Virus record (IMG/VR): IMGVR_UViG_3300036978_000814
Span: 1 to 63,934 of that record
Direction: 5' to 3' (one strand)
DNA length: 63,934 nucleotides
From: a virus
Lineage: Duplodnaviria > Caudoviricetes
Numbering within the stretch: position 1 is the stretch's first letter; each line of letters starts with the position of its first letter. This document shows positions 1 to 63,934 of this stretch, in pieces. The notes below the pieces were generated by a model. The model searched no databases. It saw only the letters and a list, made by a program, of their open reading frames with translations, and had not been told where the DNA came from. Made by a program: the position numbers and the translations under genes.

Positions 1-127
1 CCCCCCCACCCCCCGGGCTCCCACCTGAAAATTAGTTTGCCCCGTCCGGATTCCGCTATCGTTTTTTACTATTCACGAAAAACGAAAATCGTTTTATCCG
101 CTCAGGATTGTCTCAATTTTCTGCCGG
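1..127. repeat. 127-bp exact direct repeat of the window end (circular-assembly overlap)
   Basis: 1..127 is identical to 63808..63934; 127 is a common assembler k-mer, so this indicates a circular contig. Confidence 0.95.
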
Positions 128-924
128 ATCTGAGACGTTACCCCGGCACGGCTCCAAAAGTACTGAACCGGCGAGACCAACGGTCGCAATTCGACCCGGT
201 CACCAAAGTGCCAAATGTTGCGCTGACCCTCACCCAACTTCCACTCAGGCTTCGTGTCGTAAAAAGGCCCCGGCGTCTCCAGCCGAGTAACGATCTGGTA
301 CCGGTCGGCATCGTACTCCAAAGCGAACGCCCCCAACGTGGGGAACTCAGCATAAGTTTGTGGAAACTCGTTTCTCTGGAGCAGCACGTACTGGGTGAAC
401 GGGTAGTGGTGGCGTTCCTCGATGTGGCGGCGCATCCGCCCGTAGAGATCAACGTGGAACACGCTGGGGTGCCGGACCATCGTCTCCCATTGCACGTTTA
501 ACCCCAGCGCGTACTCCGCGCAGTTCCTCCAAGAGTAACGTGCGTGGTACTCGCGGAAGTCCTCGAAATGCTCCCGCAAGAGGATGGGCTTCCCACCCTC
601 CAGAAAGGTATCCAGCGAGAACGGCTCCTTAAAGAAGCAGTCCGAGTCGATATGGACGATCAGGTCCCTATCGCGCGGGCACCACAAGTCTGCCTCACAC
701 TTGCAGACTTGGTGGTGGAGAAAACCCTTGGACTCCGACTCGTAGTACGACCGGAGCGTGCAACCGTGCCGGTCGGCCAGAGGCTTGAAGAGTTGCTCGT
801 CCCGCGTGGGGACAACGATCGTGATGCCGGCAAAGCCCCGTCCGAATTTGGCAATCGACTGGAGCGTGTACGAGGTGAACTCGTAGTCGTTACCGTACGT
901 GACGAGGAAAATCTCGGCCTTCAC
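94..924 (-). CDS. GT-A-fold glycosyltransferase-like protein (DUF6492-like)
   Basis: N-terminal IFLVTY..D strand, ITIVVP, and DxD motif in IVHIDSDCFF. Confidence 0.6.
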   Translation of the reverse strand: MKAEIFLVTYGNDYEFTSYTLQSIAKFGRGFAGITIVVPTRDEQLFKPLADRHGCTLRSYYESESKGFLHHQVCKCEADLWCPRDRDLIVHIDSDCFFKEPFSLDTFLEGGKPILLREHFEDFREYHARYSWRNCAEYALGLNVQWETMVRHPSVFHVDLYGRMRRHIEERHHYPFTQYVLLQRNEFPQTYAEFPTLGAFALEYDADRYQIVTRLETPGPFYDTKPEWKLGEGQRNIWHFGDRVELRPLVSPVQYFWSRAGVTSQIRQKIETILSG

Positions 925-925
925 T

Positions 926-1183
926 TCAGCAAGACCAAGCCTTCCGGCTCCAGTAGTTCGCGCTCAATTTGCCTTCGCCGCCCTTGATGCCGCCGGACCT
1001 CGCGCAGTACGACGACTTGCGCGCAGGCTGGTCCTTCTTGATCGACATCTTGGGGTCACCGTAGCGGACGAGCCGCACCTTGTTCCCCACCTTGGCCAAC
1101 ACGGCGGACTTCTTGGGCCCGCCCGGAGTACGCTTCGGCTTGTTGTAGCCGGCAAAAACCATCCCTCGGTATTTGATGCTCAC
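926..1183 (-). CDS. small basic conserved phage protein
   Basis: KKSAVLAK..VRLVRYGDPKMSIKKDQPARKSSYCAR..SANYWSRKAW resembles a recurrent aquatic-phage hypothetical family; tightly packed with neighbours. Confidence 0.75.
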   Translation of the reverse strand: MSIKYRGMVFAGYNKPKRTPGGPKKSAVLAKVGNKVRLVRYGDPKMSIKKDQPARKSSYCARSGGIKGGEGKLSANYWSRKAWSC

Positions 1184-1443
1184 GACAGGTTGGTAGCCAG
1201 AGTGACATCTCTGGTCAATCTCCCGTATATCCTCTCACCGCCCTTCCGCACAATGACGTGAGTGCAATCCGACTGGAGCTCCTTCATCATCACGATTCGC
1301 TCATCGAGCAGCAGGTTCCGCATAAAGCACTTTCCGCCAGCTTTGAACAACAGCATCTGATCCAGCGCCTCCATAACCGTTGGATTGCACTCGATCTGGG
1401 GGTCGATCTGGAAGCTATTCCCCGACGGGAGGTTGTTAGTCAC
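1180..1443 (-). CDS. hypothetical protein (87 aa, GTG start)
   Basis: GTGA start/stop overlap with the upstream gene and 4-nt overlap with the downstream gene. Confidence 0.65.
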   Translation of the reverse strand: MTNNLPSGNSFQIDPQIECNPTVMEALDQMLLFKAGGKCFMRNLLLDERIVMMKELQSDCTHVIVRKGGERIYGRLTRDVTLATNLS

Positions 1444-1652
1444 GGCACGAGTTTTTTGTCGATGCCCCGTTTCTCCGCGAGCCACAACCGTTCCTCCCGG
1501 GTAAGGCCAATACGGAGCAGGCCGAGCCGATCGGACTGGGTGCGGATGAGGGTTGGTTGAACCCGCAGTTCCGACGCGATCGTTTTGTGCGGTCGCATCT
1601 CCAGCAGCATCTTGCAGATTTTGTCCCCTAACGGATGACGGAATTGGCTCAC
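1440..1652 (-). CDS. small HTH-like protein, paralog 2 (MSQFRHPLGDKICKMLLEM...)
   Basis: GTG start overlapping the previous stop; aligns without gaps to 1649..1861. Confidence 0.75.
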   Translation of the reverse strand: MSQFRHPLGDKICKMLLEMRPHKTIASELRVQPTLIRTQSDRLGLLRIGLTREERLWLAEKRGIDKKLVP

Positions 1653-1861
1653 GGCAGACACCTCCGGTCGATGCCGCGGGCGTCCGCGATCCGAATGCGC
1701 TCTTCCAGCGTAAGGGATACGCGCAGCAGGCCGAGGCGTCGCATTTGGTTCCGGACCACGGCGCCGCCTACCCCCAGCTCGTTGCAGATGACCTTGGTCG
1801 GCTGCATCTCCATCAGCATCCGGCAAACTTCTTCACCCTTGGGGTGAATGGGATAGCTCAC
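1649..1861 (-). CDS. small HTH-like protein, paralog 1
   Basis: HP.G...C.ML.EM.P.K.I..EL.V......Q..RLGLLR..LT.EER...A..RGID....P shared with the adjacent gene. Confidence 0.75.
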   Translation of the reverse strand: MSYPIHPKGEEVCRMLMEMQPTKVICNELGVGGAVVRNQMRRLGLLRVSLTLEERIRIADARGIDRRCLP

Positions 1862-2250
1862 GGCTGACCTCCCTTCAATGCCTCAAACAGGTTCTGGACT
1901 CGTTCTCCGTACTTACACTTTTTCTTATCTCGACGTAGGTTCATCGCGCCGGTGAAGCCCTTGTTCCAGATGGAGCCCATCAGGTAGGGCGTGGGCTCGA
2001 TCCCCATCGTGTGCAGCTTGCGGGCGTAACGCTGAATCCGTTGAGCCGCGATAGCCTTGGCGGTAGCACGGATCTTGGCGTGACTGTAAGGCAGCTTGGT
2101 CTCCTCCCTCCAAGTGTTGGCGGTAAACTGGAGGCCCCCACCCGGGTACGACCAAGGGGTGTTCTCGGCCTGCTCGATAGCGGTGATCAGCTTCTGAGTG
2201 TCAGGTTCGCCGGCCAGACCGACAAACATCGCGATGATGGCGGTCTTCAT
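1858..2250 (-). CDS. lysozyme-like (SLT/i-type-like) protein with hydrophobic N-terminus; possible endolysin
   Basis: LITAIEQAE followed by GGLQFTANTW and a later WNKG; ATG at 2250 overlaps the recombinase stop. Confidence 0.5.
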   Translation of the reverse strand: MKTAIIAMFVGLAGEPDTQKLITAIEQAENTPWSYPGGGLQFTANTWREETKLPYSHAKIRATAKAIAAQRIQRYARKLHTMGIEPTPYLMGSIWNKGFTGAMNLRRDKKKCKYGERVQNLFEALKGGQP

Positions 2251-2864
2251 ACGACCTCCTTCACCTTTAGCCGGCGCTGTTTCTGAGCAAGACGGAAGGC
2301 GGTTGATACCGAGATGCCTCCGAGTCGGGTAGCCAGTTCCCGCAACTGGTGACCACCTTCGGCCAGCCATTGGCGGGTGACCTCCTCGTGGTTCTTGATC
2401 AGCCGTTCGGACGGGCGGCCCAAGGTCTTGCCCCGGTTCTTGGCTGCGGCCAGCCCGGCCTTGGTGCGCTCGACGATCAAGCTGCGCTCGAACTCGGCTA
2501 CGGCGGCCAGAACGTGCATCTGGAGCCGACCTGCCGGGTTAGACTTGGACGTATCGATACCCTGACCGGGGCAGACCAGCGCGACCCCGTGCTTGTCGAA
2601 CTCGGCCACCAATTGTGCGAAGTGCGACAGGGAACGGGCCAGCCGGTCCATCTTGACCACCACTACGGCGTCGAAGTGGTGCTGACGGATGCGGGACATC
2701 ATCAGGTCAAGCGACACCCGGCTCGACTTGGAGCCGGACACCACGTCGGTGAACTCGGCGGCGACTTCCCATCCACGGTTCTGGACGTACGAGCGCAGCT
2801 CCTCTTGTTGGGGCTGGACGGTTTGGTCTCCGGTGGAGACTCGGTAGTACAAGGCAGTTTTCAT
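2247..2864 (-). CDS. small serine recombinase (resolvase/invertase family)
   Basis: YYRVST catalytic Ser, KMDRLARS, AVAEFERSLIVERTKAGLAAAK..G..LGRP, C-terminal HTH; 205 aa. Confidence 0.95.
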   Translation of the reverse strand: MKTALYYRVSTGDQTVQPQQEELRSYVQNRGWEVAAEFTDVVSGSKSSRVSLDLMMSRIRQHHFDAVVVVKMDRLARSLSHFAQLVAEFDKHGVALVCPGQGIDTSKSNPAGRLQMHVLAAVAEFERSLIVERTKAGLAAAKNRGKTLGRPSERLIKNHEEVTRQWLAEGGHQLRELATRLGGISVSTAFRLAQKQRRLKVKEVV

Positions 2865-2906
2865 AACGCCTCGACCGTAGTTCGATGACCGACGGAGTAA
2901 AGAAAA

Positions 2907-3101
2907 TTATTGAGATTTCTGCTTCGGAGCCCGGAAATCTCCTTCGACCGGCTTGTTGCCGGCCGCGAACCACCGCACCACGTCGAAGGTGCTCTTCAGG
3001 TTCTGCTCGGCCATAATCCGCAGGATGGCGTTCCGCTCGTGCGGGTAACACGCAAATGCCATCGTAATGGCAAGTGGCTTATTCTTAGTAGTTTGAGTCA
3101 T
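2907..3101 (-). CDS. hypothetical protein
   Basis: ORF starts 2 nt after the TerL stop and fills the gap to the recombinase. Confidence 0.6.
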   Translation of the reverse strand: MTQTTKNKPLAITMAFACYPHERNAILRIMAEQNLKSTFDVVRWFAAGNKPVEGDFRAPKQKSQ

Positions 3102-3103
3102 AA

Positions 3104-5086
3104 TCAGTCTTTCATCAGGTCTGCCACTTGCTGAACGTCGTCGTCGAGTCCGGACATATTCGATCCGCCGAAAGCGATCTCGAAACCTTCCCAGCCACCC
3201 GTCTCCCTTGGCGCGGCCGGCAGGTCCCGGGTGTCCTTGGCCCGGGGCACGAGCGACGGCACCCTCATCCGTGCGACGTGGAGCATAATCAGGAACGAGT
3301 CAGCCCGGTCAGGCGAGGTTTCGCCCGTGCGGCCCTTGTAGGCGTCCTTGGCCTCGACCGACTGCTTCTTGCCGATCCCGACCTTCATCCCGCCGCGGCG
3401 CCCGGCCAGCTCTTCGCTGGTCTTCTGGTCTACGCCCCGGCCGATCCGGACGATGTCGTACTCAAAGAGCTTGGCCCCAGCCATCCACAACTCGGTTGCA
3501 ATGCGGTCGTACAGCTCCTTGGGCGTCTGGGTGTCTTCGTCCGCGATTTTCACCTCGCTGGGCGATGCCGCGTACTCGACTCCCACAATCGGCGCTGCTC
3601 CGTCGTCGGTCTCAGCCAACGGCGCCACCTTGTCCTTCCATTGCCGGCGGATCACGTCGTGGACGCCTCGGCCGGTACCAGTCTTGTCGATGCCGAAGTT
3701 CTCGGCCTTGATGCTCAGTTGCCGGCAACGGGCCATATTCTCGTCGGCCACGTCCTGAGTATCGCCGTGGGGGAGGATCATCGTCCCGTCGGCTTGGATC
3801 TTCACCGCCGGCTCAGGCAGGTCGTGCTTCTCGCCCTTGTAGTCGACCCAGCCGACTGCGCGTCCGACTCGACCGATCGTCATCGCCGGCAAGTCGCCCG
3901 TGAACGCAGGGTCAGAACCAGCGATCGAGATGGTGGGCCCGTCGAAGATCCAGTCGCCCTCCGCTCGTCGCAGATGGTTCGAGTTGATGATGGTCGTCTG
4001 GACGCCGGTCTTGGGGAACCGGCCGTACACGTACGTGTAAACGTTCGGGTGCTGGTCATTGCCGCCAGCTTGAGAGCGGATGATCTTCTGCACGCCCTCG
4101 TGGGTGATCATACGAGGGAAGATGGTCTTCTTGGCCATCACGTTCTCCGTCCTCATCGCGTTGATCGAGATGACGTGCCATCCCGTCTCCGACTCCCACT
4201 CCTCCTGCTCGTCGGAGATCGCGTCCCACCCACCGACCGGCTTGCAGTTCAGGCCGTACCGGGACCACTCGTCCTTCGGATTGGCCGCGGCCATAATTTT
4301 GATGTGCTCGACCGAGTCGTCGACCGAGGACAACAAGTTGGGAGTTTCGTCGAAGATGTTGGCCGGGATTTCCTGCGCCTCGTCGAGGAGAATCCGCAGT
4401 CGAGAGTTGTCTCCAAAAAGTGGATGCGGGGGCCGGTTCTTGATCTTGGCGCCCTTCAGTTTACCGCGGGATTTCGGGCCGCCGGGGATGACGAGCACGA
4501 AGATTCCCATACCTCGTTTCTTATCGAGGGAAATGGACTCCGAGTCCACATTGCCGGGCAGCGGCAGCACCGCCTCGGTGTGCAGACGCACGATGTCGGC
4601 GTAGAGGTTCTTCTCGACGTGGTCCTGAGAGTTGGAGGCGACTTCGATGCGGGTCCACTCCGGGTCGAGCAGCCAGTCGAGCACGCACCACGCGGACGGA
4701 GTGAACGTTTTTCCGACCGAGCCGCAGCCCATCACGTTGATCTGGTTCTTCGTGAACAGCGCGCCCCACATCAGTTGCGCCGCACGCGGCTCAGGCGTAA
4801 ACGTCTTGGGCCCCCACAGCACCAGCGCCGCGCCCACGTAGTCGCGAGCGTAGAGTAGCGAGTACACGTACGCCCACGCCATCGCCATCATATCGTCCTT
4901 CGACTTGATGGGGCGCTGAAGCGCGGCGTTGTTGGCGATGTAACGCTTGAAGGACCGATCCTTCAGCATCCGCTCCAACGCCTTGACGAGCGCGTCCGGG
5001 TTTTCCGTTTCCCGGTAAAGGAACAGATGCTGATGGATGAACCGCAGGTCAGCCCTGCGGTTCTTGTCAGGAATTATTACGGGCAT
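3104..5086 (-). CDS. terL: terminase large subunit
   Basis: Walker A GCGSVGKT, Walker B ILLDEAQ, AANP coupling motif, RNase H-like GSDPA and IDKTG, C-terminal SPDRADS. Confidence 0.9.
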   Translation of the reverse strand: MPVIIPDKNRRADLRFIHQHLFLYRETENPDALVKALERMLKDRSFKRYIANNAALQRPIKSKDDMMAMAWAYVYSLLYARDYVGAALVLWGPKTFTPEPRAAQLMWGALFTKNQINVMGCGSVGKTFTPSAWCVLDWLLDPEWTRIEVASNSQDHVEKNLYADIVRLHTEAVLPLPGNVDSESISLDKKRGMGIFVLVIPGGPKSRGKLKGAKIKNRPPHPLFGDNSRLRILLDEAQEIPANIFDETPNLLSSVDDSVEHIKIMAAANPKDEWSRYGLNCKPVGGWDAISDEQEEWESETGWHVISINAMRTENVMAKKTIFPRMITHEGVQKIIRSQAGGNDQHPNVYTYVYGRFPKTGVQTTIINSNHLRRAEGDWIFDGPTISIAGSDPAFTGDLPAMTIGRVGRAVGWVDYKGEKHDLPEPAVKIQADGTMILPHGDTQDVADENMARCRQLSIKAENFGIDKTGTGRGVHDVIRRQWKDKVAPLAETDDGAAPIVGVEYAASPSEVKIADEDTQTPKELYDRIATELWMAGAKLFEYDIVRIGRGVDQKTSEELAGRRGGMKVGIGKKQSVEAKDAYKGRTGETSPDRADSFLIMLHVARMRVPSLVPRAKDTRDLPAAPRETGGWEGFEIAFGGSNMSGLDDDVQQVADLMKD

Positions 5087-5675
5087 AGACGAAATGGCCG
5101 TGGAACGCTCGGCCCCAGCATCCGCCCTCGCCCTGCTGCTCGGAAACTTGGCCCTGCATACCGATCCACTCCTCCAGCTTGGCCTGAGTCAGCGCCTGCG
5201 GGTGACCCGGGTACGCGGGCAGGTCGATCCACTCAAACATCCGCAGGCTCGGCGCCAGACGCTTGGCGTTGGCGATGATCTTGGCCGGGTCCTCCGTGTG
5301 CTGGAGCACGTTGTAGATCCACACCTCGTCGAACGAGTTGGCCGGAAAATCGTCGAGCCCTTCGCCTGCGCGGCGGTAGAACGCGACGTTGGCCACCGCG
5401 TAGCGCAGGGCTACCCAGTCGGGGAACCGGCAGGGGTCGACGACGACGCCGGCGGAGTTCACGCACTTGAGCAGGAGCGACACCGGCCCACCGCCAATGT
5501 CTAAAATCCGTTTACCCTTGAGATCGTAACCCATTCCGATCGCGGAGACTTGGGTCATTTCCAGCCCCATATGCCTCGCGTAGACCTGTTGTTTCAGCTC
5601 TTCGCTGATCGTGTTGAGGCAGTTGCCCCAGAATTCTTGTTCAAATTGCTGTGCTTCGGTCCAAGGTGATGACAT
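5067..5675 (-). CDS. class I SAM-dependent methyltransferase (small-molecule/sugar type)
   Basis: ILDIGGGP SAM motif and FDEVWIYNVLQH; lacks DNA-MTase motifs; start placed at MSSPW. Confidence 0.8.
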   Translation of the reverse strand: MSSPWTEAQQFEQEFWGNCLNTISEELKQQVYARHMGLEMTQVSAIGMGYDLKGKRILDIGGGPVSLLLKCVNSAGVVVDPCRFPDWVALRYAVANVAFYRRAGEGLDDFPANSFDEVWIYNVLQHTEDPAKIIANAKRLAPSLRMFEWIDLPAYPGHPQALTQAKLEEWIGMQGQVSEQQGEGGCWGRAFHGHFVYARNNS

Positions 5676-5747
5676 CGGTTTCTTGTTAAGATAATTCACG
5701 TTGCCATCAAGCTCATACTGCAAGACAAACTGCCAGACCCTCTTACT

Positions 5748-5897
5748 ATGCCGTTTAAGTCCAAAGCCCAAGCCCGGTATTTGTTCTCCCGCGAGCCCGA
5801 GGTCGCCAAGAAGTTCGCCAAGGAAACGCCCAAGATGAAGTCGTTGCCGGAGAAAAAGGGCGAGCAAAGCGCCGAGTATACCCGTCGTAAAAAGTGA
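5748..5897 (+). CDS. small basic protein MPFKSKAQARYLFSREPEVAKKFAKETP... (49 aa, below the ORF-track cutoff)
   Basis: Translated by hand; MPFKS..Q.RYL N-terminus is familiar from phage proteins; GTGA overlap with the next gene. Confidence 0.7.
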   Translation: MPFKSKAQARYLFSREPEVAKKFAKETPKMKSLPEKKGEQSAEYTRRKK

Positions 5898-6493
5898 AAC
5901 TCGGTCGGGGAAGAGTCCCACCCGGAGGGTGGCATTTCATCGTCGCTGCCAACGTCCGGTTGGAGGCGATTAACGAAGAGGAGTTGATCAAACGCATCTT
6001 CGAGTATCGTCTACGGAACAACATCCCGGTCGGCGACATCGAGCGCGACATCGACGACTACTACTGTTCGCGGTATCCGGACGCGTGCCATAGGGAGGCC
6101 AAGGACGAGCCCGGCAAGGAGCACATCCCGAGCGAGGTGGCCGAGCCGCTTCTCCAGCGAGTGTCGAGGTGGGCGGCCTTGCAAATCCACGCCCAGCCTA
6201 AGGGGGGATACGAACTTGTATCACAGGAGCAGGCCAACGCTCGCGGGCTTATTTGCGTGGGCTGCCCCAACAACCGCCATTGGCGTTCTGGTTGTTCTGG
6301 TTGCAGCAGCTCGACCGCAGCCGTGCTGGCCCAGCTCCGTAAGTTGCAGACCAGCCGGCATCAGGGTGACCTGACCGGTTGTCAGGTGTGCGGGTGGGAC
6401 AACTCTACTGCCGTCTGGATGCAGACCTCGGTGCTGCCGCTCACTCAAGGTCAGATCGACAGCTTGCCGGATCGTTGCTGGAGGAAGGGATGA
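5894..6493 (+). CDS. Cys-rich hypothetical protein (probably metal binding)
   Basis: CxxC clusters CVGC, CSGC, CQVC and terminal PDRCW. Confidence 0.75.
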   Translation: MKLGRGRVPPGGWHFIVAANVRLEAINEEELIKRIFEYRLRNNIPVGDIERDIDDYYCSRYPDACHREAKDEPGKEHIPSEVAEPLLQRVSRWAALQIHAQPKGGYELVSQEQANARGLICVGCPNNRHWRSGCSGCSSSTAAVLAQLRKLQTSRHQGDLTGCQVCGWDNSTAVWMQTSVLPLTQGQIDSLPDRCWRKG

Positions 6494-6774
6494 TCATCCG
6501 TTGGGACAGCCCGGTGCGTCTGGCAAAGTCCGTTTTTAGGACGGTACGATACGTTTTACAGGGCCGCCCGGCTATTGTGCCGGCCGACATCCGGGCCGAG
6601 AGATACGAGACCTGCCTGCGGTGCCCTCAGAACATCAACAGCCAATGCCGGGTCTGCACCTGCTTCATCAGCGTAAAGATCCTCTTGTCTTCTGAAAGCT
6701 GCCCGGAGAACCCTCCGCGTTGGAAAAAGTTGACATTCAGTAAACCGACAACCACATCCACCCCAGCGGTGTAA
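6490..6774 (+). CDS. Cys-rich DUF6171-like protein
   Basis: ERYETCLRC..QCRVCTCFISVK..SCP...W pattern; ATGA overlap. Confidence 0.7.
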   Translation: MIIRWDSPVRLAKSVFRTVRYVLQGRPAIVPADIRAERYETCLRCPQNINSQCRVCTCFISVKILLSSESCPENPPRWKKLTFSKPTTTSTPAV

Positions 6775-6779
6775 TCGCA

Positions 6780-9107
6780 ATGCCAGACGACATTCAACCC
6801 AACGATCAGGATATCACCGGTTCGGGCAACCCCCTACCGACGGTCGGCATTAACACGATCGACGCGCCGCAACGCACCGACGGCGGGTACGGCAAACACC
6901 TTAATCTGGAAGCTCGGTCGGTTAAGACGGCCGATCACGCTTGGAACATCTGCAAGGCTACCGAGCAGAACAACCGCACCCGGGCCGCTCGCACCGCGGA
7001 CATTCAGTCTTTGCACGACGGCGAGCCCCCGCGCTCCTCGTCCGCTCAGGCCGAGCGGGGCAAGGGATGGCAGTCCAACGCGTCAACCAACTGGTTGGCC
7101 GGTATTGTTGGTCGAGTTAGTCAGCGGTTCGTTAACGCGGTCATTTCCCAGATTTACGCCACGTCGAGCGCGCTGCCCTCGTCGCTCAACAACAGCAAGG
7201 CCAAGACTGACCTGCTGCGGCTCAAGTTTACTCAGCTCATTCGTTCGTGGGACGGTAACACCGGTCTGATCAACAGTCTGGCGGTTGAGACCGCGCTTCA
7301 GGGCTACGGCTACGCGGTCTTCCTCGACCCGTACACGTACAAGCCGACGATGTTTAAGCAGGACCGGGCTTTCTGTCCGGAACAATCCGGCCAACACGCT
7401 CGCGACCTTCAGTTCTTTGTCGCGAAGATGGACTACCGTCTCGACGAATTCCTCGACTTGTTCAAGGACGAGGAAGCGGCTAAGGAGGTCGGGTACGATC
7501 TGGATAACTGCGTCTACGCGGCCAACAACGCGAAGATGGCAGACCCGCGCGAAGACGCGACCACGACTCAGTTCCGAAAGTTCGTCGAGATGATGAACGA
7601 GGGCGTGCTGGGCCTTACCTTCACCTCGACCGGCGCGCGTATTGTTTCGTGCTGGTTGCTTTTCAACCGCGAGTACGATGGTCAGGTCTCGTTCTGGCTG
7701 ATCCATCGCGATTCCGGCAAGATGCTCCGGTTCAGCTTCAAGCTGTTCCCGAAGATGCAGGACGTGCTCGCGATGTTCTCGTTCGAGCCGGGCAACGGGT
7801 GCATTCACTCCTCCAAGGGTCTGGGCCGCAAACTGGCGTCCCTGACCATTATGAAGGAGCTGTTCCGCAACGGCATCATCGACAACAGCCGGATGAGCGG
7901 ACTGATGATCCTGCGCGCTGACTCCAAGGATAAGAGCAAGTTCGCGCCGGCGGTGATGTCTCCGTTCGTCATCATCGACAAGTCGGTCGAGATTCCGCAG
8001 CAGCAGTTCGTCGCCAACGCCGACGCGTACCGGGTTACCGACACCCAGATCGACGGTTGGGCCGAGCAGACCGTCGGTGCTTACCTAGCGTCTCAGATTT
8101 CTCCGACTGGCCGCACCGACAAAACCGCGACCGAAGCCCAGATCGACGCCCGTCGCGAGAGCGAGGCCGCGGACATTATGATCCGCCGCTGGATCGATCA
8201 GTTCTCGAACTTGATCCAGATCCAGCAGAAGCGGGCTTTCTCGGACGACTACATCTCCGAGGCCCGCCGTCTGGCCAACAAGCTGATCGAGGACCCTGCT
8301 TTGGAGAAGCCCGGTTTCTACGAGGGCCACGGCAACAGCGACGCCGAGGTGCTCCGCACTCTGGTCGAGATTATGCTCGATCCGACTCAGGTCAGCGACG
8401 ACGACATCAAGGTCTGGCGTGAGACGCCTGCGTCTCCCTTGGCTCACGCGACCGAGGCCGTCACGGCTCAGGGCGTCTCGCTCGTGCTTCAGAAGTACGC
8501 CGGCAATCCGAATGTTGATCAGACCAAACTCATTCAACGCGATATCGAGAATACGGTCGGACCGGAACTCGCTCAGGAGTTTTTCATCCCCGGCGCCGAT
8601 CAGACTATTGTCGCCGAGGCTCGGCGTATGCAGCTCATCGAGTCGAACACGATGCTTACCGCAAGTATCGAGGTTCCGGTCAGCCCGCGCGACAACCACC
8701 TGATTCACGCTCAGACTTTGCAGGAACTGCTGACCACGGTCGCCGCTCCGGTCCTGAGCCAGCCCAATCCCTCGCCTCAAATCCTCAAAGCGTCCGAGCT
8801 AAATCTGAACCACCTGCTGGCACATTTGCAGGCTGGCAACGCGATCGGGCTCAACAAGGACCCGAATTTCCGAGAGATCGAAAAGTTCGCACTTGGGTTC
8901 AAGAAGCAGCTCGTGCAGGTGGTCCAAATCAACGAGGAGATGCAGGCCGCCCAACAGGTCGTGATGGACGCGATCCGCCGCGAAGGTCTGCCTCCCGACG
9001 TGGGTCAGGCTGCCGCGCCCGAGGAGATTCCGCCTCAAGTTTTGCCCACCGCCAGTTCGATTCCCGCCCCGAGCGAAGCGCCCGCCCTCGCTAATGTACC
9101 TGCGTAA
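6780..9107 (+). CDS. portal protein
   Basis: 775 aa, lies before scaffold and capsid genes; KTATEAQI and DNHLIH motifs typical of podovirus portals. Confidence 0.75.
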   Translation: MPDDIQPNDQDITGSGNPLPTVGINTIDAPQRTDGGYGKHLNLEARSVKTADHAWNICKATEQNNRTRAARTADIQSLHDGEPPRSSSAQAERGKGWQSNASTNWLAGIVGRVSQRFVNAVISQIYATSSALPSSLNNSKAKTDLLRLKFTQLIRSWDGNTGLINSLAVETALQGYGYAVFLDPYTYKPTMFKQDRAFCPEQSGQHARDLQFFVAKMDYRLDEFLDLFKDEEAAKEVGYDLDNCVYAANNAKMADPREDATTTQFRKFVEMMNEGVLGLTFTSTGARIVSCWLLFNREYDGQVSFWLIHRDSGKMLRFSFKLFPKMQDVLAMFSFEPGNGCIHSSKGLGRKLASLTIMKELFRNGIIDNSRMSGLMILRADSKDKSKFAPAVMSPFVIIDKSVEIPQQQFVANADAYRVTDTQIDGWAEQTVGAYLASQISPTGRTDKTATEAQIDARRESEAADIMIRRWIDQFSNLIQIQQKRAFSDDYISEARRLANKLIEDPALEKPGFYEGHGNSDAEVLRTLVEIMLDPTQVSDDDIKVWRETPASPLAHATEAVTAQGVSLVLQKYAGNPNVDQTKLIQRDIENTVGPELAQEFFIPGADQTIVAEARRMQLIESNTMLTASIEVPVSPRDNHLIHAQTLQELLTTVAAPVLSQPNPSPQILKASELNLNHLLAHLQAGNAIGLNKDPNFREIEKFALGFKKQLVQVVQINEEMQAAQQVVMDAIRREGLPPDVGQAAAPEEIPPQVLPTASSIPAPSEAPALANVPA

Positions 9108-9354
9108 AGAACACCTAGAGCCCGCACTCAACCTCATCAATTCGCCCCTCTGGGCTGACATCAGGCGGTGCCTCCTTGAGCGCCGTCCTGATGCTCCTGT
9201 CGCCGCGGACCCGATCCACACGGCCGCGGCTAAGGGGTTTGAGCGCAAAGGATACGAGCAAGCTATGCTCGACGTGGAGAAGCTCCCGTTCGAGTTGCCG
9301 GTTGATCGTGCCGATCCGTTCAACCGACCTGCCATAACTGAAACTTCCGACTAA
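9094..9354 (+). CDS. small hypothetical protein between portal and scaffold
   Basis: Overlaps the portal stop; helical; typical position. Confidence 0.7.
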   Translation: MYLRKEHLEPALNLINSPLWADIRRCLLERRPDAPVAADPIHTAAAKGFERKGYEQAMLDVEKLPFELPVDRADPFNRPAITETSD

Positions 9355-9356
9355 TT

Positions 9357-10817
9357 ATGCCCGATCCCGCACCTACCGTAGTTCCGTTTGATCTCGATGG
9401 GATGGCCGACATCCTTCGCGAAACGAAGCCTGAACTGGCGAAGCAATTCTCAAACGAATTGGATCAGCCTGCTGAAGAGCCCGTTCAGCAACCGCAAGAT
9501 TTGCAGCCGTCTTCCGAGCCGACCGAGCCGGCCGTAGAGGCGTCGGCTCCTGAACCTGAGGTCGAGGAGACCCCCGAGCCGCAGGCCGAGGAAACGGCCA
9601 ACACGCTTGAAGACGAGCTGGCTGAACTGAATCGCCAGTCTGATGAGGCCAAGACCAAGGTTGCCGCCAAGCCGGTTGCCGAAGAGCCCAAGCCGGCTGC
9701 CGAGGCTCCCAAGATTCGTGACGAAGACCTCCAACTCGACACGCGTCAGGCGGCGGCGATGCACCCCCGCACCAAGAAGATCATCGAGGAGCGGAATCAG
9801 AAGATCGTCGCCGAGCGCAACAAGGCCGACGCTCTGGCTAAGGAGAAGGAAGAACTGGCCGCGGAACTTAACCGTGCCCGTGAGACGCTGAAAAAGGGCG
9901 CGGTGCCAAAGGAGACCGAGGAGGAATTGACCCGCCTCCGCGAGCGCATCCGCGAACTGGACATCACTCGCGACCCGAGTCTGGAGAGCAAGTACGACAA
10001 GCCGGTCGTCGAGAATCAGAACAAGATTCTCGGAATCCTCCAAGAGTTTGGCGTCGGCAAAACGGTTGACGGTAAGGACGATCCGGAGGCCATCGAGAAA
10101 CTCAAGAGCGAGGGGATGACCTTCAAAACCATCGCCCCGTACATCAAAAAGCTCTCGGAAGAAGGCTACGAAGACGAAGCCGAAGGTTTGCGCGAGCTTC
10201 TGCGCGAGAACATCCGCATCCGGAACTCCAAGGAGAAGGAAATCTCTGAGTGGCGGGTCAATTTTGACTCGAAAAAGCAACAGGCTGCTCAGTTTTCGCA
10301 GCAACAGCAGGAGAAAATGTTCTCTGAGGTGCGCGATCACGCGACCCGCATCCTAAATTCAGACCTAACGGACCTCGCGAAGGACTTTCCCTTCCTCACC
10401 AAGCCTGCGGAACCGCTTCCGAGCGACTCTCCCGCGATCGCCAAGGCCAAACAGGACGCTCTGGCGGCCTACGAGTCTGCTTCTAAGTCGATTTCAGAGG
10501 CCGCGTCGCAACTGGACGCGTCCAAAGCTGCTCCGGACCGAGTTTCCGAGGTTCAAGGGCGCCTGACGGCGAACGCGGTGCAGAATATCGTCATCCGTCA
10601 GCAGGTTCTGCCTCGATTGCTGAAGGATTTGGCCGACTTAAAGGCTCGGAACGGGGAATTAGAGGCCAAAGTCGGCAAAATCAAAAGCGCCGGCACTCTT
10701 TCTCGCGCTCACGCGGCTGCGGCGACCAGTCCGGCCGGTGCCAAGGCCCCGTTGCCCGAAAGTAACGAGGACGCGGCCAAGCAGATCGCCCGAGAGATGG
10801 GTATTCGGTTCGATTAA
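9357..10817 (+). CDS. putative capsid scaffolding protein
   Basis: Acidic Pro/Glu-rich N-terminus, long coiled coil, position in head module. Confidence 0.6.
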   Translation: MPDPAPTVVPFDLDGMADILRETKPELAKQFSNELDQPAEEPVQQPQDLQPSSEPTEPAVEASAPEPEVEETPEPQAEETANTLEDELAELNRQSDEAKTKVAAKPVAEEPKPAAEAPKIRDEDLQLDTRQAAAMHPRTKKIIEERNQKIVAERNKADALAKEKEELAAELNRARETLKKGAVPKETEEELTRLRERIRELDITRDPSLESKYDKPVVENQNKILGILQEFGVGKTVDGKDDPEAIEKLKSEGMTFKTIAPYIKKLSEEGYEDEAEGLRELLRENIRIRNSKEKEISEWRVNFDSKKQQAAQFSQQQQEKMFSEVRDHATRILNSDLTDLAKDFPFLTKPAEPLPSDSPAIAKAKQDALAAYESASKSISEAASQLDASKAAPDRVSEVQGRLTANAVQNIVIRQQVLPRLLKDLADLKARNGELEAKVGKIKSAGTLSRAHAAAATSPAGAKAPLPESNEDAAKQIAREMGIRFD

Positions 10818-10820
10818 CCC

Positions 10821-11732
10821 GTGATCGACCTTGTAGGACTCCCTCAAGCCTACATCGACAAGTATGGTCGGGAAAAGGTGACCGAAATCATCGGTTCCGG
10901 CCCGGCTATGGTGTCGATGTGGCTTTCGCGGAAGCGGTTTCCGCTCGATGCGGTGCAAAAGCTCATCGAGTTTGATCCGTCTCCGCTTCACGCGGTTCAA
11001 CCCCTGTACTCCAACCCGGAGTTGGGGAAGAAGCTCGTGATCCTGATGCCTATGAACGGATCACCCGAGCCGGAGGTGATGGACGCGTTCGCACGCCTGT
11101 ACGACCCGAAGGAAATGGATTTCCGGAGGGTAGCCTTTAACAACCTGTCGGTGGCTCGTAACGCTCTTGCCGGCCAATTCCTGCGCGGACCGTGGGACTG
11201 GGCACTCTGGTGGGACAGCGACACAATTCCACCGTACGGCGACGCGCAAGCGTTCAAAAAGCTCTGCCAAAACCCGTCTCTACCGGACGTGTTTGCGGGG
11301 GTGCATTCGATTTACCGAATGCTCGTTCACCGGAAGTCGTTTGTGAGCGCGTGCTACGTGGGTCGGCGCAAAGGCGCTCCGCCCCAGTTCGGCCAGACCG
11401 ACTCATCCTCGATGGCCTCGCTGATGAAGCGCGGGCCGCGCAACGAGACCGTCGAGTGCGACTGGTCTGGTTTCGGGTTTGTCCTCACGCACCGCAAAGT
11501 GTTCGAGGACATCATCCGCACTCAGGGTGAGGAGATCCGAGTGAACAACGAGGGGCTACGTTCCCGTTTTGGGTACGACTACGCTTTTTTCACTCCCACC
11601 GGAGTCGACATCCCCGGAGACGACATCCCGTTTTGCATCCGAGCTGCGAAGGCCGGCCACAAAGTGGTGATGGATCTATCCGTGTTCGCCGCCCACATCG
11701 GTAATTACGCGTACACACACGCCGACCTTTGA
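10821..11732 (+). CDS. GT-A glycosyltransferase-like protein with N-terminal Cro-like HTH
   Basis: VARNAL, LWWDSD, GFGFVL..R.VFE, GDDIPFC.RA.KAGHKVVMD..AHIG; N-terminus KYGREKVTEIIGSGPAMVSMW...FP. Confidence 0.75.
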   Translation: MIDLVGLPQAYIDKYGREKVTEIIGSGPAMVSMWLSRKRFPLDAVQKLIEFDPSPLHAVQPLYSNPELGKKLVILMPMNGSPEPEVMDAFARLYDPKEMDFRRVAFNNLSVARNALAGQFLRGPWDWALWWDSDTIPPYGDAQAFKKLCQNPSLPDVFAGVHSIYRMLVHRKSFVSACYVGRRKGAPPQFGQTDSSSMASLMKRGPRNETVECDWSGFGFVLTHRKVFEDIIRTQGEEIRVNNEGLRSRFGYDYAFFTPTGVDIPGDDIPFCIRAAKAGHKVVMDLSVFAAHIGNYAYTHADL

Positions 11733-11736
11733 TTTT

Positions 11737-13149
11737 ATGCCCGCCTCAATCAACATCCAGCCCCAGCCCTTCGTGCCGGGCAACCACCAGAAACTGCTGA
11801 TCGTCCTTCAATACTACAACGGCGATAAGGAGGCCGTCGAAGATTTGGCCACGCTAATCGCGGACCTAGAGCGAATCCGCAACAATCAGGCCGACATTCT
11901 GGTGTTCCGCCGTCACGACGCCGCGGAGTTCGACTCCTCGGTGCTTACGCGGTTGCGCGACAAATTCAGCGTTGTTCACTACGAGCGTAGCCGCCGTCAG
12001 GATGCAAGCGGCTACCCGTTTGGCCCCAACCAAATGTGGAGCGATCTGGTCACGATGCTCGGTCAAAAGTCTTCGTGGTACAACAACTACTACGCGTTTT
12101 TGCCGTTGGAGTCCGATTGCGTGCCCGTGCGCCCCGGATGGATTGGTGCGTTGATTGAAGACTTTAAGGTCGCCAAGGCTAAGGGTTACTCCGCCATCGG
12201 GCACGTCCATCGAGACCCGGTGGAGCATATGAACGGAGTGGCGGTTTACGACACCCGGATTTGGTCGATCGTCGGCGGCAACATCCTAAACGGGTGCAAC
12301 CCTCAAGTGGCGTACGATATCGCCTTCCGGGAAAGCCTTCTCCCGTTGGCGTACGATACTCCCCACATTATGATGGAGTATCAGCGCCCGACCATTCGCG
12401 CTGAAGATTTGTTTCGCCCGTGGAAAAAGAATTACGAGCCCGTGTTGTTTCACGGGGTGAAGGACGATTCGGCCCGGACCGCGGTCCGCTCAAAATACGT
12501 CACGTTCTCGGACGAGAAGGACGCGTCGCTGCGGACCGTTTTCACCTACGAGCATCAAAGGCCCAACAACCCAATGTTGGCGCTTCAGTATAACCTTTGG
12601 TCGGAGAGCTGGAGGAGCCGGGGTTGGAACCCGGTGAAGCTGGTCTTGCGGGATGCGGTTAGCCACCCCCGGTACAAAGACGTGATGGCCGCCCTAAACG
12701 CGATGCAGTTTGAGGGGGACAAGGTCCGCGCCATCGCACGAGTGGTCCGTTGGCTGGCCCTTGATTCGGTCGGTGGCGGTTTGATGGTCGACCCGGATAC
12801 GGTCCCTAACATCTTCAACCCGACCCACTTAAAAGCTAAAACCGCGATCCTGCACTCGGAAACCGATTTTGGCATTTTTGCCGCGTACTTGGACAAACAG
12901 GCTCTTGAGACGCTTTTGACCGCGGTGGAGACATACCCGGCCGATCCGACCGCTCAAGTTCGGGCCCCCGAGTACTTGTTCTTCCGCATCGCCGGCTTGC
13001 TTAAAAAGCCAACCCTTCTGGCCCAGTTCTGTGGTTCCAAAAACTGGAGGGATGCCCGGATTGTCAGCTTCAATCAATCGGAGATGGAGCGCGCGGATGT
13101 ACGGGGGAGTACAGTTCAGGCTATAGAGCAGTTTTTGCGCGGGTTCTGA
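11737..13149 (+). CDS. two-domain glycosyltransferase-like protein
   Basis: Domain 1 GYPFGPNQMW, FLPLESDCVP, HMNGVAVY, FHGVKD; domain 2 WSESWRSRGWNP and RWLAL..GGGLMVDPD (GT32/DxD-like). Confidence 0.65.
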   Translation: MPASINIQPQPFVPGNHQKLLIVLQYYNGDKEAVEDLATLIADLERIRNNQADILVFRRHDAAEFDSSVLTRLRDKFSVVHYERSRRQDASGYPFGPNQMWSDLVTMLGQKSSWYNNYYAFLPLESDCVPVRPGWIGALIEDFKVAKAKGYSAIGHVHRDPVEHMNGVAVYDTRIWSIVGGNILNGCNPQVAYDIAFRESLLPLAYDTPHIMMEYQRPTIRAEDLFRPWKKNYEPVLFHGVKDDSARTAVRSKYVTFSDEKDASLRTVFTYEHQRPNNPMLALQYNLWSESWRSRGWNPVKLVLRDAVSHPRYKDVMAALNAMQFEGDKVRAIARVVRWLALDSVGGGLMVDPDTVPNIFNPTHLKAKTAILHSETDFGIFAAYLDKQALETLLTAVETYPADPTAQVRAPEYLFFRIAGLLKKPTLLAQFCGSKNWRDARIVSFNQSEMERADVRGSTVQAIEQFLRGF

Positions 13150-13162
13150 AAATGAAAAATAG

Positions 13163-13190
13163 TTGACGGGTGGGGATACCCCGTTATCCC
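13163..13190 (+). promoter_or_regulatory. candidate sigma70-like promoter for the capsid operon
   Basis: A-rich UP-like tract, TTGACG at 13163, imperfect -10 TATCCC at 13185. Confidence 0.4.
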
Positions 13191-13201
13191 CTTCCCTCAT
13201 C

Positions 13202-13336
13202 CGGGGGTTATTAGCGCGCAAGCGCCGGTCCGCTGCGAGAGCAGCACATCCGCCGGGGACAAACGGGTGTGTCGCAAGACCGAATAGGAGAGGGAACTAC
13301 CCACCTTCGACCGGGTAAACCCCGTTCAACGACGGG
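13202..13336 (+). ncRNA. candidate structured cis-regulatory RNA in the major capsid gene leader
   Basis: Nested helices with three GNRA-capped hairpins (GCGC-GCAA-GCGC, GCUGC-GAGA-GCAGC, GUC-GCAA-GAC); hand-folded only. Confidence 0.65.
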
Positions 13337-13365
13337 ACAGTTCAACTTAACCTCCTCTTACTACA

Positions 13366-14598
13366 ATGCCTTGCACTCCGATTCCGATCGATCTCGCGAC
13401 CCAGCTCTTTAGCCGGGACCCGCAGCGTCTTTATGGCCCCATCGCCAAGAGCCTGCTGACGCAGGTTCCCTACATTTCCGCCCTGAAGTCGGGCACGTTC
13501 CCCGCGTCTGTCGCTGCCACTCTTATCAGCGTCGCGCAGGGCCGTCCTTACCTCCAGACCTCGCTGGCCAATCCCTCGTTCACGTCGATGCTGAACCTCT
13601 GCGGTTCCTGCTCGCTGAACGTCGACGACAACGGTACGAATCAGTACACGTACTCCGCGTCGATCAATCAGGGTATGTCCGACAAGATCTGCTTGAATCA
13701 GGGTTTCTCGGCCTTCCTTGGCTCCCTGACCGCGCAGCTTGAGGCGTATCAGACCGGCATCACCGAGCTGATCAATGCTGACATCCGTTATCAGCTTTTC
13801 CTGCGTTCTGGCGTCAAGATGGCGGTCCGTACCGGCCTCAGCGTCACGAGCCAGATCACCGGTGGTGAGTACAACATCGATCAGGCGGTTCCGACCGTCG
13901 AGTCGAATGCTGAACTGACCTTCTCCACGCTTCAGGCGGTCAACCGTTATATGCGGTCGGCCCTGCGTGCGAAGCCCTTCGGTTCCGGCGCCAACGCTCA
14001 CGCCAAGTTCATCGGTTCGCCCGACATCCTCGACGCGCTCCGTGATGACCTCGGCGGTGCGGCCGGCCCCGGTGGTGCGAACATCGTGCCCCTCGGTCAG
14101 GTTGCCGCCAGCGGCAACAAGATGGCGGTCGACGCCCTCACCGGCTATATGTTCGAGCCGCTGTACCGCGGTATCCAGATGGGTGAGGACCCGATTCCGC
14201 TCCGGCTCAACTGGAACGGCTCGGCCTACGTCCCGGTCGATCCCAACAGCGCCTACACCGCCACCAGCGGCACCTCCATTGCGACGGTGTCCAGCGCGTG
14301 GTTGAACGCCTCCCACGAGGTGGCGTTCCTGATGTACGAAGGCTCCTTCGAGCGTCAGGTTCCGGCTCCCTTCACCGGCGAGGGCAAGATCCGCTTCCAG
14401 CGGCAGCTCTTCGGTGGCGAGATCCAGTTTATGAACCACCCCGATATGGAGTCCAATATGTTCGGGGACTACGGCGTGATGGCCTACCGTATCGGTCGCG
14501 CCTTCCGCCCGATCTATCCGTGGTTCGTTCTGCCGATCATCTACAAGCGGTGCAAGAACACCAATGACCTGACGACCTGCACGGGCGTCAGCGGCTGA
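13366..14598 (+). CDS. major capsid protein
   Basis: 410 aa, strongly biased codon use, own leader and downstream terminator-like hairpin, position after portal/scaffold. Confidence 0.75.
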   Translation: MPCTPIPIDLATQLFSRDPQRLYGPIAKSLLTQVPYISALKSGTFPASVAATLISVAQGRPYLQTSLANPSFTSMLNLCGSCSLNVDDNGTNQYTYSASINQGMSDKICLNQGFSAFLGSLTAQLEAYQTGITELINADIRYQLFLRSGVKMAVRTGLSVTSQITGGEYNIDQAVPTVESNAELTFSTLQAVNRYMRSALRAKPFGSGANAHAKFIGSPDILDALRDDLGGAAGPGGANIVPLGQVAASGNKMAVDALTGYMFEPLYRGIQMGEDPIPLRLNWNGSAYVPVDPNSAYTATSGTSIATVSSAWLNASHEVAFLMYEGSFERQVPAPFTGEGKIRFQRQLFGGEIQFMNHPDMESNMFGDYGVMAYRIGRAFRPIYPWFVLPIIYKRCKNTNDLTTCTGVSG

Positions 14599-14616
14599 TC
14601 GATAGCTTAGGAACCG

Positions 14617-14653
14617 GCCGCCTCAGGGAAACCCCCTGAGGCGGCTAACCTTT
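14617..14653 (+). terminator. hairpin after the capsid gene (likely partial terminator)
   Basis: 12-bp perfect stem GCCGCCTCAGGG/CCCTGAGGCGGC with only a short T tract. Confidence 0.65.
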
Positions 14654-14672
14654 AACCCGGGAAGCCAGAATT

Positions 14673-15770
14673 ATGTCCTGCGAAGGTACGACTCAATGTA
14701 TGCCTCCGAAGGCCACACTCCTGTTTTTTCAGGGTATGTCCGGCCCCAGCGGTCCGCTGGGCCCGACGGGCGCTACCGGACCTCAGGGCAGTCCGGGCGG
14801 CGCTACTGGCGCCACGGGTCTGCGGGGTATCACGGGCGCAACCGGCGTTGCAGGTCTAGTTGGCTCCACCGGCGTTCAGGGTCAGTCTGGTCCGCTCTGC
14901 ACTTTCCGCGGGGCGTACAACCTTACGACGCGTTATTACTACAACGCCGGCCGACGGGACGTGGTCTCGTATTCCGGCGCGTTTTGGGTAGCCAACAACC
15001 CGGCGAAGGACGCTCAGGTCAACTGGGGAACCCCCGGAGTCAGTAGCGACTGGGTCACTTTTGGTTCTCAGTTCTCGATGATCGCGACGGGGCTTCTCCT
15101 GACCGAGAACGCGATCATCACTACCAACCTCACTCTGGGCACCACCGGCCTGAACGTGGGGGTGATTCAGTCCGCGAACTACGTCGCGGGCTCATCTGGC
15201 TTCCTGATTCGCGCCGACGGTTACGCGGAGTTCAACGACGTGCTGGTGCGAGGCAAAATCTCCACCACCTCGGAGAAGTTCAACCCGGCCAATACGGCGA
15301 ACACGATGCCGCCGATCGGGTTTGGGGTACGCGTCATCCCGCAAATCCTCAACGCGACAATCCCAGAAAACCCCACGCTCCTTTACGAGACCGACAACAG
15401 CCTCATCTTCTACGGCTGGAACAGCGGCTCGGCCGGGTTTGTCACGAACCGTTTTGGCAACTCAAGCCAGACGTTCGTCATCAACCTTCAAGGCAACGCG
15501 AACAATAGTTCTCCTACCGCGCAGTTGTTCTACATCGAACTGGTGTATCGAACCCGAAACAACGGTGGTCCGTGGGGTGCTTGGAACGACATCGGTTTGC
15601 CGGCGTACGTCACTTCCGCGGTTGTCGGCCAGAGTTTTCAGAAAACGAACTTTGAGCTTCTGTCGTTGACCGGTACTCAGGACGTGCAATTTGGTGCGGC
15701 GTTCTCCAAAGGTGTTGGAGGCTCCGTCATAATGGAAGGCGCTCAACTGTCCGTTCAGGCCCCGAATTAA
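14673..15770 (+). CDS. virion fibre/decoration protein with short collagen-like segment
   Basis: GXY repeats near the N-terminus; [30 protein letters not shown] resembles tail-fibre DUF3672-type segments. Confidence 0.7.
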
Positions 15771-15771
15771 A

Positions 15772-18700
15772 ATGTCCAACGACTGCTGCAAGCCCATCAC
15801 TTGGTGTACCCCGCCCGACTGGAACACCCAGTTCCCGCAGTTGGTCGGTGCGACGGGGGCTAGCGGCGTCACGGGCGCGACGGGGCCGGCGGGAACGCCC
15901 GGTTCTCCGGGCGGGGCAACTGGCGCCACCGGCGCTACCGGGCCCGCTGGTACGGGCACGACTGGTGCAACTGGTGTTTCGGGTCCTGCGGGCGTAACTG
16001 GTGCTACGGGTCCTGCGGGCACGGGCACTACGGGTGCTACGGGCCCCGCGGGCATCGGCACAACTGGCGCTACCGGCGTTGCGGGTTCGCCCGGCGCGAC
16101 CGGCTCACTTGGCGCTACCGGCGCTACCGGCGCGGGCGTTACCGGTGCCACCGGCGTTCAAGGCCCTGCCGGCGTTACCGGTGCTACTGGCCCCGCTGGC
16201 GCGGGCACGACCGGCGTTACGGGCGTAACCGGCGCAACTGGCGTCGCCGGTGCGACTGGCGTCACGGGCGCAACTGGTGCAGGCGTTACCGGCGCTACTG
16301 GCGTTGCGGGCGCAGTTGGCGTTACCGGCGCTACCGGTCCTGCGGGCACCGGTACGACCGGCGCGACCGGTGCTACTGGCACGGCTGGTGCCGCAGGTGT
16401 GACCGGCGTTACAGGTGCTACCGGACCTGCGGGCACAGGCACTACCGGTGCCACAGGTGCTACTGGCACCATTGGTGCAACCGGCGCTACCGGACCTGCG
16501 GGCACGGGCACTACCGGTGCTACCGGTGCTACCGGCACGGCCGGAGCTGCTGGCGTTACGGGCGTTACCGGTGCTACTGGCCCTGCCGGCACGGGCACGA
16601 CCGGCGCTACTGGTGTTGCAGGTGCTGCCGGCGCAACTGGTGCTACCGGTGTAGCCGGCTCTGTAGGTGTTACCGGAGCAACTGGTGTTGTTGGCGTTAC
16701 CGGTGCAACCGGCGTCGTCGGTGTAACCGGCGTCGCTGGTGCGACTGGCGTCACGGGCGCTACTGGTGTTGTCGGTGTCACGGGTGCAACCGGCGTTGTC
16801 GGCGTCACCGGTGCGACCGGCGCGGTCGGTGTGACCGGCGTCACGGGTGTCACGGGTGTTGTAGGCGTCACCGGTGCGACCGGCGTTGTCGGCGTCACCG
16901 GCGCGACTGGCGTTACCGGTGTCACCGGTGCCACGGGTGTGGGCACGACCGGTGCCACGGGCATTCAGGGCCTAACCGGCCCGATTGGTGTAAGCGGCGC
17001 TACCGGTCCTCAGGGTGCAACTGGTATTCAAGGCCCTCCGGGCGCTGGCGGTCAGTTGGCCAACTACGGCGTATTTGAGAGCCTGTCGAGCCAAACCGCT
17101 GCGGCGATCAATACTGGTTACGCGATGACCTTGGACCCCACTCCGGTGGAGGCTCTTGGCATTTCGATCACGTCTGGCAGTCGGGTTACCTTTAGCCAGA
17201 ACGGCACTTACGATCTTCAGTTCTCGGCTCAACTTCACAACAACGGCGGCGGCGGCTCTGGCCAAACGGTAAAGATTTGGTTCGCGAAGAACGGAACTCC
17301 GGTTCCCGACAGCTCCACGATCGTTGTCGTACCCAGCAACGCCCCGTACGTTGTCGCCGCGTGGGACTATATGTTCACCGTAGTCGCCAACGACTACGTT
17401 CAGATTTTCTGGTCTACCAATAACACGGCCATCGGTTTGGATTACAGCCCGACGGTCAACGGGTTCCCTGCGGTTCCGTCCTTAATCGTAACGGTGATGC
17501 AGGTGACCTACGCGCAAGCGGGCGTCACGGGTGTTACCGGCGTGTCCGGTGTTACTGGCGCGACTGGCGTCGCTGGTGCGACTGGCGTCACGGGCGCTAC
17601 AGGTGTTGTCGGTGTCACGGGTGTCACGGGTGCTACAGGTGTCGTAGGCGTTACTGGTGCGGTCGGCGTCACGGGCGCGACTGGTGTCGTAGGCGTTACT
17701 GGCGCGACCGGCGTCAACGGCGTTGTCGGCGTGACCGGTGCTACCGGTGTTGTTGGCGTCACGGGCGCTACTGGCGTTGTCGGTGTCACCGGTGCGACCG
17801 GTGTCAGCGGTGTAATCGGCGTGTCTGGCGCGGCCGGTGTCACGGGCGCTACTGGTGTGGTCGGTGTGACCGGTGCAACGGGCGTCAACGGCGTTGCCGG
17901 CGTGACCGGTGCTACCGGCATTCAAGGCCCGATCGGCGTAACGGGTGCTACCGGGGTTGGTGTCACCGGGGTTACCGGTGCTACTGGCATTCAAGGCCCG
18001 ATCGGCGTAACCGGTGCTACCGGTGTTGCTGGTGCTGCGGGCGTTACCGGTGCTACCGGTGTTGCTGGTGCTGCGGGCGTAACCGGTGCTACCGGTGTTG
18101 CTGGTGCTGCGGGCGTAACCGGTGCTACCGGTGTTGCTGGTGCTGCGGGCGTTACCGGTGCTACCGGTGTTGCTGGTGCTGCGGGCGTAACCGGTGCTAC
18201 CGGTGTTGCTGGTGCTGCGGGCGTGACCGGTGTTACCGGTGTTACCGGGGTCGGCGTTACCGGTGCTACTGGCATTCAAGGCCCGGTTGGTGTTACCGGT
18301 GCTACCGGCGTCAACGGCGCCGTCGGTGTTACCGGTGCTACTGGCGTCCAAGGCCCTGTCGGTGTTACCGGTGCTACCGGCGTCAACGGCGTTGTCGGTG
18401 TTACCGGTGCTACCGGCGTGGGCACGACGGGTGCTACCGGCCCCATCGGCGCTACCGGCCCTGCGGGTGGTGGCGGTTCCGCCAGTTGGACGACCAAGAC
18501 CTCGGCCTACACCGCGGTTACTGGCGATCGTCTTCTGGCCGACACCTCTGCCGGTGCGTTCACGATCACGCTTCCCGCGACCCCGGCGAATGGGAACTAC
18601 ATCGAGTTTAACGACCCGAAGAAGACTTGGCCGACCAATAATCTGACCATCGCCCGCAACGGGTCGAACATCGACAGCCTCGCGGAGGATCTGGTCTGCA

Positions 18701-19200
18701 ACATCTCCGCTGGCGTAGGGCTGACCTACATCAACGCCACGATCGGTTGGGAGGTTGATTTCATCAACGAGATCGGCGGCACCGCGATCACGGGCGCCAC
18801 CGGCGCCACGGGTCCGGCGGGGATTGGCGTCACCGGGCCTACTGGTGTTACTGGCCCGACGGGTGTTGGGATCACCGGCCCCACCGGCCCCACCGGTCCG
18901 TCAAACATCAACCAGAACGCCAAGACCGCCAGCTACACTCTGGTCGCCTCGGATACCGGTAAGCACATCTACACCAATTCCGAGGTCATCGTGCCTGCGA
19001 GCGTGTTTGCCGTTGGTGACGTGGTCACGATTGCTAACAGCAGCGGCTCCACCATCACGATCACTCAGGGCGCGTCGGTGACGATGTATTTTGCGGGTAT
19101 CGGCACCACGGGTAACCGTTCGCTCGCTACTCGCGGATGCGCCACGGTGCTTTATGTGGCGAGCAACACGTTCCTGATTATGGGCGCTGGCCTCGGCTGA
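15772..19200 (+). CDS. long collagen-like (Gly-X-Thr) fibre protein, 1142 aa
   Basis: Two long GAT/GVT triplet tracts separated by a beta-sandwich domain, plus C-terminal fibre domains ([15 protein letters not shown]; [10 protein letters not shown]). Confidence 0.85.
18004..18222 (+). repeat. about six tandem 36-bp units encoding [12 protein letters not shown]
   Basis: ggcgt(a/t)accggtgctaccggtgttgctggtgctgcg repeated nearly perfectly. Confidence 0.85.
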
Positions 19201-19201
19201 T

Positions 19202-19960
19202 ATGTCGATTCAACAGATGCTTATGGTTTCCGCGCGGGACGCAAACGCGACCGGCGGTACGATTACTTACAGCGGTAAGTGGCAAATCCATACGTTCACT
19301 TCCTCGGGGAATTTTCAGTTTACCTACATCAACAATCTCTCGCTGCCGGTACGCATACTTGTGGCCAACGGGGGTGCTTCTGGGCAGAACGGTCAGGATA
19401 TTACCGAGTCCGATATCGGCGGTGTTGGTGGCAACGGTGCTTCCGCTGGTCAGTACCAATATACTACTTCGTATACGGCCAACTCGCTTGGTTTAACCAG
19501 TCGAGCGGTGGTGGTAGGGGGAGCGTCTAGCTCCAGCTCATTCTTCTCGCTCTCGGGCAATACCGCAGGCGGTTCTGGGGGTTTAGGGGGAGCAGGAAGC
19601 ACAACCGGCTCTGGCGGTTCAGGTAATCCGGGCGGCAACGGAGTCGATTTGATATCCGTTTTTGGATCGCGCTACAGCGCCGGCGGCGGCGGTGGCGGTG
19701 GCGGCTCTGGCGACGTTCCGGCAGCGGTTGGTGGCTCCGGCGGCTCTGGAGGTATCGGGGGAGGCGGCAACGGCGGCAACGGCGGCGCCACCGATCCAGA
19801 AATTGCCGCAGCGGCTGGCGTCAACGGGGCCATCAACAGCGGTTCGGGAGGTGGCGGCGGTGGTGGCGCTTCGGCTAACGTAACCGGAACCTACCTCGGC
19901 GGTGTTGGCGGATTGGGTGGATCGGGCGTTGTAATTGTGGCGTTTCAGTACGTCGTTTGA
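19202..19960 (+). CDS. glycine-rich tail fibre/adhesin protein
   Basis: TGGTIT...IHTFTSSG start, poly-Gly runs, GGSGVVIV end. Confidence 0.8.
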   Translation: MSIQQMLMVSARDANATGGTITYSGKWQIHTFTSSGNFQFTYINNLSLPVRILVANGGASGQNGQDITESDIGGVGGNGASAGQYQYTTSYTANSLGLTSRAVVVGGASSSSSFFSLSGNTAGGSGGLGGAGSTTGSGGSGNPGGNGVDLISVFGSRYSAGGGGGGGGSGDVPAAVGGSGGSGGIGGGGNGGNGGATDPEIAAAAGVNGAINSGSGGGGGGGASANVTGTYLGGVGGLGGSGVVIVAFQYVV

Positions 19961-19962
19961 AT

Positions 19963-20274
19963 ATGGCCCATTTTGCTGAGATCGATTCTAACAGCTTAGT
20001 GGTTCGGGTGGCGGTCGTGCCCGACGATCAGGAATCGCGGGGCGCGCAGTTTCTGGCGGTCGACCTCGGTCTGGGAGGTACGTGGATTCAGACCTCGTAC
20101 AACACTCGGTACGGGGTCCACACGGGCACAGGTACGCCCCTTCGCATCAACTACGCTCAAGTCGGTTTCACCTACGACGCCACGCTGGACGGGTTTATAT
20201 ACCCCAAGCCCGCGGACCATCCCGATTGGGTGCTCGACCCCGCCACCGGAGTCTGGAATCCTCCCGCGAATTAA
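19963..20274 (+). CDS. tail-fibre-associated small protein
   Basis: MAHFAEID...WIQTSYN...RINYA..G.TYD..LD.FI.PKP..W pattern, commonly next to Gly-rich fibre genes. Confidence 0.75.
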   Translation: MAHFAEIDSNSLVVRVAVVPDDQESRGAQFLAVDLGLGGTWIQTSYNTRYGVHTGTGTPLRINYAQVGFTYDATLDGFIYPKPADHPDWVLDPATGVWNPPAN

Positions 20275-20277
20275 CCC

Positions 20278-23235
20278 GTGAACCTTTCGACCCTCAATCC
20301 TAACGAGTTGGTTGGCCCTTCGGGCAGGAACGTCCAGAGCGCGTATTTTGATGGAAACGGGGATTATCTCAGCGTCGCTTCGTCTTCAGCATTAGACCTA
20401 ACAAGCGGAAACTTCACCATAGAGCTGTGGGTCTATCCGAGGTCGTACAGCGCGTCGAACAGAACGCTATTGTCCAAGGACGGGCGATTTGCGGTTAGCT
20501 TTTCTCAGTACGCGATGGCGTTTTCCAACGCCGGCATCCTCAACGCCACAGTTGGTACTGGAAATGGCATAGGATACTCCCAATCAATTAGTTCTCCTAC
20601 TGCTTTGGCGCTATACGCTTGGTATCACGTCGCGTTTGTTAAGAACGGAACGACGCTGACACTTTACGTAAACGGGGTCTCCGTAGCTTCGGCCACTCAG
20701 ACCGGAACGATGACTACTGGAAGCCAAGCGTTGATCATTGGCTGGGAACAAGGTCAGCCCACGACGCACTACACGGATGGTGGCATATCAGACTTACGGA
20801 TCGTAAAGGGAACCGCGCTTTACACGGGCAACTTCACCCCGCCCACCGCGCCCCTCACCCCGATCGCCAACACGTCGTTTTTGCTGGGCTTCTCCGAGTA
20901 CCAGTTCATCGACCAGTCGCTCAACAACTTTACGATCACGCGCAACGGGGACACGACCCAGAGCACGTTTGGTCCGTACGGGAACAATTGGTCGAACTAC
21001 TTTGACGGGACTGGGGATTGTTTGGTCACCCCGGCCGATACTGCCTTCCAGCTAGGTACTGGTGATTTCTCGGTTGAACTTTGGTATTACGCCACGACTA
21101 GCGCAACTTTCGCCAGAGCGCTTTTCGGGATTGGAAACGATGCGTCTGGGGCAATCCAGTTGATGACTAAATGGCCGTTCGGCGGGCAGCCCGACAACAG
21201 GCTTCTATTAAACGCAACGGGTGGACCGCAAGTCGTTACCGATACCGTATTTGCCGTCAATAGCTGGAATCACATAGCGCTTTCCAGAGCGTCAGGGACG
21301 GTTTCCATTTACTTAAACGGAACTAGGGTTGGGAATGGCTCATTTACGCAAAACATTACAGCCAATCAGCTAGTGATTGGAAGATCTCACACGGCTAAGG
21401 ATCAAGAGTACGTCGCGGGTTACATATCCAACTTCCGACTGGTAAAAGGAACGGCGCTTTATTCGGGCACGACCATTCCGGTTCCCACCGCCCCCCTCTC
21501 GTCGATCCCCAACACCTCGTTGCTCACCTGCCAGAGCAACCGTTTCCTCGACTCCAGCCCCAACAACTTCGCCATCACCCGCAACGGCGATGTGAGCGTC
21601 CAGCCTTACGTGCCGTTCCCGGCCAATTGGTCGAACTTCTTTGATGGGACGGGGGATTATCTGAGCGCGCCAGACAGCACCGCTTTTGCTTTTGGTACTG
21701 GTGATTTTACAATCGAATATTGGATTTATGCCGTTTCGTTTTTGAATGCCCAAACCATATTTGATACTCGATCAAGTAGTGGCGTTACCGGGTACTCTGA
21801 TTATTTCGGTAACACCGGCAGTTTCAATCTTTTCCTAAACAATACCACGATTTACACATCCGCTTCTAATGTAGCCCTTAATACTTGGACGCATATTGCT
21901 GTATCAAGATCCGGAACTTCTATTAGGGTCTTTATCAATGGAACTCAATCCGGTTCTACCGTCACTAATACCACAAATCTCTCGGATCAAAAATGCCTCA
22001 TTGGAGTAAACAGAAATTTTGTTTCGCACCATAATGGATACATCTCCAACCTCCGCGTGCTGAAGGGTACGGCCGTTTACACCTCCAATTTCACTCCGCC
22101 CACCACCCCCCTCACCGCCATCCCCAACACTTCGCTGCTGACCTGCCAGAGCAGCAGCTTCACCGACTTTAGCCCCAACAATTTCACCATCACCGTTACC
22201 GGCGATGTCAGCGCGCGGTTCTACGGCCCGTTCTCGGGGCCGGTCCCTGAGCCGGTGGTGGACGTTTACACGACCACGGGGGTGGCCAACACTTGGATCA
22301 AGCGTCCGGGCGCCAAGGCCGTGCAGATGATCGCGATCGGGGCCGGCGGGGGCGGGGGCGGTGGTGCGGCTTCAAGTAACAACCTTTCCCGGACTGGAGG
22401 AGGTGGTGGAGGTGGAGGGGCCAACGGCCAGATAATCTACACCGCTGACCAGTTACCATCCACTCTTTACATCCGGGTCGGGGCCTCCGGTACGGGCGGG
22501 ACGAGTACTGCCGCGGGAGGCGCCGGTGGCAATAGCACCATAGCGGCTGCGGACCCCATTACGAGTTCCACTTCGGTCTACTGTATGGGCGGCGGTGGCG
22601 GAGGCGGAAAAGGGGGAGGGGATCAACTCGTTACGGTGGGTGGCGGTGGTGGCGGGACTGCTGGTGCAGGAACTACCGGAACCGGGTCCGCTGCGGTAGC
22701 GGGGGGTCTTCCTGCGCTGGGTGCGGGGGACTTGACCGGCGGAGGCGGAGGAGGCGGTGCCGCTGCTGAAACTACTTTAGCCGGGAGAGCAGAATGGGGC
22801 GGCGCCGGTGGGGGAAGCACCCGACAATTCGGCAACACTTCACTAGTCGGGGGAAGCAGCCTTTACGGAGGCGGAGGAGGCGGCCAAGGGGGTTCGATGA
22901 GTAGCAATCAACCCTCTCCATCGCCGTTTTCTGCAACTTCAGGCGGAAACTCCGGATTGTACATAAACTCGTTTTCTTATGCCCCTCCGGCCGGTGCCGC
23001 CGCAACTACCCCGGCAAACGGCGGGGCAGGCCAAGGCGCTACAACCCTTTATGCCTGTGGTCACGGCGGCGGTGGAGGCTACGCTAACGTGTCTGGTGGG
23101 GCTGGGTATACCGGCGGAGCGGGGGGTTTTCCGGGCGGAGGCGGAGGTGGCGGTGGCGCTAGCACAGTCGCAGGAACCGGGGGAGTAGGCGGCGTCGGCG
23201 GAGCAGGCCGCGTAGTTCTCATAACCTTCTTCTAA
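20278..23235 (+). CDS. adhesin with three LamG/concanavalin-A-like domains and a C-terminal Gly-rich domain
   Basis: Three FDG.GD..FT(I/V)E.W..W.H(V/I)A...(Y/F)(V/L/I)NG..G.IS..R..KGTA.Y units. Confidence 0.85.
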   Translation: MNLSTLNPNELVGPSGRNVQSAYFDGNGDYLSVASSSALDLTSGNFTIELWVYPRSYSASNRTLLSKDGRFAVSFSQYAMAFSNAGILNATVGTGNGIGYSQSISSPTALALYAWYHVAFVKNGTTLTLYVNGVSVASATQTGTMTTGSQALIIGWEQGQPTTHYTDGGISDLRIVKGTALYTGNFTPPTAPLTPIANTSFLLGFSEYQFIDQSLNNFTITRNGDTTQSTFGPYGNNWSNYFDGTGDCLVTPADTAFQLGTGDFSVELWYYATTSATFARALFGIGNDASGAIQLMTKWPFGGQPDNRLLLNATGGPQVVTDTVFAVNSWNHIALSRASGTVSIYLNGTRVGNGSFTQNITANQLVIGRSHTAKDQEYVAGYISNFRLVKGTALYSGTTIPVPTAPLSSIPNTSLLTCQSNRFLDSSPNNFAITRNGDVSVQPYVPFPANWSNFFDGTGDYLSAPDSTAFAFGTGDFTIEYWIYAVSFLNAQTIFDTRSSSGVTGYSDYFGNTGSFNLFLNNTTIYTSASNVALNTWTHIAVSRSGTSIRVFINGTQSGSTVTNTTNLSDQKCLIGVNRNFVSHHNGYISNLRVLKGTAVYTSNFTPPTTPLTAIPNTSLLTCQSSSFTDFSPNNFTITVTGDVSARFYGPFSGPVPEPVVDVYTTTGVANTWIKRPGAKAVQMIAIGAGGGGGGGAASSNNLSRTGGGGGGGGANGQIIYTADQLPSTLYIRVGASGTGGTSTAAGGAGGNSTIAAADPITSSTSVYCMGGGGGGGKGGGDQLVTVGGGGGGTAGAGTTGTGSAAVAGGLPALGAGDLTGGGGGGGAAAETTLAGRAEWGGAGGGSTRQFGNTSLVGGSSLYGGGGGGQGGSMSSNQPSPSPFSATSGGNSGLYINSFSYAPPAGAAATTPANGGAGQGATTLYACGHGGGGGYANVSGGAGYTGGAGGFPGGGGGGGGASTVAGTGGVGGVGGAGRVVLITFF

Positions 23236-23237
23236 GG

Positions 23238-24278
23238 ATGAACCTCAACACCTTAGTACCGCCGAGTGTAGTTGGCGCGACCGGCGTCAACTCGCGCGTG
23301 GACGTGTATAGCACTCCGGGTCAGGTAGCGACTTGGACAAAACCACTTGGCGCCAAGCAGGTGCTGATCATCGCTCACGGTGCGGGTGGTGGTGGTGGCG
23401 GGGGAACTGGAAACGCTTCAGCAGGGACTTTTGGTCGCCCCGGAGGCGGAGGAGGTGGAGGCGGTGCCTGCACCAAGGTCACTTACGAGGCAAATCAACT
23501 GCCGTCCTCGCTTTACGTCGTTGTCGGGACTGGAGGTGCGGGTGGGGGCAGTCAAACTTCCGGAATAGCCGGTGGCAACAGCACCGTTGCAAGCAATAGC
23601 ACTTATATCCCGACCACGGGGATCTATGCGTTGGCAGGTGGCGGTGGCGGGGGTGGCCCTGCAAGACTAGACATCAACCCCGGAGGCGGCGGCGGCGGGG
23701 GTACGGCTGGAGCAGGTGCCACTTCAAACAGTACCACAACCTCTGTTGGCGGCCTTCCCGCCACCGCGTATACTAACGCCGCGGTTGGCGGACAGGGCGG
23801 AGGCGGGGGATTCTCAGCCGACAACGGAGGCGGGCGTGCGGAGTGGGGTGGTGGAGGCGGAGGTTCCACTCGCGTATTTGGTGATTTTCGGTATCCGGGA
23901 GGCGGCAGTATGTACGGAGGAGGTGGTGGCGGAAACGGATGTGGAATTACAGGAGGAGGATCACCAAATGGCGGAACTCCCGGTGGCCCATCAGGGCGTT
24001 ATATAGGCAATTTCTATATCGGAACCAATGTCGGTACAGCCCCCGGGGGCAATTCTAACTCAAACGCAAACGGATCACCGGGATTAAACGCTGGCACTAC
24101 CTATCCCGCAGGCGGTGGCGGCGGCGGAGGTGGTGGCAATAACGTAGGCACCGGCTATACGGGGGGTGCTGGGGGCTTTCCCGCTGGTGGCGGCGGCGGC
24201 GGTGGAGCGTCCAGCAGCACGGGCGGTACTGGCGGTGTTGGTGGCAACGGCCGAGTCGTGATCGTTACATACTTCTGA
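23238..24278 (+). CDS. glycine-rich adhesin paralog 2
   Basis: TWTKP.GAK.V...GAGGGGG..RAEWGG..GGFP.GGGG..GRVVIVTYF. Confidence 0.8.
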   Translation: MNLNTLVPPSVVGATGVNSRVDVYSTPGQVATWTKPLGAKQVLIIAHGAGGGGGGGTGNASAGTFGRPGGGGGGGGACTKVTYEANQLPSSLYVVVGTGGAGGGSQTSGIAGGNSTVASNSTYIPTTGIYALAGGGGGGGPARLDINPGGGGGGGTAGAGATSNSTTTSVGGLPATAYTNAAVGGQGGGGGFSADNGGGRAEWGGGGGGSTRVFGDFRYPGGGSMYGGGGGGNGCGITGGGSPNGGTPGGPSGRYIGNFYIGTNVGTAPGGNSNSNANGSPGLNAGTTYPAGGGGGGGGGNNVGTGYTGGAGGFPAGGGGGGGASSSTGGTGGVGGNGRVVIVTYF

Positions 24279-24279
24279 G

Positions 24280-25314
24280 ATGAACCTTCCGACCCTCATC
24301 CCGATCGGCATTCGCGGGCCGACCAAAAGCACTCAGGTCGACGTGCTGACGACTTCGGCGTCGGTGCAGACGTGGACTAAACCTGCCGGGGCCAAGTCCG
24401 TCACCATCACTCTTCACGGGGGCGGTGGTGGCGGAGGTGGTGGCACGTCTGCGAATACTGGGTCAATGGGCGGTGGAAGTGCCGGTGGCGGCGCGGCCAA
24501 CCAGCAGACCTTTTTTGCCGACCAGCTTCCTTCGGTCCTTTACGTCATTGTCGGCGCGGGTGGCGCAGGTGGGGCGGGCGGTACTGGCGCCGCCAATGGT
24601 ACGGTTGGCGGTGCTGGCGGTAACACCACCGTTGCGACCAACAATACCAACCCTCCCACAACTGGCATTTTGCTGATGGCCGGCGGCGGAGGCGGGGGGC
24701 GAGGCGCGGTCAGTTCTACCAATGCGACCGGAGGGGGCGGAGGCGGAACGGCTGGTGCCGGTGTAACTGCGACGAGCGCTTCAGGCGAGGGCGGGCTACC
24801 GCAAACTGGCGGCGCTGGTGCTAACGCTTTCTGCGGGCAAGGCGGGGCAGGCTGGGCCGGAAATTCTGGTTTGCGCGCGGAGTGGGGAGGCGGCGGCGGC
24901 AACGGGAACTTTCCTACCAGTCAAAACCCTTTTTCTGGGGCTATTTCAGTTTGGGGCGGTGGCGGGGGTGGACCCGGCGGAGGCCAAGGGACTACTCAAG
25001 GCCATCCGGGAGCCGCTGGTGGCGGCACCGGCCCATTGAATTACAGCCCCGGCGTTTCCGGTGGCGGAGCGCAAACCGCTAACGACACCGTTGGTAACCC
25101 CGGTTCTAATGCTGGCACCGTTTGCCCGTTTAGCGGTGGTGGTGGCAGCGGTGGAGGCAGACCGTTAGCCGCGGGAAATGGGCGGGCAGCAGGGAACGGC
25201 GGATTCCCCGCGGGCGGCGGTGGTGGCGGAGGCTCCGGGATCGGGGCTACCAATACTGGTGGAACCGGAGGAACCGGCGGCGCCGGACGCGCAATTTTCA
25301 TCACTTACTTCTGA
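24280..25314 (+). CDS. glycine-rich adhesin paralog 3
   Basis: Same motifs as the preceding two genes. Confidence 0.8.
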   Translation: MNLPTLIPIGIRGPTKSTQVDVLTTSASVQTWTKPAGAKSVTITLHGGGGGGGGGTSANTGSMGGGSAGGGAANQQTFFADQLPSVLYVIVGAGGAGGAGGTGAANGTVGGAGGNTTVATNNTNPPTTGILLMAGGGGGGRGAVSSTNATGGGGGGTAGAGVTATSASGEGGLPQTGGAGANAFCGQGGAGWAGNSGLRAEWGGGGGNGNFPTSQNPFSGAISVWGGGGGGPGGGQGTTQGHPGAAGGGTGPLNYSPGVSGGGAQTANDTVGNPGSNAGTVCPFSGGGGSGGGRPLAAGNGRAAGNGGFPAGGGGGGGSGIGATNTGGTGGTGGAGRAIFITYF

Positions 25315-25316
25315 CA

Positions 25317-25673
25317 ATGGCCTACATCAATCTTACTACGAACCAGTTTTACTTTGGCCCAAATATGCCGCCGGGCCCGGACTGGCAGCAGGTCAGCATT
25401 GAGGAGTTTAACTCCCTCATCGCCGGAGGCTGGAACCCGACCGAGTACATTCCGCCGTACCGGGTATCGAAAGACACCATCGTCAGCCGCGTCGATACCG
25501 CCGGCAAACTGACCGACCTGATGGCGATGATCGCCAGTCTTACCGCGGAACAACAGTTCCTGTGGGACAACTACGCGTGGTTTTGGAATGACAACCCGAC
25601 CGTCAACGCGATGTGCGTCCAGTTGGGCCTCGACCCCGCGGTGATCCTCGCTCCTGACCCCTACCTCACTTGA
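25317..25673 (+). CDS. possible tail fibre assembly/adaptor protein
   Basis: Position after the adhesins; helical C-terminus; function inferred. Confidence 0.5.
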   Translation: MAYINLTTNQFYFGPNMPPGPDWQQVSIEEFNSLIAGGWNPTEYIPPYRVSKDTIVSRVDTAGKLTDLMAMIASLTAEQQFLWDNYAWFWNDNPTVNAMCVQLGLDPAVILAPDPYLT

Positions 25674-25675
25674 TT

Positions 25676-26002
25676 ATGAAACTGTTCCTCGCACTCCTCC
25701 TGCTCGTCAGCAGCGCGTTCGCTCAAGCCGCTTCTACGCCCGTCCTCGCCGGGCGCAAGGTGGTGTTCATTTCGTCGGCTGAAGGCACCACTCCGTTCAC
25801 CTACGTCTGGTACAAAAACGGCGTCGTTATCCCCAACGAGACCCAGCCCACGCTCACGATCGAGAGCGTCACCGCCGCCGACGCTGGCACCTACAAGGTC
25901 CGCATCTCGAACGCGGCTGGATTTATGGACTCGAACGAGATTGCTATCGTGATCCCTCAAGCCCCAACTCGGGCCACGATCACGATTAGCATCATCCCGT
26001 GA
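25676..26002 (+). CDS. secreted single immunoglobulin-like domain protein
   Basis: Signal peptide MKLFLALLLLVSSAFA; TYVWYKNG..PTLTI..VTAADAGTYKV I-set signature. Confidence 0.8.
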   Translation: MKLFLALLLLVSSAFAQAASTPVLAGRKVVFISSAEGTTPFTYVWYKNGVVIPNETQPTLTIESVTAADAGTYKVRISNAAGFMDSNEIAIVIPQAPTRATITISIIP

Positions 26003-26945
26003 CCGACTGGAGCACAGTTCAACGCGACGAGGCTCGTAAAGTTTACGAGTCGGAGATCGCGTCGCTCCGTAAGGAACTGGATGTCGCCAAGTCGGCTCTG
26101 GCCAATGCGACCACGGCCCGGACGACCAAGCTGCCCGCCCCCTCTGCCACCCGGCGCAGGTCGGGCAGCGACATCGTGCGGGTTATCATCCCGGACACCC
26201 ACGGTTGCTTGATCGACAAGACGGCTTTGGCCGCGATGTTGGCCGACATCAAAGTCCTCGACCCGCACGAGGTGATCCTGCTGGGCGATCACGTCGATTG
26301 CGGTGGGTTCCTCGCCCAACATCACGTTATGGGGTACGTCGCCGAGACGGACTACACGTACGAGGAGGATCTGAGCGCGTCCAAAGCGTTTCTGGACGCG
26401 CTACGGGCGGTCGCGCCCCGGGCCAAAATTGAGTATCTTGAGGGCAACCACGAGCGTCGGGTGGAGACGTGGTGTGTCACTCAGGTTCTGAGGCACAAGA
26501 AGGACGCGGAAGGTTTGAGGCGGTTGTTGGCGCCAGAGTTTAGGTTGGGCCTGAAGGAACGAGGCATCAGCTACTACCGCCAAGGCGAATTTTACGACAA
26601 TTTGCCCGTTCCCGGCGTCATCAAGCGCGGGAAGTGCTTTTTCTTCCACGGTGTGAGCACGGCGAAAAACGCGGTCGCCTCTACCGTGGACAAGATCGCG
26701 GGAAACTGCGTGTTCGGCCACACCCATCGGGCGCAAAGCAACATCGTCCGTCGCATCTCGACCGGGATTATCGGTTCGTGGAACCCGGGCTGCTTGTGCC
26801 AGTTGCAGCCGCTCTGGCAGCACACTTCCCCGACGGACTGGTCTCACGGGTACGCCGTGCAATTGGTCGCCGAAACGGGGTCTTTTCTCCATCTCAACAT
26901 CCCCATCATCGAGGGCGAGAGTCATTTCGCAGCCCTCCTCAAACT

Positions 26946-26949
<4 letters not shown>
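25999..26949 (+). CDS. calcineurin-like metallophosphoesterase
   Basis: PDTHG, LGDHVD, GNHE, FHG and GHTH motifs. Confidence 0.9.
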
Positions 26950-29709
<2,760 letters not shown>

Positions 29710-29711
29710 TT

Positions 29712-30395
29712 ATGAGCTGCGGATGCGGATGCGGAAATAACAACTGCAACGAGTGCAACCAGCCGGGGGACCTGTGCGCTCCTCCGGTGCCGGTGGTCAC
29801 GATTGTTGCTGGTCCCGTTGGCGCTACCGGCCCCGCTGGCCCGACCGGCCCCGCCGGCTTTGGCGTCACCGGCCCCACGGGCCCCACGGGCGCTCAGGGC
29901 ATCCCCGGGCCCATCGGCGCCAACGGCACGACCGGTGCTACGGGCCCCACCGGGGCTTCGGGCGCACCGGTGGCGTTCTTCACCGGCGTCACTTGGGACC
30001 CCAGCTCTGCCACGACCGATTTGGTCAACCTTCAGGGCGGCCGGGTGCTGGACTTCGGCGCGGTCAACTTTAACGGCGGAAGCTACCTCTTCAGCCTCAA
30101 GATGCAGATCGGATGGAACGCCGGCGCGGTTGGGCCCAACGACCTGAACGGCTCGGTCGACTTTCAGGACGGCACCACGGTCGTCAAAACGATCAAGTGG
30201 GGTCGCTCCAAGAGCGAGGCCGCCGGTTACCAGTACGGCGTCGCCGAGTCTTACGATTTCTGGTTCCTCGCCACGGTCACGAATGGTCAGAATCTTCGAT
30301 TGAGTTGCTCGTCTCAGTTCTACTTGCTGGGCGCACAACTCACCGCGTTCCCCGTTCCCACCAACGTCATCACTTCTCCCGGGTTCATCCTCTGA
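29712..30395 (+). CDS. short collagen-like virion protein with Cys-rich N-terminus
   Basis: [15 protein letters not shown] followed by GXY repeats and a beta-rich domain. Confidence 0.75.
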
Positions 30396-30397
30396 TT

Positions 30398-30799
30398 ATG
30401 CATAACGACTTTCCAGTATCGATCGATCTGGCCATCGACGTTCCCGAAATGGGAACTTTCCCTTCGGAGAAGAAGCGCGGCAAGTCCGAGACGATGTACC
30501 CGTCGTTGTACATCTCTGGAGTTTCCAATCTGGAGAGCCTGCCGCGTGAGGGATACGCCCTGATCCATTTCAAGCGCCGCAGCATCACGATGGGCGAGCG
30601 CGACGGCGAAGACTGTTGCTCCGCTGATCTGGAAATCCACGAGATCCGCCTGCCCGAGAAGGGCTCCGACGAGGAGATGGGCGATATGGAGGACGCGCTG
30701 ACCTCAATGGCTGAAGAGCGCGGCCTGATCGAGTCCTACGAGGACGAGAGCGAAGAGGCCGAGACCGAGGAAGAGGAAAACGAAGACGAGGAGAAGTAA
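30398..30799 (+). CDS. acidic hypothetical protein
   Basis: ATG 2 nt after the previous stop; Glu-rich tail. Confidence 0.7.
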   Translation: MHNDFPVSIDLAIDVPEMGTFPSEKKRGKSETMYPSLYISGVSNLESLPREGYALIHFKRRSITMGERDGEDCCSADLEIHEIRLPEKGSDEEMGDMEDALTSMAEERGLIESYEDESEEAETEEEENEDEEK

Positions 30800-30802
30800 C
30801 CT

Positions 30803-31786
30803 ATGCAGGTCACGCTTGGCCAAGTCATCAACGCCTCAAAGTCGAACGACCTGCTCGGCATTTCCGACCGCGCCAAGATCATCGATTACATCACCCGCGC
30901 GATCGAGATCGCCGCGTACCGGGCCAACTGGGACCCGTACGTGGGTATTGTCGACGTGTGCTCCAACAACAGCGGGTGCGTGACTCTGCCCGACTTCGTG
31001 GAGACGGTGCTGGCCGCCAACGTCGGAGGGCGTCCTGCCCTCGGCCGTTCGAGCTGGTACGAATTCCACATCAACGGGCTCGGCTCCAACTCGTCCTGCG
31101 GCAGCGCGTGCGGCGTGTATTGGGACGACAAGATGTGGAGCCCTACCTTCCAAGACCTGAAGGAATGGGCCTTGGTGGCCGCCATCTGCGAAGACCCGAT
31201 CGACGGCAACGGATCGCTGGAGCTGATCGTGCAGGGCGAGACGATGGACGCGGGCTTCAACCAGAAGATGGCCCTGACCATCCCGGTCTCAGGGCCTTCG
31301 ACGCCCGGTGTGCGGGTGCCGATTCTGGCGGGATATGCCGCGGTCGATCCTCAGTCGACGCCGTTCAAGAAGATCACTCAGGTCACCAAGCCCGTGACCC
31401 GGGGCTACATCAAGCTGATCGGGTTCAAGCCTGAGCAGCTCAGTCAGTCCGTCACTTTGGGCTACTACGCTCCGCACGAGACCAATCCGCTCTACAAGCG
31501 GATGAAGGTCTCCTGCACCTGCGAGTGGGTCCGCATCAAGTACCGCAGGAAGACCATCGCTCTTGTAAATGATTACGACCTTATCCCGCTGGATTCGTAT
31601 CAGGCGACGTTGGATTTGCTTAAAGCTATCCGACTTCGCGAGACAAACAACATCGATCTGGCCGAGAAGTACGAGATCAAGGCTGTCCAGCTCTTGACCG
31701 ACATCCAGACGATCAAGGACGCCGCGACTTGGATGCCTATGCAGGTCGATCCTGCATTCGGCATCGGCACCATCGACTACCGCTGA
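30803..31786 (+). CDS. putative head-tail adaptor (tail tubular protein A-like)
   Basis: Position before the nozzle; N- and C-terminal helices around a beta insert. Confidence 0.55.
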   Translation: MQVTLGQVINASKSNDLLGISDRAKIIDYITRAIEIAAYRANWDPYVGIVDVCSNNSGCVTLPDFVETVLAANVGGRPALGRSSWYEFHINGLGSNSSCGSACGVYWDDKMWSPTFQDLKEWALVAAICEDPIDGNGSLELIVQGETMDAGFNQKMALTIPVSGPSTPGVRVPILAGYAAVDPQSTPFKKITQVTKPVTRGYIKLIGFKPEQLSQSVTLGYYAPHETNPLYKRMKVSCTCEWVRIKYRRKTIALVNDYDLIPLDSYQATLDLLKAIRLRETNNIDLAEKYEIKAVQLLTDIQTIKDAATWMPMQVDPAFGIGTIDYR

Positions 31787-31789
31787 CCT

Positions 31790-33835
31790 ATGTCCGAGAG
31801 CGTCACCCAAGGCCGGATTATGATCGAAGGCGGGCTCGATGGAGCCCGCTTTGCCGGCTTCCCGGAAGGGTGCGACAGCTTCTCGCACCCTCTGGCGGTG
31901 CGCCAGAGTCAGGTCCGTTGGTTGGAGAACGCGGTCACGCAGGGCGCGTTCGTGCAGACCCGCCCGGGCTTCAAGACTCGACTGACCTTCGATGTCGCGA
32001 CCGCGGGCACCGAGTTCAACCTGTGGTGGGTCTCGGCCGGCCAGCCGGTCCTGCACCCGCAGATGCTGGTCGACTTCACGCCCTCCAACGCTTCGCCGCA
32101 GCTCATTTTCGCGGTCAGCGGCACGGTCTGGTGCAGCGTGATCAACTCCGACGGGTCGTTGGACCCGGCCCAGCGCATCACCGGGCTTCAGTTTAGCCCG
32201 TACGCCGACCAGATAACCGGCACCGTCTGCACCCAGACCAACACGATCGTCGCCGGTCAGTATGTAAACAACATCGTCCCTAAAAACCTGTTAATCATAC
32301 AGGACGGCCTCAATCGGGCCGGCATCTGGGACGGGCAAAGCGGCCGGCACGCCAACCCCGAGAAGAAGGTCTCCTCGGACGAGAACGGCAACACCCTCTA
32401 CGACACCGGCTACAACGAGACCCGGATCGGGCTCTGGTCCGCTTGGAGCGGAGACCGGCTCTTCATCTTTAACGGCCGTCTGGGCTTTGCCTCGGATCTG
32501 GGCGACCCCACTCACTTCACGGAGGAACTGAACCTCAGCAGCTTTCAAGTAATGGTGTTTCCGGAGGACGTGACCGGCGCCATCGACCGCGGCACATCTG
32601 GCAACAACCAGTCCGCGGTAATCGTCTGCACCCGCACCACGACTTGGACGCTCTTTAGCGGCGTGCGGGCCCGCATCCCCTCGCAGTACTCGGCCGGCTG
32701 GGCCAATACCCCGGGTTGGATGACCAAGATTTTCAGCGGTGTCGGCTGCGTCGCCGGCAAGAGTATGATCGTCCATCGCGGCCTGCTCTACTGGAGGTCG
32801 CTCAACGGGGTCGTGGTCTTCGACTCGGTCAACACGGTCAACTCCACCCAGAACCTGCCCATCATCGATCAGGAGATGGCGTATTCTAAGCGTCTGGTGA
32901 CCCCGCCCAACAGCGTGGGCGGCGACCTGACCTGCGTGGGCGGTCGCGGCAGCTACGTGTTCTGGTCGATGCCTGTCGGGCCTGTCACCAACGGGCGTTG
33001 CTACTGCCGACACACTCAGGTTTTGGACCGTCAGACCACCGCTGCCGGTACTACGGGCTGGCAGGGCGTTTGGACGGGTATCAGGCCGGTCGAATGGGCC
33101 ACCGTGCTGCGTGCAGCCGAGCACACCTACGCCCTCTCCATCGACAACGACGGAGTGATCCGCATTTGGGAGGCTTTTCAGTCCAACCGGGCTGATAACG
33201 GGCACCCGATCCCTTGGCTGATCGAGACCCGGCTCGACCGGGTGCAGAACTCGGTCTTCGAGTACGCCAATTTCCGCCATTTCCGACTGATCGTAGATCA
33301 GGTTGTAGGCAACTTGAACATCGTCGGGTACTGGCGCGGGATGCGTGGAGCCTACCACGAGCTGCTGAACACCAGAATCACGGCTACCCCGGGCTCCGTG
33401 CTGACCCCGGTTCCGGGGTTCTCCGAGGTAATCAACAGCACCGACCACTACGCATTTGGTCCCCAGATGCGGACCGTCATTTCTCAGGACGTTCGAGGCG
33501 TAAATGACGAGTGCTCCTCTGCTGGAGTCGAATCCGAGTTTGAGGATGGCACCGACCACGCTTTCAGCCTCCTGCTAAAGATGAACGGGCGCGGGGCGAT
33601 TGTGGCTTACCGTATTGCGGTCGATTCCCGGCCGGACAACACCGAGGGTCGAGCCATTATGCCCACCGGAGTGGACGAGGATGGCTTTAATATCGTCAGC
33701 GCCGTGGAGTGCCCGGAGCATCTCAACGGGACGACTCCTGAATACACGCTTTATGATCAACCGGTTCAGCTTGCTTTGAGTCCGTATCAACCGGTATTCG
33801 ATAACTCGTCCAACTACCAAGCCCCGGCGTCCTGA
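31790..33835 (+). CDS. putative tail nozzle/stabilisation protein (tubular B / P22 gp10-like)
   Basis: ENAV...TRPG N-terminal motif, beta-propeller-like composition, 681 aa. Confidence 0.65.
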   Translation: MSESVTQGRIMIEGGLDGARFAGFPEGCDSFSHPLAVRQSQVRWLENAVTQGAFVQTRPGFKTRLTFDVATAGTEFNLWWVSAGQPVLHPQMLVDFTPSNASPQLIFAVSGTVWCSVINSDGSLDPAQRITGLQFSPYADQITGTVCTQTNTIVAGQYVNNIVPKNLLIIQDGLNRAGIWDGQSGRHANPEKKVSSDENGNTLYDTGYNETRIGLWSAWSGDRLFIFNGRLGFASDLGDPTHFTEELNLSSFQVMVFPEDVTGAIDRGTSGNNQSAVIVCTRTTTWTLFSGVRARIPSQYSAGWANTPGWMTKIFSGVGCVAGKSMIVHRGLLYWRSLNGVVVFDSVNTVNSTQNLPIIDQEMAYSKRLVTPPNSVGGDLTCVGGRGSYVFWSMPVGPVTNGRCYCRHTQVLDRQTTAAGTTGWQGVWTGIRPVEWATVLRAAEHTYALSIDNDGVIRIWEAFQSNRADNGHPIPWLIETRLDRVQNSVFEYANFRHFRLIVDQVVGNLNIVGYWRGMRGAYHELLNTRITATPGSVLTPVPGFSEVINSTDHYAFGPQMRTVISQDVRGVNDECSSAGVESEFEDGTDHAFSLLLKMNGRGAIVAYRIAVDSRPDNTEGRAIMPTGVDEDGFNIVSAVECPEHLNGTTPEYTLYDQPVQLALSPYQPVFDNSSNYQAPAS

Positions 33836-34536
33836 TGAGCGCAACTATTCCGATCACCCTTACACCGGTCCCGGTGCCCGTAGGCGTTAAAGCCACGGAC
33901 ATCAACCAGTTGATCACGATCATCACGCAGTTCACCGCCGCGTCGGTGAACGCGGACGTTTCGTTCTTCCAGATCGTCAGCGTCGATCCGACTCAGCTCA
34001 CGACGCCCCTGATTTTCAACACGGCTCAGGGCGTCTTCAAGTATTGGGACACCACGGTCGGTAAGTATACCCCGATCACTCCGTTTCAGCCCGGGGACAT
34101 CAAAAACACGTTTAATGGTGGCGACAGCCCCCAGACGGGCTGGATCGATTGCGACGGGCGGCCGATCACCGAGGTGCCGAACATCAGCGCGGCTCAGCAG
34201 GGCGTACTTAACGCTTTGTTTGGCGTCGGTGGCACCCTGCCGGACCTGTCTCCGGTGCAGGGCTTCTCGAATCTGCCGACCTCCAATGCGTTCACCAACG
34301 TGTCGGTGCCCAATACGACCCCGCCCAACGGCCAGATCGGCAACCTGCCCTTCTCTGGTGACTACAGCGCGGTCGAGTCGCAGAATCTGGCCGCCAACAC
34401 CGAGACTCTGCGTGACAGTCAGGACGACCTGCGGTCTGCGGTGGTGACGATGCAGGGCCTGTCCAATCAGGTGTTGCAGGCGATGATCAATCCGGTGACC
34501 GGGCTCACCGCTCAGGTGTTTGTCGGGTATCCCTGA
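33835..34536 (+). CDS. tail protein with collar-like motif
   Basis: PGDIK...P..GWIDCDGR....L..LFG....LPDL. Confidence 0.6.
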   Translation: MSATIPITLTPVPVPVGVKATDINQLITIITQFTAASVNADVSFFQIVSVDPTQLTTPLIFNTAQGVFKYWDTTVGKYTPITPFQPGDIKNTFNGGDSPQTGWIDCDGRPITEVPNISAAQQGVLNALFGVGGTLPDLSPVQGFSNLPTSNAFTNVSVPNTTPPNGQIGNLPFSGDYSAVESQNLAANTETLRDSQDDLRSAVVTMQGLSNQVLQAMINPVTGLTAQVFVGYP

Positions 34537-35012
34537 TGAGCATTTCGGTACAACCGTCGCACGAAGTCGGGCTTTTTAACTGGATGGCCAACCATCCTGA
34601 GATCAGCCCGCACGTCCGCGATGACCGGACCAAGGGTGCGATCGACCTAACCCCGCTGAACACGAGCGAAAACGTGTTTTTGCACTTGGGTGTCGACGGT
34701 CGAGATGCCGGATTTGTCGTCCTGATCCGCCACGGTCACATTTTTGAGATGCACTCCGGCATCCTCCCCGAATTTCGAGGAGCTACGGCTTTGCAGATCG
34801 GTCGAGCGGTTATCGATTGGGTCCGGAATCAGCTTCCGTGCGAACAACTGACGACTTGGGCGTGGGAGCACGCCCGTCACGTCCGTCTGGTAACCCGAAT
34901 GCTGGGTTTTAAGGAGGTCAATCGAGTCGATTGGCCGTACACCGTCGAGGGGCGTTCAGTTCGCCGCGTCGACTTCTCTTTAGCGTTTAACCAACCTTCA
35001 CTATGCCTGTAG
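34536..35012 (+). CDS. GNAT-fold protein (position of T7 gp13 / P22 gp14)
   Basis: EMHSGILPEFRG and RMLGFKE; lies just before the ejection proteins. Confidence 0.7.
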   Translation: MSISVQPSHEVGLFNWMANHPEISPHVRDDRTKGAIDLTPLNTSENVFLHLGVDGRDAGFVVLIRHGHIFEMHSGILPEFRGATALQIGRAVIDWVRNQLPCEQLTTWAWEHARHVRLVTRMLGFKEVNRVDWPYTVEGRSVRRVDFSLAFNQPSLCL

Positions 35013-35884
35013 CAGCAGCCCTGCCTTATATCGCTACCGCGGCCTCTGTAGCGGGGGCCGCCAGCTCAATTTCCGCCCAGCGGAAAGCCGCGTCGGCTCA
35101 GAAGGACGCTTTGGCGCGCCAACAGGAGATCGCGGCCAACCTCAAGTACGAGCCGATCAACATTGAGAACCTGAAGGAGCAGACGCGCCAGCAGGCCATC
35201 ACCAACGCGACCCAGTCGTTGGCGTTGGAGCGCGACTTGCGGCCGGATGTCGCGGCCACGCGCGAGATGGTCGCGGAGCGGGTCCGCAGCGATCTGGCCC
35301 TTGGCGGGGCGTTGTCTCCTGACGTTGCCAATCAGGTGGCCCGCGCTTCCCGCACGATGGGCGCGATGAGCGGTGCTCCCGCTGGTCCCCTGACCGCTGC
35401 TCAGATCGGCCTGACCGCCGAGGGCCTGCGCTCTCAGCGGTTGGGTGAGGCCAACCGGCTGTTGCAGATGAACCCGCTTCAGCCCGCGGGGCTTGACCCG
35501 GGTGCGTTGGCTTCCGCGATCGTCAGTCAAAACACGGCGATGAACCAGTTCAATGCCGCTAAGGCCGGAATTGACGCTAATCTCGCTCAGAGTGCCGGAG
35601 AAGTCGGCGCCGGCTTGGCGGCTGGTCGGCATAGCACCAATATGAGCGTTTTGAACGCCATCCCCGGCATTTTGGGGCAAATCTCGAATCTACCCGCTTT
35701 CCAGACTGGGGGCGGTGGAGGATCGGGTATGGGTCTTCTTCAGAACTATTCCCCGTTAAGCGGAGCAACTCCGTTCTCTACCGCGGGGCTTCCGAATCAG
35801 GTTAGCCCGACACCCTCCCTGTTCAACTACAGCATCGGTTCTACGGGCCTTGGTTTGCCCACGCAAATGCCCCCGGTTGGCTAA
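35003..35884 (+). CDS. internal virion/DNA ejection protein 1
   Basis: Ala/Gly-rich hydrophobic N-terminus followed by KAASAQ; Ala/Gln-rich helices. Confidence 0.6.
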   Translation: MPVAAALPYIATAASVAGAASSISAQRKAASAQKDALARQQEIAANLKYEPINIENLKEQTRQQAITNATQSLALERDLRPDVAATREMVAERVRSDLALGGALSPDVANQVARASRTMGAMSGAPAGPLTAAQIGLTAEGLRSQRLGEANRLLQMNPLQPAGLDPGALASAIVSQNTAMNQFNAAKAGIDANLAQSAGEVGAGLAAGRHSTNMSVLNAIPGILGQISNLPAFQTGGGGGSGMGLLQNYSPLSGATPFSTAGLPNQVSPTPSLFNYSIGSTGLGLPTQMPPVG

Positions 35885-35889
35885 TTCCT

Positions 35890-38460
35890 ATGGCCCTCGA
35901 AACTTCCGGCTTTCAGCTTTCACAGTTCGATCGGGCGCCCAACGTCCCGTCGAACATCGGCGTTGTAGATACGAAAGGTATCTACGGCGCGGTCGTGGAC
36001 GCGCTCAAGACGAACGAGGCTCTGCGTACCACTCAACTGGCTCAGGCCACGACGGACGCGGAACTCGGATTCGCGCGGCAAAAGGCGCTGACGGAAACGG
36101 GGTTGTTGACCCCCGAAGCGGAAGCTCGCCGGGCCAAAGCCCAGTTGTTTACGGCAGGGGCGCCGTTTGAGCAGGGGCTGCTTGAATCTCGTGCGGCGGC
36201 CGAGCGCGCCAAGTTGGGGTATGAAACTGCGCTTTCGTCTGAGCTGAACCGGCCAGAAAACATCGCCGCTGCCGCCAAGGCTAAAACGCTTTCGAGTTCC
36301 GCTCGCGGAGTGTACGATCTCGCCCGGATGGCGGCCGATCCTACCGCATCCAAAGAGTTGAGGGACGCCGCAGGAGTAAAACTGAAAACGGTTCAGGACG
36401 CGAACCAGCAGTTCAGAGCGGCGCTGGATGCGGGAAAAGTCGATTTCCACACCGCTAACGAGGACGGTACGCGATACGTCCGGTTTCGCGATGGTAGCAG
36501 CGGAATCGTCGGCTACCCTGAAACGTACACCGGTAACGCCGCCGCGTATTTGACTGGCCCGACGGTCTCACTTGGAAACGCTCCCGTTCAAGTTGGGGTA
36601 GCTACTCCTATGGCCGCGGCGGCTGAACAAGTGCCGGTAGGCGCTTTTGCTCCGGTAGCCGCAACAGGCGCTCCAGCGGCTGCTTTGCCGGGTGGTATGC
36701 TTAGTGGAGTAGCTCCCAGAACTAGCGGCGTGCGTGCCTCCACCAAGGGTGGGGTTTTGGCGGCGGAATCCTCGATGAAATTCGGCGGGGAAATGTCTCC
36801 TCTTGCCGGAATTGAAGGCGACGAGATCAAAAAGGAGGCGCTTTCAACCGCCTCTGAAATGGGCAAAGAGGCGCGCAAAGAAATCCGAACGCAGCTTATT
36901 AACCTGACTACCTACGAGAACGAAGCTCGTAAGGAAGACGATATCCAAAAAGAACTCGACGCGCTGATCGCAGAAGCCTCCCAAAAGGGGGTTATGATCA
37001 GCGGCGGGAGCATTTTTGGTCGCGGTTTAAGGGCTTTGGCCCCGGGAGAAGCTGCCGCTTTCCAATCCCGTCTAACCTCGGTTATTCAACACATCCAACT
37101 GGGCAATATGCTCAAACTCAAGAACGCTTCCTCTACGGGCGCGACTGGGTTTGGGTCTTTGACCGGACCCGAAAACGAACTGTTGCAGGCCGATTACGGC
37201 GTGTTGACCAACAAAGACCTTCCACCTGAAGGTCTTGTCGCAGGGTTGGAGCGGGCAAAACGGGGTTTGAACCTCCGACGTGATGAAGCTCTAAAAACCA
37301 TTCAAGGGCGTTTGGCTGTAGAGCGAGGTATCGAGCAGCAATCGACTTCGGTTTTTCAAAACGAAAAAAGCCGGTTTCTAATTCCCCGCCACCCGTTGGA
37401 AGTGCAGCAGGCTGCACCCGGGCCTTCAACCGCGCAGCAACCGGAAATTGACGCCGAGTCCGTTTTCCCGACGGCTCGGTCGATGGCACCCGGGCGTCTG
37501 ACGATCGGGGCTGCGCCTGCGCCTGAACCGTCGCAGTCGCTTGTTTCGGAGCCAAATACCGAAAGCCCTGCGGAGCCTATCGATGACGAGTACGAGCGTG
37601 TCGACGCCGGTGCCCCCTCACCTGCCGCCTCCTATCCGGGCCGGGTGGTGACTCCGCCTGCCCCGGCCCCTGCGCCTGCGGCGACCGCGCCCGACTCTGC
37701 CGGCCCCACGCGCCAGTATCCGGCGTATTCGCTGATGGGCGCGATCGAGCGTATGCCCTCGGTTTCCGAGCAAGGCAAAATCGCCGCGGACATCGCCGCG
37801 TATCCCGGTCGAACGATCGATATGCTGAGTCGCTACGGGGCCGCGGGGCTCCAAGGGATCGCGACTGGTAACTACACGGTTCCCGAAAAGGGGCCACTTC
37901 AGACCATTGGCGAGACGATCGGCGGCGCTCTTGCAGGCTCCAGCGTAAAACAAGAGCGTGAGTCGATCCGTCAGGATAACGAGATTCTGCGAACTAAGCC
38001 CAACTCTTGGGAGGCGTACAACATCCGGCGCAAAATGGGTATGCGCCAACCTGAGGAGCCGGCCTCGAAGGAAACGCCGGCTGTGGAACAAACTTCCGCC
38101 CCCGCTTCCGCTCCCGCCAAAGAGCCGGTCATCAAGCTGACCGAGGAACAATTGCCTCAGATCAAACTGTCGCCTGAAGCCGCCAAAACGGCTAGGCAGT
38201 TGCTGTCGCAATACGAGGCTGCGGAAAAAGAACGCAACCGAGAGCAGGTGGTTCCGGAACTCAGCGCCGCTGAAGGCGGGAACCAAGGTTCGTTGAAGAG
38301 TTCTCAAATTCTCCGTCAGCTTTTGGCCGTCCTGACCGGAGGTACTCCGAGCGTTGAACCGAGGTTGGAAGTCGATCGCGAAGGCACCCGCGCTCTGACC
38401 AACGACCGTATGCGGCGCGAGGAAATGTTCCGTACGCTTCGCGCATCCCCCCGTCGTTGA
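35890..38460 (+). CDS. internal virion/DNA ejection protein 2
   Basis: Helical; LKNASSTGATGFGSLT..E..LL motif resembling gp20-like proteins. Confidence 0.6.
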   Translation: MALETSGFQLSQFDRAPNVPSNIGVVDTKGIYGAVVDALKTNEALRTTQLAQATTDAELGFARQKALTETGLLTPEAEARRAKAQLFTAGAPFEQGLLESRAAAERAKLGYETALSSELNRPENIAAAAKAKTLSSSARGVYDLARMAADPTASKELRDAAGVKLKTVQDANQQFRAALDAGKVDFHTANEDGTRYVRFRDGSSGIVGYPETYTGNAAAYLTGPTVSLGNAPVQVGVATPMAAAAEQVPVGAFAPVAATGAPAAALPGGMLSGVAPRTSGVRASTKGGVLAAESSMKFGGEMSPLAGIEGDEIKKEALSTASEMGKEARKEIRTQLINLTTYENEARKEDDIQKELDALIAEASQKGVMISGGSIFGRGLRALAPGEAAAFQSRLTSVIQHIQLGNMLKLKNASSTGATGFGSLTGPENELLQADYGVLTNKDLPPEGLVAGLERAKRGLNLRRDEALKTIQGRLAVERGIEQQSTSVFQNEKSRFLIPRHPLEVQQAAPGPSTAQQPEIDAESVFPTARSMAPGRLTIGAAPAPEPSQSLVSEPNTESPAEPIDDEYERVDAGAPSPAASYPGRVVTPPAPAPAPAATAPDSAGPTRQYPAYSLMGAIERMPSVSEQGKIAADIAAYPGRTIDMLSRYGAAGLQGIATGNYTVPEKGPLQTIGETIGGALAGSSVKQERESIRQDNEILRTKPNSWEAYNIRRKMGMRQPEEPASKETPAVEQTSAPASAPAKEPVIKLTEEQLPQIKLSPEAAKTARQLLSQYEAAEKERNREQVVPELSAAEGGNQGSLKSSQILRQLLAVLTGGTPSVEPRLEVDREGTRALTNDRMRREEMFRTLRASPRR

Positions 38461-40292
38461 CCGTTATGGAACAGTACACTTACCGCAACAAGAAGACGGG
38501 TCAGATTCTGACGCTCGAAGGCGAACGCCCGCCGACTAAAGCAGAGCTGGACGCGTTTTTCGCCCAGCAACAGCCTGCGCCCGCGGAAGCTCCCGCTTCA
38601 ACTCCGGCGGAGACCCCTGCTCCTGCGCCGGCAAGCCGCGGTATTGGCACTACCATTCGGGAACTGGCGACCGAAGCCGGCGCCGGCACCACGGGTCAGG
38701 CAATCGGCACCGTGATCGCGCCCGGAGTTGGCACCGTAGTAGGCGGGGCGATCGGCGGTGGTGCTGGCAATCTGATTAACCAGTTTCAGCGGATGTCGGA
38801 CGACCCGAACTACCGCTTTCGCTGGGGCGAATTCCTGTCCGACATCGGTACTGGTGCAATCCCCGGCGGATCTTTGGCCAAAACCGGAATAAAGGCGGTT
38901 GGACGCGAGGCGCTGAAACAAGGTGTGGCTGGAGCCGCGTCTGCCGCGACCCAACAGGCGATTGATGAAGGCAAATTGCCCTCGGCCAAGGAGACGTTGC
39001 TCGCCGGCGGCGTTTCGGCTTTGACCGGCGGAGCAGCCCAAAAAGTGCTTTCGGGCGCGCCGAGCGCCGCGGCTTCTGTTCGCAAAGCCTTTGCTGGCCG
39101 GTCAAAAGAACTCCGCACGTTTGAGGCTGGCTCGGCCAAGGGGCTCAAAGCCGTGCCGTCGGACCTCGACCCGTCGTTTACCACCACTCAACTGGAGAGT
39201 CTGGGTGGCAAGGCAGCGGTCAATCAACGCACCCAGCTCGCCAATCAAGACGCGGTAAACAAGATGGTTCGAGAGGAACTTGGCATCGCCGAGAACGTCG
39301 GGCTATCGCCTAGTTCCCTCAAGGCGCTCCGCGAGCAGGAGGGCAAAGTCTACGAGCAAGTCGACGCTTTGGCCGAGAAAGCGCGTAAAGACTTGGAGAA
39401 ACTCCAAAAGTCGAGGGCCGCGGCGACCAACGTCTCTGATCCCGCGCAACGGGCCATCGAGGAAGCCAAGTTCAACGCCAAGTACGGCCAAAAAGAAGCC
39501 CGTTTGACCGAACAGGCCGCCGCCAGTCTGGAGGACTTGCGTAAGACCCGCGGCGATATGCAACGGATGTGGGACAACTATTACGCTTCCGGTGGCAAGA
39601 ACGTCGACGCTCAACAAGGCGCGATCGCTCTCCGAGCAAAAGCGGAGGAATTAGAAGACACGATCGACCGGGTGCTCCGTAAAACCGGTAAATCCGCTTT
39701 GGCGGATCGGATTGTGCCTGCGCGTCAACGGATCGCCCAGAGCTACAGCGTCGAGGAGATGCTCAATCCGGGCAACTTCAACGTAGACCCAGATGTTGCC
39801 GCTCGGATGCTGAAAAACGGAGTTCCGTTGTCCGGCAACCTTCGGCTTTTGGGCGAGTTCAAGGCCGCGTTCCCGAACAGCTTGCGAGAAGCGTCCAAGG
39901 TGTCCTCGCCGGACGTAAGCCTTCTCGGCACCGTTGCTCAGGGCGCGGTGGGTGGCGCTGTCGGTCTTGGCGCGGGCAACCTGCCCGGGGCCGTTCTTGG
40001 TGCTGTTGCCGTGCCGCTGGCCCGCAAAGGTGCTCGCGAGTACTTGCTCTCGCCCGGAGTGCAGCGCAGGGCCTACGAGGCGGCGTTGCCGCAGGCCAAA
40101 ACCCCGCTTCCGTTGGCCGCCGGGACCGCCGCGATGCGCCAGACGGGCCAGCAGGTGGGCCAGCAAAACACGGCAACACCGGTGCCCAACGATCAGGCAA
40201 TCGAGGCGCTTCGTAAAAATCCCGCGCTCGCAAAGGACTTCGACGCAAAATACGGGTTTGGCTCCGCAAAACGGTATCTCAAAACTCCCTGA
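38457..40292 (+). CDS. internal virion/DNA ejection protein 3
   Basis: Gly/Ala-rich membrane-like segments; C-terminal AIEALRKNP...FDAKYG. Confidence 0.6.
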   Translation: MTVMEQYTYRNKKTGQILTLEGERPPTKAELDAFFAQQQPAPAEAPASTPAETPAPAPASRGIGTTIRELATEAGAGTTGQAIGTVIAPGVGTVVGGAIGGGAGNLINQFQRMSDDPNYRFRWGEFLSDIGTGAIPGGSLAKTGIKAVGREALKQGVAGAASAATQQAIDEGKLPSAKETLLAGGVSALTGGAAQKVLSGAPSAAASVRKAFAGRSKELRTFEAGSAKGLKAVPSDLDPSFTTTQLESLGGKAAVNQRTQLANQDAVNKMVREELGIAENVGLSPSSLKALREQEGKVYEQVDALAEKARKDLEKLQKSRAAATNVSDPAQRAIEEAKFNAKYGQKEARLTEQAAASLEDLRKTRGDMQRMWDNYYASGGKNVDAQQGAIALRAKAEELEDTIDRVLRKTGKSALADRIVPARQRIAQSYSVEEMLNPGNFNVDPDVAARMLKNGVPLSGNLRLLGEFKAAFPNSLREASKVSSPDVSLLGTVAQGAVGGAVGLGAGNLPGAVLGAVAVPLARKGAREYLLSPGVQRRAYEAALPQAKTPLPLAAGTAAMRQTGQQVGQQNTATPVPNDQAIEALRKNPALAKDFDAKYGFGSAKRYLKTP

Positions 40293-40294
40293 CT

Positions 40295-43200
40295 GTGGCC
40301 AATCCCTTCGACGTATTCGACAACCCGGTGACCCGCGGCGCCCGTGATGTGGGCGTCGCGTTTTCCCTTGGGGCCAACGGGTTGGTCAAGATGGCCGGCG
40401 ATCTCGCGACGCTGACCACAGGCAAAAAAACCGCCCTGTCCGAATTGGCGCAAAAGAACATCGAGTATCTTCAGCGCCAGAAATCCCCCGAGCTGATTGC
40501 GGCAGAACAAGAGCGGGAAGCCGCGGTGAGCGCGGAGGAAAACCCGGTTTATCAGGCTTGGAGCTATATTAAGTCGACTGCGTCCAACCCGTTGTTGGCC
40601 GCGACCAGCGCGGCGGAGACGGCGCCCAGTTCCGTGGGTGCTGGCGCTTTGGGCGCCGGTGCTCGTATGGCCGCAGGCAAGCTGTTGGCCAAAAAGGGAT
40701 CGGAGTTCGCCACGAAAGCGGGTGTTGCGACTGCGCTTGGCGCCGGTACGGCGATGCAAGCCGCAGACGTTGGTGGGGATCAATTCGACGAACTTCTCAA
40801 GACTCTGGGAGGGATGGACGACGACACGGCGATGCAGATCCCGCAAGTCGCCGATCTCGTTCAGAACAAAGGGTCGTCCATTGCTGAAGCCAAAGGGGCG
40901 GTCGCCCTTGATCTGGCGAGGAAAACGGCCTTTGGGGCCGGCGCGGTTTCAGCGGTCAGTCAGTTGGCTCCGGGTGGTCGCACCATCGAACGGGCGCTGG
41001 TCGGCGGCACGAAAAAGGCCGCCGGACAAACCCTTGGTCGCACTCTGCTTGCCGGCGCCAAGGGCGCCGCTGGCGAAGCCACGCAGGAGTCGTTTGAAGA
41101 AGCTGGCGGTCAGGTTGCAAAGAACATCTTGGCGCGCCCGGTAGAACCCGAACGAGAGCTGACCGCTGGCGTCGGCCCGGCGGTTGGGCAGGCAGTTATG
41201 GGCGCTGGCGCCCTCGGCGGCGCCGCAGGTATCGCCCAAGGAACACCTTCCCGCCCATCACCGCAGCCGGCGCCGGAGGGTCAAACTACGGCGGGCAAAA
41301 CCGGAGAAGCTCCGGCGTCGGCTGCGACCAAGAACGCTCTTGCCGGAGCGCCGGAGGTGGCGCTGGAGAACTCCGAAGGGCTGACGCCTGAGCAGTTCTT
41401 TGCCGCCGTCAACATCCGCCAAGCGCGTTTGCTCGGCGGTGAGGCCGACCCAGAGGATGTGCGGACGGCGGGCGAAGTTCCGCCCCCGAAGACGCTGATT
41501 GACCCTGAGGAAATGCGCGCGGCGGTCGACGAGACGCAAAAGGCGCTCAACGACTGGAAATCTCAAAACCCGAACGCTCCGGAGAATATCGTCATCGTCT
41601 TCGACCCGGAGATGCTGCACAACAACTACGGGATTCAGGGAGCATTCAATCCCCGCGACGGCAGCATCTTCATCAATTCCGCGTTCGTTGCCCCAGAGAA
41701 TGTCGGCAAGATCGCCAGCCACGAGTGGGCTCACCAGACTCTGGCGACGCCAGAGGGTCAGCAGGCGTTTGCCGATTTCGTGCAGCGGGAAATCCCGCAA
41801 GGCGAACTGGACGCGCTGGCGACCCGTTACGGCACGCAGGACCGCCGGGTGCTGCTGGAGGAATGGATCGCCGAGAATCAGGAGAAGGCCCCGGGCGTGA
41901 TCGAGCGCATCGTCGCTCGCATCCGCGAGTGGCTCGCCGGAGTTGGCATCGTCGATCTGAGCGACGCGGAGGCTGCGGACATTATGCTCCGCACCCTGCG
42001 CCAGCGGGCTGAGAACCGCATTCAGCCCGACACGTTTGAAGGAATGCAGCCCGCGGAGGGCGAGCGGTTCAGCCTCTCGGCGGAGCCGAAGCGCATCTCT
42101 GGTGTGATGGCCAGCCCCAGCATCACCGACATCAACTACGACCGGGCCAAGCGCAACCTGACCTCGGCCAATCAGGCCCGTTTCAAGAGCCAGATTTCGG
42201 AGTACGCCCCGGAAGCTGAGATTTTCGACGCGGTGGGCGATTGGGCCGACGGGTCGGAAAACTCCGTTGCGGCCATTTTCCAAGACCGCAAATCCGGCGA
42301 CGAACTCCAGCGTCTCGCGGCTCAGGTCGGCCTCGCCGGCGACCAGAAGGCCGTTCTCTGGTGGCGCACCGAGCCGGAAGGCGCTGACGCCATCCACGAA
42401 ATGGTCTGGCCCAAGAGCGTCTCGATGGACGAGGCCCGTCAGGCGATGATCGACGTGGGTCTGGAGAACCGAACGCTCATCCAGACGCCCGAAGGGGTGC
42501 GCGGATTCGTGTTTGACCAAGGCCGTCAGAATCTCAATAAGATCGAGGCACTCAATGAACACGAAACCCAACCTTCTCTCGAATCCAGCCCCGCAGCAGG
42601 AGACTTCCTCGGCAGTTGGACAAGCCGCGCCGAGGGCCGACGGGCCTACCGGCGAGTACTGGGATCGACTCCGCAAGCTGAAGCGGGTGCGGGTGAGCTA
42701 CGATCTGGGGAGGTCGGTGGGGTCAGGGATCGTGGTGAGCCAGAAGCCCGTTTCAGCCTGACCGATCGAGTCGCGCAAGGGCGCGACACGGTGCTGGCAA
42801 CGGAAGCGCAGAAGCTGAAGCGCGGCGAAACGACGCCGGCGAAGTACGCTCGCAAGGTGGAGCAGAGGATGCCGCTCCGTCCGTTTGACGAGGTTCCTGA
42901 GCCTGCTACGGACGAGGACATCCTCCGTGGGCTCGGCAACCGGATGGCCGGCGAAACGCTCAAGCGCGAGCTGAAGGCCAATCCTGAGGACATCGAGGGC
43001 CAGCAGGTCGAGGCGCGTCTGGACATCCCGTCCTACGAGGACGCGAACGTCTGGACCGTCACCCTGCACAACCCCCGCGAACGCGCTGGAGCTGCCGGCA
43101 AGGTGCTGGCGTACACGCCCACGGCGGTCCTGCGCGACGTGACCTTTACGGTCAACGAGACCGCGGCGATGAACGTCGCCGCTGGTGCCCGCAAGAGCAG

Positions 43201-45136
43201 CTTCGCGACGATGGACGGCACGTACGTGCCGGCGACCGCTCAAAGCGCCTACGAGCAGGCCGTGGAGGCCAAGGAAAGCGGCGACTGGGTCGAGATCGGG
43301 ATGAACCCGATCCGGCATTCGTACTTCTACGACAAGTCCGACCAGCGTCCCGTGGTGTCGGCCGAGGAAGTCATTCAGGTCGGCGGGCTGGTGCTGGGTC
43401 GCGGCGTGCAGTACGGCGAGAAGTCCGACCAGAAGTTCAGCCTCAGCGAGGAACCAGTTGAACAGCAGGTTGAAGAGACCGAAGAAGAGGTGGAGGAAAC
43501 CGATTCCAATCTGGTGACGGGCGACGAGGCTGAACGGGAACGGGACGACCTTCCCCCCACCAGCGCGCTCAACACGCTCTACTCGGAGAAGTCGTCCATT
43601 TCGCTGCCTGAGCAGGGCAAACGCACAAACGGTCAGGTCGCCGAGCAACTGCGCCAAGCGGCTCTTAAACATTGGGGCCGCAAGTTGGACTCCTCGAACC
43701 TCACCCCCGAAGAAACCGACGGCATCGTCGACAACGGTGTCGAGGAAGTGCTCGCCGGGCTCAAGGCCAGCAACCACGCGGGCAACTGGTACACCACCGC
43801 CATCCGCAAGGCGATGGCCATCGCTAGCGTGCTTCACCCGGAGTTGCGCGACGACACGCTGGCGCAGAAATCGGGTTTCAAGGACGCGAAAGCGGCCGAG
43901 GTCGGCCTTTCGCTCGCGATGGCGATCACGTCGCAAAACCTAAACGTCGAGAAGAACACCGAGTACGCCAACGAGCAGTTCCAGATTCTGAAGGAGACCG
44001 GCCGTTTCGACCCCTCCAAGGAGTACGGCAGCAAGATGGAGGCGATTTCCGGCAACCTCCAACTGGCGAATACCCTGCTGAACAAGGTCGGTTGGGACGG
44101 GGTCGAGCCGTTCTTGAACCGCGAGTACACGGTCAAGGAGTTGAACGAGATCGCTTCCGAGGTGCTGGGCCAAGAGGTCAGCATCGCCGGCAAAGTCGAT
44201 GACGTGGTCAACGGCTCCGCGATCTTTGGGCCCAAGATCGGCGGCGGCTTCTTCCAGAACCTGCGCGCCAACTTCAACCCAGTCACCGTCGATCTCTGGA
44301 TGCGCCGCACTTGGGGCCGCTGGACCGGCGACGTGCTTCCGGAGCCCTTGGACGCCCGCCGGCTGGCTCGTATGCTGGAAGGTATGCGCGAGTCCGGGAT
44401 TCAACTCCCGGAACAACTCCGCTCCATCCGCACGGTGCTCGCCACCGAAGGCCGCAAGGTGCCTACGCTGACCGAAAAAGCGGCGCAGCGCATCTTGTCC
44501 GATCCGGACAAGGTGAACGCCGCTTACGACTTCGCGGCAGAACAGGATTCACGCTGGAACAAGTTGTACAGCGAGGTCCGGCAGAACATCACGCCCGAAC
44601 AGGCCGAGGCGATTCGCGCCGGCGAGCTTTCGCTGGAGCAGCTCAACCGCCAGCAGCAGAAATCCCTCCGCGAGAAACGGGACGCTTGGCAGGCTGTGGA
44701 GGATCGTCCGTCCGGATCGTCCAAGGAAGGCCGCGACGCGCAGAAGAAGTTCTTCGAGGAGATGGACGCGAAAGCGGGCCGGACCGCCAAGCTGACGAAC
44801 AAGGAGCTGTCCAAGTTCAAACCCGAATGGGCCAAGTCCTCCCGGGTCATCACCACGCTGCTCAAGCCCGTGGACGTGCCCAGCGATCTGGACCGCCGGG
44901 TGATCGTCGATGTGGTCAACCGCATCCGGACCGAGTTGCAGAGCCGAGGCGTCAACGCCACTAACGCCGACATTCAGGCCATCCTGTGGTATCCGGAGAA
45001 GGACATCTGGGCCAAATTGGCTGGCAAAAAGGAGTCCAAGCTCAAATCCTCCTACGATGAAGAATTCCTCCGAGTCGCCGAAGCGCAGGGTCTTGGAAAC
45101 GAAGCCAGAGACGCCGCCGGACGAGTCGGCAATTGA
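40295..45136 (+). CDS. large multidomain (polyvalent-type) internal virion protein
   Basis: N-terminal ejection-like helices; zincin HEWAH...EEWIAE; C-terminal WY..AITSQN..GPKI..FFQNL..TVDLWM.R..QAILW HhH-glycosylase-like region. Confidence 0.7.
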   Translation: MANPFDVFDNPVTRGARDVGVAFSLGANGLVKMAGDLATLTTGKKTALSELAQKNIEYLQRQKSPELIAAEQEREAAVSAEENPVYQAWSYIKSTASNPLLAATSAAETAPSSVGAGALGAGARMAAGKLLAKKGSEFATKAGVATALGAGTAMQAADVGGDQFDELLKTLGGMDDDTAMQIPQVADLVQNKGSSIAEAKGAVALDLARKTAFGAGAVSAVSQLAPGGRTIERALVGGTKKAAGQTLGRTLLAGAKGAAGEATQESFEEAGGQVAKNILARPVEPERELTAGVGPAVGQAVMGAGALGGAAGIAQGTPSRPSPQPAPEGQTTAGKTGEAPASAATKNALAGAPEVALENSEGLTPEQFFAAVNIRQARLLGGEADPEDVRTAGEVPPPKTLIDPEEMRAAVDETQKALNDWKSQNPNAPENIVIVFDPEMLHNNYGIQGAFNPRDGSIFINSAFVAPENVGKIASHEWAHQTLATPEGQQAFADFVQREIPQGELDALATRYGTQDRRVLLEEWIAENQEKAPGVIERIVARIREWLAGVGIVDLSDAEAADIMLRTLRQRAENRIQPDTFEGMQPAEGERFSLSAEPKRISGVMASPSITDINYDRAKRNLTSANQARFKSQISEYAPEAEIFDAVGDWADGSENSVAAIFQDRKSGDELQRLAAQVGLAGDQKAVLWWRTEPEGADAIHEMVWPKSVSMDEARQAMIDVGLENRTLIQTPEGVRGFVFDQGRQNLNKIEALNEHETQPSLESSPAAGDFLGSWTSRAEGRRAYRRVLGSTPQAEAGAGELRSGEVGGVRDRGEPEARFSLTDRVAQGRDTVLATEAQKLKRGETTPAKYARKVEQRMPLRPFDEVPEPATDEDILRGLGNRMAGETLKRELKANPEDIEGQQVEARLDIPSYEDANVWTVTLHNPRERAGAAGKVLAYTPTAVLRDVTFTVNETAAMNVAAGARKSSFATMDGTYVPATAQSAYEQAVEAKESGDWVEIGMNPIRHSYFYDKSDQRPVVSAEEVIQVGGLVLGRGVQYGEKSDQKFSLSEEPVEQQVEETEEEVEETDSNLVTGDEAERERDDLPPTSALNTLYSEKSSISLPEQGKRTNGQVAEQLRQAALKHWGRKLDSSNLTPEETDGIVDNGVEEVLAGLKASNHAGNWYTTAIRKAMAIASVLHPELRDDTLAQKSGFKDAKAAEVGLSLAMAITSQNLNVEKNTEYANEQFQILKETGRFDPSKEYGSKMEAISGNLQLANTLLNKVGWDGVEPFLNREYTVKELNEIASEVLGQEVSIAGKVDDVVNGSAIFGPKIGGGFFQNLRANFNPVTVDLWMRRTWGRWTGDVLPEPLDARRLARMLEGMRESGIQLPEQLRSIRTVLATEGRKVPTLTEKAAQRILSDPDKVNAAYDFAAEQDSRWNKLYSEVRQNITPEQAEAIRAGELSLEQLNRQQQKSLREKRDAWQAVEDRPSGSSKEGRDAQKKFFEEMDAKAGRTAKLTNKELSKFKPEWAKSSRVITTLLKPVDVPSDLDRRVIVDVVNRIRTELQSRGVNATNADIQAILWYPEKDIWAKLAGKKESKLKSSYDEEFLRVAEAQGLGNEARDAAGRVGN

Positions 45137-45225
45137 GCCGCACACCCTGAGCGCCCGGATGTCCTCGGATCAGATCGACACCTTTGTCGATCGGCTCCTA
45201 AAGGCCGGGCGCCCGGGGAAGACCG

Positions 45226-46431
45226 TCAAACCCGATCGACGCGATGGGAAGCCGGGGCGTACCAGCCGGCTCCCCTTAGCTCGTTGAGCTGGCGGAAAGC
45301 CGAGTCGTACAGGCGCCCGCACCGCTCCAGAGAGTAACGGGTACGGGTCAGGGTCGCGCAGATGCCGCGGTCGATATCTTTGGATAGCTCGATCGCCTTG
45401 ATCCAATCGCCAAGGGTGTTGCACCGGTAGCCGGTCAGCCCTTCGCGCACCGTCTCGGTGAACGCGCCGTAATCGACCGAGATGAGCGGGGTGCCGCACA
45501 TCATCGATTCCACGCCGCTGCCGGCGAAAGGCTCGATGAAATTGGTCGGCATCAGCATACAACGCGCTTTGCCGATCAGGTCAGCGCGAGCCTTCCCGTG
45601 AACCGGGCCGACGTACTCGATGTCGAGGTGACGATCCTCCGGACGAGGATCGCTCAGGACGTGCTGCATCACCTCGGCTTCAAAATCGCCCTGACCCGCA
45701 AAGACGAACTTGGGCGGAACGGTGCCAGACTCGACGGCGCGCTTGGCGCACTCGCGGATGATCGCCGCGATCGTAGTCATCCCCTTGGGCGGGGTGATGC
45801 GGCCCATATACACCACGTAGTCGCCTGAGCCGTCGCCGACCGGCCAATCCTCAAGGTCGAAGTAGTTGGGGACGACCCAAGAGTAAAACCGGTTCTGCCC
45901 CGGCTCACCCTGCGGAACCGACGAGTCGTGATCCCAATGACCCCAATGGTAGTGGCGCCACGCCTGAGACTCGAAAATCCGCCACGCCCCGAACGGCTTG
46001 TCGGAGTAACCGATCCCGCTCTCGACGTGGACGCATTGGGGGAAGATCTTAACCAGTTGGTCGTGGGCGCGGCCGAACGGATGCAGGATGAAGTCGCCCG
46101 GCTTCACGCGCTTGGACAACTCGACGATCAGACGACTGTTGAAGGTGGGCCAGCCTCGCTCTCCGATCACGGCGTGGTCCCCGTGGAACTGAGTCTTGTT
46201 CGTACGCGAGTAATACTCCGCGAACTCGGCCGCGTTTAGGATGTGTACTGTCTCTTTAGCCGCCGGGTCATCGACGCTGCCCTCGTTGCAATAGCGAATC
46301 ACGTCCCAGCCGTAAGGCTGCATCATTTTGGCCCATCGGCGGCACTTTCCAGTAAACGCGCAATGGGAATACTCGTCGGTCAGCAGCGTGTGGAAACACG
46401 CCACCAGATGCATAGTGGGCAAGGCGGGCAT
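45226..46431 (-). CDS. GT-B family 4 glycosyltransferase
   Basis: YMGRI..PKG, EPFAGSGVESMMCGTP (EX7E), GAFTETV..G.TG. Confidence 0.9.
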   Translation of the reverse strand: MPALPTMHLVACFHTLLTDEYSHCAFTGKCRRWAKMMQPYGWDVIRYCNEGSVDDPAAKETVHILNAAEFAEYYSRTNKTQFHGDHAVIGERGWPTFNSRLIVELSKRVKPGDFILHPFGRAHDQLVKIFPQCVHVESGIGYSDKPFGAWRIFESQAWRHYHWGHWDHDSSVPQGEPGQNRFYSWVVPNYFDLEDWPVGDGSGDYVVYMGRITPPKGMTTIAAIIRECAKRAVESGTVPPKFVFAGQGDFEAEVMQHVLSDPRPEDRHLDIEYVGPVHGKARADLIGKARCMLMPTNFIEPFAGSGVESMMCGTPLISVDYGAFTETVREGLTGYRCNTLGDWIKAIELSKDIDRGICATLTRTRYSLERCGRLYDSAFRQLNELRGAGWYAPASHRVDRV

Positions 46432-46510
46432 AAGGTCGGATATCCTCATAAGATTATGGCGGTCAAGTATCTTCTTGCCGACCCCCAAGCGAGAATCAAA
46501 CTGAAGCACG

Positions 46511-46693
46511 ATGAACGCTACCACTATTGCTGCCGTCGTGCGGCATCTCCTCGGCATTGCGGGCGGTTGGCTGTTGGCGAAGGGTGTTTCCCTCGACGCG
46601 GGCACCATCGAGACGATCTCTGGTGCTCTTGGCTCCCTCATCGCGGTCGGCTGGTCTCTGTACTCGAAGCAGAAGCCAAAGGATGCTGCCTAA
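46511..46693 (+). CDS. putative holin (two TM helices, Pam3 gp28-like)
   Basis: VRHLL...GG.L...G.....GAL..L..VGWS...K. Confidence 0.65.
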   Translation: MNATTIAAVVRHLLGIAGGWLLAKGVSLDAGTIETISGALGSLIAVGWSLYSKQKPKDAA

Positions 46694-46925
46694 CCTCGTC
46701 GGGCTCATCCTCGCTCTGGCGAAACTGGCGCCGTTCCTGAACCGATTACTGGACGCGATCGAAAATGAACGGGCCGAGCGTAACCGGAAGCGGCTGTATG
46801 GGCTTATCGATGACGCAGTCGCTGATGCAAAGCGCGCTCCTCGCGATTGTCCTTTCAGCGACTGTCCTCTCCATCGGGTGCGTGAGCCGGCCCAGCCGGG
46901 TGGAGGCGCTGCTCAAACATCCTGA
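46683..46925 (+). CDS. putative inner-membrane spanin (Rz-like)
   Basis: Hydrophobic N-terminus then charged helix; overlapped by a lipoprotein ORF. Confidence 0.45.
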   Translation: MLPNLVGLILALAKLAPFLNRLLDAIENERAERNRKRLYGLIDDAVADAKRAPRDCPFSDCPLHRVREPAQPGGGAAQTS

Positions 46926-47007
46926 GTTCCGCGCCGCGGCGCAATACGCGCCAGAGTTTACAACCGCCGTGCTCAAAGCGGTTGTAGACGCGGAACACGG
47001 ACGATGA
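46825..47007 (+). CDS. putative lipoprotein / outer-membrane spanin (Rz1-like)
   Basis: MQSALLAIVLSATVLSIG-C lipobox-like signal in an overlapping frame. Confidence 0.5.
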   Translation: MQSALLAIVLSATVLSIGCVSRPSRVEALLKHPEFRAAAQYAPEFTTAVLKAVVDAEHGR

Positions 47008-47255
47008 CCGACCCAATGTCAGCCTTCGATCCACACTCCACCGACGCGATGTTCGCGAAGGTGCTGGCGAAATTAGAAGAGCAGGCGGCGATGCTCGCGG
47101 AGATCAGGGAGAACGGCAGGCTGACCGAGATCGAGATCGCGAACCTCAAAAGTTGGCGCGACACGTTTGAGGGGAAGGTCACGGTCATCGCGGCAAGCAC
47201 CAGTTTTGTCATTGGTCTGGTTGTCAGCGCAGTTGTAAGTTGGCTTAGAAAATGA
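47004..47255 (+). CDS. small coiled-coil protein with C-terminal TM helix (lysis-associated?)
   Basis: Coiled coil followed by VTVIAASTSFVIGLVVSAVVSWL. Confidence 0.6.
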   Translation: MTDPMSAFDPHSTDAMFAKVLAKLEEQAAMLAEIRENGRLTEIEIANLKSWRDTFEGKVTVIAASTSFVIGLVVSAVVSWLRK

Positions 47256-47662
47256 ACCTCCCCGAACTCGCCATCGCTCTCCGCGCCTCGCAACTCTACG
47301 CCCATCAGGCCCACAACCTGACCACGGGCTGCAACTTTCAACAGGACCACGAGACTTTTGGCGCGTTCTACGAGGCTTACGAAAAGGCTTACGATGACGT
47401 GGTGGAGCGAGTCATCGGCCTGACCGGCACCTGCGACATCACCGCGATCACCAAGTCCGCGTGCGACGTGGTCGAGAAGAGCAAATTCCGCGACGCCAAG
47501 ACCGCTTACTCGGTCCTGCTGGCGACGGAGAAGTCGCTCCTGACCATCTGCGACTCCGCAAACAAGAAGGCATCGCTCGGTACGCAGAACCTGATTCAGG
47601 CAATCGCGGACGATTCGGAGAAGCGGATGTACCTCATCCAGCGGCGGCTGAAGGACAACTGA
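47252..47662 (+). CDS. Dps/ferritin-like protein
   Basis: H..H...G..F...HE.FG..YE......D.V.ER ferroxidase-type pattern. Confidence 0.75.
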   Translation: MNLPELAIALRASQLYAHQAHNLTTGCNFQQDHETFGAFYEAYEKAYDDVVERVIGLTGTCDITAITKSACDVVEKSKFRDAKTAYSVLLATEKSLLTICDSANKKASLGTQNLIQAIADDSEKRMYLIQRRLKDN

Positions 47663-48968
47663 CCATTTTGCGGTAGTTGGCCATCACGCGCAGCATCTCG
47701 TGCTGGGCGTCCCCCCGTTCCCGTAGCGTTTCGACAATAGCCTCGTCGATCGTGCCCTTGGCGAGAATGCGATAAATCAGAGGTTGTTGGGTTTGGCCCT
47801 TGCGGGCCAACCGGGCGTTGAACTGGTCGTACAACTCGCGCGACCACGTCGGGGAGTACCAGACGATGATGCGACCGCCCTGTTGCAGGTTAAGACCGTG
47901 ACCCATCGAGCGCGGATCGGCCACCAGCATCGGAATTTGGCCGGTATTCCACGCCTTTTCGATATCCCCCTTAAACTTCGCCGCGTCCACCGCGCCGGGG
48001 ATGGCGGCGCAAATGCGCTCGCGCTCGTGAACGTAGTTGGACGCCACCAGTAGTGGCTCCTTCAAGTCCCTCACGAGTTTCTCCAGCCAAACGATCTTGC
48101 CGTCGTGGATTTCGGCCACGGTCCGGTCGTCGTTGTAGGCGTTGCCGCCGGCCATCTGGTGCAGTTTGCCGGCCAATACGGCGGCGTTGCGGGCCACCAC
48201 CTCACCTGAGTCGGTCTGCACCAGAAACTCCTCCTCTAGCTCCTTGTAGGCGTCTTGCGCGACCGGCGACATAGTGATCTCGATGTCCTCCAGCACGGTG
48301 TCGGCTACGTCGAGGTAGTCGGAGCTACGCAGGGTCACGGTCAGGTCGCTGATCTTGTCATAGACCTTCGACTCCGCGGTAGGCTTGGGGGCCCAATTGT
48401 ACCGCATATAATCGGTTGGGTAGAAGTAGGTGTCCCGGTAGCCGTTAAAGCTCCGGCCCAGCCGAGCACCGTCGTCCAGTAACCGGATCTGCCCAAACAA
48501 CTCCAAGAGCGAGTTGGGCCGAGGCGTGCCGGTCAGGCCCCAACGCATCTGGTCCCCGAACAAAGGACGCAGGGCGTTGATCCGTTTGCTCTGGGGATTC
48601 TTGGCCTTGGTGATCTCGTCGAAAACCACCACGTCGCAGAAATCGAGGCTCCGCAGCCGGTCCAAACGGTCGTAGTTGATCAAGTAAATCTGGGCGTCGC
48701 CGGAAGGATCGCCGTCCATCAAGTGTTCGATCTTCATCCACTTGAATTGGTCCCACTTCTCGATCTCGTTGGGCCACGTCATCCGGGCCACGCGCTTGGG
48801 CGCCACGATCAGCGCAGACCCGATTGCGCCCTCTTGAAACAAGGTGTTGAGCGCGGAGAGGGTCGAGGCGGTCTTGCCCAAACCCAGCCCCACAGATGCG
48901 TAAGCGCGGTCGTTCGCCAGCAGGTGATCGACCATCTGCTGCTGGTACGGCTCCAGCTTGAGCTTCAT
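47634..48968 (-). CDS. SNF2-family helicase
   Basis: GLGLGKT, VVFDEIT, LTGTP, GHGLNLQ, QFNARLARKGQ. Confidence 0.92.
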   Translation of the reverse strand: MKLKLEPYQQQMVDHLLANDRAYASVGLGLGKTASTLSALNTLFQEGAIGSALIVAPKRVARMTWPNEIEKWDQFKWMKIEHLMDGDPSGDAQIYLINYDRLDRLRSLDFCDVVVFDEITKAKNPQSKRINALRPLFGDQMRWGLTGTPRPNSLLELFGQIRLLDDGARLGRSFNGYRDTYFYPTDYMRYNWAPKPTAESKVYDKISDLTVTLRSSDYLDVADTVLEDIEITMSPVAQDAYKELEEEFLVQTDSGEVVARNAAVLAGKLHQMAGGNAYNDDRTVAEIHDGKIVWLEKLVRDLKEPLLVASNYVHERERICAAIPGAVDAAKFKGDIEKAWNTGQIPMLVADPRSMGHGLNLQQGGRIIVWYSPTWSRELYDQFNARLARKGQTQQPLIYRILAKGTIDEAIVETLRERGDAQHEMLRVMANYRKMVSCPSAAAG

Positions 48969-49276
48969 CGGAACAAGCGCCCAACGATGCTGGCCCAAAC
49001 CCGTTGGAACCAATTGAGCTGCGGCTCGGCCGGGGGATTGCTGATCCATTTCGAGCGCACGGTGCCGCGTTGATGTTCCTCAAGGTACCTCGTACCTTCG
49101 CGCACGTTGAACCAGATCGCGGTGTAGCGGGAACCGGTTTTTTGCAAACGACAGCCTTGTATGCGGCCTTCGTAAGCTGCGGTGCGGAGAACGTTTTTGT
49201 GTGAACGTTCCATCCTGATGGTTGATAGAGGGACGTATCCCTCGGGGATTTCGCTGACGTTATTATAGGTTTTCAT
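48965..49276 (-). CDS. hypothetical protein
   Basis: ATGA overlaps at both ends; lower GC. Confidence 0.6.
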   Translation of the reverse strand: MKTYNNVSEIPEGYVPLSTIRMERSHKNVLRTAAYEGRIQGCRLQKTGSRYTAIWFNVREGTRYLEEHQRGTVRSKWISNPPAEPQLNWFQRVWASIVGRLFR

Positions 49277-49554
49277 CGCGGGCAAAATTGAGTGAGGAGG
49301 GCCACGATCTCGTCGTAGTCGTCGCCCCAACGGACGTTGCAACCAACAGCGCGGAGGCGCTCCATCTCGTGCAACTGCAACGCGGTCGGTTTAGCTCCGC
49401 GCTGCTTAAACTCTAAAAACAGGATGCTTCCCCCCGGGCAGATCACGATACGATCGGGCACGCCTCGGGAGGAGGGTGAGGTGAACTTGTAAGTGAGCAG
49501 GCCGTGCCGCCTGCACCACTCAACTACTTTGTGTTCCAGCTCCGCTTCCTTCAT
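49273..49554 (-). CDS. VRR-NUC domain nuclease
   Basis: E..LE...GVPDR....FLEFK..G.KPT.LQ. Confidence 0.9.
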   Translation of the reverse strand: MKEAELEHKVVEWCRRHGLLTYKFTSPSSRGVPDRIVICPGGSILFLEFKQRGAKPTALQLHEMERLRAVGCNVRWGDDYDEIVALLTQFCPR

Positions 49555-49708
49555 CGGGCTTTTCAAAAACCCAAATGCCGGTGGGCTTGGGTTGTAGGTC
49601 AAACTTCTTGGAGCTGTATTTGAGAGCCTTGGCGTGCGCCTCCTCCGGAGAGTTGGCGCGCACCTCGACTGCACCAATGATGTTGGCGGCGATATAGTAT
49701 TTTTTCAT
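49520..49708 (-). CDS. hypothetical protein
   Basis: VEVRANSPEEA pattern; ATGA overlap with the upstream gene. Confidence 0.55.
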   Translation of the reverse strand: MKKYYIAANIIGAVEVRANSPEEAHAKALKYSSKKFDLQPKPTGIWVFEKPDEGSGAGTQSS

Positions 49709-49971
49709 ACAACGAGTTTCTGGATGCGCTCGCGGATGCGGACCTTCTCCAGCTTGGAGATGCGGGCGATCAAACGATCGATGATCGTCATCCTGCGCGC
49801 ACCCATCAGCTCGATCAGCACCAGCCGGCGCAGGTCCGGCTCGTTGATGCCGAGCAACAGCATTTCGTTTAACTTGTTCCAACCGGCGAGGTGGATGGAC
49901 AGGCGTTGTTTGTCCTTGTCCGACACCTCGACCGGCTGGTCGAAGATTTGGTATCTCTGGTGTATCTTCAT
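49705..49971 (-). CDS. hypothetical protein
   Basis: Translationally coupled to the polymerase stop. Confidence 0.7.
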   Translation of the reverse strand: MKIHQRYQIFDQPVEVSDKDKQRLSIHLAGWNKLNEMLLLGINEPDLRRLVLIELMGARRMTIIDRLIARISKLEKVRIRERIQKLVV

Positions 49972-51908
49972 TTGCTATAGAACGGTGCGATCTTGGCCTC
50001 GACCTTGAGGGGCAGGCCCTTAGCCCACGCGGGCACGTCGGCCAGCGCGGCGGCGAACTCCTCGGCGGTCTTGCCGTCCCGACGGATCGCCAGCCCTTGG
50101 TCGTGGATCAGCGCAAACGGAAGCATCCCGCGGGCCTCGGCGACACGGGCGCCGTGAGACATCACGTCGGCCGCGACAGCCTGACTTGCGTTTTCCGCAA
50201 GTTTCCCCCCGTAGAGTTTAATGCGCCCAGCCTGCTGAGACATCGGCAACTGACCCCAGTAAGTGAGCTGCTCGCCAAACTGAGGATCGGTGCCGATCTG
50301 CGGGTCGCGGTAGGCCAGAGTGCGGCCCGACGGCAGCGTGAAAAACAAGTACGGGCACCCCGCGGTCTCCTCGACGTGGAACGAGCCGACTCGGTTGCCG
50401 CGGTTCTTCACCGCGCTCATCGCGTCCTGATTGAGTTTGCGCCAGTACGCGGTGATGGCGGGGTGAGCGTCGCGGTACATCGACACGGCGCGCTCGGCCA
50501 GAGCGGCATCGCACGCCACCCCGAACAGCTCGCAGGTCGACAGGAACTTGGCGGAGCCCATCCCGTATCCGCAGCCCAGAATGGTGCGCTTGCCCATATC
50601 ACGTTGGTCCCCGTTCACCGCGGCAGGGGCCACGCTGTAGATGAGCGAGGCCATCCGTCGGTACTGATCGATCCCCTTGGCCCACATCTCCAGCGCATCC
50701 TTCTGGCCGGCGAGCCAGCAGATCACGCGGGCCTCGATAGCATTGTAATCAGCGTCGAGCATCTCGGACCCGGGCAACTGAATGAAATGCCGAATACACG
50801 ATGCCAGCACCTCCACGGGGTCACCGTAAACGGAGTCGAGGCCCTTGGCGGTGCCGCCGTTGCAGACGTAGCGGTACGCGGGCTTGGCGATCGGGCGCAT
50901 CTCCGGCGTCGCCTTCTTGGCGTTCTGGATTTGCGGACCACCAGCGGACCAGCGTCCGGTGCCGGCGCCGTAGAATTTCATCACCCCGCGCATCCGCGCG
51001 TCGGGCATCGACCACTCCAGCATAGTGTCGATCTTCTTGGTCGCGGCGTAGGAGAGCTGACGGTACAGGCCGATGACGCGGCCCAGCGGGTCGGGCAGTC
51101 GCGACGTGTCGAGGGCCTCCAGAGTGCCGGCCTGCATATCCTCGATCTCCGCGCCCCGGGCGCGCAGCCAGTCCAGCACCTTGGCGCGCTGGGTGATTTG
51201 CAATCCGGTCAGGGCCTTGAATTCGCCAGAGGCGGACGCGGTCACCTCGGCGACGATCGCGGAGGCGTTACGCAGCGCAGCGTGGTTCACCGGGATGCCC
51301 TCGGCGTTCATCCTCTGCGTGAATAAATACGTTTCCAGCAAGCCGCCCCGCAGGTCGAAACGCGCCCGCAGCATCCGGTGAATCTCCTTCTCGGCGCGCA
51401 CGTCCTGCCGGCAATATTCGCAGAACTGAGCCCACTTCTCGCGATGGTCGCGAGGCTCGTTGAACTGGCCGTCCTCCCGCGGAATCGAGAACAAGCGGAT
51501 CAGGGCTTTGCCCTTGGCATCCTTCTTGGCGTCGATGCCGAGGGCATTGCCGGCCTTCTCCAGCGAGTCGGGCAGGCCGGCCATCCGGGCCATCGCCTGC
51601 GTGCATCTCCAAGCCTCCAGCGGCACGGCAGGCACGAACTTGGTGCCCTCCAGCACGGGCTGCTCGAACGGAGCGTTGAACGCACGCACCTCGGTCGCCT
51701 GAGCCAGCAGCTCCAAAGCCTCGGGATCGCTCTCGACGCCCGCGTCGCGGAATAACGGATTTACCCAAAGCCATACCGGCGCGTCGTGCGCGGCCTCGGA
51801 GACCGCGGCCATCAGCACCTGCGTGCTGGGGTCGCACCCGTAACGGTACGCCCCGCACGCGGGCAGGTCCGCGGAGGACCGCGTCTCAATGTCGATGTGG
51901 ACGATCAT
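49968..51908 (-). CDS. family A DNA polymerase with 3'-5' exonuclease (phage type)
   Basis: DIET ExoI, GAGTGRWS, DYNAIEARV, R..GK..ILG.GYG, IHDQ. Confidence 0.92.
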   Translation of the reverse strand: MIVHIDIETRSSADLPACGAYRYGCDPSTQVLMAAVSEAAHDAPVWLWVNPLFRDAGVESDPEALELLAQATEVRAFNAPFEQPVLEGTKFVPAVPLEAWRCTQAMARMAGLPDSLEKAGNALGIDAKKDAKGKALIRLFSIPREDGQFNEPRDHREKWAQFCEYCRQDVRAEKEIHRMLRARFDLRGGLLETYLFTQRMNAEGIPVNHAALRNASAIVAEVTASASGEFKALTGLQITQRAKVLDWLRARGAEIEDMQAGTLEALDTSRLPDPLGRVIGLYRQLSYAATKKIDTMLEWSMPDARMRGVMKFYGAGTGRWSAGGPQIQNAKKATPEMRPIAKPAYRYVCNGGTAKGLDSVYGDPVEVLASCIRHFIQLPGSEMLDADYNAIEARVICWLAGQKDALEMWAKGIDQYRRMASLIYSVAPAAVNGDQRDMGKRTILGCGYGMGSAKFLSTCELFGVACDAALAERAVSMYRDAHPAITAYWRKLNQDAMSAVKNRGNRVGSFHVEETAGCPYLFFTLPSGRTLAYRDPQIGTDPQFGEQLTYWGQLPMSQQAGRIKLYGGKLAENASQAVAADVMSHGARVAEARGMLPFALIHDQGLAIRRDGKTAEEFAAALADVPAWAKGLPLKVEAKIAPFYSK

Positions 51909-52108
51909 CCTACTAAGCGCAGTCTCTGATTTTCGTCGTGCAGTTGCTTGATCAACTTCAACAAAAACGTCCGGCTTTTCATACCCAAGTTGGGCGGTAA
52001 CCCGCCGTTTCGTTTCCGCAAAAACTCAGTCGCAGCCTGATGGGCCAAAGTACCTGTCCCTCGTTTAACGGTTTCCGGACCAACGTCCGTAGTTTTCCAA
52101 TGTTTCAT
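51905..52108 (-). CDS. hypothetical protein
   Basis: ORF overlapping the polymerase start; AT-richer; start uncertain. Confidence 0.45.
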   Translation of the reverse strand: MKHWKTTDVGPETVKRGTGTLAHQAATEFLRKRNGGLPPNLGMKSRTFLLKLIKQLHDENQRLRLVG

Positions 52109-52172
52109 CAAAAAGTGGGCCACCACTAACGCAGGTTGCCCAGTCTCGGTATGACAACAACAACACCTATCC

Positions 52173-52358
52173 TTACTTCCCGTCGTCAACCAACGACGGG
52201 AAAGCGAAGTAGAAATCCTCCTCGGTGAGTTCGAGGAGATCGATCAGACGGACGCCGGCAAGGTGTTGCCGGATCATCGACGCGGCGACGGGATCATCTG
52301 CCAGCTCACGGGCCAACCGCATCGATTTCTCCAGAGGAGTCTCAGACGACGGATTCAT
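52173..52358 (-). CDS. hypothetical protein
   Basis: MNPSSETPLEK... overlapping the DUF2815 end. Confidence 0.5.
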   Translation of the reverse strand: MNPSSETPLEKSMRLARELADDPVAASMIRQHLAGVRLIDLLELTEEDFYFAFPSLVDDGK

Positions 52359-52890
52359 CGTCGAGAGGAGCGAACTCCTTGGACACGTCCACCGAGCCCT
52401 CGCCAAACCGTTCGCCGGTTTTGACGAACTGCACGGCGCGGAGCTTCGCGTTGATGCGCTTGCCGTATTGATTGTCCTGCGCCCACAGCTCGATGGTCGC
52501 GTTGACGTAGTCGCCCGCGAGCGGCTTGTCGTCGTCCTCGGTCAGCGGGGAGAGGTCACGAGCAACGACCTGCGGACGCTTGTCCGTGCGGGCGTTCACG
52601 AACATCACGCCGTCGCCGTAGCCGGCGGTGTCGGCCTTCTCGGAACCGTCGCGCACGCAGATCTTCTGCGCGCCCGGCGATTTGCCCTTGAACGCCTCAC
52701 GGATGAGGTTGTCGACGCTGCGCTTCAGCTCGGCGATTTCCTTGGCGTTGGACTTCTTGTCCACGATGAACGTCGCGGAGTAGCTGCCCTTCGCGTCGGT
52801 GGGCGCGAACTTGCGCTCGCGGAACAGGGAGGGGAACGACAGTCGGACGTTCTCCAGTTTGATGATGCTGCGGGTGGTCTGAGTGCTCAT
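52342..52890 (-). CDS. DUF2815 ssDNA-binding protein (T7 gp2.5-like)
   Basis: NVRLSFPSLF, RDG, G.YVNA, L.AVQFVK.GERFG, acidic tail. Confidence 0.9.
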   Translation of the reverse strand: MSTQTTRSIIKLENVRLSFPSLFRERKFAPTDAKGSYSATFIVDKKSNAKEIAELKRSVDNLIREAFKGKSPGAQKICVRDGSEKADTAGYGDGVMFVNARTDKRPQVVARDLSPLTEDDDKPLAGDYVNATIELWAQDNQYGKRINAKLRAVQFVKTGERFGEGSVDVSKEFAPLDDESVV

Positions 52891-54032
52891 TGGATTTTAG
52901 TGAAACCAGTTACTTGGATGGCGGGGCGCTTGTCGTCCTCGGGTGCGAGGGTCGGCTTGCCTTCGGGCCGTGTGATCAGCCCTTGGAGCTTGTTCTCGAA
53001 CTTCGTGGACAACTCGATCCCCTTGAGAGCCTTTTCTGCTTGGGCGGGCGAGATGAGGTCGGCTCGGGGCCTCAGGTCGTCGATGGTCAGGTGGTTGTTC
53101 AGCAGCTTGAGGGCTGCCTCTTCATCCACCCACGTACGGTTGGAACGACCTTCGACCAGCTTGAAGCCCATAGGCTCCGCGCCGGCCATCAGGTCGGAAG
53201 TCTCTTGGGCCATCACAGCGTCCATCCAATCGGTCAGGACGCGCTTGGCCTTTAGCACCTGCACGCGCTGCTCGCGCGTCAGGACGCCCGGGTCGGGCAG
53301 GTCGATGACCCGTGCGGTCGGGGGCAGGGCGGTCAGGCCCTGCGTCGCGAACGCGCTGCAAATGCCCTTGGCGGGGCAAAAGCGGCACGCCTTGTCGCTG
53401 GGCTCAAACTGAGCCTCGCCGTGCAGGGCTTGGTACGCCTTCGCGCCCAGCCGGGTCGTGAACATCGCCAGCTCTCCGCGCGTCAGGGTCCACGTCCGCA
53501 CCGCGGCCGGGTTGTTCCGGTCACGGGGCTGCACGATGGACAGATGCACGGGGAACGTGTCCGCGAACTCCATAATGAGTTCCCATTGGCGGATGATCGA
53601 CTCGGCGTAGATCGCGAGCTGCTCGTTTTCCTCAGCCTCGACCGAGACGCCTTGGCCGTACTTGAGGTCATCGATGTACAGGGCGTTCCCGCTCTGCGTC
53701 GCAGCGTCGACGACGCCGTTGCGCGAGTTGAGGTAGAACAGCGGCACCTTCTTCTCGACCGCCAGACGCGAGCCCGGCGACTGATGAGAGCGGACGTGGT
53801 CGACGTACACCTGAACGTGTTGCAGCATCTCCGCGCTGGTGTCGGGCTGAACGCCCTTCCCGAGCAACAGGTTTGCCGCAACCTCGTGCGCCTGCGTGCC
53901 CTCGTCGGCGAACACCGACGAGTCCTCAGGCAACTCGGCGGCGTGCTCGACGAGGAACTTCACGCTGGCGGTGCAGCGCGACCAACGGCTCGCGGCCGAC
54001 GGGCCTACGTCAACCTGCTCACGCCTGCCCAT
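52887..54032 (-). CDS. DUF2800 PD-(D/E)xK (Cas4-like) nuclease
   Basis: PSAASRW..C, EGT.AH, DLKYGQG..V.AEEN.QL.IYA, CRFCPAK..C. Confidence 0.9.
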   Translation of the reverse strand: MGRREQVDVGPSAASRWSRCTASVKFLVEHAAELPEDSSVFADEGTQAHEVAANLLLGKGVQPDTSAEMLQHVQVYVDHVRSHQSPGSRLAVEKKVPLFYLNSRNGVVDAATQSGNALYIDDLKYGQGVSVEAEENEQLAIYAESIIRQWELIMEFADTFPVHLSIVQPRDRNNPAAVRTWTLTRGELAMFTTRLGAKAYQALHGEAQFEPSDKACRFCPAKGICSAFATQGLTALPPTARVIDLPDPGVLTREQRVQVLKAKRVLTDWMDAVMAQETSDLMAGAEPMGFKLVEGRSNRTWVDEEAALKLLNNHLTIDDLRPRADLISPAQAEKALKGIELSTKFENKLQGLITRPEGKPTLAPEDDKRPAIQVTGFTKIQ

Positions 54033-54444
54033 CGGTGATCTCCTTCAGCGCGGCGTGAATCGCGGAGTACTGGTCGAGCGGCGCGTCGCTGATGCGCTTG
54101 AGGCCGAAACGCTTGTTGAGCGCGACCACGTCGTTGAGCTTGCCGGCGTCGAGCGCGGCCTGCGCTGCGTCGCGGATGTCCTTCAGCGAGACCTCGGCGA
54201 CAGGCGCAGGCGCAGGAGCGGGCTCAGGCGTCGGCTCCGGCGTCGGCTCAGGGGCCGGCGCGGGCTCCTCGGCCTTGGGGGCCTTGGCCTTCTTGGGCTT
54301 GGGCGCTTCCACGGTCGTCGTGGTCGCGGCGGTGCCGCTGGTCACGGTCGTCGTGGTCGACGGCATTTGAGCGCGCAGGGCGTCAATCGCGGTGGTGAGC
54401 TGCGTGACCGCAATCGCGAGTTCGTACAGTTTGGTTTCGAGCAT
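54019..54444 (-). CDS. hypothetical protein with Pro/Ala-rich linker
   Basis: Usual gene upstream of DUF2800; helical ends. Confidence 0.75.
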   Translation of the reverse strand: MLETKLYELAIAVTQLTTAIDALRAQMPSTTTTVTSGTAATTTTVEAPKPKKAKAPKAEEPAPAPEPTPEPTPEPAPAPAPVAEVSLKDIRDAAQAALDAGKLNDVVALNKRFGLKRISDAPLDQYSAIHAALKEITDGQA

Positions 54445-54448
54445 AGGA

Positions 54449-54583
54449 TTATTCGGGGAAATAGATGAACAGGATGGTGAGGCAGAACAGGAACGTGAAC
54501 GAAGCGCAGAGCAGAAGCACCTCGGTGTTGGTCAGTCCCTCGCGGGGGGTCTTGACTCGGTCGTGGTTAGGGTCGGCGGGCAT
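54449..54583 (-). CDS. small membrane protein (44 aa)
   Basis: Hand-translated MPADPNHDRVKTPREGLTNTEVLLLCASFTFLFCLTILFIYFPE. Confidence 0.5.
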   Translation of the reverse strand: MPADPNHDRVKTPREGLTNTEVLLLCASFTFLFCLTILFIYFPE

Positions 54584-54617
54584 AGGGCTGTGGTACAGAT
54601 ATCGTTTTTGTTTAATG

Positions 54618-54725
54618 TCAATACCCGTCGTCGATTTCTTCGTCTCGGCGTCCCGTGAGGTAGCCGAGAGTGAAACCGATCGCGCAGGACGTGAGGATCA
54701 GGATGAGGACGATGATGACGGTCAT
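54618..54725 (-). CDS. small membrane protein (35 aa)
   Basis: Hand-translated MTVIIVLILILTSCAIGFTLGYLTGRRDEEIDDGY; ATGA overlap with the primase stop. Confidence 0.55.
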   Translation of the reverse strand: MTVIIVLILILTSCAIGFTLGYLTGRRDEEIDDGY

Positions 54726-57154
54726 AGGAGTTCGATGCGGGTGCGGGCTTGGTCGAGTGCGCGCTCAGGATTGCCGCGGGTCCAAAGCGTGTGGCGGTTG
54801 CCGTCGATGATGTGCCGGCCGGCCGGCAACCAGCTCTCCTGACGCAGGATCGAGGACAGGGCCTGATCGGTGAACGGAGGCAGGCCCTCGCGCGGCAGGA
54901 CGCCGCGGAGCGCGGTGAGGCTGACGAGGTCAGGACGCACCAGCGGGTGCGGCGCGTCCTCGATGGCGTCGATCACGGCACGCTGGAGCGGGCTCGCGGT
55001 CAGCGCCATCATCTCGGTCAGGTACTCGGTTTGCGGCGCGCGTCCGTCAGGGCGGAAGCTGGGCGATATCTTCCAGTCCTCGAAGAACGCGCGGAAGCCT
55101 CCGGCGAGGTCCGGCAATTTGCCATAAAGGTTGTCGAAGTAACCGGCGCCCAGCGCGGCGATTTGCTCGCGCGTTTGCAGCGGCGAGCAGATGCACAGGT
55201 ACCTGCGTTCGCCGACCTGCACGGCGAGAGCGTCGTGCCAGTTCGAGAACAGCAGATAATTCGTGGTGTTGGGCACGGTCTGCACGGGCTCGTACAGGTT
55301 GCGGACGCTGATGCGGTCGTCGGAGATGAGCGGCTTCAGACGGTCGGCCATCTTATAACGGTTATTCCCAAACATCCGCAGCTCGTTGATCACGGTCAGG
55401 AGCTGGCCCGCGGCCCATCCGTTGTGCGTCGCCTCCAGCGCGTACTCGGCCGAGAGGATTTGCACGTTCGACAGTCCGTAGACCCACTCCCCGACGCTGC
55501 CCACGTAGTTTTTGCCCGCGCCCTGACCACCGTGGAGGAAGATGCCCCAACGGATTTTGATGCCCGGGAATTGCGCCATATGAGCGAAAAAATCGGTCAC
55601 GTTGATGGCGTACTTCCCGGCCAGATGGCCGAGGTGAGTCAGCCACATATCCTGCGCCTCCTGCTTCTTGCTGCGGTCAGCCTTCGCGAAGCTGGGGCGG
55701 TACGTGTTGATGTACGGCACGCCGTCGAGCGTGAAGACGCGCTTCTTCTCGCCGGGGGAGTAACGGAGATTTTCGACGACGGGGATGCCCACATCGTGAA
55801 CGAGGTAGTCGCACGTCGAGACCTCCTGCACCGGAGAGCGGTACACGAGATCGACGACCTCGCGCTTCAATTTGCGTCCGTCGATGGGCCTATAAAACAG
55901 ATTGGGCCCAGTAAGGAACACGATGTTACCAGCCCAAGGCGGTTGATTGGACGCGCTGCGGGTCGCAGCGACGGAGAGCCTTTTGACTTCCTTCGCGATG
56001 TCCTGCTGCGTCGGGCCGCGGAGCCCGCGCGAGCGCACGGTCGCGTGCAGGTCGGCGATCAGAACCTTGGACTCGATGGGCCCGATCACGCTGGCCAGTT
56101 TCGCCAGACGCTTCGCGCCTTGGTCGAGCAGTTCCTCGGATGAACGGGCATCGTCGCGAATCCACGCGCGAGCCTGATCGAACATCCGCGTCGCCATCGG
56201 TCGGTTGTTCCAGCCGGCCTCGACGGCGCCGGCGATCACGGTGCGGACCGTGACCGGCACGCGGTCGGCGGGCTGGGCTTTGAACGATTCCCAGCGGCTC
56301 GCCAGCTCGTCCATCCCGGGATATTTCTCGGGCGCGGTCGCGGACCAGTCATCCCAAAGGGTAAAACCGGATTCACCGAATTGATGTTTGAGCGCCATCC
56401 CGACCTCGATCCAGTCCTGCATCGAGCAGGCTGCGGGCAGGTGCGTCAGGGCCTCGGCGATCTCCTCGCGCGTGATGCCCTCGACGGGCGCGCGCAAATA
56501 AATCAGGTCGCCGACATCGGCGTCGTCCGCGGAAACCGGTTTACGCAATTCCTCCAACCCGTCGAGGGTCGAGGGGTCGAACGTCTCGCCGTCCGTTTTG
56601 GTGTACACGATCGGGTCGCGGTCGTCGTTCTGGTACGCGATTGGCAGGTACATCGGCTGCACCGGCACCTGCGATTCGCGCGTGACCGTGTTGAGGCCCA
56701 GCACGCCCGCGATCGCGGTCACGGCGGTGCCGTAGCGTTGCACCGGCACGGGCTGGCACGGCACCACAACGCGCAGGCGAGGCTTCGCCTCGGTCGAGCG
56801 AGCGGTGTGCCAGATCGCGGCGTTTAGATTGCCCAGCACGGTCGCGGGGCCTGCGTTTAGGAGGCGCGCGGCCTCCTGCGAATCGTCGATGTCGACGCAG
56901 AGCAGATGGGCCTCGGTCGCCTGCGAGGTCACGCGCTGGCTGGGCGATTCGCGGAACGAGCAGGGCACGATGTACCGCGTGCGCTTCGCGGCGTTCTGCT
57001 CTTTCTCAGGCAACGCGAGGAGCTGCTCGCGGGTCATCGCGACGGGGGCGGGCTGGCGGATAACGTCGGCGACCAGTTGGTCGAACGTGGAAACAGGGAG
57101 ACGCGAGACGCGGCCCAGATGGGCGGCCTCGCCTGCAAAGTAGGCGGGAGTCAT
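54722..57154 (-). CDS. primase-helicase (AEP-like N-terminus, PriCT-2, DUF5906 NTPase)
   Basis: VDIDD, PRLRVVVP, WIEVGMALKH...WDDWS (PriCT-2), GGQGAGKN Walker A, ERRY. Confidence 0.85.
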   Translation of the reverse strand: MTPAYFAGEAAHLGRVSRLPVSTFDQLVADVIRQPAPVAMTREQLLALPEKEQNAAKRTRYIVPCSFRESPSQRVTSQATEAHLLCVDIDDSQEAARLLNAGPATVLGNLNAAIWHTARSTEAKPRLRVVVPCQPVPVQRYGTAVTAIAGVLGLNTVTRESQVPVQPMYLPIAYQNDDRDPIVYTKTDGETFDPSTLDGLEELRKPVSADDADVGDLIYLRAPVEGITREEIAEALTHLPAACSMQDWIEVGMALKHQFGESGFTLWDDWSATAPEKYPGMDELASRWESFKAQPADRVPVTVRTVIAGAVEAGWNNRPMATRMFDQARAWIRDDARSSEELLDQGAKRLAKLASVIGPIESKVLIADLHATVRSRGLRGPTQQDIAKEVKRLSVAATRSASNQPPWAGNIVFLTGPNLFYRPIDGRKLKREVVDLVYRSPVQEVSTCDYLVHDVGIPVVENLRYSPGEKKRVFTLDGVPYINTYRPSFAKADRSKKQEAQDMWLTHLGHLAGKYAINVTDFFAHMAQFPGIKIRWGIFLHGGQGAGKNYVGSVGEWVYGLSNVQILSAEYALEATHNGWAAGQLLTVINELRMFGNNRYKMADRLKPLISDDRISVRNLYEPVQTVPNTTNYLLFSNWHDALAVQVGERRYLCICSPLQTREQIAALGAGYFDNLYGKLPDLAGGFRAFFEDWKISPSFRPDGRAPQTEYLTEMMALTASPLQRAVIDAIEDAPHPLVRPDLVSLTALRGVLPREGLPPFTDQALSSILRQESWLPAGRHIIDGNRHTLWTRGNPERALDQARTRIELL

Positions 57155-57289
57155 TGTCGGAATATACGGGGGGCGGGATGGCTGGACAAGCCGGGTGCGG
57201 GACGCGCGGCAAGGGAAAAACGCCGCGGCCCACAACGGACCGCGGCGGATGCAAACAAAGGCGAACAGATGCGAACAGGCGCGGACACC

Positions 57290-57892
57290 TCACTCCAATT
57301 TGATGCCGTTCGCGCGAGCGGCTTCGAGCACGGCGGCGATCGCGCGGAGGCGCTGATGAGCGTCCTTCACGGTGTGCGACCTGTCCTCTTCGTACCGCCA
57401 ACTCCAGCGAAAGGACCGGTAATTAAAACCGACCGACTCGATCTCGCCGGTCTCGTGACTCGTCGCGAATGAGCAGAGCTGCCCGATCTGCGGCACCGTG
57501 TGCGCGAGGTCGGGGCCGACGATCTCGGCGACCTGAGCGCGGCGTTGCGCCTCGGCCGCGACCCGCTCCTCCGCCGCGGTGCGCGCGGGCTTGGTTGCGA
57601 AGATCGTTTTTTGAAACCACTTGGAAACGGTCTGCTTCCACCGGGGCCTCTTGATGTCCACGAGGCAGGGGAAGATGCTCGGCGCGCCGACGTACACGCG
57701 GTCCAAGCCGGACCGCACGCTGGCGTCGAAACCGAGGCGGAAATAATCCGCATTGTACGACCGCGCGCGGGGCGCGACGAAAATCCCGGGATGATCGGGA
57801 TGGTACGTCGGATCACCGTCGGGATTCGTCAGGTGATTCAGAGGGAAACCAAGGCTGGCAAGGTAGCTGAGTGCGGGTTGTGGGATGGTCAT
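57290..57892 (-). CDS. hypothetical protein
   Basis: 200-aa ORF in the early operon with ATGA overlap. Confidence 0.65.
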   Translation of the reverse strand: MTIPQPALSYLASLGFPLNHLTNPDGDPTYHPDHPGIFVAPRARSYNADYFRLGFDASVRSGLDRVYVGAPSIFPCLVDIKRPRWKQTVSKWFQKTIFATKPARTAAEERVAAEAQRRAQVAEIVGPDLAHTVPQIGQLCSFATSHETGEIESVGFNYRSFRWSWRYEEDRSHTVKDAHQRLRAIAAVLEAARANGIKLE

Positions 57893-58122
57893 TGTGGTAT
57901 ACGGATTGTACGGTTGCGGAGGTAGGAGCGGGCGTCGGCGAGTTGCCGGTGCGCCCAGCGGTGTTCCGTCGGGTAGGAGTATTGACGGGAGAGTATCCAG
58001 CGGGCCCGCAGGACGCGGCGGGCGAGTGCGGTGACGTACGGCTCGACCTCGATGCCGGTCGACGTGGAGTCGAGCCGCAGCGGGGCCTCGTCGTCGTCGA
58101 ACGGGTCGAGGTCGGGGTGCAT
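57889..58122 (-). CDS. hypothetical protein
   Basis: MHPDLDPFDD..., TGATG coupling with the upstream gene. Confidence 0.6.
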   Translation of the reverse strand: MHPDLDPFDDDEAPLRLDSTSTGIEVEPYVTALARRVLRARWILSRQYSYPTEHRWAHRQLADARSYLRNRTIRIPQ

Positions 58123-58340
58123 CAGAATGCGGGTTCTAGGGCGGCGGCGCGGTCGCTCACGCGGACGACGCCGTGGTGCGGCGTGAAGCGGTAGTGCGTG
58201 CGACCGTCGAGGGATTCGAGGGCGTACTCGTCGGGCCGGTAGTTGCCGGGCGTCGCGATGGAGGCGAGGACGCGCAGGCGGAGAAAGCCGACGCGGACGG
58301 TGGAGCCGGGGCTCCAGTTCTGGCGGGTGCGGGTGATCAT
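58122..58340 (-). CDS. hypothetical protein
   Basis: Q.W.PG..VRVGFL.LRV....TPG...PD.Y.L.....Y.F.PH.G pattern familiar from phage early genes. Confidence 0.7.
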   Translation of the reverse strand: MITRTRQNWSPGSTVRVGFLRLRVLASIATPGNYRPDEYALESLDGRTHYRFTPHHGVVRVSDRAAALEPAF

Positions 58341-58372
58341 AGGTGGATTGTGTTTTCAGCAAGGGCTGACTG

Positions 58373-58403
58373 CTGCCCCCGCCGCGCTGGGCGGCAGGGG
58401 CAG
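58373..58403 (-). terminator. GC-rich intergenic hairpin (terminator or processing site)
   Basis: CTGCCCC/GGGGCAG plus GCCGC/GCGGC stems right after the vWA gene stop; no clear U tract. Confidence 0.4.
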
Positions 58404-58407
58404 GGTG

Positions 58408-59718
58408 TCAAACCTCGTCGATCCGGACGGTGCGTCCGGACGGTGCGGTCAGGTCGGTCGTCGCGGCCCAGAGCACCGGCAGGTCCGGCGCGTTGTCCGG
58501 GTGCCGGCCCAGCAGGTCGGTCAGGTAAACCACGCCGGCGATGCGCTCGCCGTCGGCGATCAGCTCCTCGACCCGCGCGAACGCGGGGCGAAAATCCGTA
58601 CCGCCGCCGCCCTCAGCGCGAGCGGGTAGCTCGTCGCCGGGGCTCAGGCGGTACTCGGCCTGCACCGCGGCGTCAGCGTCGAGGACGATCGCGCTGCAAC
58701 CGGTGTCGGCGATGACGTTCGCGACGTGAGCGTTGAACGCGGCGACCTGCTGCGATCCGATCGAGCCGGACGTGTCGCGGACGAACACCACGGCGCCGAG
58801 GTCATCGCGCCGGCGGCGCGGGTAGATCACCGGGGCCGTCGCGGTGCGTCGAGCTTGGCGGGACCAGTCCGGCACGCTGCTGATCGACGCGCGGACGAAA
58901 TCCGCGGTCTCAGCGCGCCAGTCGGGCCGCGCCTTGGCGGCGATGCGGTCCAGCAAACGCTTCGCGGCGGCCGGCAGGTTCCCCTGCGCGAGCGCCTGAG
59001 CGGCCTGCGCGGCCTGCGTCACGTTGCGGTCCCACTCGTCGCGGAGCGTTTCAGCGGGCTTGCCGTCGCCCGCGGCCGGCTTGTCGTCGGCCGGCTGCTC
59101 GAAACCGCCGCAACCACCCTTGTCAGAGGGCTTGCCGGGGGCCTTCCCGTTGGATTTGCCGGGCTTTCCGTCGCCGGGGGTATCCTGAGCCTCACCCTCG
59201 TCGCCCTCGCCCTGCTGCGGGGCACCGTTGTCGTCGCCCTCGCCCTGCTGCGGAGCGGGGTTGCCGCCCTGCTGGGGCTGAGGCTGCTGCCGCAGGGCCT
59301 TGAGGATTTCTTCCTCGGAAAGGGCGTCGAACTTGCGGTCATCGAGCGCACCCTCAGGCGCCTCGATGCCCGGCAGGTTGCGAAGCACGCGGTTGATCGC
59401 GTAGTCGCCAGCGACGTTGCCCTCGTCGGTCAGGGGCAACCGCCAGAAATGCCCGTGCGCGCAATGCAGCACCTCGTGCAGCAAAACGAACCGGAGCCGG
59501 CAGTCGCCGCGCACCGGGCCGTTGGCGTAGAGGCCGCGGACGAAATCCGGGCCCCACTTGATGACTCGGCCGTTGGTCGACGCGGTCGGCGTCGACTCGT
59601 CGACCACGTCGGTCAGCGCGCAGGCGGCGGCGCCGTAGAACACCACGTCGCGGTTGGTGGATTCGAGCGCCCAGAGGCGAGCTTTCGTAATCGCTTTGAG
59701 GATATCGGTGGAGGTCAT
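58408..59718 (-). CDS. DUF2201-type metallopeptidase + vWA domain protein
   Basis: TASTNG, HEVLH, N.AGDYAIN; MIDAS DTSGS, GGGGTDFRP, YLTD. Confidence 0.88.
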   Translation of the reverse strand: MTSTDILKAITKARLWALESTNRDVVFYGAAACALTDVVDESTPTASTNGRVIKWGPDFVRGLYANGPVRGDCRLRFVLLHEVLHCAHGHFWRLPLTDEGNVAGDYAINRVLRNLPGIEAPEGALDDRKFDALSEEEILKALRQQPQPQQGGNPAPQQGEGDDNGAPQQGEGDEGEAQDTPGDGKPGKSNGKAPGKPSDKGGCGGFEQPADDKPAAGDGKPAETLRDEWDRNVTQAAQAAQALAQGNLPAAAKRLLDRIAAKARPDWRAETADFVRASISSVPDWSRQARRTATAPVIYPRRRRDDLGAVVFVRDTSGSIGSQQVAAFNAHVANVIADTGCSAIVLDADAAVQAEYRLSPGDELPARAEGGGGTDFRPAFARVEELIADGERIAGVVYLTDLLGRHPDNAPDLPVLWAATTDLTAPSGRTVRIDEV

Positions 59719-59720
59719 TG

Positions 59721-60533
59721 TCAGGAGGAGGGGGTGAGGTTGAAGAGGCTAACGAGCTCCGCCGCTTTCGCGGCAGTATCGGCGCGGGCGATCGGGTCGT
59801 CGCGCAGGGTGTCAGTATCGTGTTCGAGGAGCGCCTTGGCGCCGTCGGCCAACGCGGCGATCTGCGGGTCAGCCGAGAGGTTGAGGTCGGGCACCAGAGC
59901 GAGCAGCTCGGCGAGGTTGCCGGTCAGCGAGGCGAACGTGCGGCCCGGCTTGCTTAGGCGATCGGCGACCAGCGTGACCGCTTTCGCGAGCTGCTCGCGC
60001 AGGTCGGCCTGAGCCTCGGCGGCAGCGTCAGCCATCCACTCGCTCCATTGTCCCTCGGTCGGGACCGGCAGGTAACGGTAGCTGAAACGGAATTTCGCCT
60101 CGACCTCGGCCGCCGTCGCGGGCCATTGGCCCTCGACGAATAGACCGTTGAGGCGAGCCGGCGCCGCGGCGCGCTCGGCGGGGTACGCGGCGACGAACTC
60201 GTGCAAGGCCTGAGCGACGCGGGTCGCATAGTCGGCCATCAGCTTCGCGTGCTCGACCTGCCGGGCGACCGGCAGCAGACGCGCGCCGTTGTCGTTGGAC
60301 GGCAGCGTGAGCCGGTAGTGCTCGCTGCGGGCCTCGGCGTGGAGCCGGTAGATTTCCAGCAGGGCCGCGTGGTCGCAGATTTCGACGCTCACCTTGGCGC
60401 GGTCCTGCGTGCCGTGCTTTTGGTTCACGGCCTGAGTCTCGGCCTTGTGCTTTTTGGCGACGCGCCAAGCGCCGGTGTTGAACTGGCAGATCACGGCGCG
60501 AGCCGCGAGGGGGGAGGAGTTGATGGAGGTCAT
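59721..60533 (-). CDS. helical protein between AAA and vWA genes (DUF3150-like)
   Basis: TLP..D.G.RLLP, F...YP, KF.F.....PVP, LN...DP motifs; gene context. Confidence 0.6.
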   Translation of the reverse strand: MTSINSSPLAARAVICQFNTGAWRVAKKHKAETQAVNQKHGTQDRAKVSVEICDHAALLEIYRLHAEARSEHYRLTLPSNDNGARLLPVARQVEHAKLMADYATRVAQALHEFVAAYPAERAAAPARLNGLFVEGQWPATAAEVEAKFRFSYRYLPVPTEGQWSEWMADAAAEAQADLREQLAKAVTLVADRLSKPGRTFASLTGNLAELLALVPDLNLSADPQIAALADGAKALLEHDTDTLRDDPIARADTAAKAAELVSLFNLTPSS

Positions 60534-60559
60534 AATCGGATGGGTGTTGGTTGGGTTGA

Positions 60560-61618
60560 TCAGGCGAACAGGGCGTTGTTGGCGGCGAACCAGAGGTTCC
60601 ACTCGCTCGACCGAGCGAGGAAGGTCTCGTTGTGACGGCGGTGCAGGTCACGCGCAGCCAGCGCGGTATAGGTGCGCGGCAGGCGGTCGACGTAGCGGAG
60701 GAACGCCGCGACTTGCGCCGGCTTGGTGATGGCCTGCGGCAAAGCGGCGCTGATGAAGTAGCACGCGGAGGGCGAGGCAGGCACCGGAGCGTTGTCCGGG
60801 TCAGCCAGCACCGCGGAGGGCAGCGGCAGCTCGGCGGCCAGCGCGGCGAACGCGGCGAACTTTACGGCGATCTCGCGGCCGATCGCCGCGGTCAGCGTGT
60901 CGGTGTCGCGCAGGCCAGCGGCGCAGAGCTCGCTCACGGTTTGCCAGCTCCGGTAATCGGCGAACCGCAGCGCCGCGTTGGCGTTGGGCTTCCAGTTGTA
61001 CAGGGTGCTGCCGGACGTGCTGCGGTGCCAGCCGATGACGAGCGGGTCGAAGCCGGAGTCAGCGGCGTAGTTGCACCAGCCATCGACCTCCTCGCTCCAC
61101 GGAGCAAGGCGGGCAACGGTCTGATCGCGATCGTCGTCGTCGCTGGTCGAGATCGCGAAGGTCACGTCAAACCGGCTGCGGAGCTGCTCGGAGAGCGAAG
61201 CGACGCCAGCGCGGTCTTGCGGGCGGTTCGTTGCAGCGACGATGATCACCGGGCTGTTCTCGCGCTTCAGCTTGTCGGCGATCGAGCAGAGGCCGCCCTG
61301 CACGTCGAGCGGCGCGCGGCCGATCTCATCCCAAAACCAGATTGCCGGCTCGCGGCACTCGACCACGTCCTTCAGCGCCTGCAACGGGAGCAGGCGGCTC
61401 ACGCCGGCGGCGGTGTCGGGGACGACCGCACCAGCGGCGTCGAGTCGGTCCATCAGGTCGCAGGTCCGACCGTCGACACCATAAAAAAAGCGCCAGCCGA
61501 GGAGCTGAGCGACCTGAAGGAAACGGGAGGTTTTCGCCGTGCCCGGGGGGCCGACCAGAAGGACGCGTTTGCGGGCGTTAATCAGGGCGGCGAGGCGGCG
61601 GATGCTATGGGATTTCAT
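60560..61618 (-). CDS. MoxR-like AAA+ ATPase
   Basis: GPPGTAKT, FWDEIGR, AATNR, LRSRF, RSW. Confidence 0.88.
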   Translation of the reverse strand: MKSHSIRRLAALINARKRVLLVGPPGTAKTSRFLQVAQLLGWRFFYGVDGRTCDLMDRLDAAGAVVPDTAAGVSRLLPLQALKDVVECREPAIWFWDEIGRAPLDVQGGLCSIADKLKRENSPVIIVAATNRPQDRAGVASLSEQLRSRFDVTFAISTSDDDDRDQTVARLAPWSEEVDGWCNYAADSGFDPLVIGWHRSTSGSTLYNWKPNANAALRFADYRSWQTVSELCAAGLRDTDTLTAAIGREIAVKFAAFAALAAELPLPSAVLADPDNAPVPASPSACYFISAALPQAITKPAQVAAFLRYVDRLPRTYTALAARDLHRRHNETFLARSSEWNLWFAANNALFA

Positions 61619-61644
61619 ACGACTAGGTTGTTGTTGGTTGTCTG

Positions 61645-62020
61645 AGCTAAATTCAGCTGCCAGCGGGGTGCTGGAGGCTGAAGCAAGCCCAGAGGGGGTG
61701 TTGCTGCGTCGTCTTCGTTGCTGATGGGGCTCATCAGCACCTTGCGACGCTTGTCGGCTGTAGCTCCCGGGGGGATTGTGACCACAACCAGCCAGCGTTT
61801 AGTGCACCCCGCAGGGTAGCCGGCCTGCCTTGTCCCATTGCTGGGGGAGTCGGTGACGAGTCGAGCGGTGAGGCGCGACCTTGCCCGTGAGCTGCCATCC
61901 ATTCCACCCTCGACCCCAGTTGCTGGGCGTGTTCGGGCTTTCGGCTCGGGGTCAGGTGTTGAGGGGGAGGGCCTCGCGGCGTTGCCGCTGTCGCCCTGCT
62001 ACCGTCCCAACCGCTGACGG
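61645..62020 (-). ncRNA. candidate large structured RNA / leader of the early operon
   Basis: Non-coding, many nested stems, GNRA loops on the minus strand; strand not fully resolved. Confidence 0.45.
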
Positions 62021-62139
62021 AAACAGGTTTGGTGCAACTCACGGCGTTGTGCAAGCCCTAAAAACGAAATTCGTTTTGTTCTCCTCTCAGCGGGGTGTCG
62101 CGGAGCGCCGGGGGGACTAATTGAGGAGGGGAGGATTGG

Positions 62140-62271
62140 GGGCTCTGCCAGACTTTTTAAACCGGGTACTGTTTTGGAAATACGGGGAAAAAGTAATAGA
62201 AGATTAAAAGGGGGTAAATTTGGGGAAGATTTTCCCAACAGTACCTCACGGAAATTGTCTGGTAGGAGCCC
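62140..62271. other. long imperfect inverted repeat around a purine/AT-rich core; candidate replication origin
   Basis: GGGCTC/GAGCCC, TGCCAGAC/GTCTGGTA, GGTACTGTT/AACAGTACC at the point of divergent transcription. Confidence 0.4.
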
Positions 62272-62387
62272 GCTGGGGGCTTGCGGGACAGCTGCCATCC
62301 CCACAACTGGAAGACGTGCCAAAACCAATTCTCACCGGCTGGCCTGAGGGTCTCAATCGTCCGGAGATCGAACCGTGGATGCGGTAT

Positions 62388-62633
62388 ATGAGTGCGCCCC
62401 AGCGGAAGAAGGCGCGGCGGCTGGAGCGGGGCCTCTGTATACAATGCAACGCGCCGCACTCGCCGGGTCGCCGGTACTGCCAGCGGTGCGCGCAGTCGAC
62501 CGCAGCAGCCGAGCGGGGACGGCGGCAACGGCGCGACGCGGAGCACCGTGCGATGTACGGGATGAGCGAGTACCGGTTGAAGGCGATGGCGTGCTGGCAT
62601 CCGGTCAGGCTGGCCCGGGCGGTGATCGGGTGA
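62388..62633 (+). CDS. small zinc-finger protein
   Basis: GLCIQC....PGRRYCQRC in a basic context. Confidence 0.65.
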   Translation: MSAPQRKKARRLERGLCIQCNAPHSPGRRYCQRCAQSTAAAERGRRQRRDAEHRAMYGMSEYRLKAMACWHPVRLARAVIG

Positions 62634-62658
62634 TCTTATTGAGAACGGTTGAAACGTG

Positions 62659-62671
62659 TAAGTCGTTGATA
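62659..62671 (-). promoter_or_regulatory. IHF consensus binding site
   Basis: TATCAACGACTTA matches WATCAANNNNTTR exactly, in a non-coding AT-rich region. Confidence 0.55.
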
Positions 62672-62943
62672 ATACGTGTAGTTCTCGGAATTATTGAGAA
62701 ATCGCCGTAAAGGCCGTTTCCTTTGCGTTTAACGCGTTTTCAGGATCGGGGGATATCACGGTGGCCACTTTTTCGGGGCGCTTGTGCAAGGTGTTGAGCG
62801 ACAGCGCGTTTCATCGTTTTCAATGAATATTCATTGGCCCGAGATCGTGCCTATAAATCGATTTAAACGCCTTTTTGAAATTTTCACGGTTCGGGATGAA
62901 TATTCAGGTTGCTGGGGCCTGTTTTCCGCCGTTTTCTGGCGGG

Positions 62944-63618
62944 GTGAAGCTTCAAACCAAACTCGCCAAAGCGCCGTCGGTTGATTGGCTCGCCCTGCGC
63001 CGGGCGTTCGTCGAACGGCCCGAGCGTCCGCTTGTCGATGATCTCGCGAAGGAATTTGGCTTGTCGCCGGAGCGTATTTATCGGGCGAGCCGCGATGAGG
63101 GTTGGCCGACGATGCGCGCCGCGCTCGCCGACGAGCGGTTGAAGCAGGCCGACGCCGCGATGGCGCTGGTGAACGCGGCGAAGACCGAGGGCGCGGTCAC
63201 GCGGGCTTTCACCGACGCCGCGCTGGAGGTTGTGCAGCAGGTGAACACCGTGGTGCAGGACCTCGCCAAAAAACGCGTCGCCGAGAACACCCGCGCGAAC
63301 ACCCTCAACACCTGCGCGTTCACCCTGAGCAACCTCGCCAACGCCCTTGCCCGCGTCGGCGTGGTCGGCCTGCCCAAGGCGCTGAAGGAGCAGGCCGGCG
63401 TCGACAGCGGCAACGGCCGGTGGAACCCGGCGATGTTGCAGGCGCTCAATGTGACGGTGCAGACGATCGTCGGGCAGCAGCCCCAGCAGGGGCCCGCCGC
63501 TGGCCCCAGCGGGGCGATCGCCGCCCCGGCCGAGGCGGAGCAGCCCCTGCCGCTGGCGGCGCCTGCGCCGGCCGTCGATCTGGAGCCGGTCAAGGCGCCC
63601 GCGGCGGACGTGATCTGA
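62944..63618 (+). CDS. terS: terminase small subunit-like HTH protein
   Basis: DW..LR..F.......LAKEFGLS...I....R.EGW N-terminal HTH typical of TerS, then a coiled coil. Confidence 0.65.
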   Translation: MKLQTKLAKAPSVDWLALRRAFVERPERPLVDDLAKEFGLSPERIYRASRDEGWPTMRAALADERLKQADAAMALVNAAKTEGAVTRAFTDAALEVVQQVNTVVQDLAKKRVAENTRANTLNTCAFTLSNLANALARVGVVGLPKALKEQAGVDSGNGRWNPAMLQALNVTVQTIVGQQPQQGPAAGPSGAIAAPAEAEQPLPLAAPAPAVDLEPVKAPAADVI

Positions 63619-63691
63619 TGGCGTTCGGTGACGACCGTCACCGATCCGCCGCCCCCGGCGGGGGGTCAGGGGATAACGGGTTGCCCGCAGC

Positions 63692-63780
63692 CCGCCTGCT
63701 GCCCCCCCCGTAGGCAACGCCTTCGGTAGGCAACCGCCTGCCCCTCGTTGCCTACCGCCTGCCCGCCTGCCGTAGGCAAC
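63692..63780. repeat. cluster of GTAGGCAAC (4 copies, one inverted) and CCGCCTGC (4 copies)
   Basis: GTAGGCAAC at 63710, 63726, 63772 and inverted at 63747; CCGCCTGC at 63692, 63734, 63755, 63763. Confidence 0.85.
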
Positions 63781-63807
63781 GCGCCGGTCTCGGTCGCGGA
63801 ATCGAGG

Positions 63808-63934
63808 CCCCCCCACCCCCCGGGCTCCCACCTGAAAATTAGTTTGCCCCGTCCGGATTCCGCTATCGTTTTTTACTATTCACGAAAAACGAAAATCGTT
63901 TTATCCGCTCAGGATTGTCTCAATTTTCTGCCGG
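63808..63934. repeat. second copy of the 127-bp end overlap
   Basis: Identical to 1..127. Confidence 0.95.

Follow-up and report, generated by a model that had tools for sequence, protein, structure and literature searches.

The window, i.e., the whole stretch of DNA that was analyzed here, is a complete virus record of 63,934 bp. Structural genes occupy its + strand between approximately 6.8 and 45.1 kb, and the replication module lies on the - strand. A gap of 216 nt, bordered by a 470-aa ORF (11737-13149) on one side and a 410-aa ORF on the other, holds the leader RNA described in this study, which stands at the head of a same-strand gene run from 13366 to 45136. Large genes with collagen-like triple-helix repeats at 14673-19200 and 27196-29709 resemble phage tail fibres. 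The features of the locus are listed in Table 1.

No family match was found for the 410-aa product in Pfam or PHROG, and none of its 165 homologues at E <= 0.001 carries an informative name. An AlphaFold model of the product, which was built on 23 homologues and had a pLDDT of 61.5, was compared with the PDB using Foldseek. Phage capsid proteins were the best matches, none of them at E <= 0.001 (cyanophage Pan3, E 2.5e-3, probability 0.98; N4, probability 0.99). Judged from this fold comparison the 410-aa product is probably the major capsid protein, and it is referred to below as the capsid protein.

The capsid protein had no match among 50,697 cultured-phage records or in the GTDB species genomes, and the polymerase was at most 33.4% identical to those of cultured phages. 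Capsid homologues were found on 93 IMG/VR contigs, 80 of which were taken for comparison, and at 39 JGI metagenome loci. In relatives with a capsid protein 84-88% identical to that of the window the block 13200-13310 is near-invariant and both of its flanks have drifted, and in more distant relatives (capsid protein approximately 50-77% identical) the plan of the leader is shared and the stem sequences are different. The main comparative set consisted of 26 distinct leaders of related uncultured phages with capsid proteins 50-100% identical. The 26 cores were aligned, a covariance model with five hairpins was built from them, and all 26 were realigned to this model. A separate alignment of 13 close relatives was used for pairings in the clade of the window.

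The five-hairpin RNA is single-copy in the window and occurs once per record in five of five related phage records. A scan of IMG/VR using a pattern of two motifs returned 23 matches, of which 17 are located 56-92 nt upstream of a capsid homologue on the same strand and one is at a locus that ends before the gene. The other five (three distinct sequences) have neither a capsid homologue nor a full match to the model; considered as further copies of the RNA, they look like chance. When 17 loci of the distant clade were searched using the five-hairpin covariance model, no match was obtained at E <= 1.

Table 1. Positions of the features at the capsid gene leader. Pairing values for P1, P2, P3, and P5 and fractions of pairs with two-sided changes refer to the 26 distinct leaders.
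Feature	Position	Strand	Description
Promoter-like element	13163-13190	+	TTGAC box 13163-13167; TA-led hexamer 13185-13190
5' segment before P1	13201-13213	+	Nearly invariant in 13 close relatives
P1	13214-13225	+	4 bp, GNRA loop; 94.0% of cells paired; two-sided changes in 3/4 pairs
Junction strand J	13226-13231	+	Candidate partners are the P3 loop (pseudoknot K1) and 13309-13
P2	13232-13245	+	5 bp, GNRA loop; 84.8% of cells paired; two-sided changes in 4/5 pairs
P3	13247-13269	+	6 bp, 11-nt loop 13253-63; 88.5% of cells paired; two-sided changes in 2/6 pairs
P4	13271-13280	+	3 bp, GNRA loop, clade-specific insert; 100% paired in 13 close relatives, one double change; two-sided changes in 1/3 pairs
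P5	13290-13308	+	13290-94/13304-08; inner 3 pairs 93.4%, outer 2 pairs 75.0% paired; two-sided changes in 4/5 pairs
P6	13321-13336	+	In minimum-energy fold of 11/13 close relatives; stems differ
Translation start region	13337-13365	+	Predicted open; G-poor, C/A/U-rich, without Shine-Dalgarno motif
410-aa protein gene	13366-14598	+	Probably major capsid protein (fold comparison of AlphaFold model)
Downstream hairpin	14616-14646	+	13 bp, G+C-rich, just past the capsid stop codon; terminator-like or 3'-protecting element

Fold and covariation of the leader RNA

The sequence and coordinates of the leader are as described in the original prediction, and the fold that had been drawn there by hand is the minimum-energy fold calculated by ViennaRNA for 13202-13324 (+), including the three GNRA loops at 13218-21, 13237-40, and 13274-77. 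The energy of this segment was -50.2 kcal/mol compared to -42.4 +/- 3.9 for dinucleotide-shuffled sequences (z -1.98), and four of 200 shuffles folded as well, so that the thermodynamic signal alone is modest and the strong evidence is comparative. For the minus strand of the same segment z was -0.38 with 75 of 200 shuffles as good, which together with G-U pairs that work only on the + strand bears out the claim of a strand-specific RNA. For the whole 216-nt gap z was -2.11, with six of 200 shuffles as good.

Hairpins P1-P5 are kept with compensatory changes among the 26 distinct leaders. In the alignment of these leaders, which was fitted to the covariance model and thus leans toward structure, 87.9% of the cells in P1-P5 were paired compared to 75.4 +/- 1.0 after shuffling of the partners (none of 500 shuffles as good), and two-sided changes occurred in 14 of 23 pairs compared to 7.1 +/- 1.5 (again none of 500). 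As a control the partners were offset by one to three columns, after which 33-43% of the cells were paired and 3-8 pairs had two-sided changes. Each of the five hairpins contains at least one pair with two-sided changes (Table 1). The leader hairpins are real and functional-looking, conserved RNA.

An explanation at the level of DNA, by promoter-proximal or regulator sites or else by chance, would draw on the conservation of 13201-13213 just past the predicted transcription start, where the approximately 15 nt before P1 have no supported pairing partner. As an account of the whole leader it is scarcely credible in view of the two-sided changes, the strand dependence of the G-U pairs, and a conserved block that reaches more than 110 nt past the promoter.

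The main variation in the 5' segment is a G/A difference at 13205. The P1 loop is of the GNRA type in 20 of the 26 leaders, P2 is by eye missing in two distant relatives (L023 and L015), and the letters of P4 are unaligned in eight of the 26. P3 varies mainly by C/U opposite G and its 3' arm is near-invariant; in one leader (L018) both arms are changed, as judged by eye. The P5 hairpin was correctly anticipated by the original prediction but not its register (13281-13309), since the compensatory changes fit 13290-94/13304-08 better. The sequence of its 9-nt loop (13295-13303) is almost invariant. On an unrelated phage contig (L134:226-257, L139:7863-7894) the two short motifs of the pattern scan pair with each other in a single simple hairpin that directly precedes a clear Shine-Dalgarno site and an ATG. 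This is probably chance; the hairpin shows that the 3' arm of P3 and the loop of P5 are mutually complementary.

The outer closing helix that had been proposed for 13202-12/13314-24 did not hold up among the 13 close relatives, where only 61.5% and 75.3% of the cells were paired and two of its pairs were unpaired in 6/13 and 8/13 sequences. The hairpin at 13321-36, which had been taken for its competitor, is instead a conserved sixth hairpin (P6), for which an alignment without refinement already shows two-sided changes in four of five pairs. A neighbouring pairing takes the place of P6 in the minimum-energy folds of the window and its near-twin. No U-run follows P6.

Other pairings of the 5' segment were tried and rejected. 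A helix 13202-08/13303-09 proposed by RNAalifold was 97.8% paired in the close clade, but it contains A-C mismatches in two of 13 sequences, excludes the covarying P5, and is by eye impossible in the distant clade. A pseudoknot of 13205-08 with 13299-13302 in the P5 loop gave -142.1 in a swap test compared to -142.3 +/- 4.5, with 10,131 of 20,000 permutations as low; its bases hardly vary. A small ORF within the leader was also discarded, as no frame is kept open and all three forward frames hit stops in L008 and L026.

The junction strand J has two possible partners. One of them, which was not part of the originally predicted fold, is the loop of P3, where 13257-60 would pair with 13228-31 to form the pseudoknot K1. 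In a swap test the real combinations of junction and loop summed to -168.0 kcal/mol compared to -138.5 +/- 9.3 kcal/mol for permuted combinations, and 12 of 20,000 permutations were as low. A helix of 4-7 bp is possible in all 18 distinct junction/loop combinations, and the sequence of this helix varies by clade. The support is uneven among these combinations, as the own loop is among the best three of 18 for six types and eighth or worse for eight of the 18. At K1 both the MAFFT alignment and the alignment to the model place the distant clade off by one column. The loop strand of K1 is followed by the A-rich run that ends the P3 loop. A-rich runs in this position are seen in many H-type pseudoknots. 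Taken together, there is moderate support from the sequence comparison for formation of K1.

The other candidate partner of J is 13309-13. The helix 13226-30/13309-13, which belonged to the original fold, is retained in the close clade with wobble changes only, and it is largely lacking in the more distant clades, where six types rank 17-23 of 23 and 149 of 20,000 permutations in the swap test were as low.

Additional structures were noticed in related leaders. In the clade with 50% capsid identity (L020-L027, L110, L111) the sequence between P5 and the ATG resembles, by eye, a further small H-type pseudoknot, with two interleaved helices of 4-5 bp whose sequences differ among the members. Phages with a capsid protein 32-35% identical to that of the window (L028-L087) carry a different leader approximately 120-170 nt before the ATG of the capsid homologue, also behind a TTGAC box, which looks like two tandem H-type pseudoknots and is not detected by the five-hairpin model. 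In an unrefined alignment of 24 of these leaders 72.4% of the cells were paired compared to 66.5 +/- 1.1, and the covariation score was reached by one of 500 shuffles.

The original prediction had not recognized the family of the RNA, and the Rfam search agrees with this. Rfam 15 gave no match at the gathering score in the whole window, none even at E <= 10 in 13000-13500, and none at the gathering score at 20 related loci. The leader RNA is thus uncatalogued in the sense that it matches no Rfam family.

Predicted promoter, transcript, and downstream hairpin

The promoter-like motif at 13163-13190 is the only one of its kind in the + strand intergenic DNA of the window, and in 23 of the 26 distinct leaders a TTGAC is located 32-34 nt upstream of the first position of the RNA model. 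In more distant relatives TTGACA is followed after approximately 18 nt by TGnTAnnnT (identified by eye), which corresponds to a near-consensus extended -10 promoter. A generic promoter scan made no call at 13163-13190. The -10-like hexamer in the clade of the window ends in C and not in the usual final T, and is weaker than that of the distant clade; this difference between the clades may reflect different hosts or the need for an activator. The transcription start is predicted near 13196-13199. Since the TTGAC box is at a fixed distance, the RNA would begin essentially at this predicted start.

Contigs from metatranscriptomes of two studies (13214-13440 and 13209-13427) span the leader and the coding region, although contigs from RNA libraries prove neither transcription nor the ends of an RNA. 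In four RNA runs the contigs leave 12700-13208 and 14662-14900 uncovered, and their ends at 13209/13214 and 14659/14661 are not evidence for the start or end of a transcript.

The original prediction had named a processed phage ncRNA as one possible identity of the element. Structured 5' fragments often outlast their mRNAs, and a stable RNA cut from the leader and acting in trans on assembly, packaging, or a host target would be in keeping with a compact, highly conserved, structured core that has its own promoter. The contigs that cover both leader and coding region make this less likely. With no terminator between core and gene, and with the RNA always located immediately in front of the capsid gene, we consider a trans-acting RNA to be very improbable indeed.

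On the other side of the capsid gene a strong hairpin comparable to that at 14616-14646 is present in all 15 representatives examined, and in seven of these it is followed by a U-run (L015, L019, L020, L023, L024, L026, and L027). No promoter-like motif was found behind the hairpin of the window. As predicted from these sequence elements, the capsid gene appears to have a promoter to itself on one side and a terminator-like element on the other.

The same arrangement is reminiscent of the put RNA of phage HK022, a cis-acting RNA just after the promoter that heads a long operon. A put-like RNA would render the transcribing polymerase resistant to terminators and so let it read into the approximately 30 kb of structural genes downstream. 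The position of the RNA right at the promoter and at a fixed distance from it, the long gene run that it heads, and the terminator-like hairpin directly behind the capsid gene with no promoter-like motif after it would all suit such a function. However, put consists of two simple stem-loops, to which the present fold bears no evident likeness, and a terminator kept after the capsid gene in 15/15 relatives argues for termination and better fits a mostly monocistronic capsid message. We therefore regard antitermination of this type as very unlikely.

The translation start region

The last 30 nt before the AUG contain a mean of 2.8 G compared to 9.2 per 30 nt in the remainder of the leader, and the value is lower in all 29 leaders analyzed. 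In 25 of the 29 these 30 nt are also predicted to be more unpaired than the core. No GGAG-type motif was found upstream of the capsid AUG, and Shine-Dalgarno motifs are not enriched genome-wide (five of 36 genes compared to a background of 12.7%). The host probably initiates translation without Shine-Dalgarno sites, as far as can be predicted from the genome. A short C/A-rich motif was noticed by eye after P6 in several clades (13338-13350 in the window and the same place in L015, L019, and L100), and it may be part of a Shine-Dalgarno-independent start signal.

An alternative fold in which 13285-93 pairs with 13351-60 had been put forward as masking the start region. This pairing is present in the minimum-energy fold of the window itself, and 71.4% and 80.8% of its cells are paired in the close relatives, but it shows no covariation beyond shuffles and the percentage for the whole set was reached by 58 of 500 shuffles. 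A pairing of 71-81% without covariation would be expected of a purine-rich arm that faces a pyrimidine-rich tract. A cruder test on 26 leaders gave a mean z of -0.07 with one of the 26 notable; this test is weak as the 5' arm of the close clade was cut short. Since in addition a ribosome-binding motif that could be masked is lacking and the final 30 nt are predicted to be open in most leaders, masking of the start is not upheld.

These observations also bear on the proposal that the leader is a riboswitch or translational operator responsive to a ligand or protein. In such a switch 13226-31 would toggle between the P3 loop and 13309-13, and capsid synthesis would be set by a metabolite or by a phage late, capsid, or scaffold protein that holds J in one of the two pairings. 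A junction of several helices in which unpaired bases are invariant and a pseudoknot can form would be appropriate for this, as would a covarying, aptamer-like fold in a 5' leader, one of the features expected of a riboswitch. Moreover, both of the mutually exclusive partners of J are kept in the clade of the window, with 100% (K1) and 98.5% (13309-13) of the cells paired. The switch idea is kept alive by the invariant unpaired bases and by these two exclusive partners in the close clade. However, the second partner is missing in distant clades, no riboswitch family in Rfam matches, there is no Shine-Dalgarno motif to hide in a start region that is mostly open, and no U-run terminator occurs in 13150-13365. 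A classical riboswitch is disfavoured because no expression platform was found, and overall we consider a switch to be doubtful.

A more specific form of the proposal is that the core serves as a sensor by which the timing of capsid synthesis is set, through toggling of J between the P3 loop and the strand after P5. One of the two states would be locked by a ligand or protein of phage or host origin, and this would alter the access of ribosomes or of decay enzymes to a capsid message free of Shine-Dalgarno sites. This reading seems quite unlikely to us.

Proposed role of the leader RNA and comparison with known systems

In the reading that we prefer, with belief and doubt evenly balanced, 13196-13365 is the 5' UTR of an mRNA devoted to the capsid gene, acts in cis, and has a role in the stability of this mRNA and/or in docking. 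A host-type promoter (TTGAC at 13163) would start the transcript a few bases ahead of the conserved RNA, whose first approximately 115 nt would fold into hairpins P1-P5, with the junction strand also able to pair with the P3 loop. P6 would come next, followed by approximately 30 G-poor, unstructured nucleotides up to the AUG, and the strong hairpin right behind the capsid gene would close the unit. The structured domain would act in cis and post-transcriptionally to bring about a large or well-timed output of capsid protein, possibly by protecting the 5' region of the message against decay, by offering a docking site to a protein or the ribosome, or by both. The start region would stay accessible, so that initiation could proceed independently of a Shine-Dalgarno site.

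That unpaired bases are invariant points to a specific partner and not to bulk structure alone, and the invariant loops would be equally appropriate for a sensor, an operator, or a stabiliser. In 5' stabilisers of the ompA type a stem-loop stands almost at the very start of the transcript. P1 begins approximately 15-18 nt after the predicted start, and simple stabiliser hairpins of this type are not usually preceded by an unpartnered 5' segment.

No phage product is made in larger amounts than capsid protein, yet nearly everything known of its expression was learned in a small number of model phages. The phages compared here form a large uncultured clade from freshwater and soil, in which an elaborate RNA fold is retained at the start of what is predicted to be a self-contained capsid message, apparently without use of Shine-Dalgarno sites. 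Should the effect of the fold be to stabilise this message or to recruit the translation machinery, it would represent a compact, natural module for expression in hosts of this kind. A sensing function would make it a new class of regulatory RNA, and the sensor reading, if true, would imply a new switch class or a ribosome-docking RNA in phages of hosts without Shine-Dalgarno sites. Independent of its mode of action, the leader RNA is a further well-supported family among the cis-regulatory RNAs of phages that are backed by covariation, of which there are still few.

No description of the leader RNA was found in searches of the full-text literature. A survey of IMG/VR from 2023 predicted 8,495 unnamed structured RNAs ('DNAVirus_X'). 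Some of these are candidates for cis-regulation that precede phage genes, and in five cases the gene belongs to a major capsid protein family (PMC10690425). As described there, the candidates have an average length of 67 nt and were scored only within 25 nt of the start codon. They share the data source and type of object with the leader RNA and differ from it in these respects, although some of them may overlap part of it.

Among leader RNAs of known function, preQ1-II and SAM-II riboswitches resemble the combination of K1 and P3 in their strand order (5'-S1, S2, S1', A-rich linker, S2') and in their location in a 5' leader. In contrast to them the present RNA has no match in Rfam at E <= 10, contains a spacer of 4 nt and a whole hairpin inside the knot, and encloses no ribosome-binding site.

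The gene 32 protein of phage T4 binds single-stranded nucleic acids and represses its own mRNA. The pseudoknot in the gene 32 leader, which is mentioned in PMC10690425, is a translational operator. What the two phage leaders share is a pseudoknot, in the present case a candidate, close to the 5' end and an unstructured start region downstream of it. However, the product of the present gene resembles a capsid protein, a type of protein that is not known to have an RNA-binding role.

The gene 10 unit of phage T7 consists of the phi10 promoter, the gene 10 leader, the capsid gene, and the T-phi terminator. Compared to it, the promoter of the present unit is of the host type whereas that of T7 is a promoter for the phage polymerase, there is no Shine-Dalgarno site in place of the strong Shine-Dalgarno site and enhancer of the T7 type, and the leader is far more elaborate, since it has invariant loops and a candidate pseudoknot in addition to its five to six hairpins. 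Alike are the dedicated promoter directly before the major capsid gene, the structured and probably co-transcribed leader, and the hairpin terminator right after the gene; in the present locus the own promoter upstream and the terminator downstream of the capsid gene are both predicted from sequence. In its design the T7 gene 10 unit would appear to be the closest analogue of the capsid unit described here.
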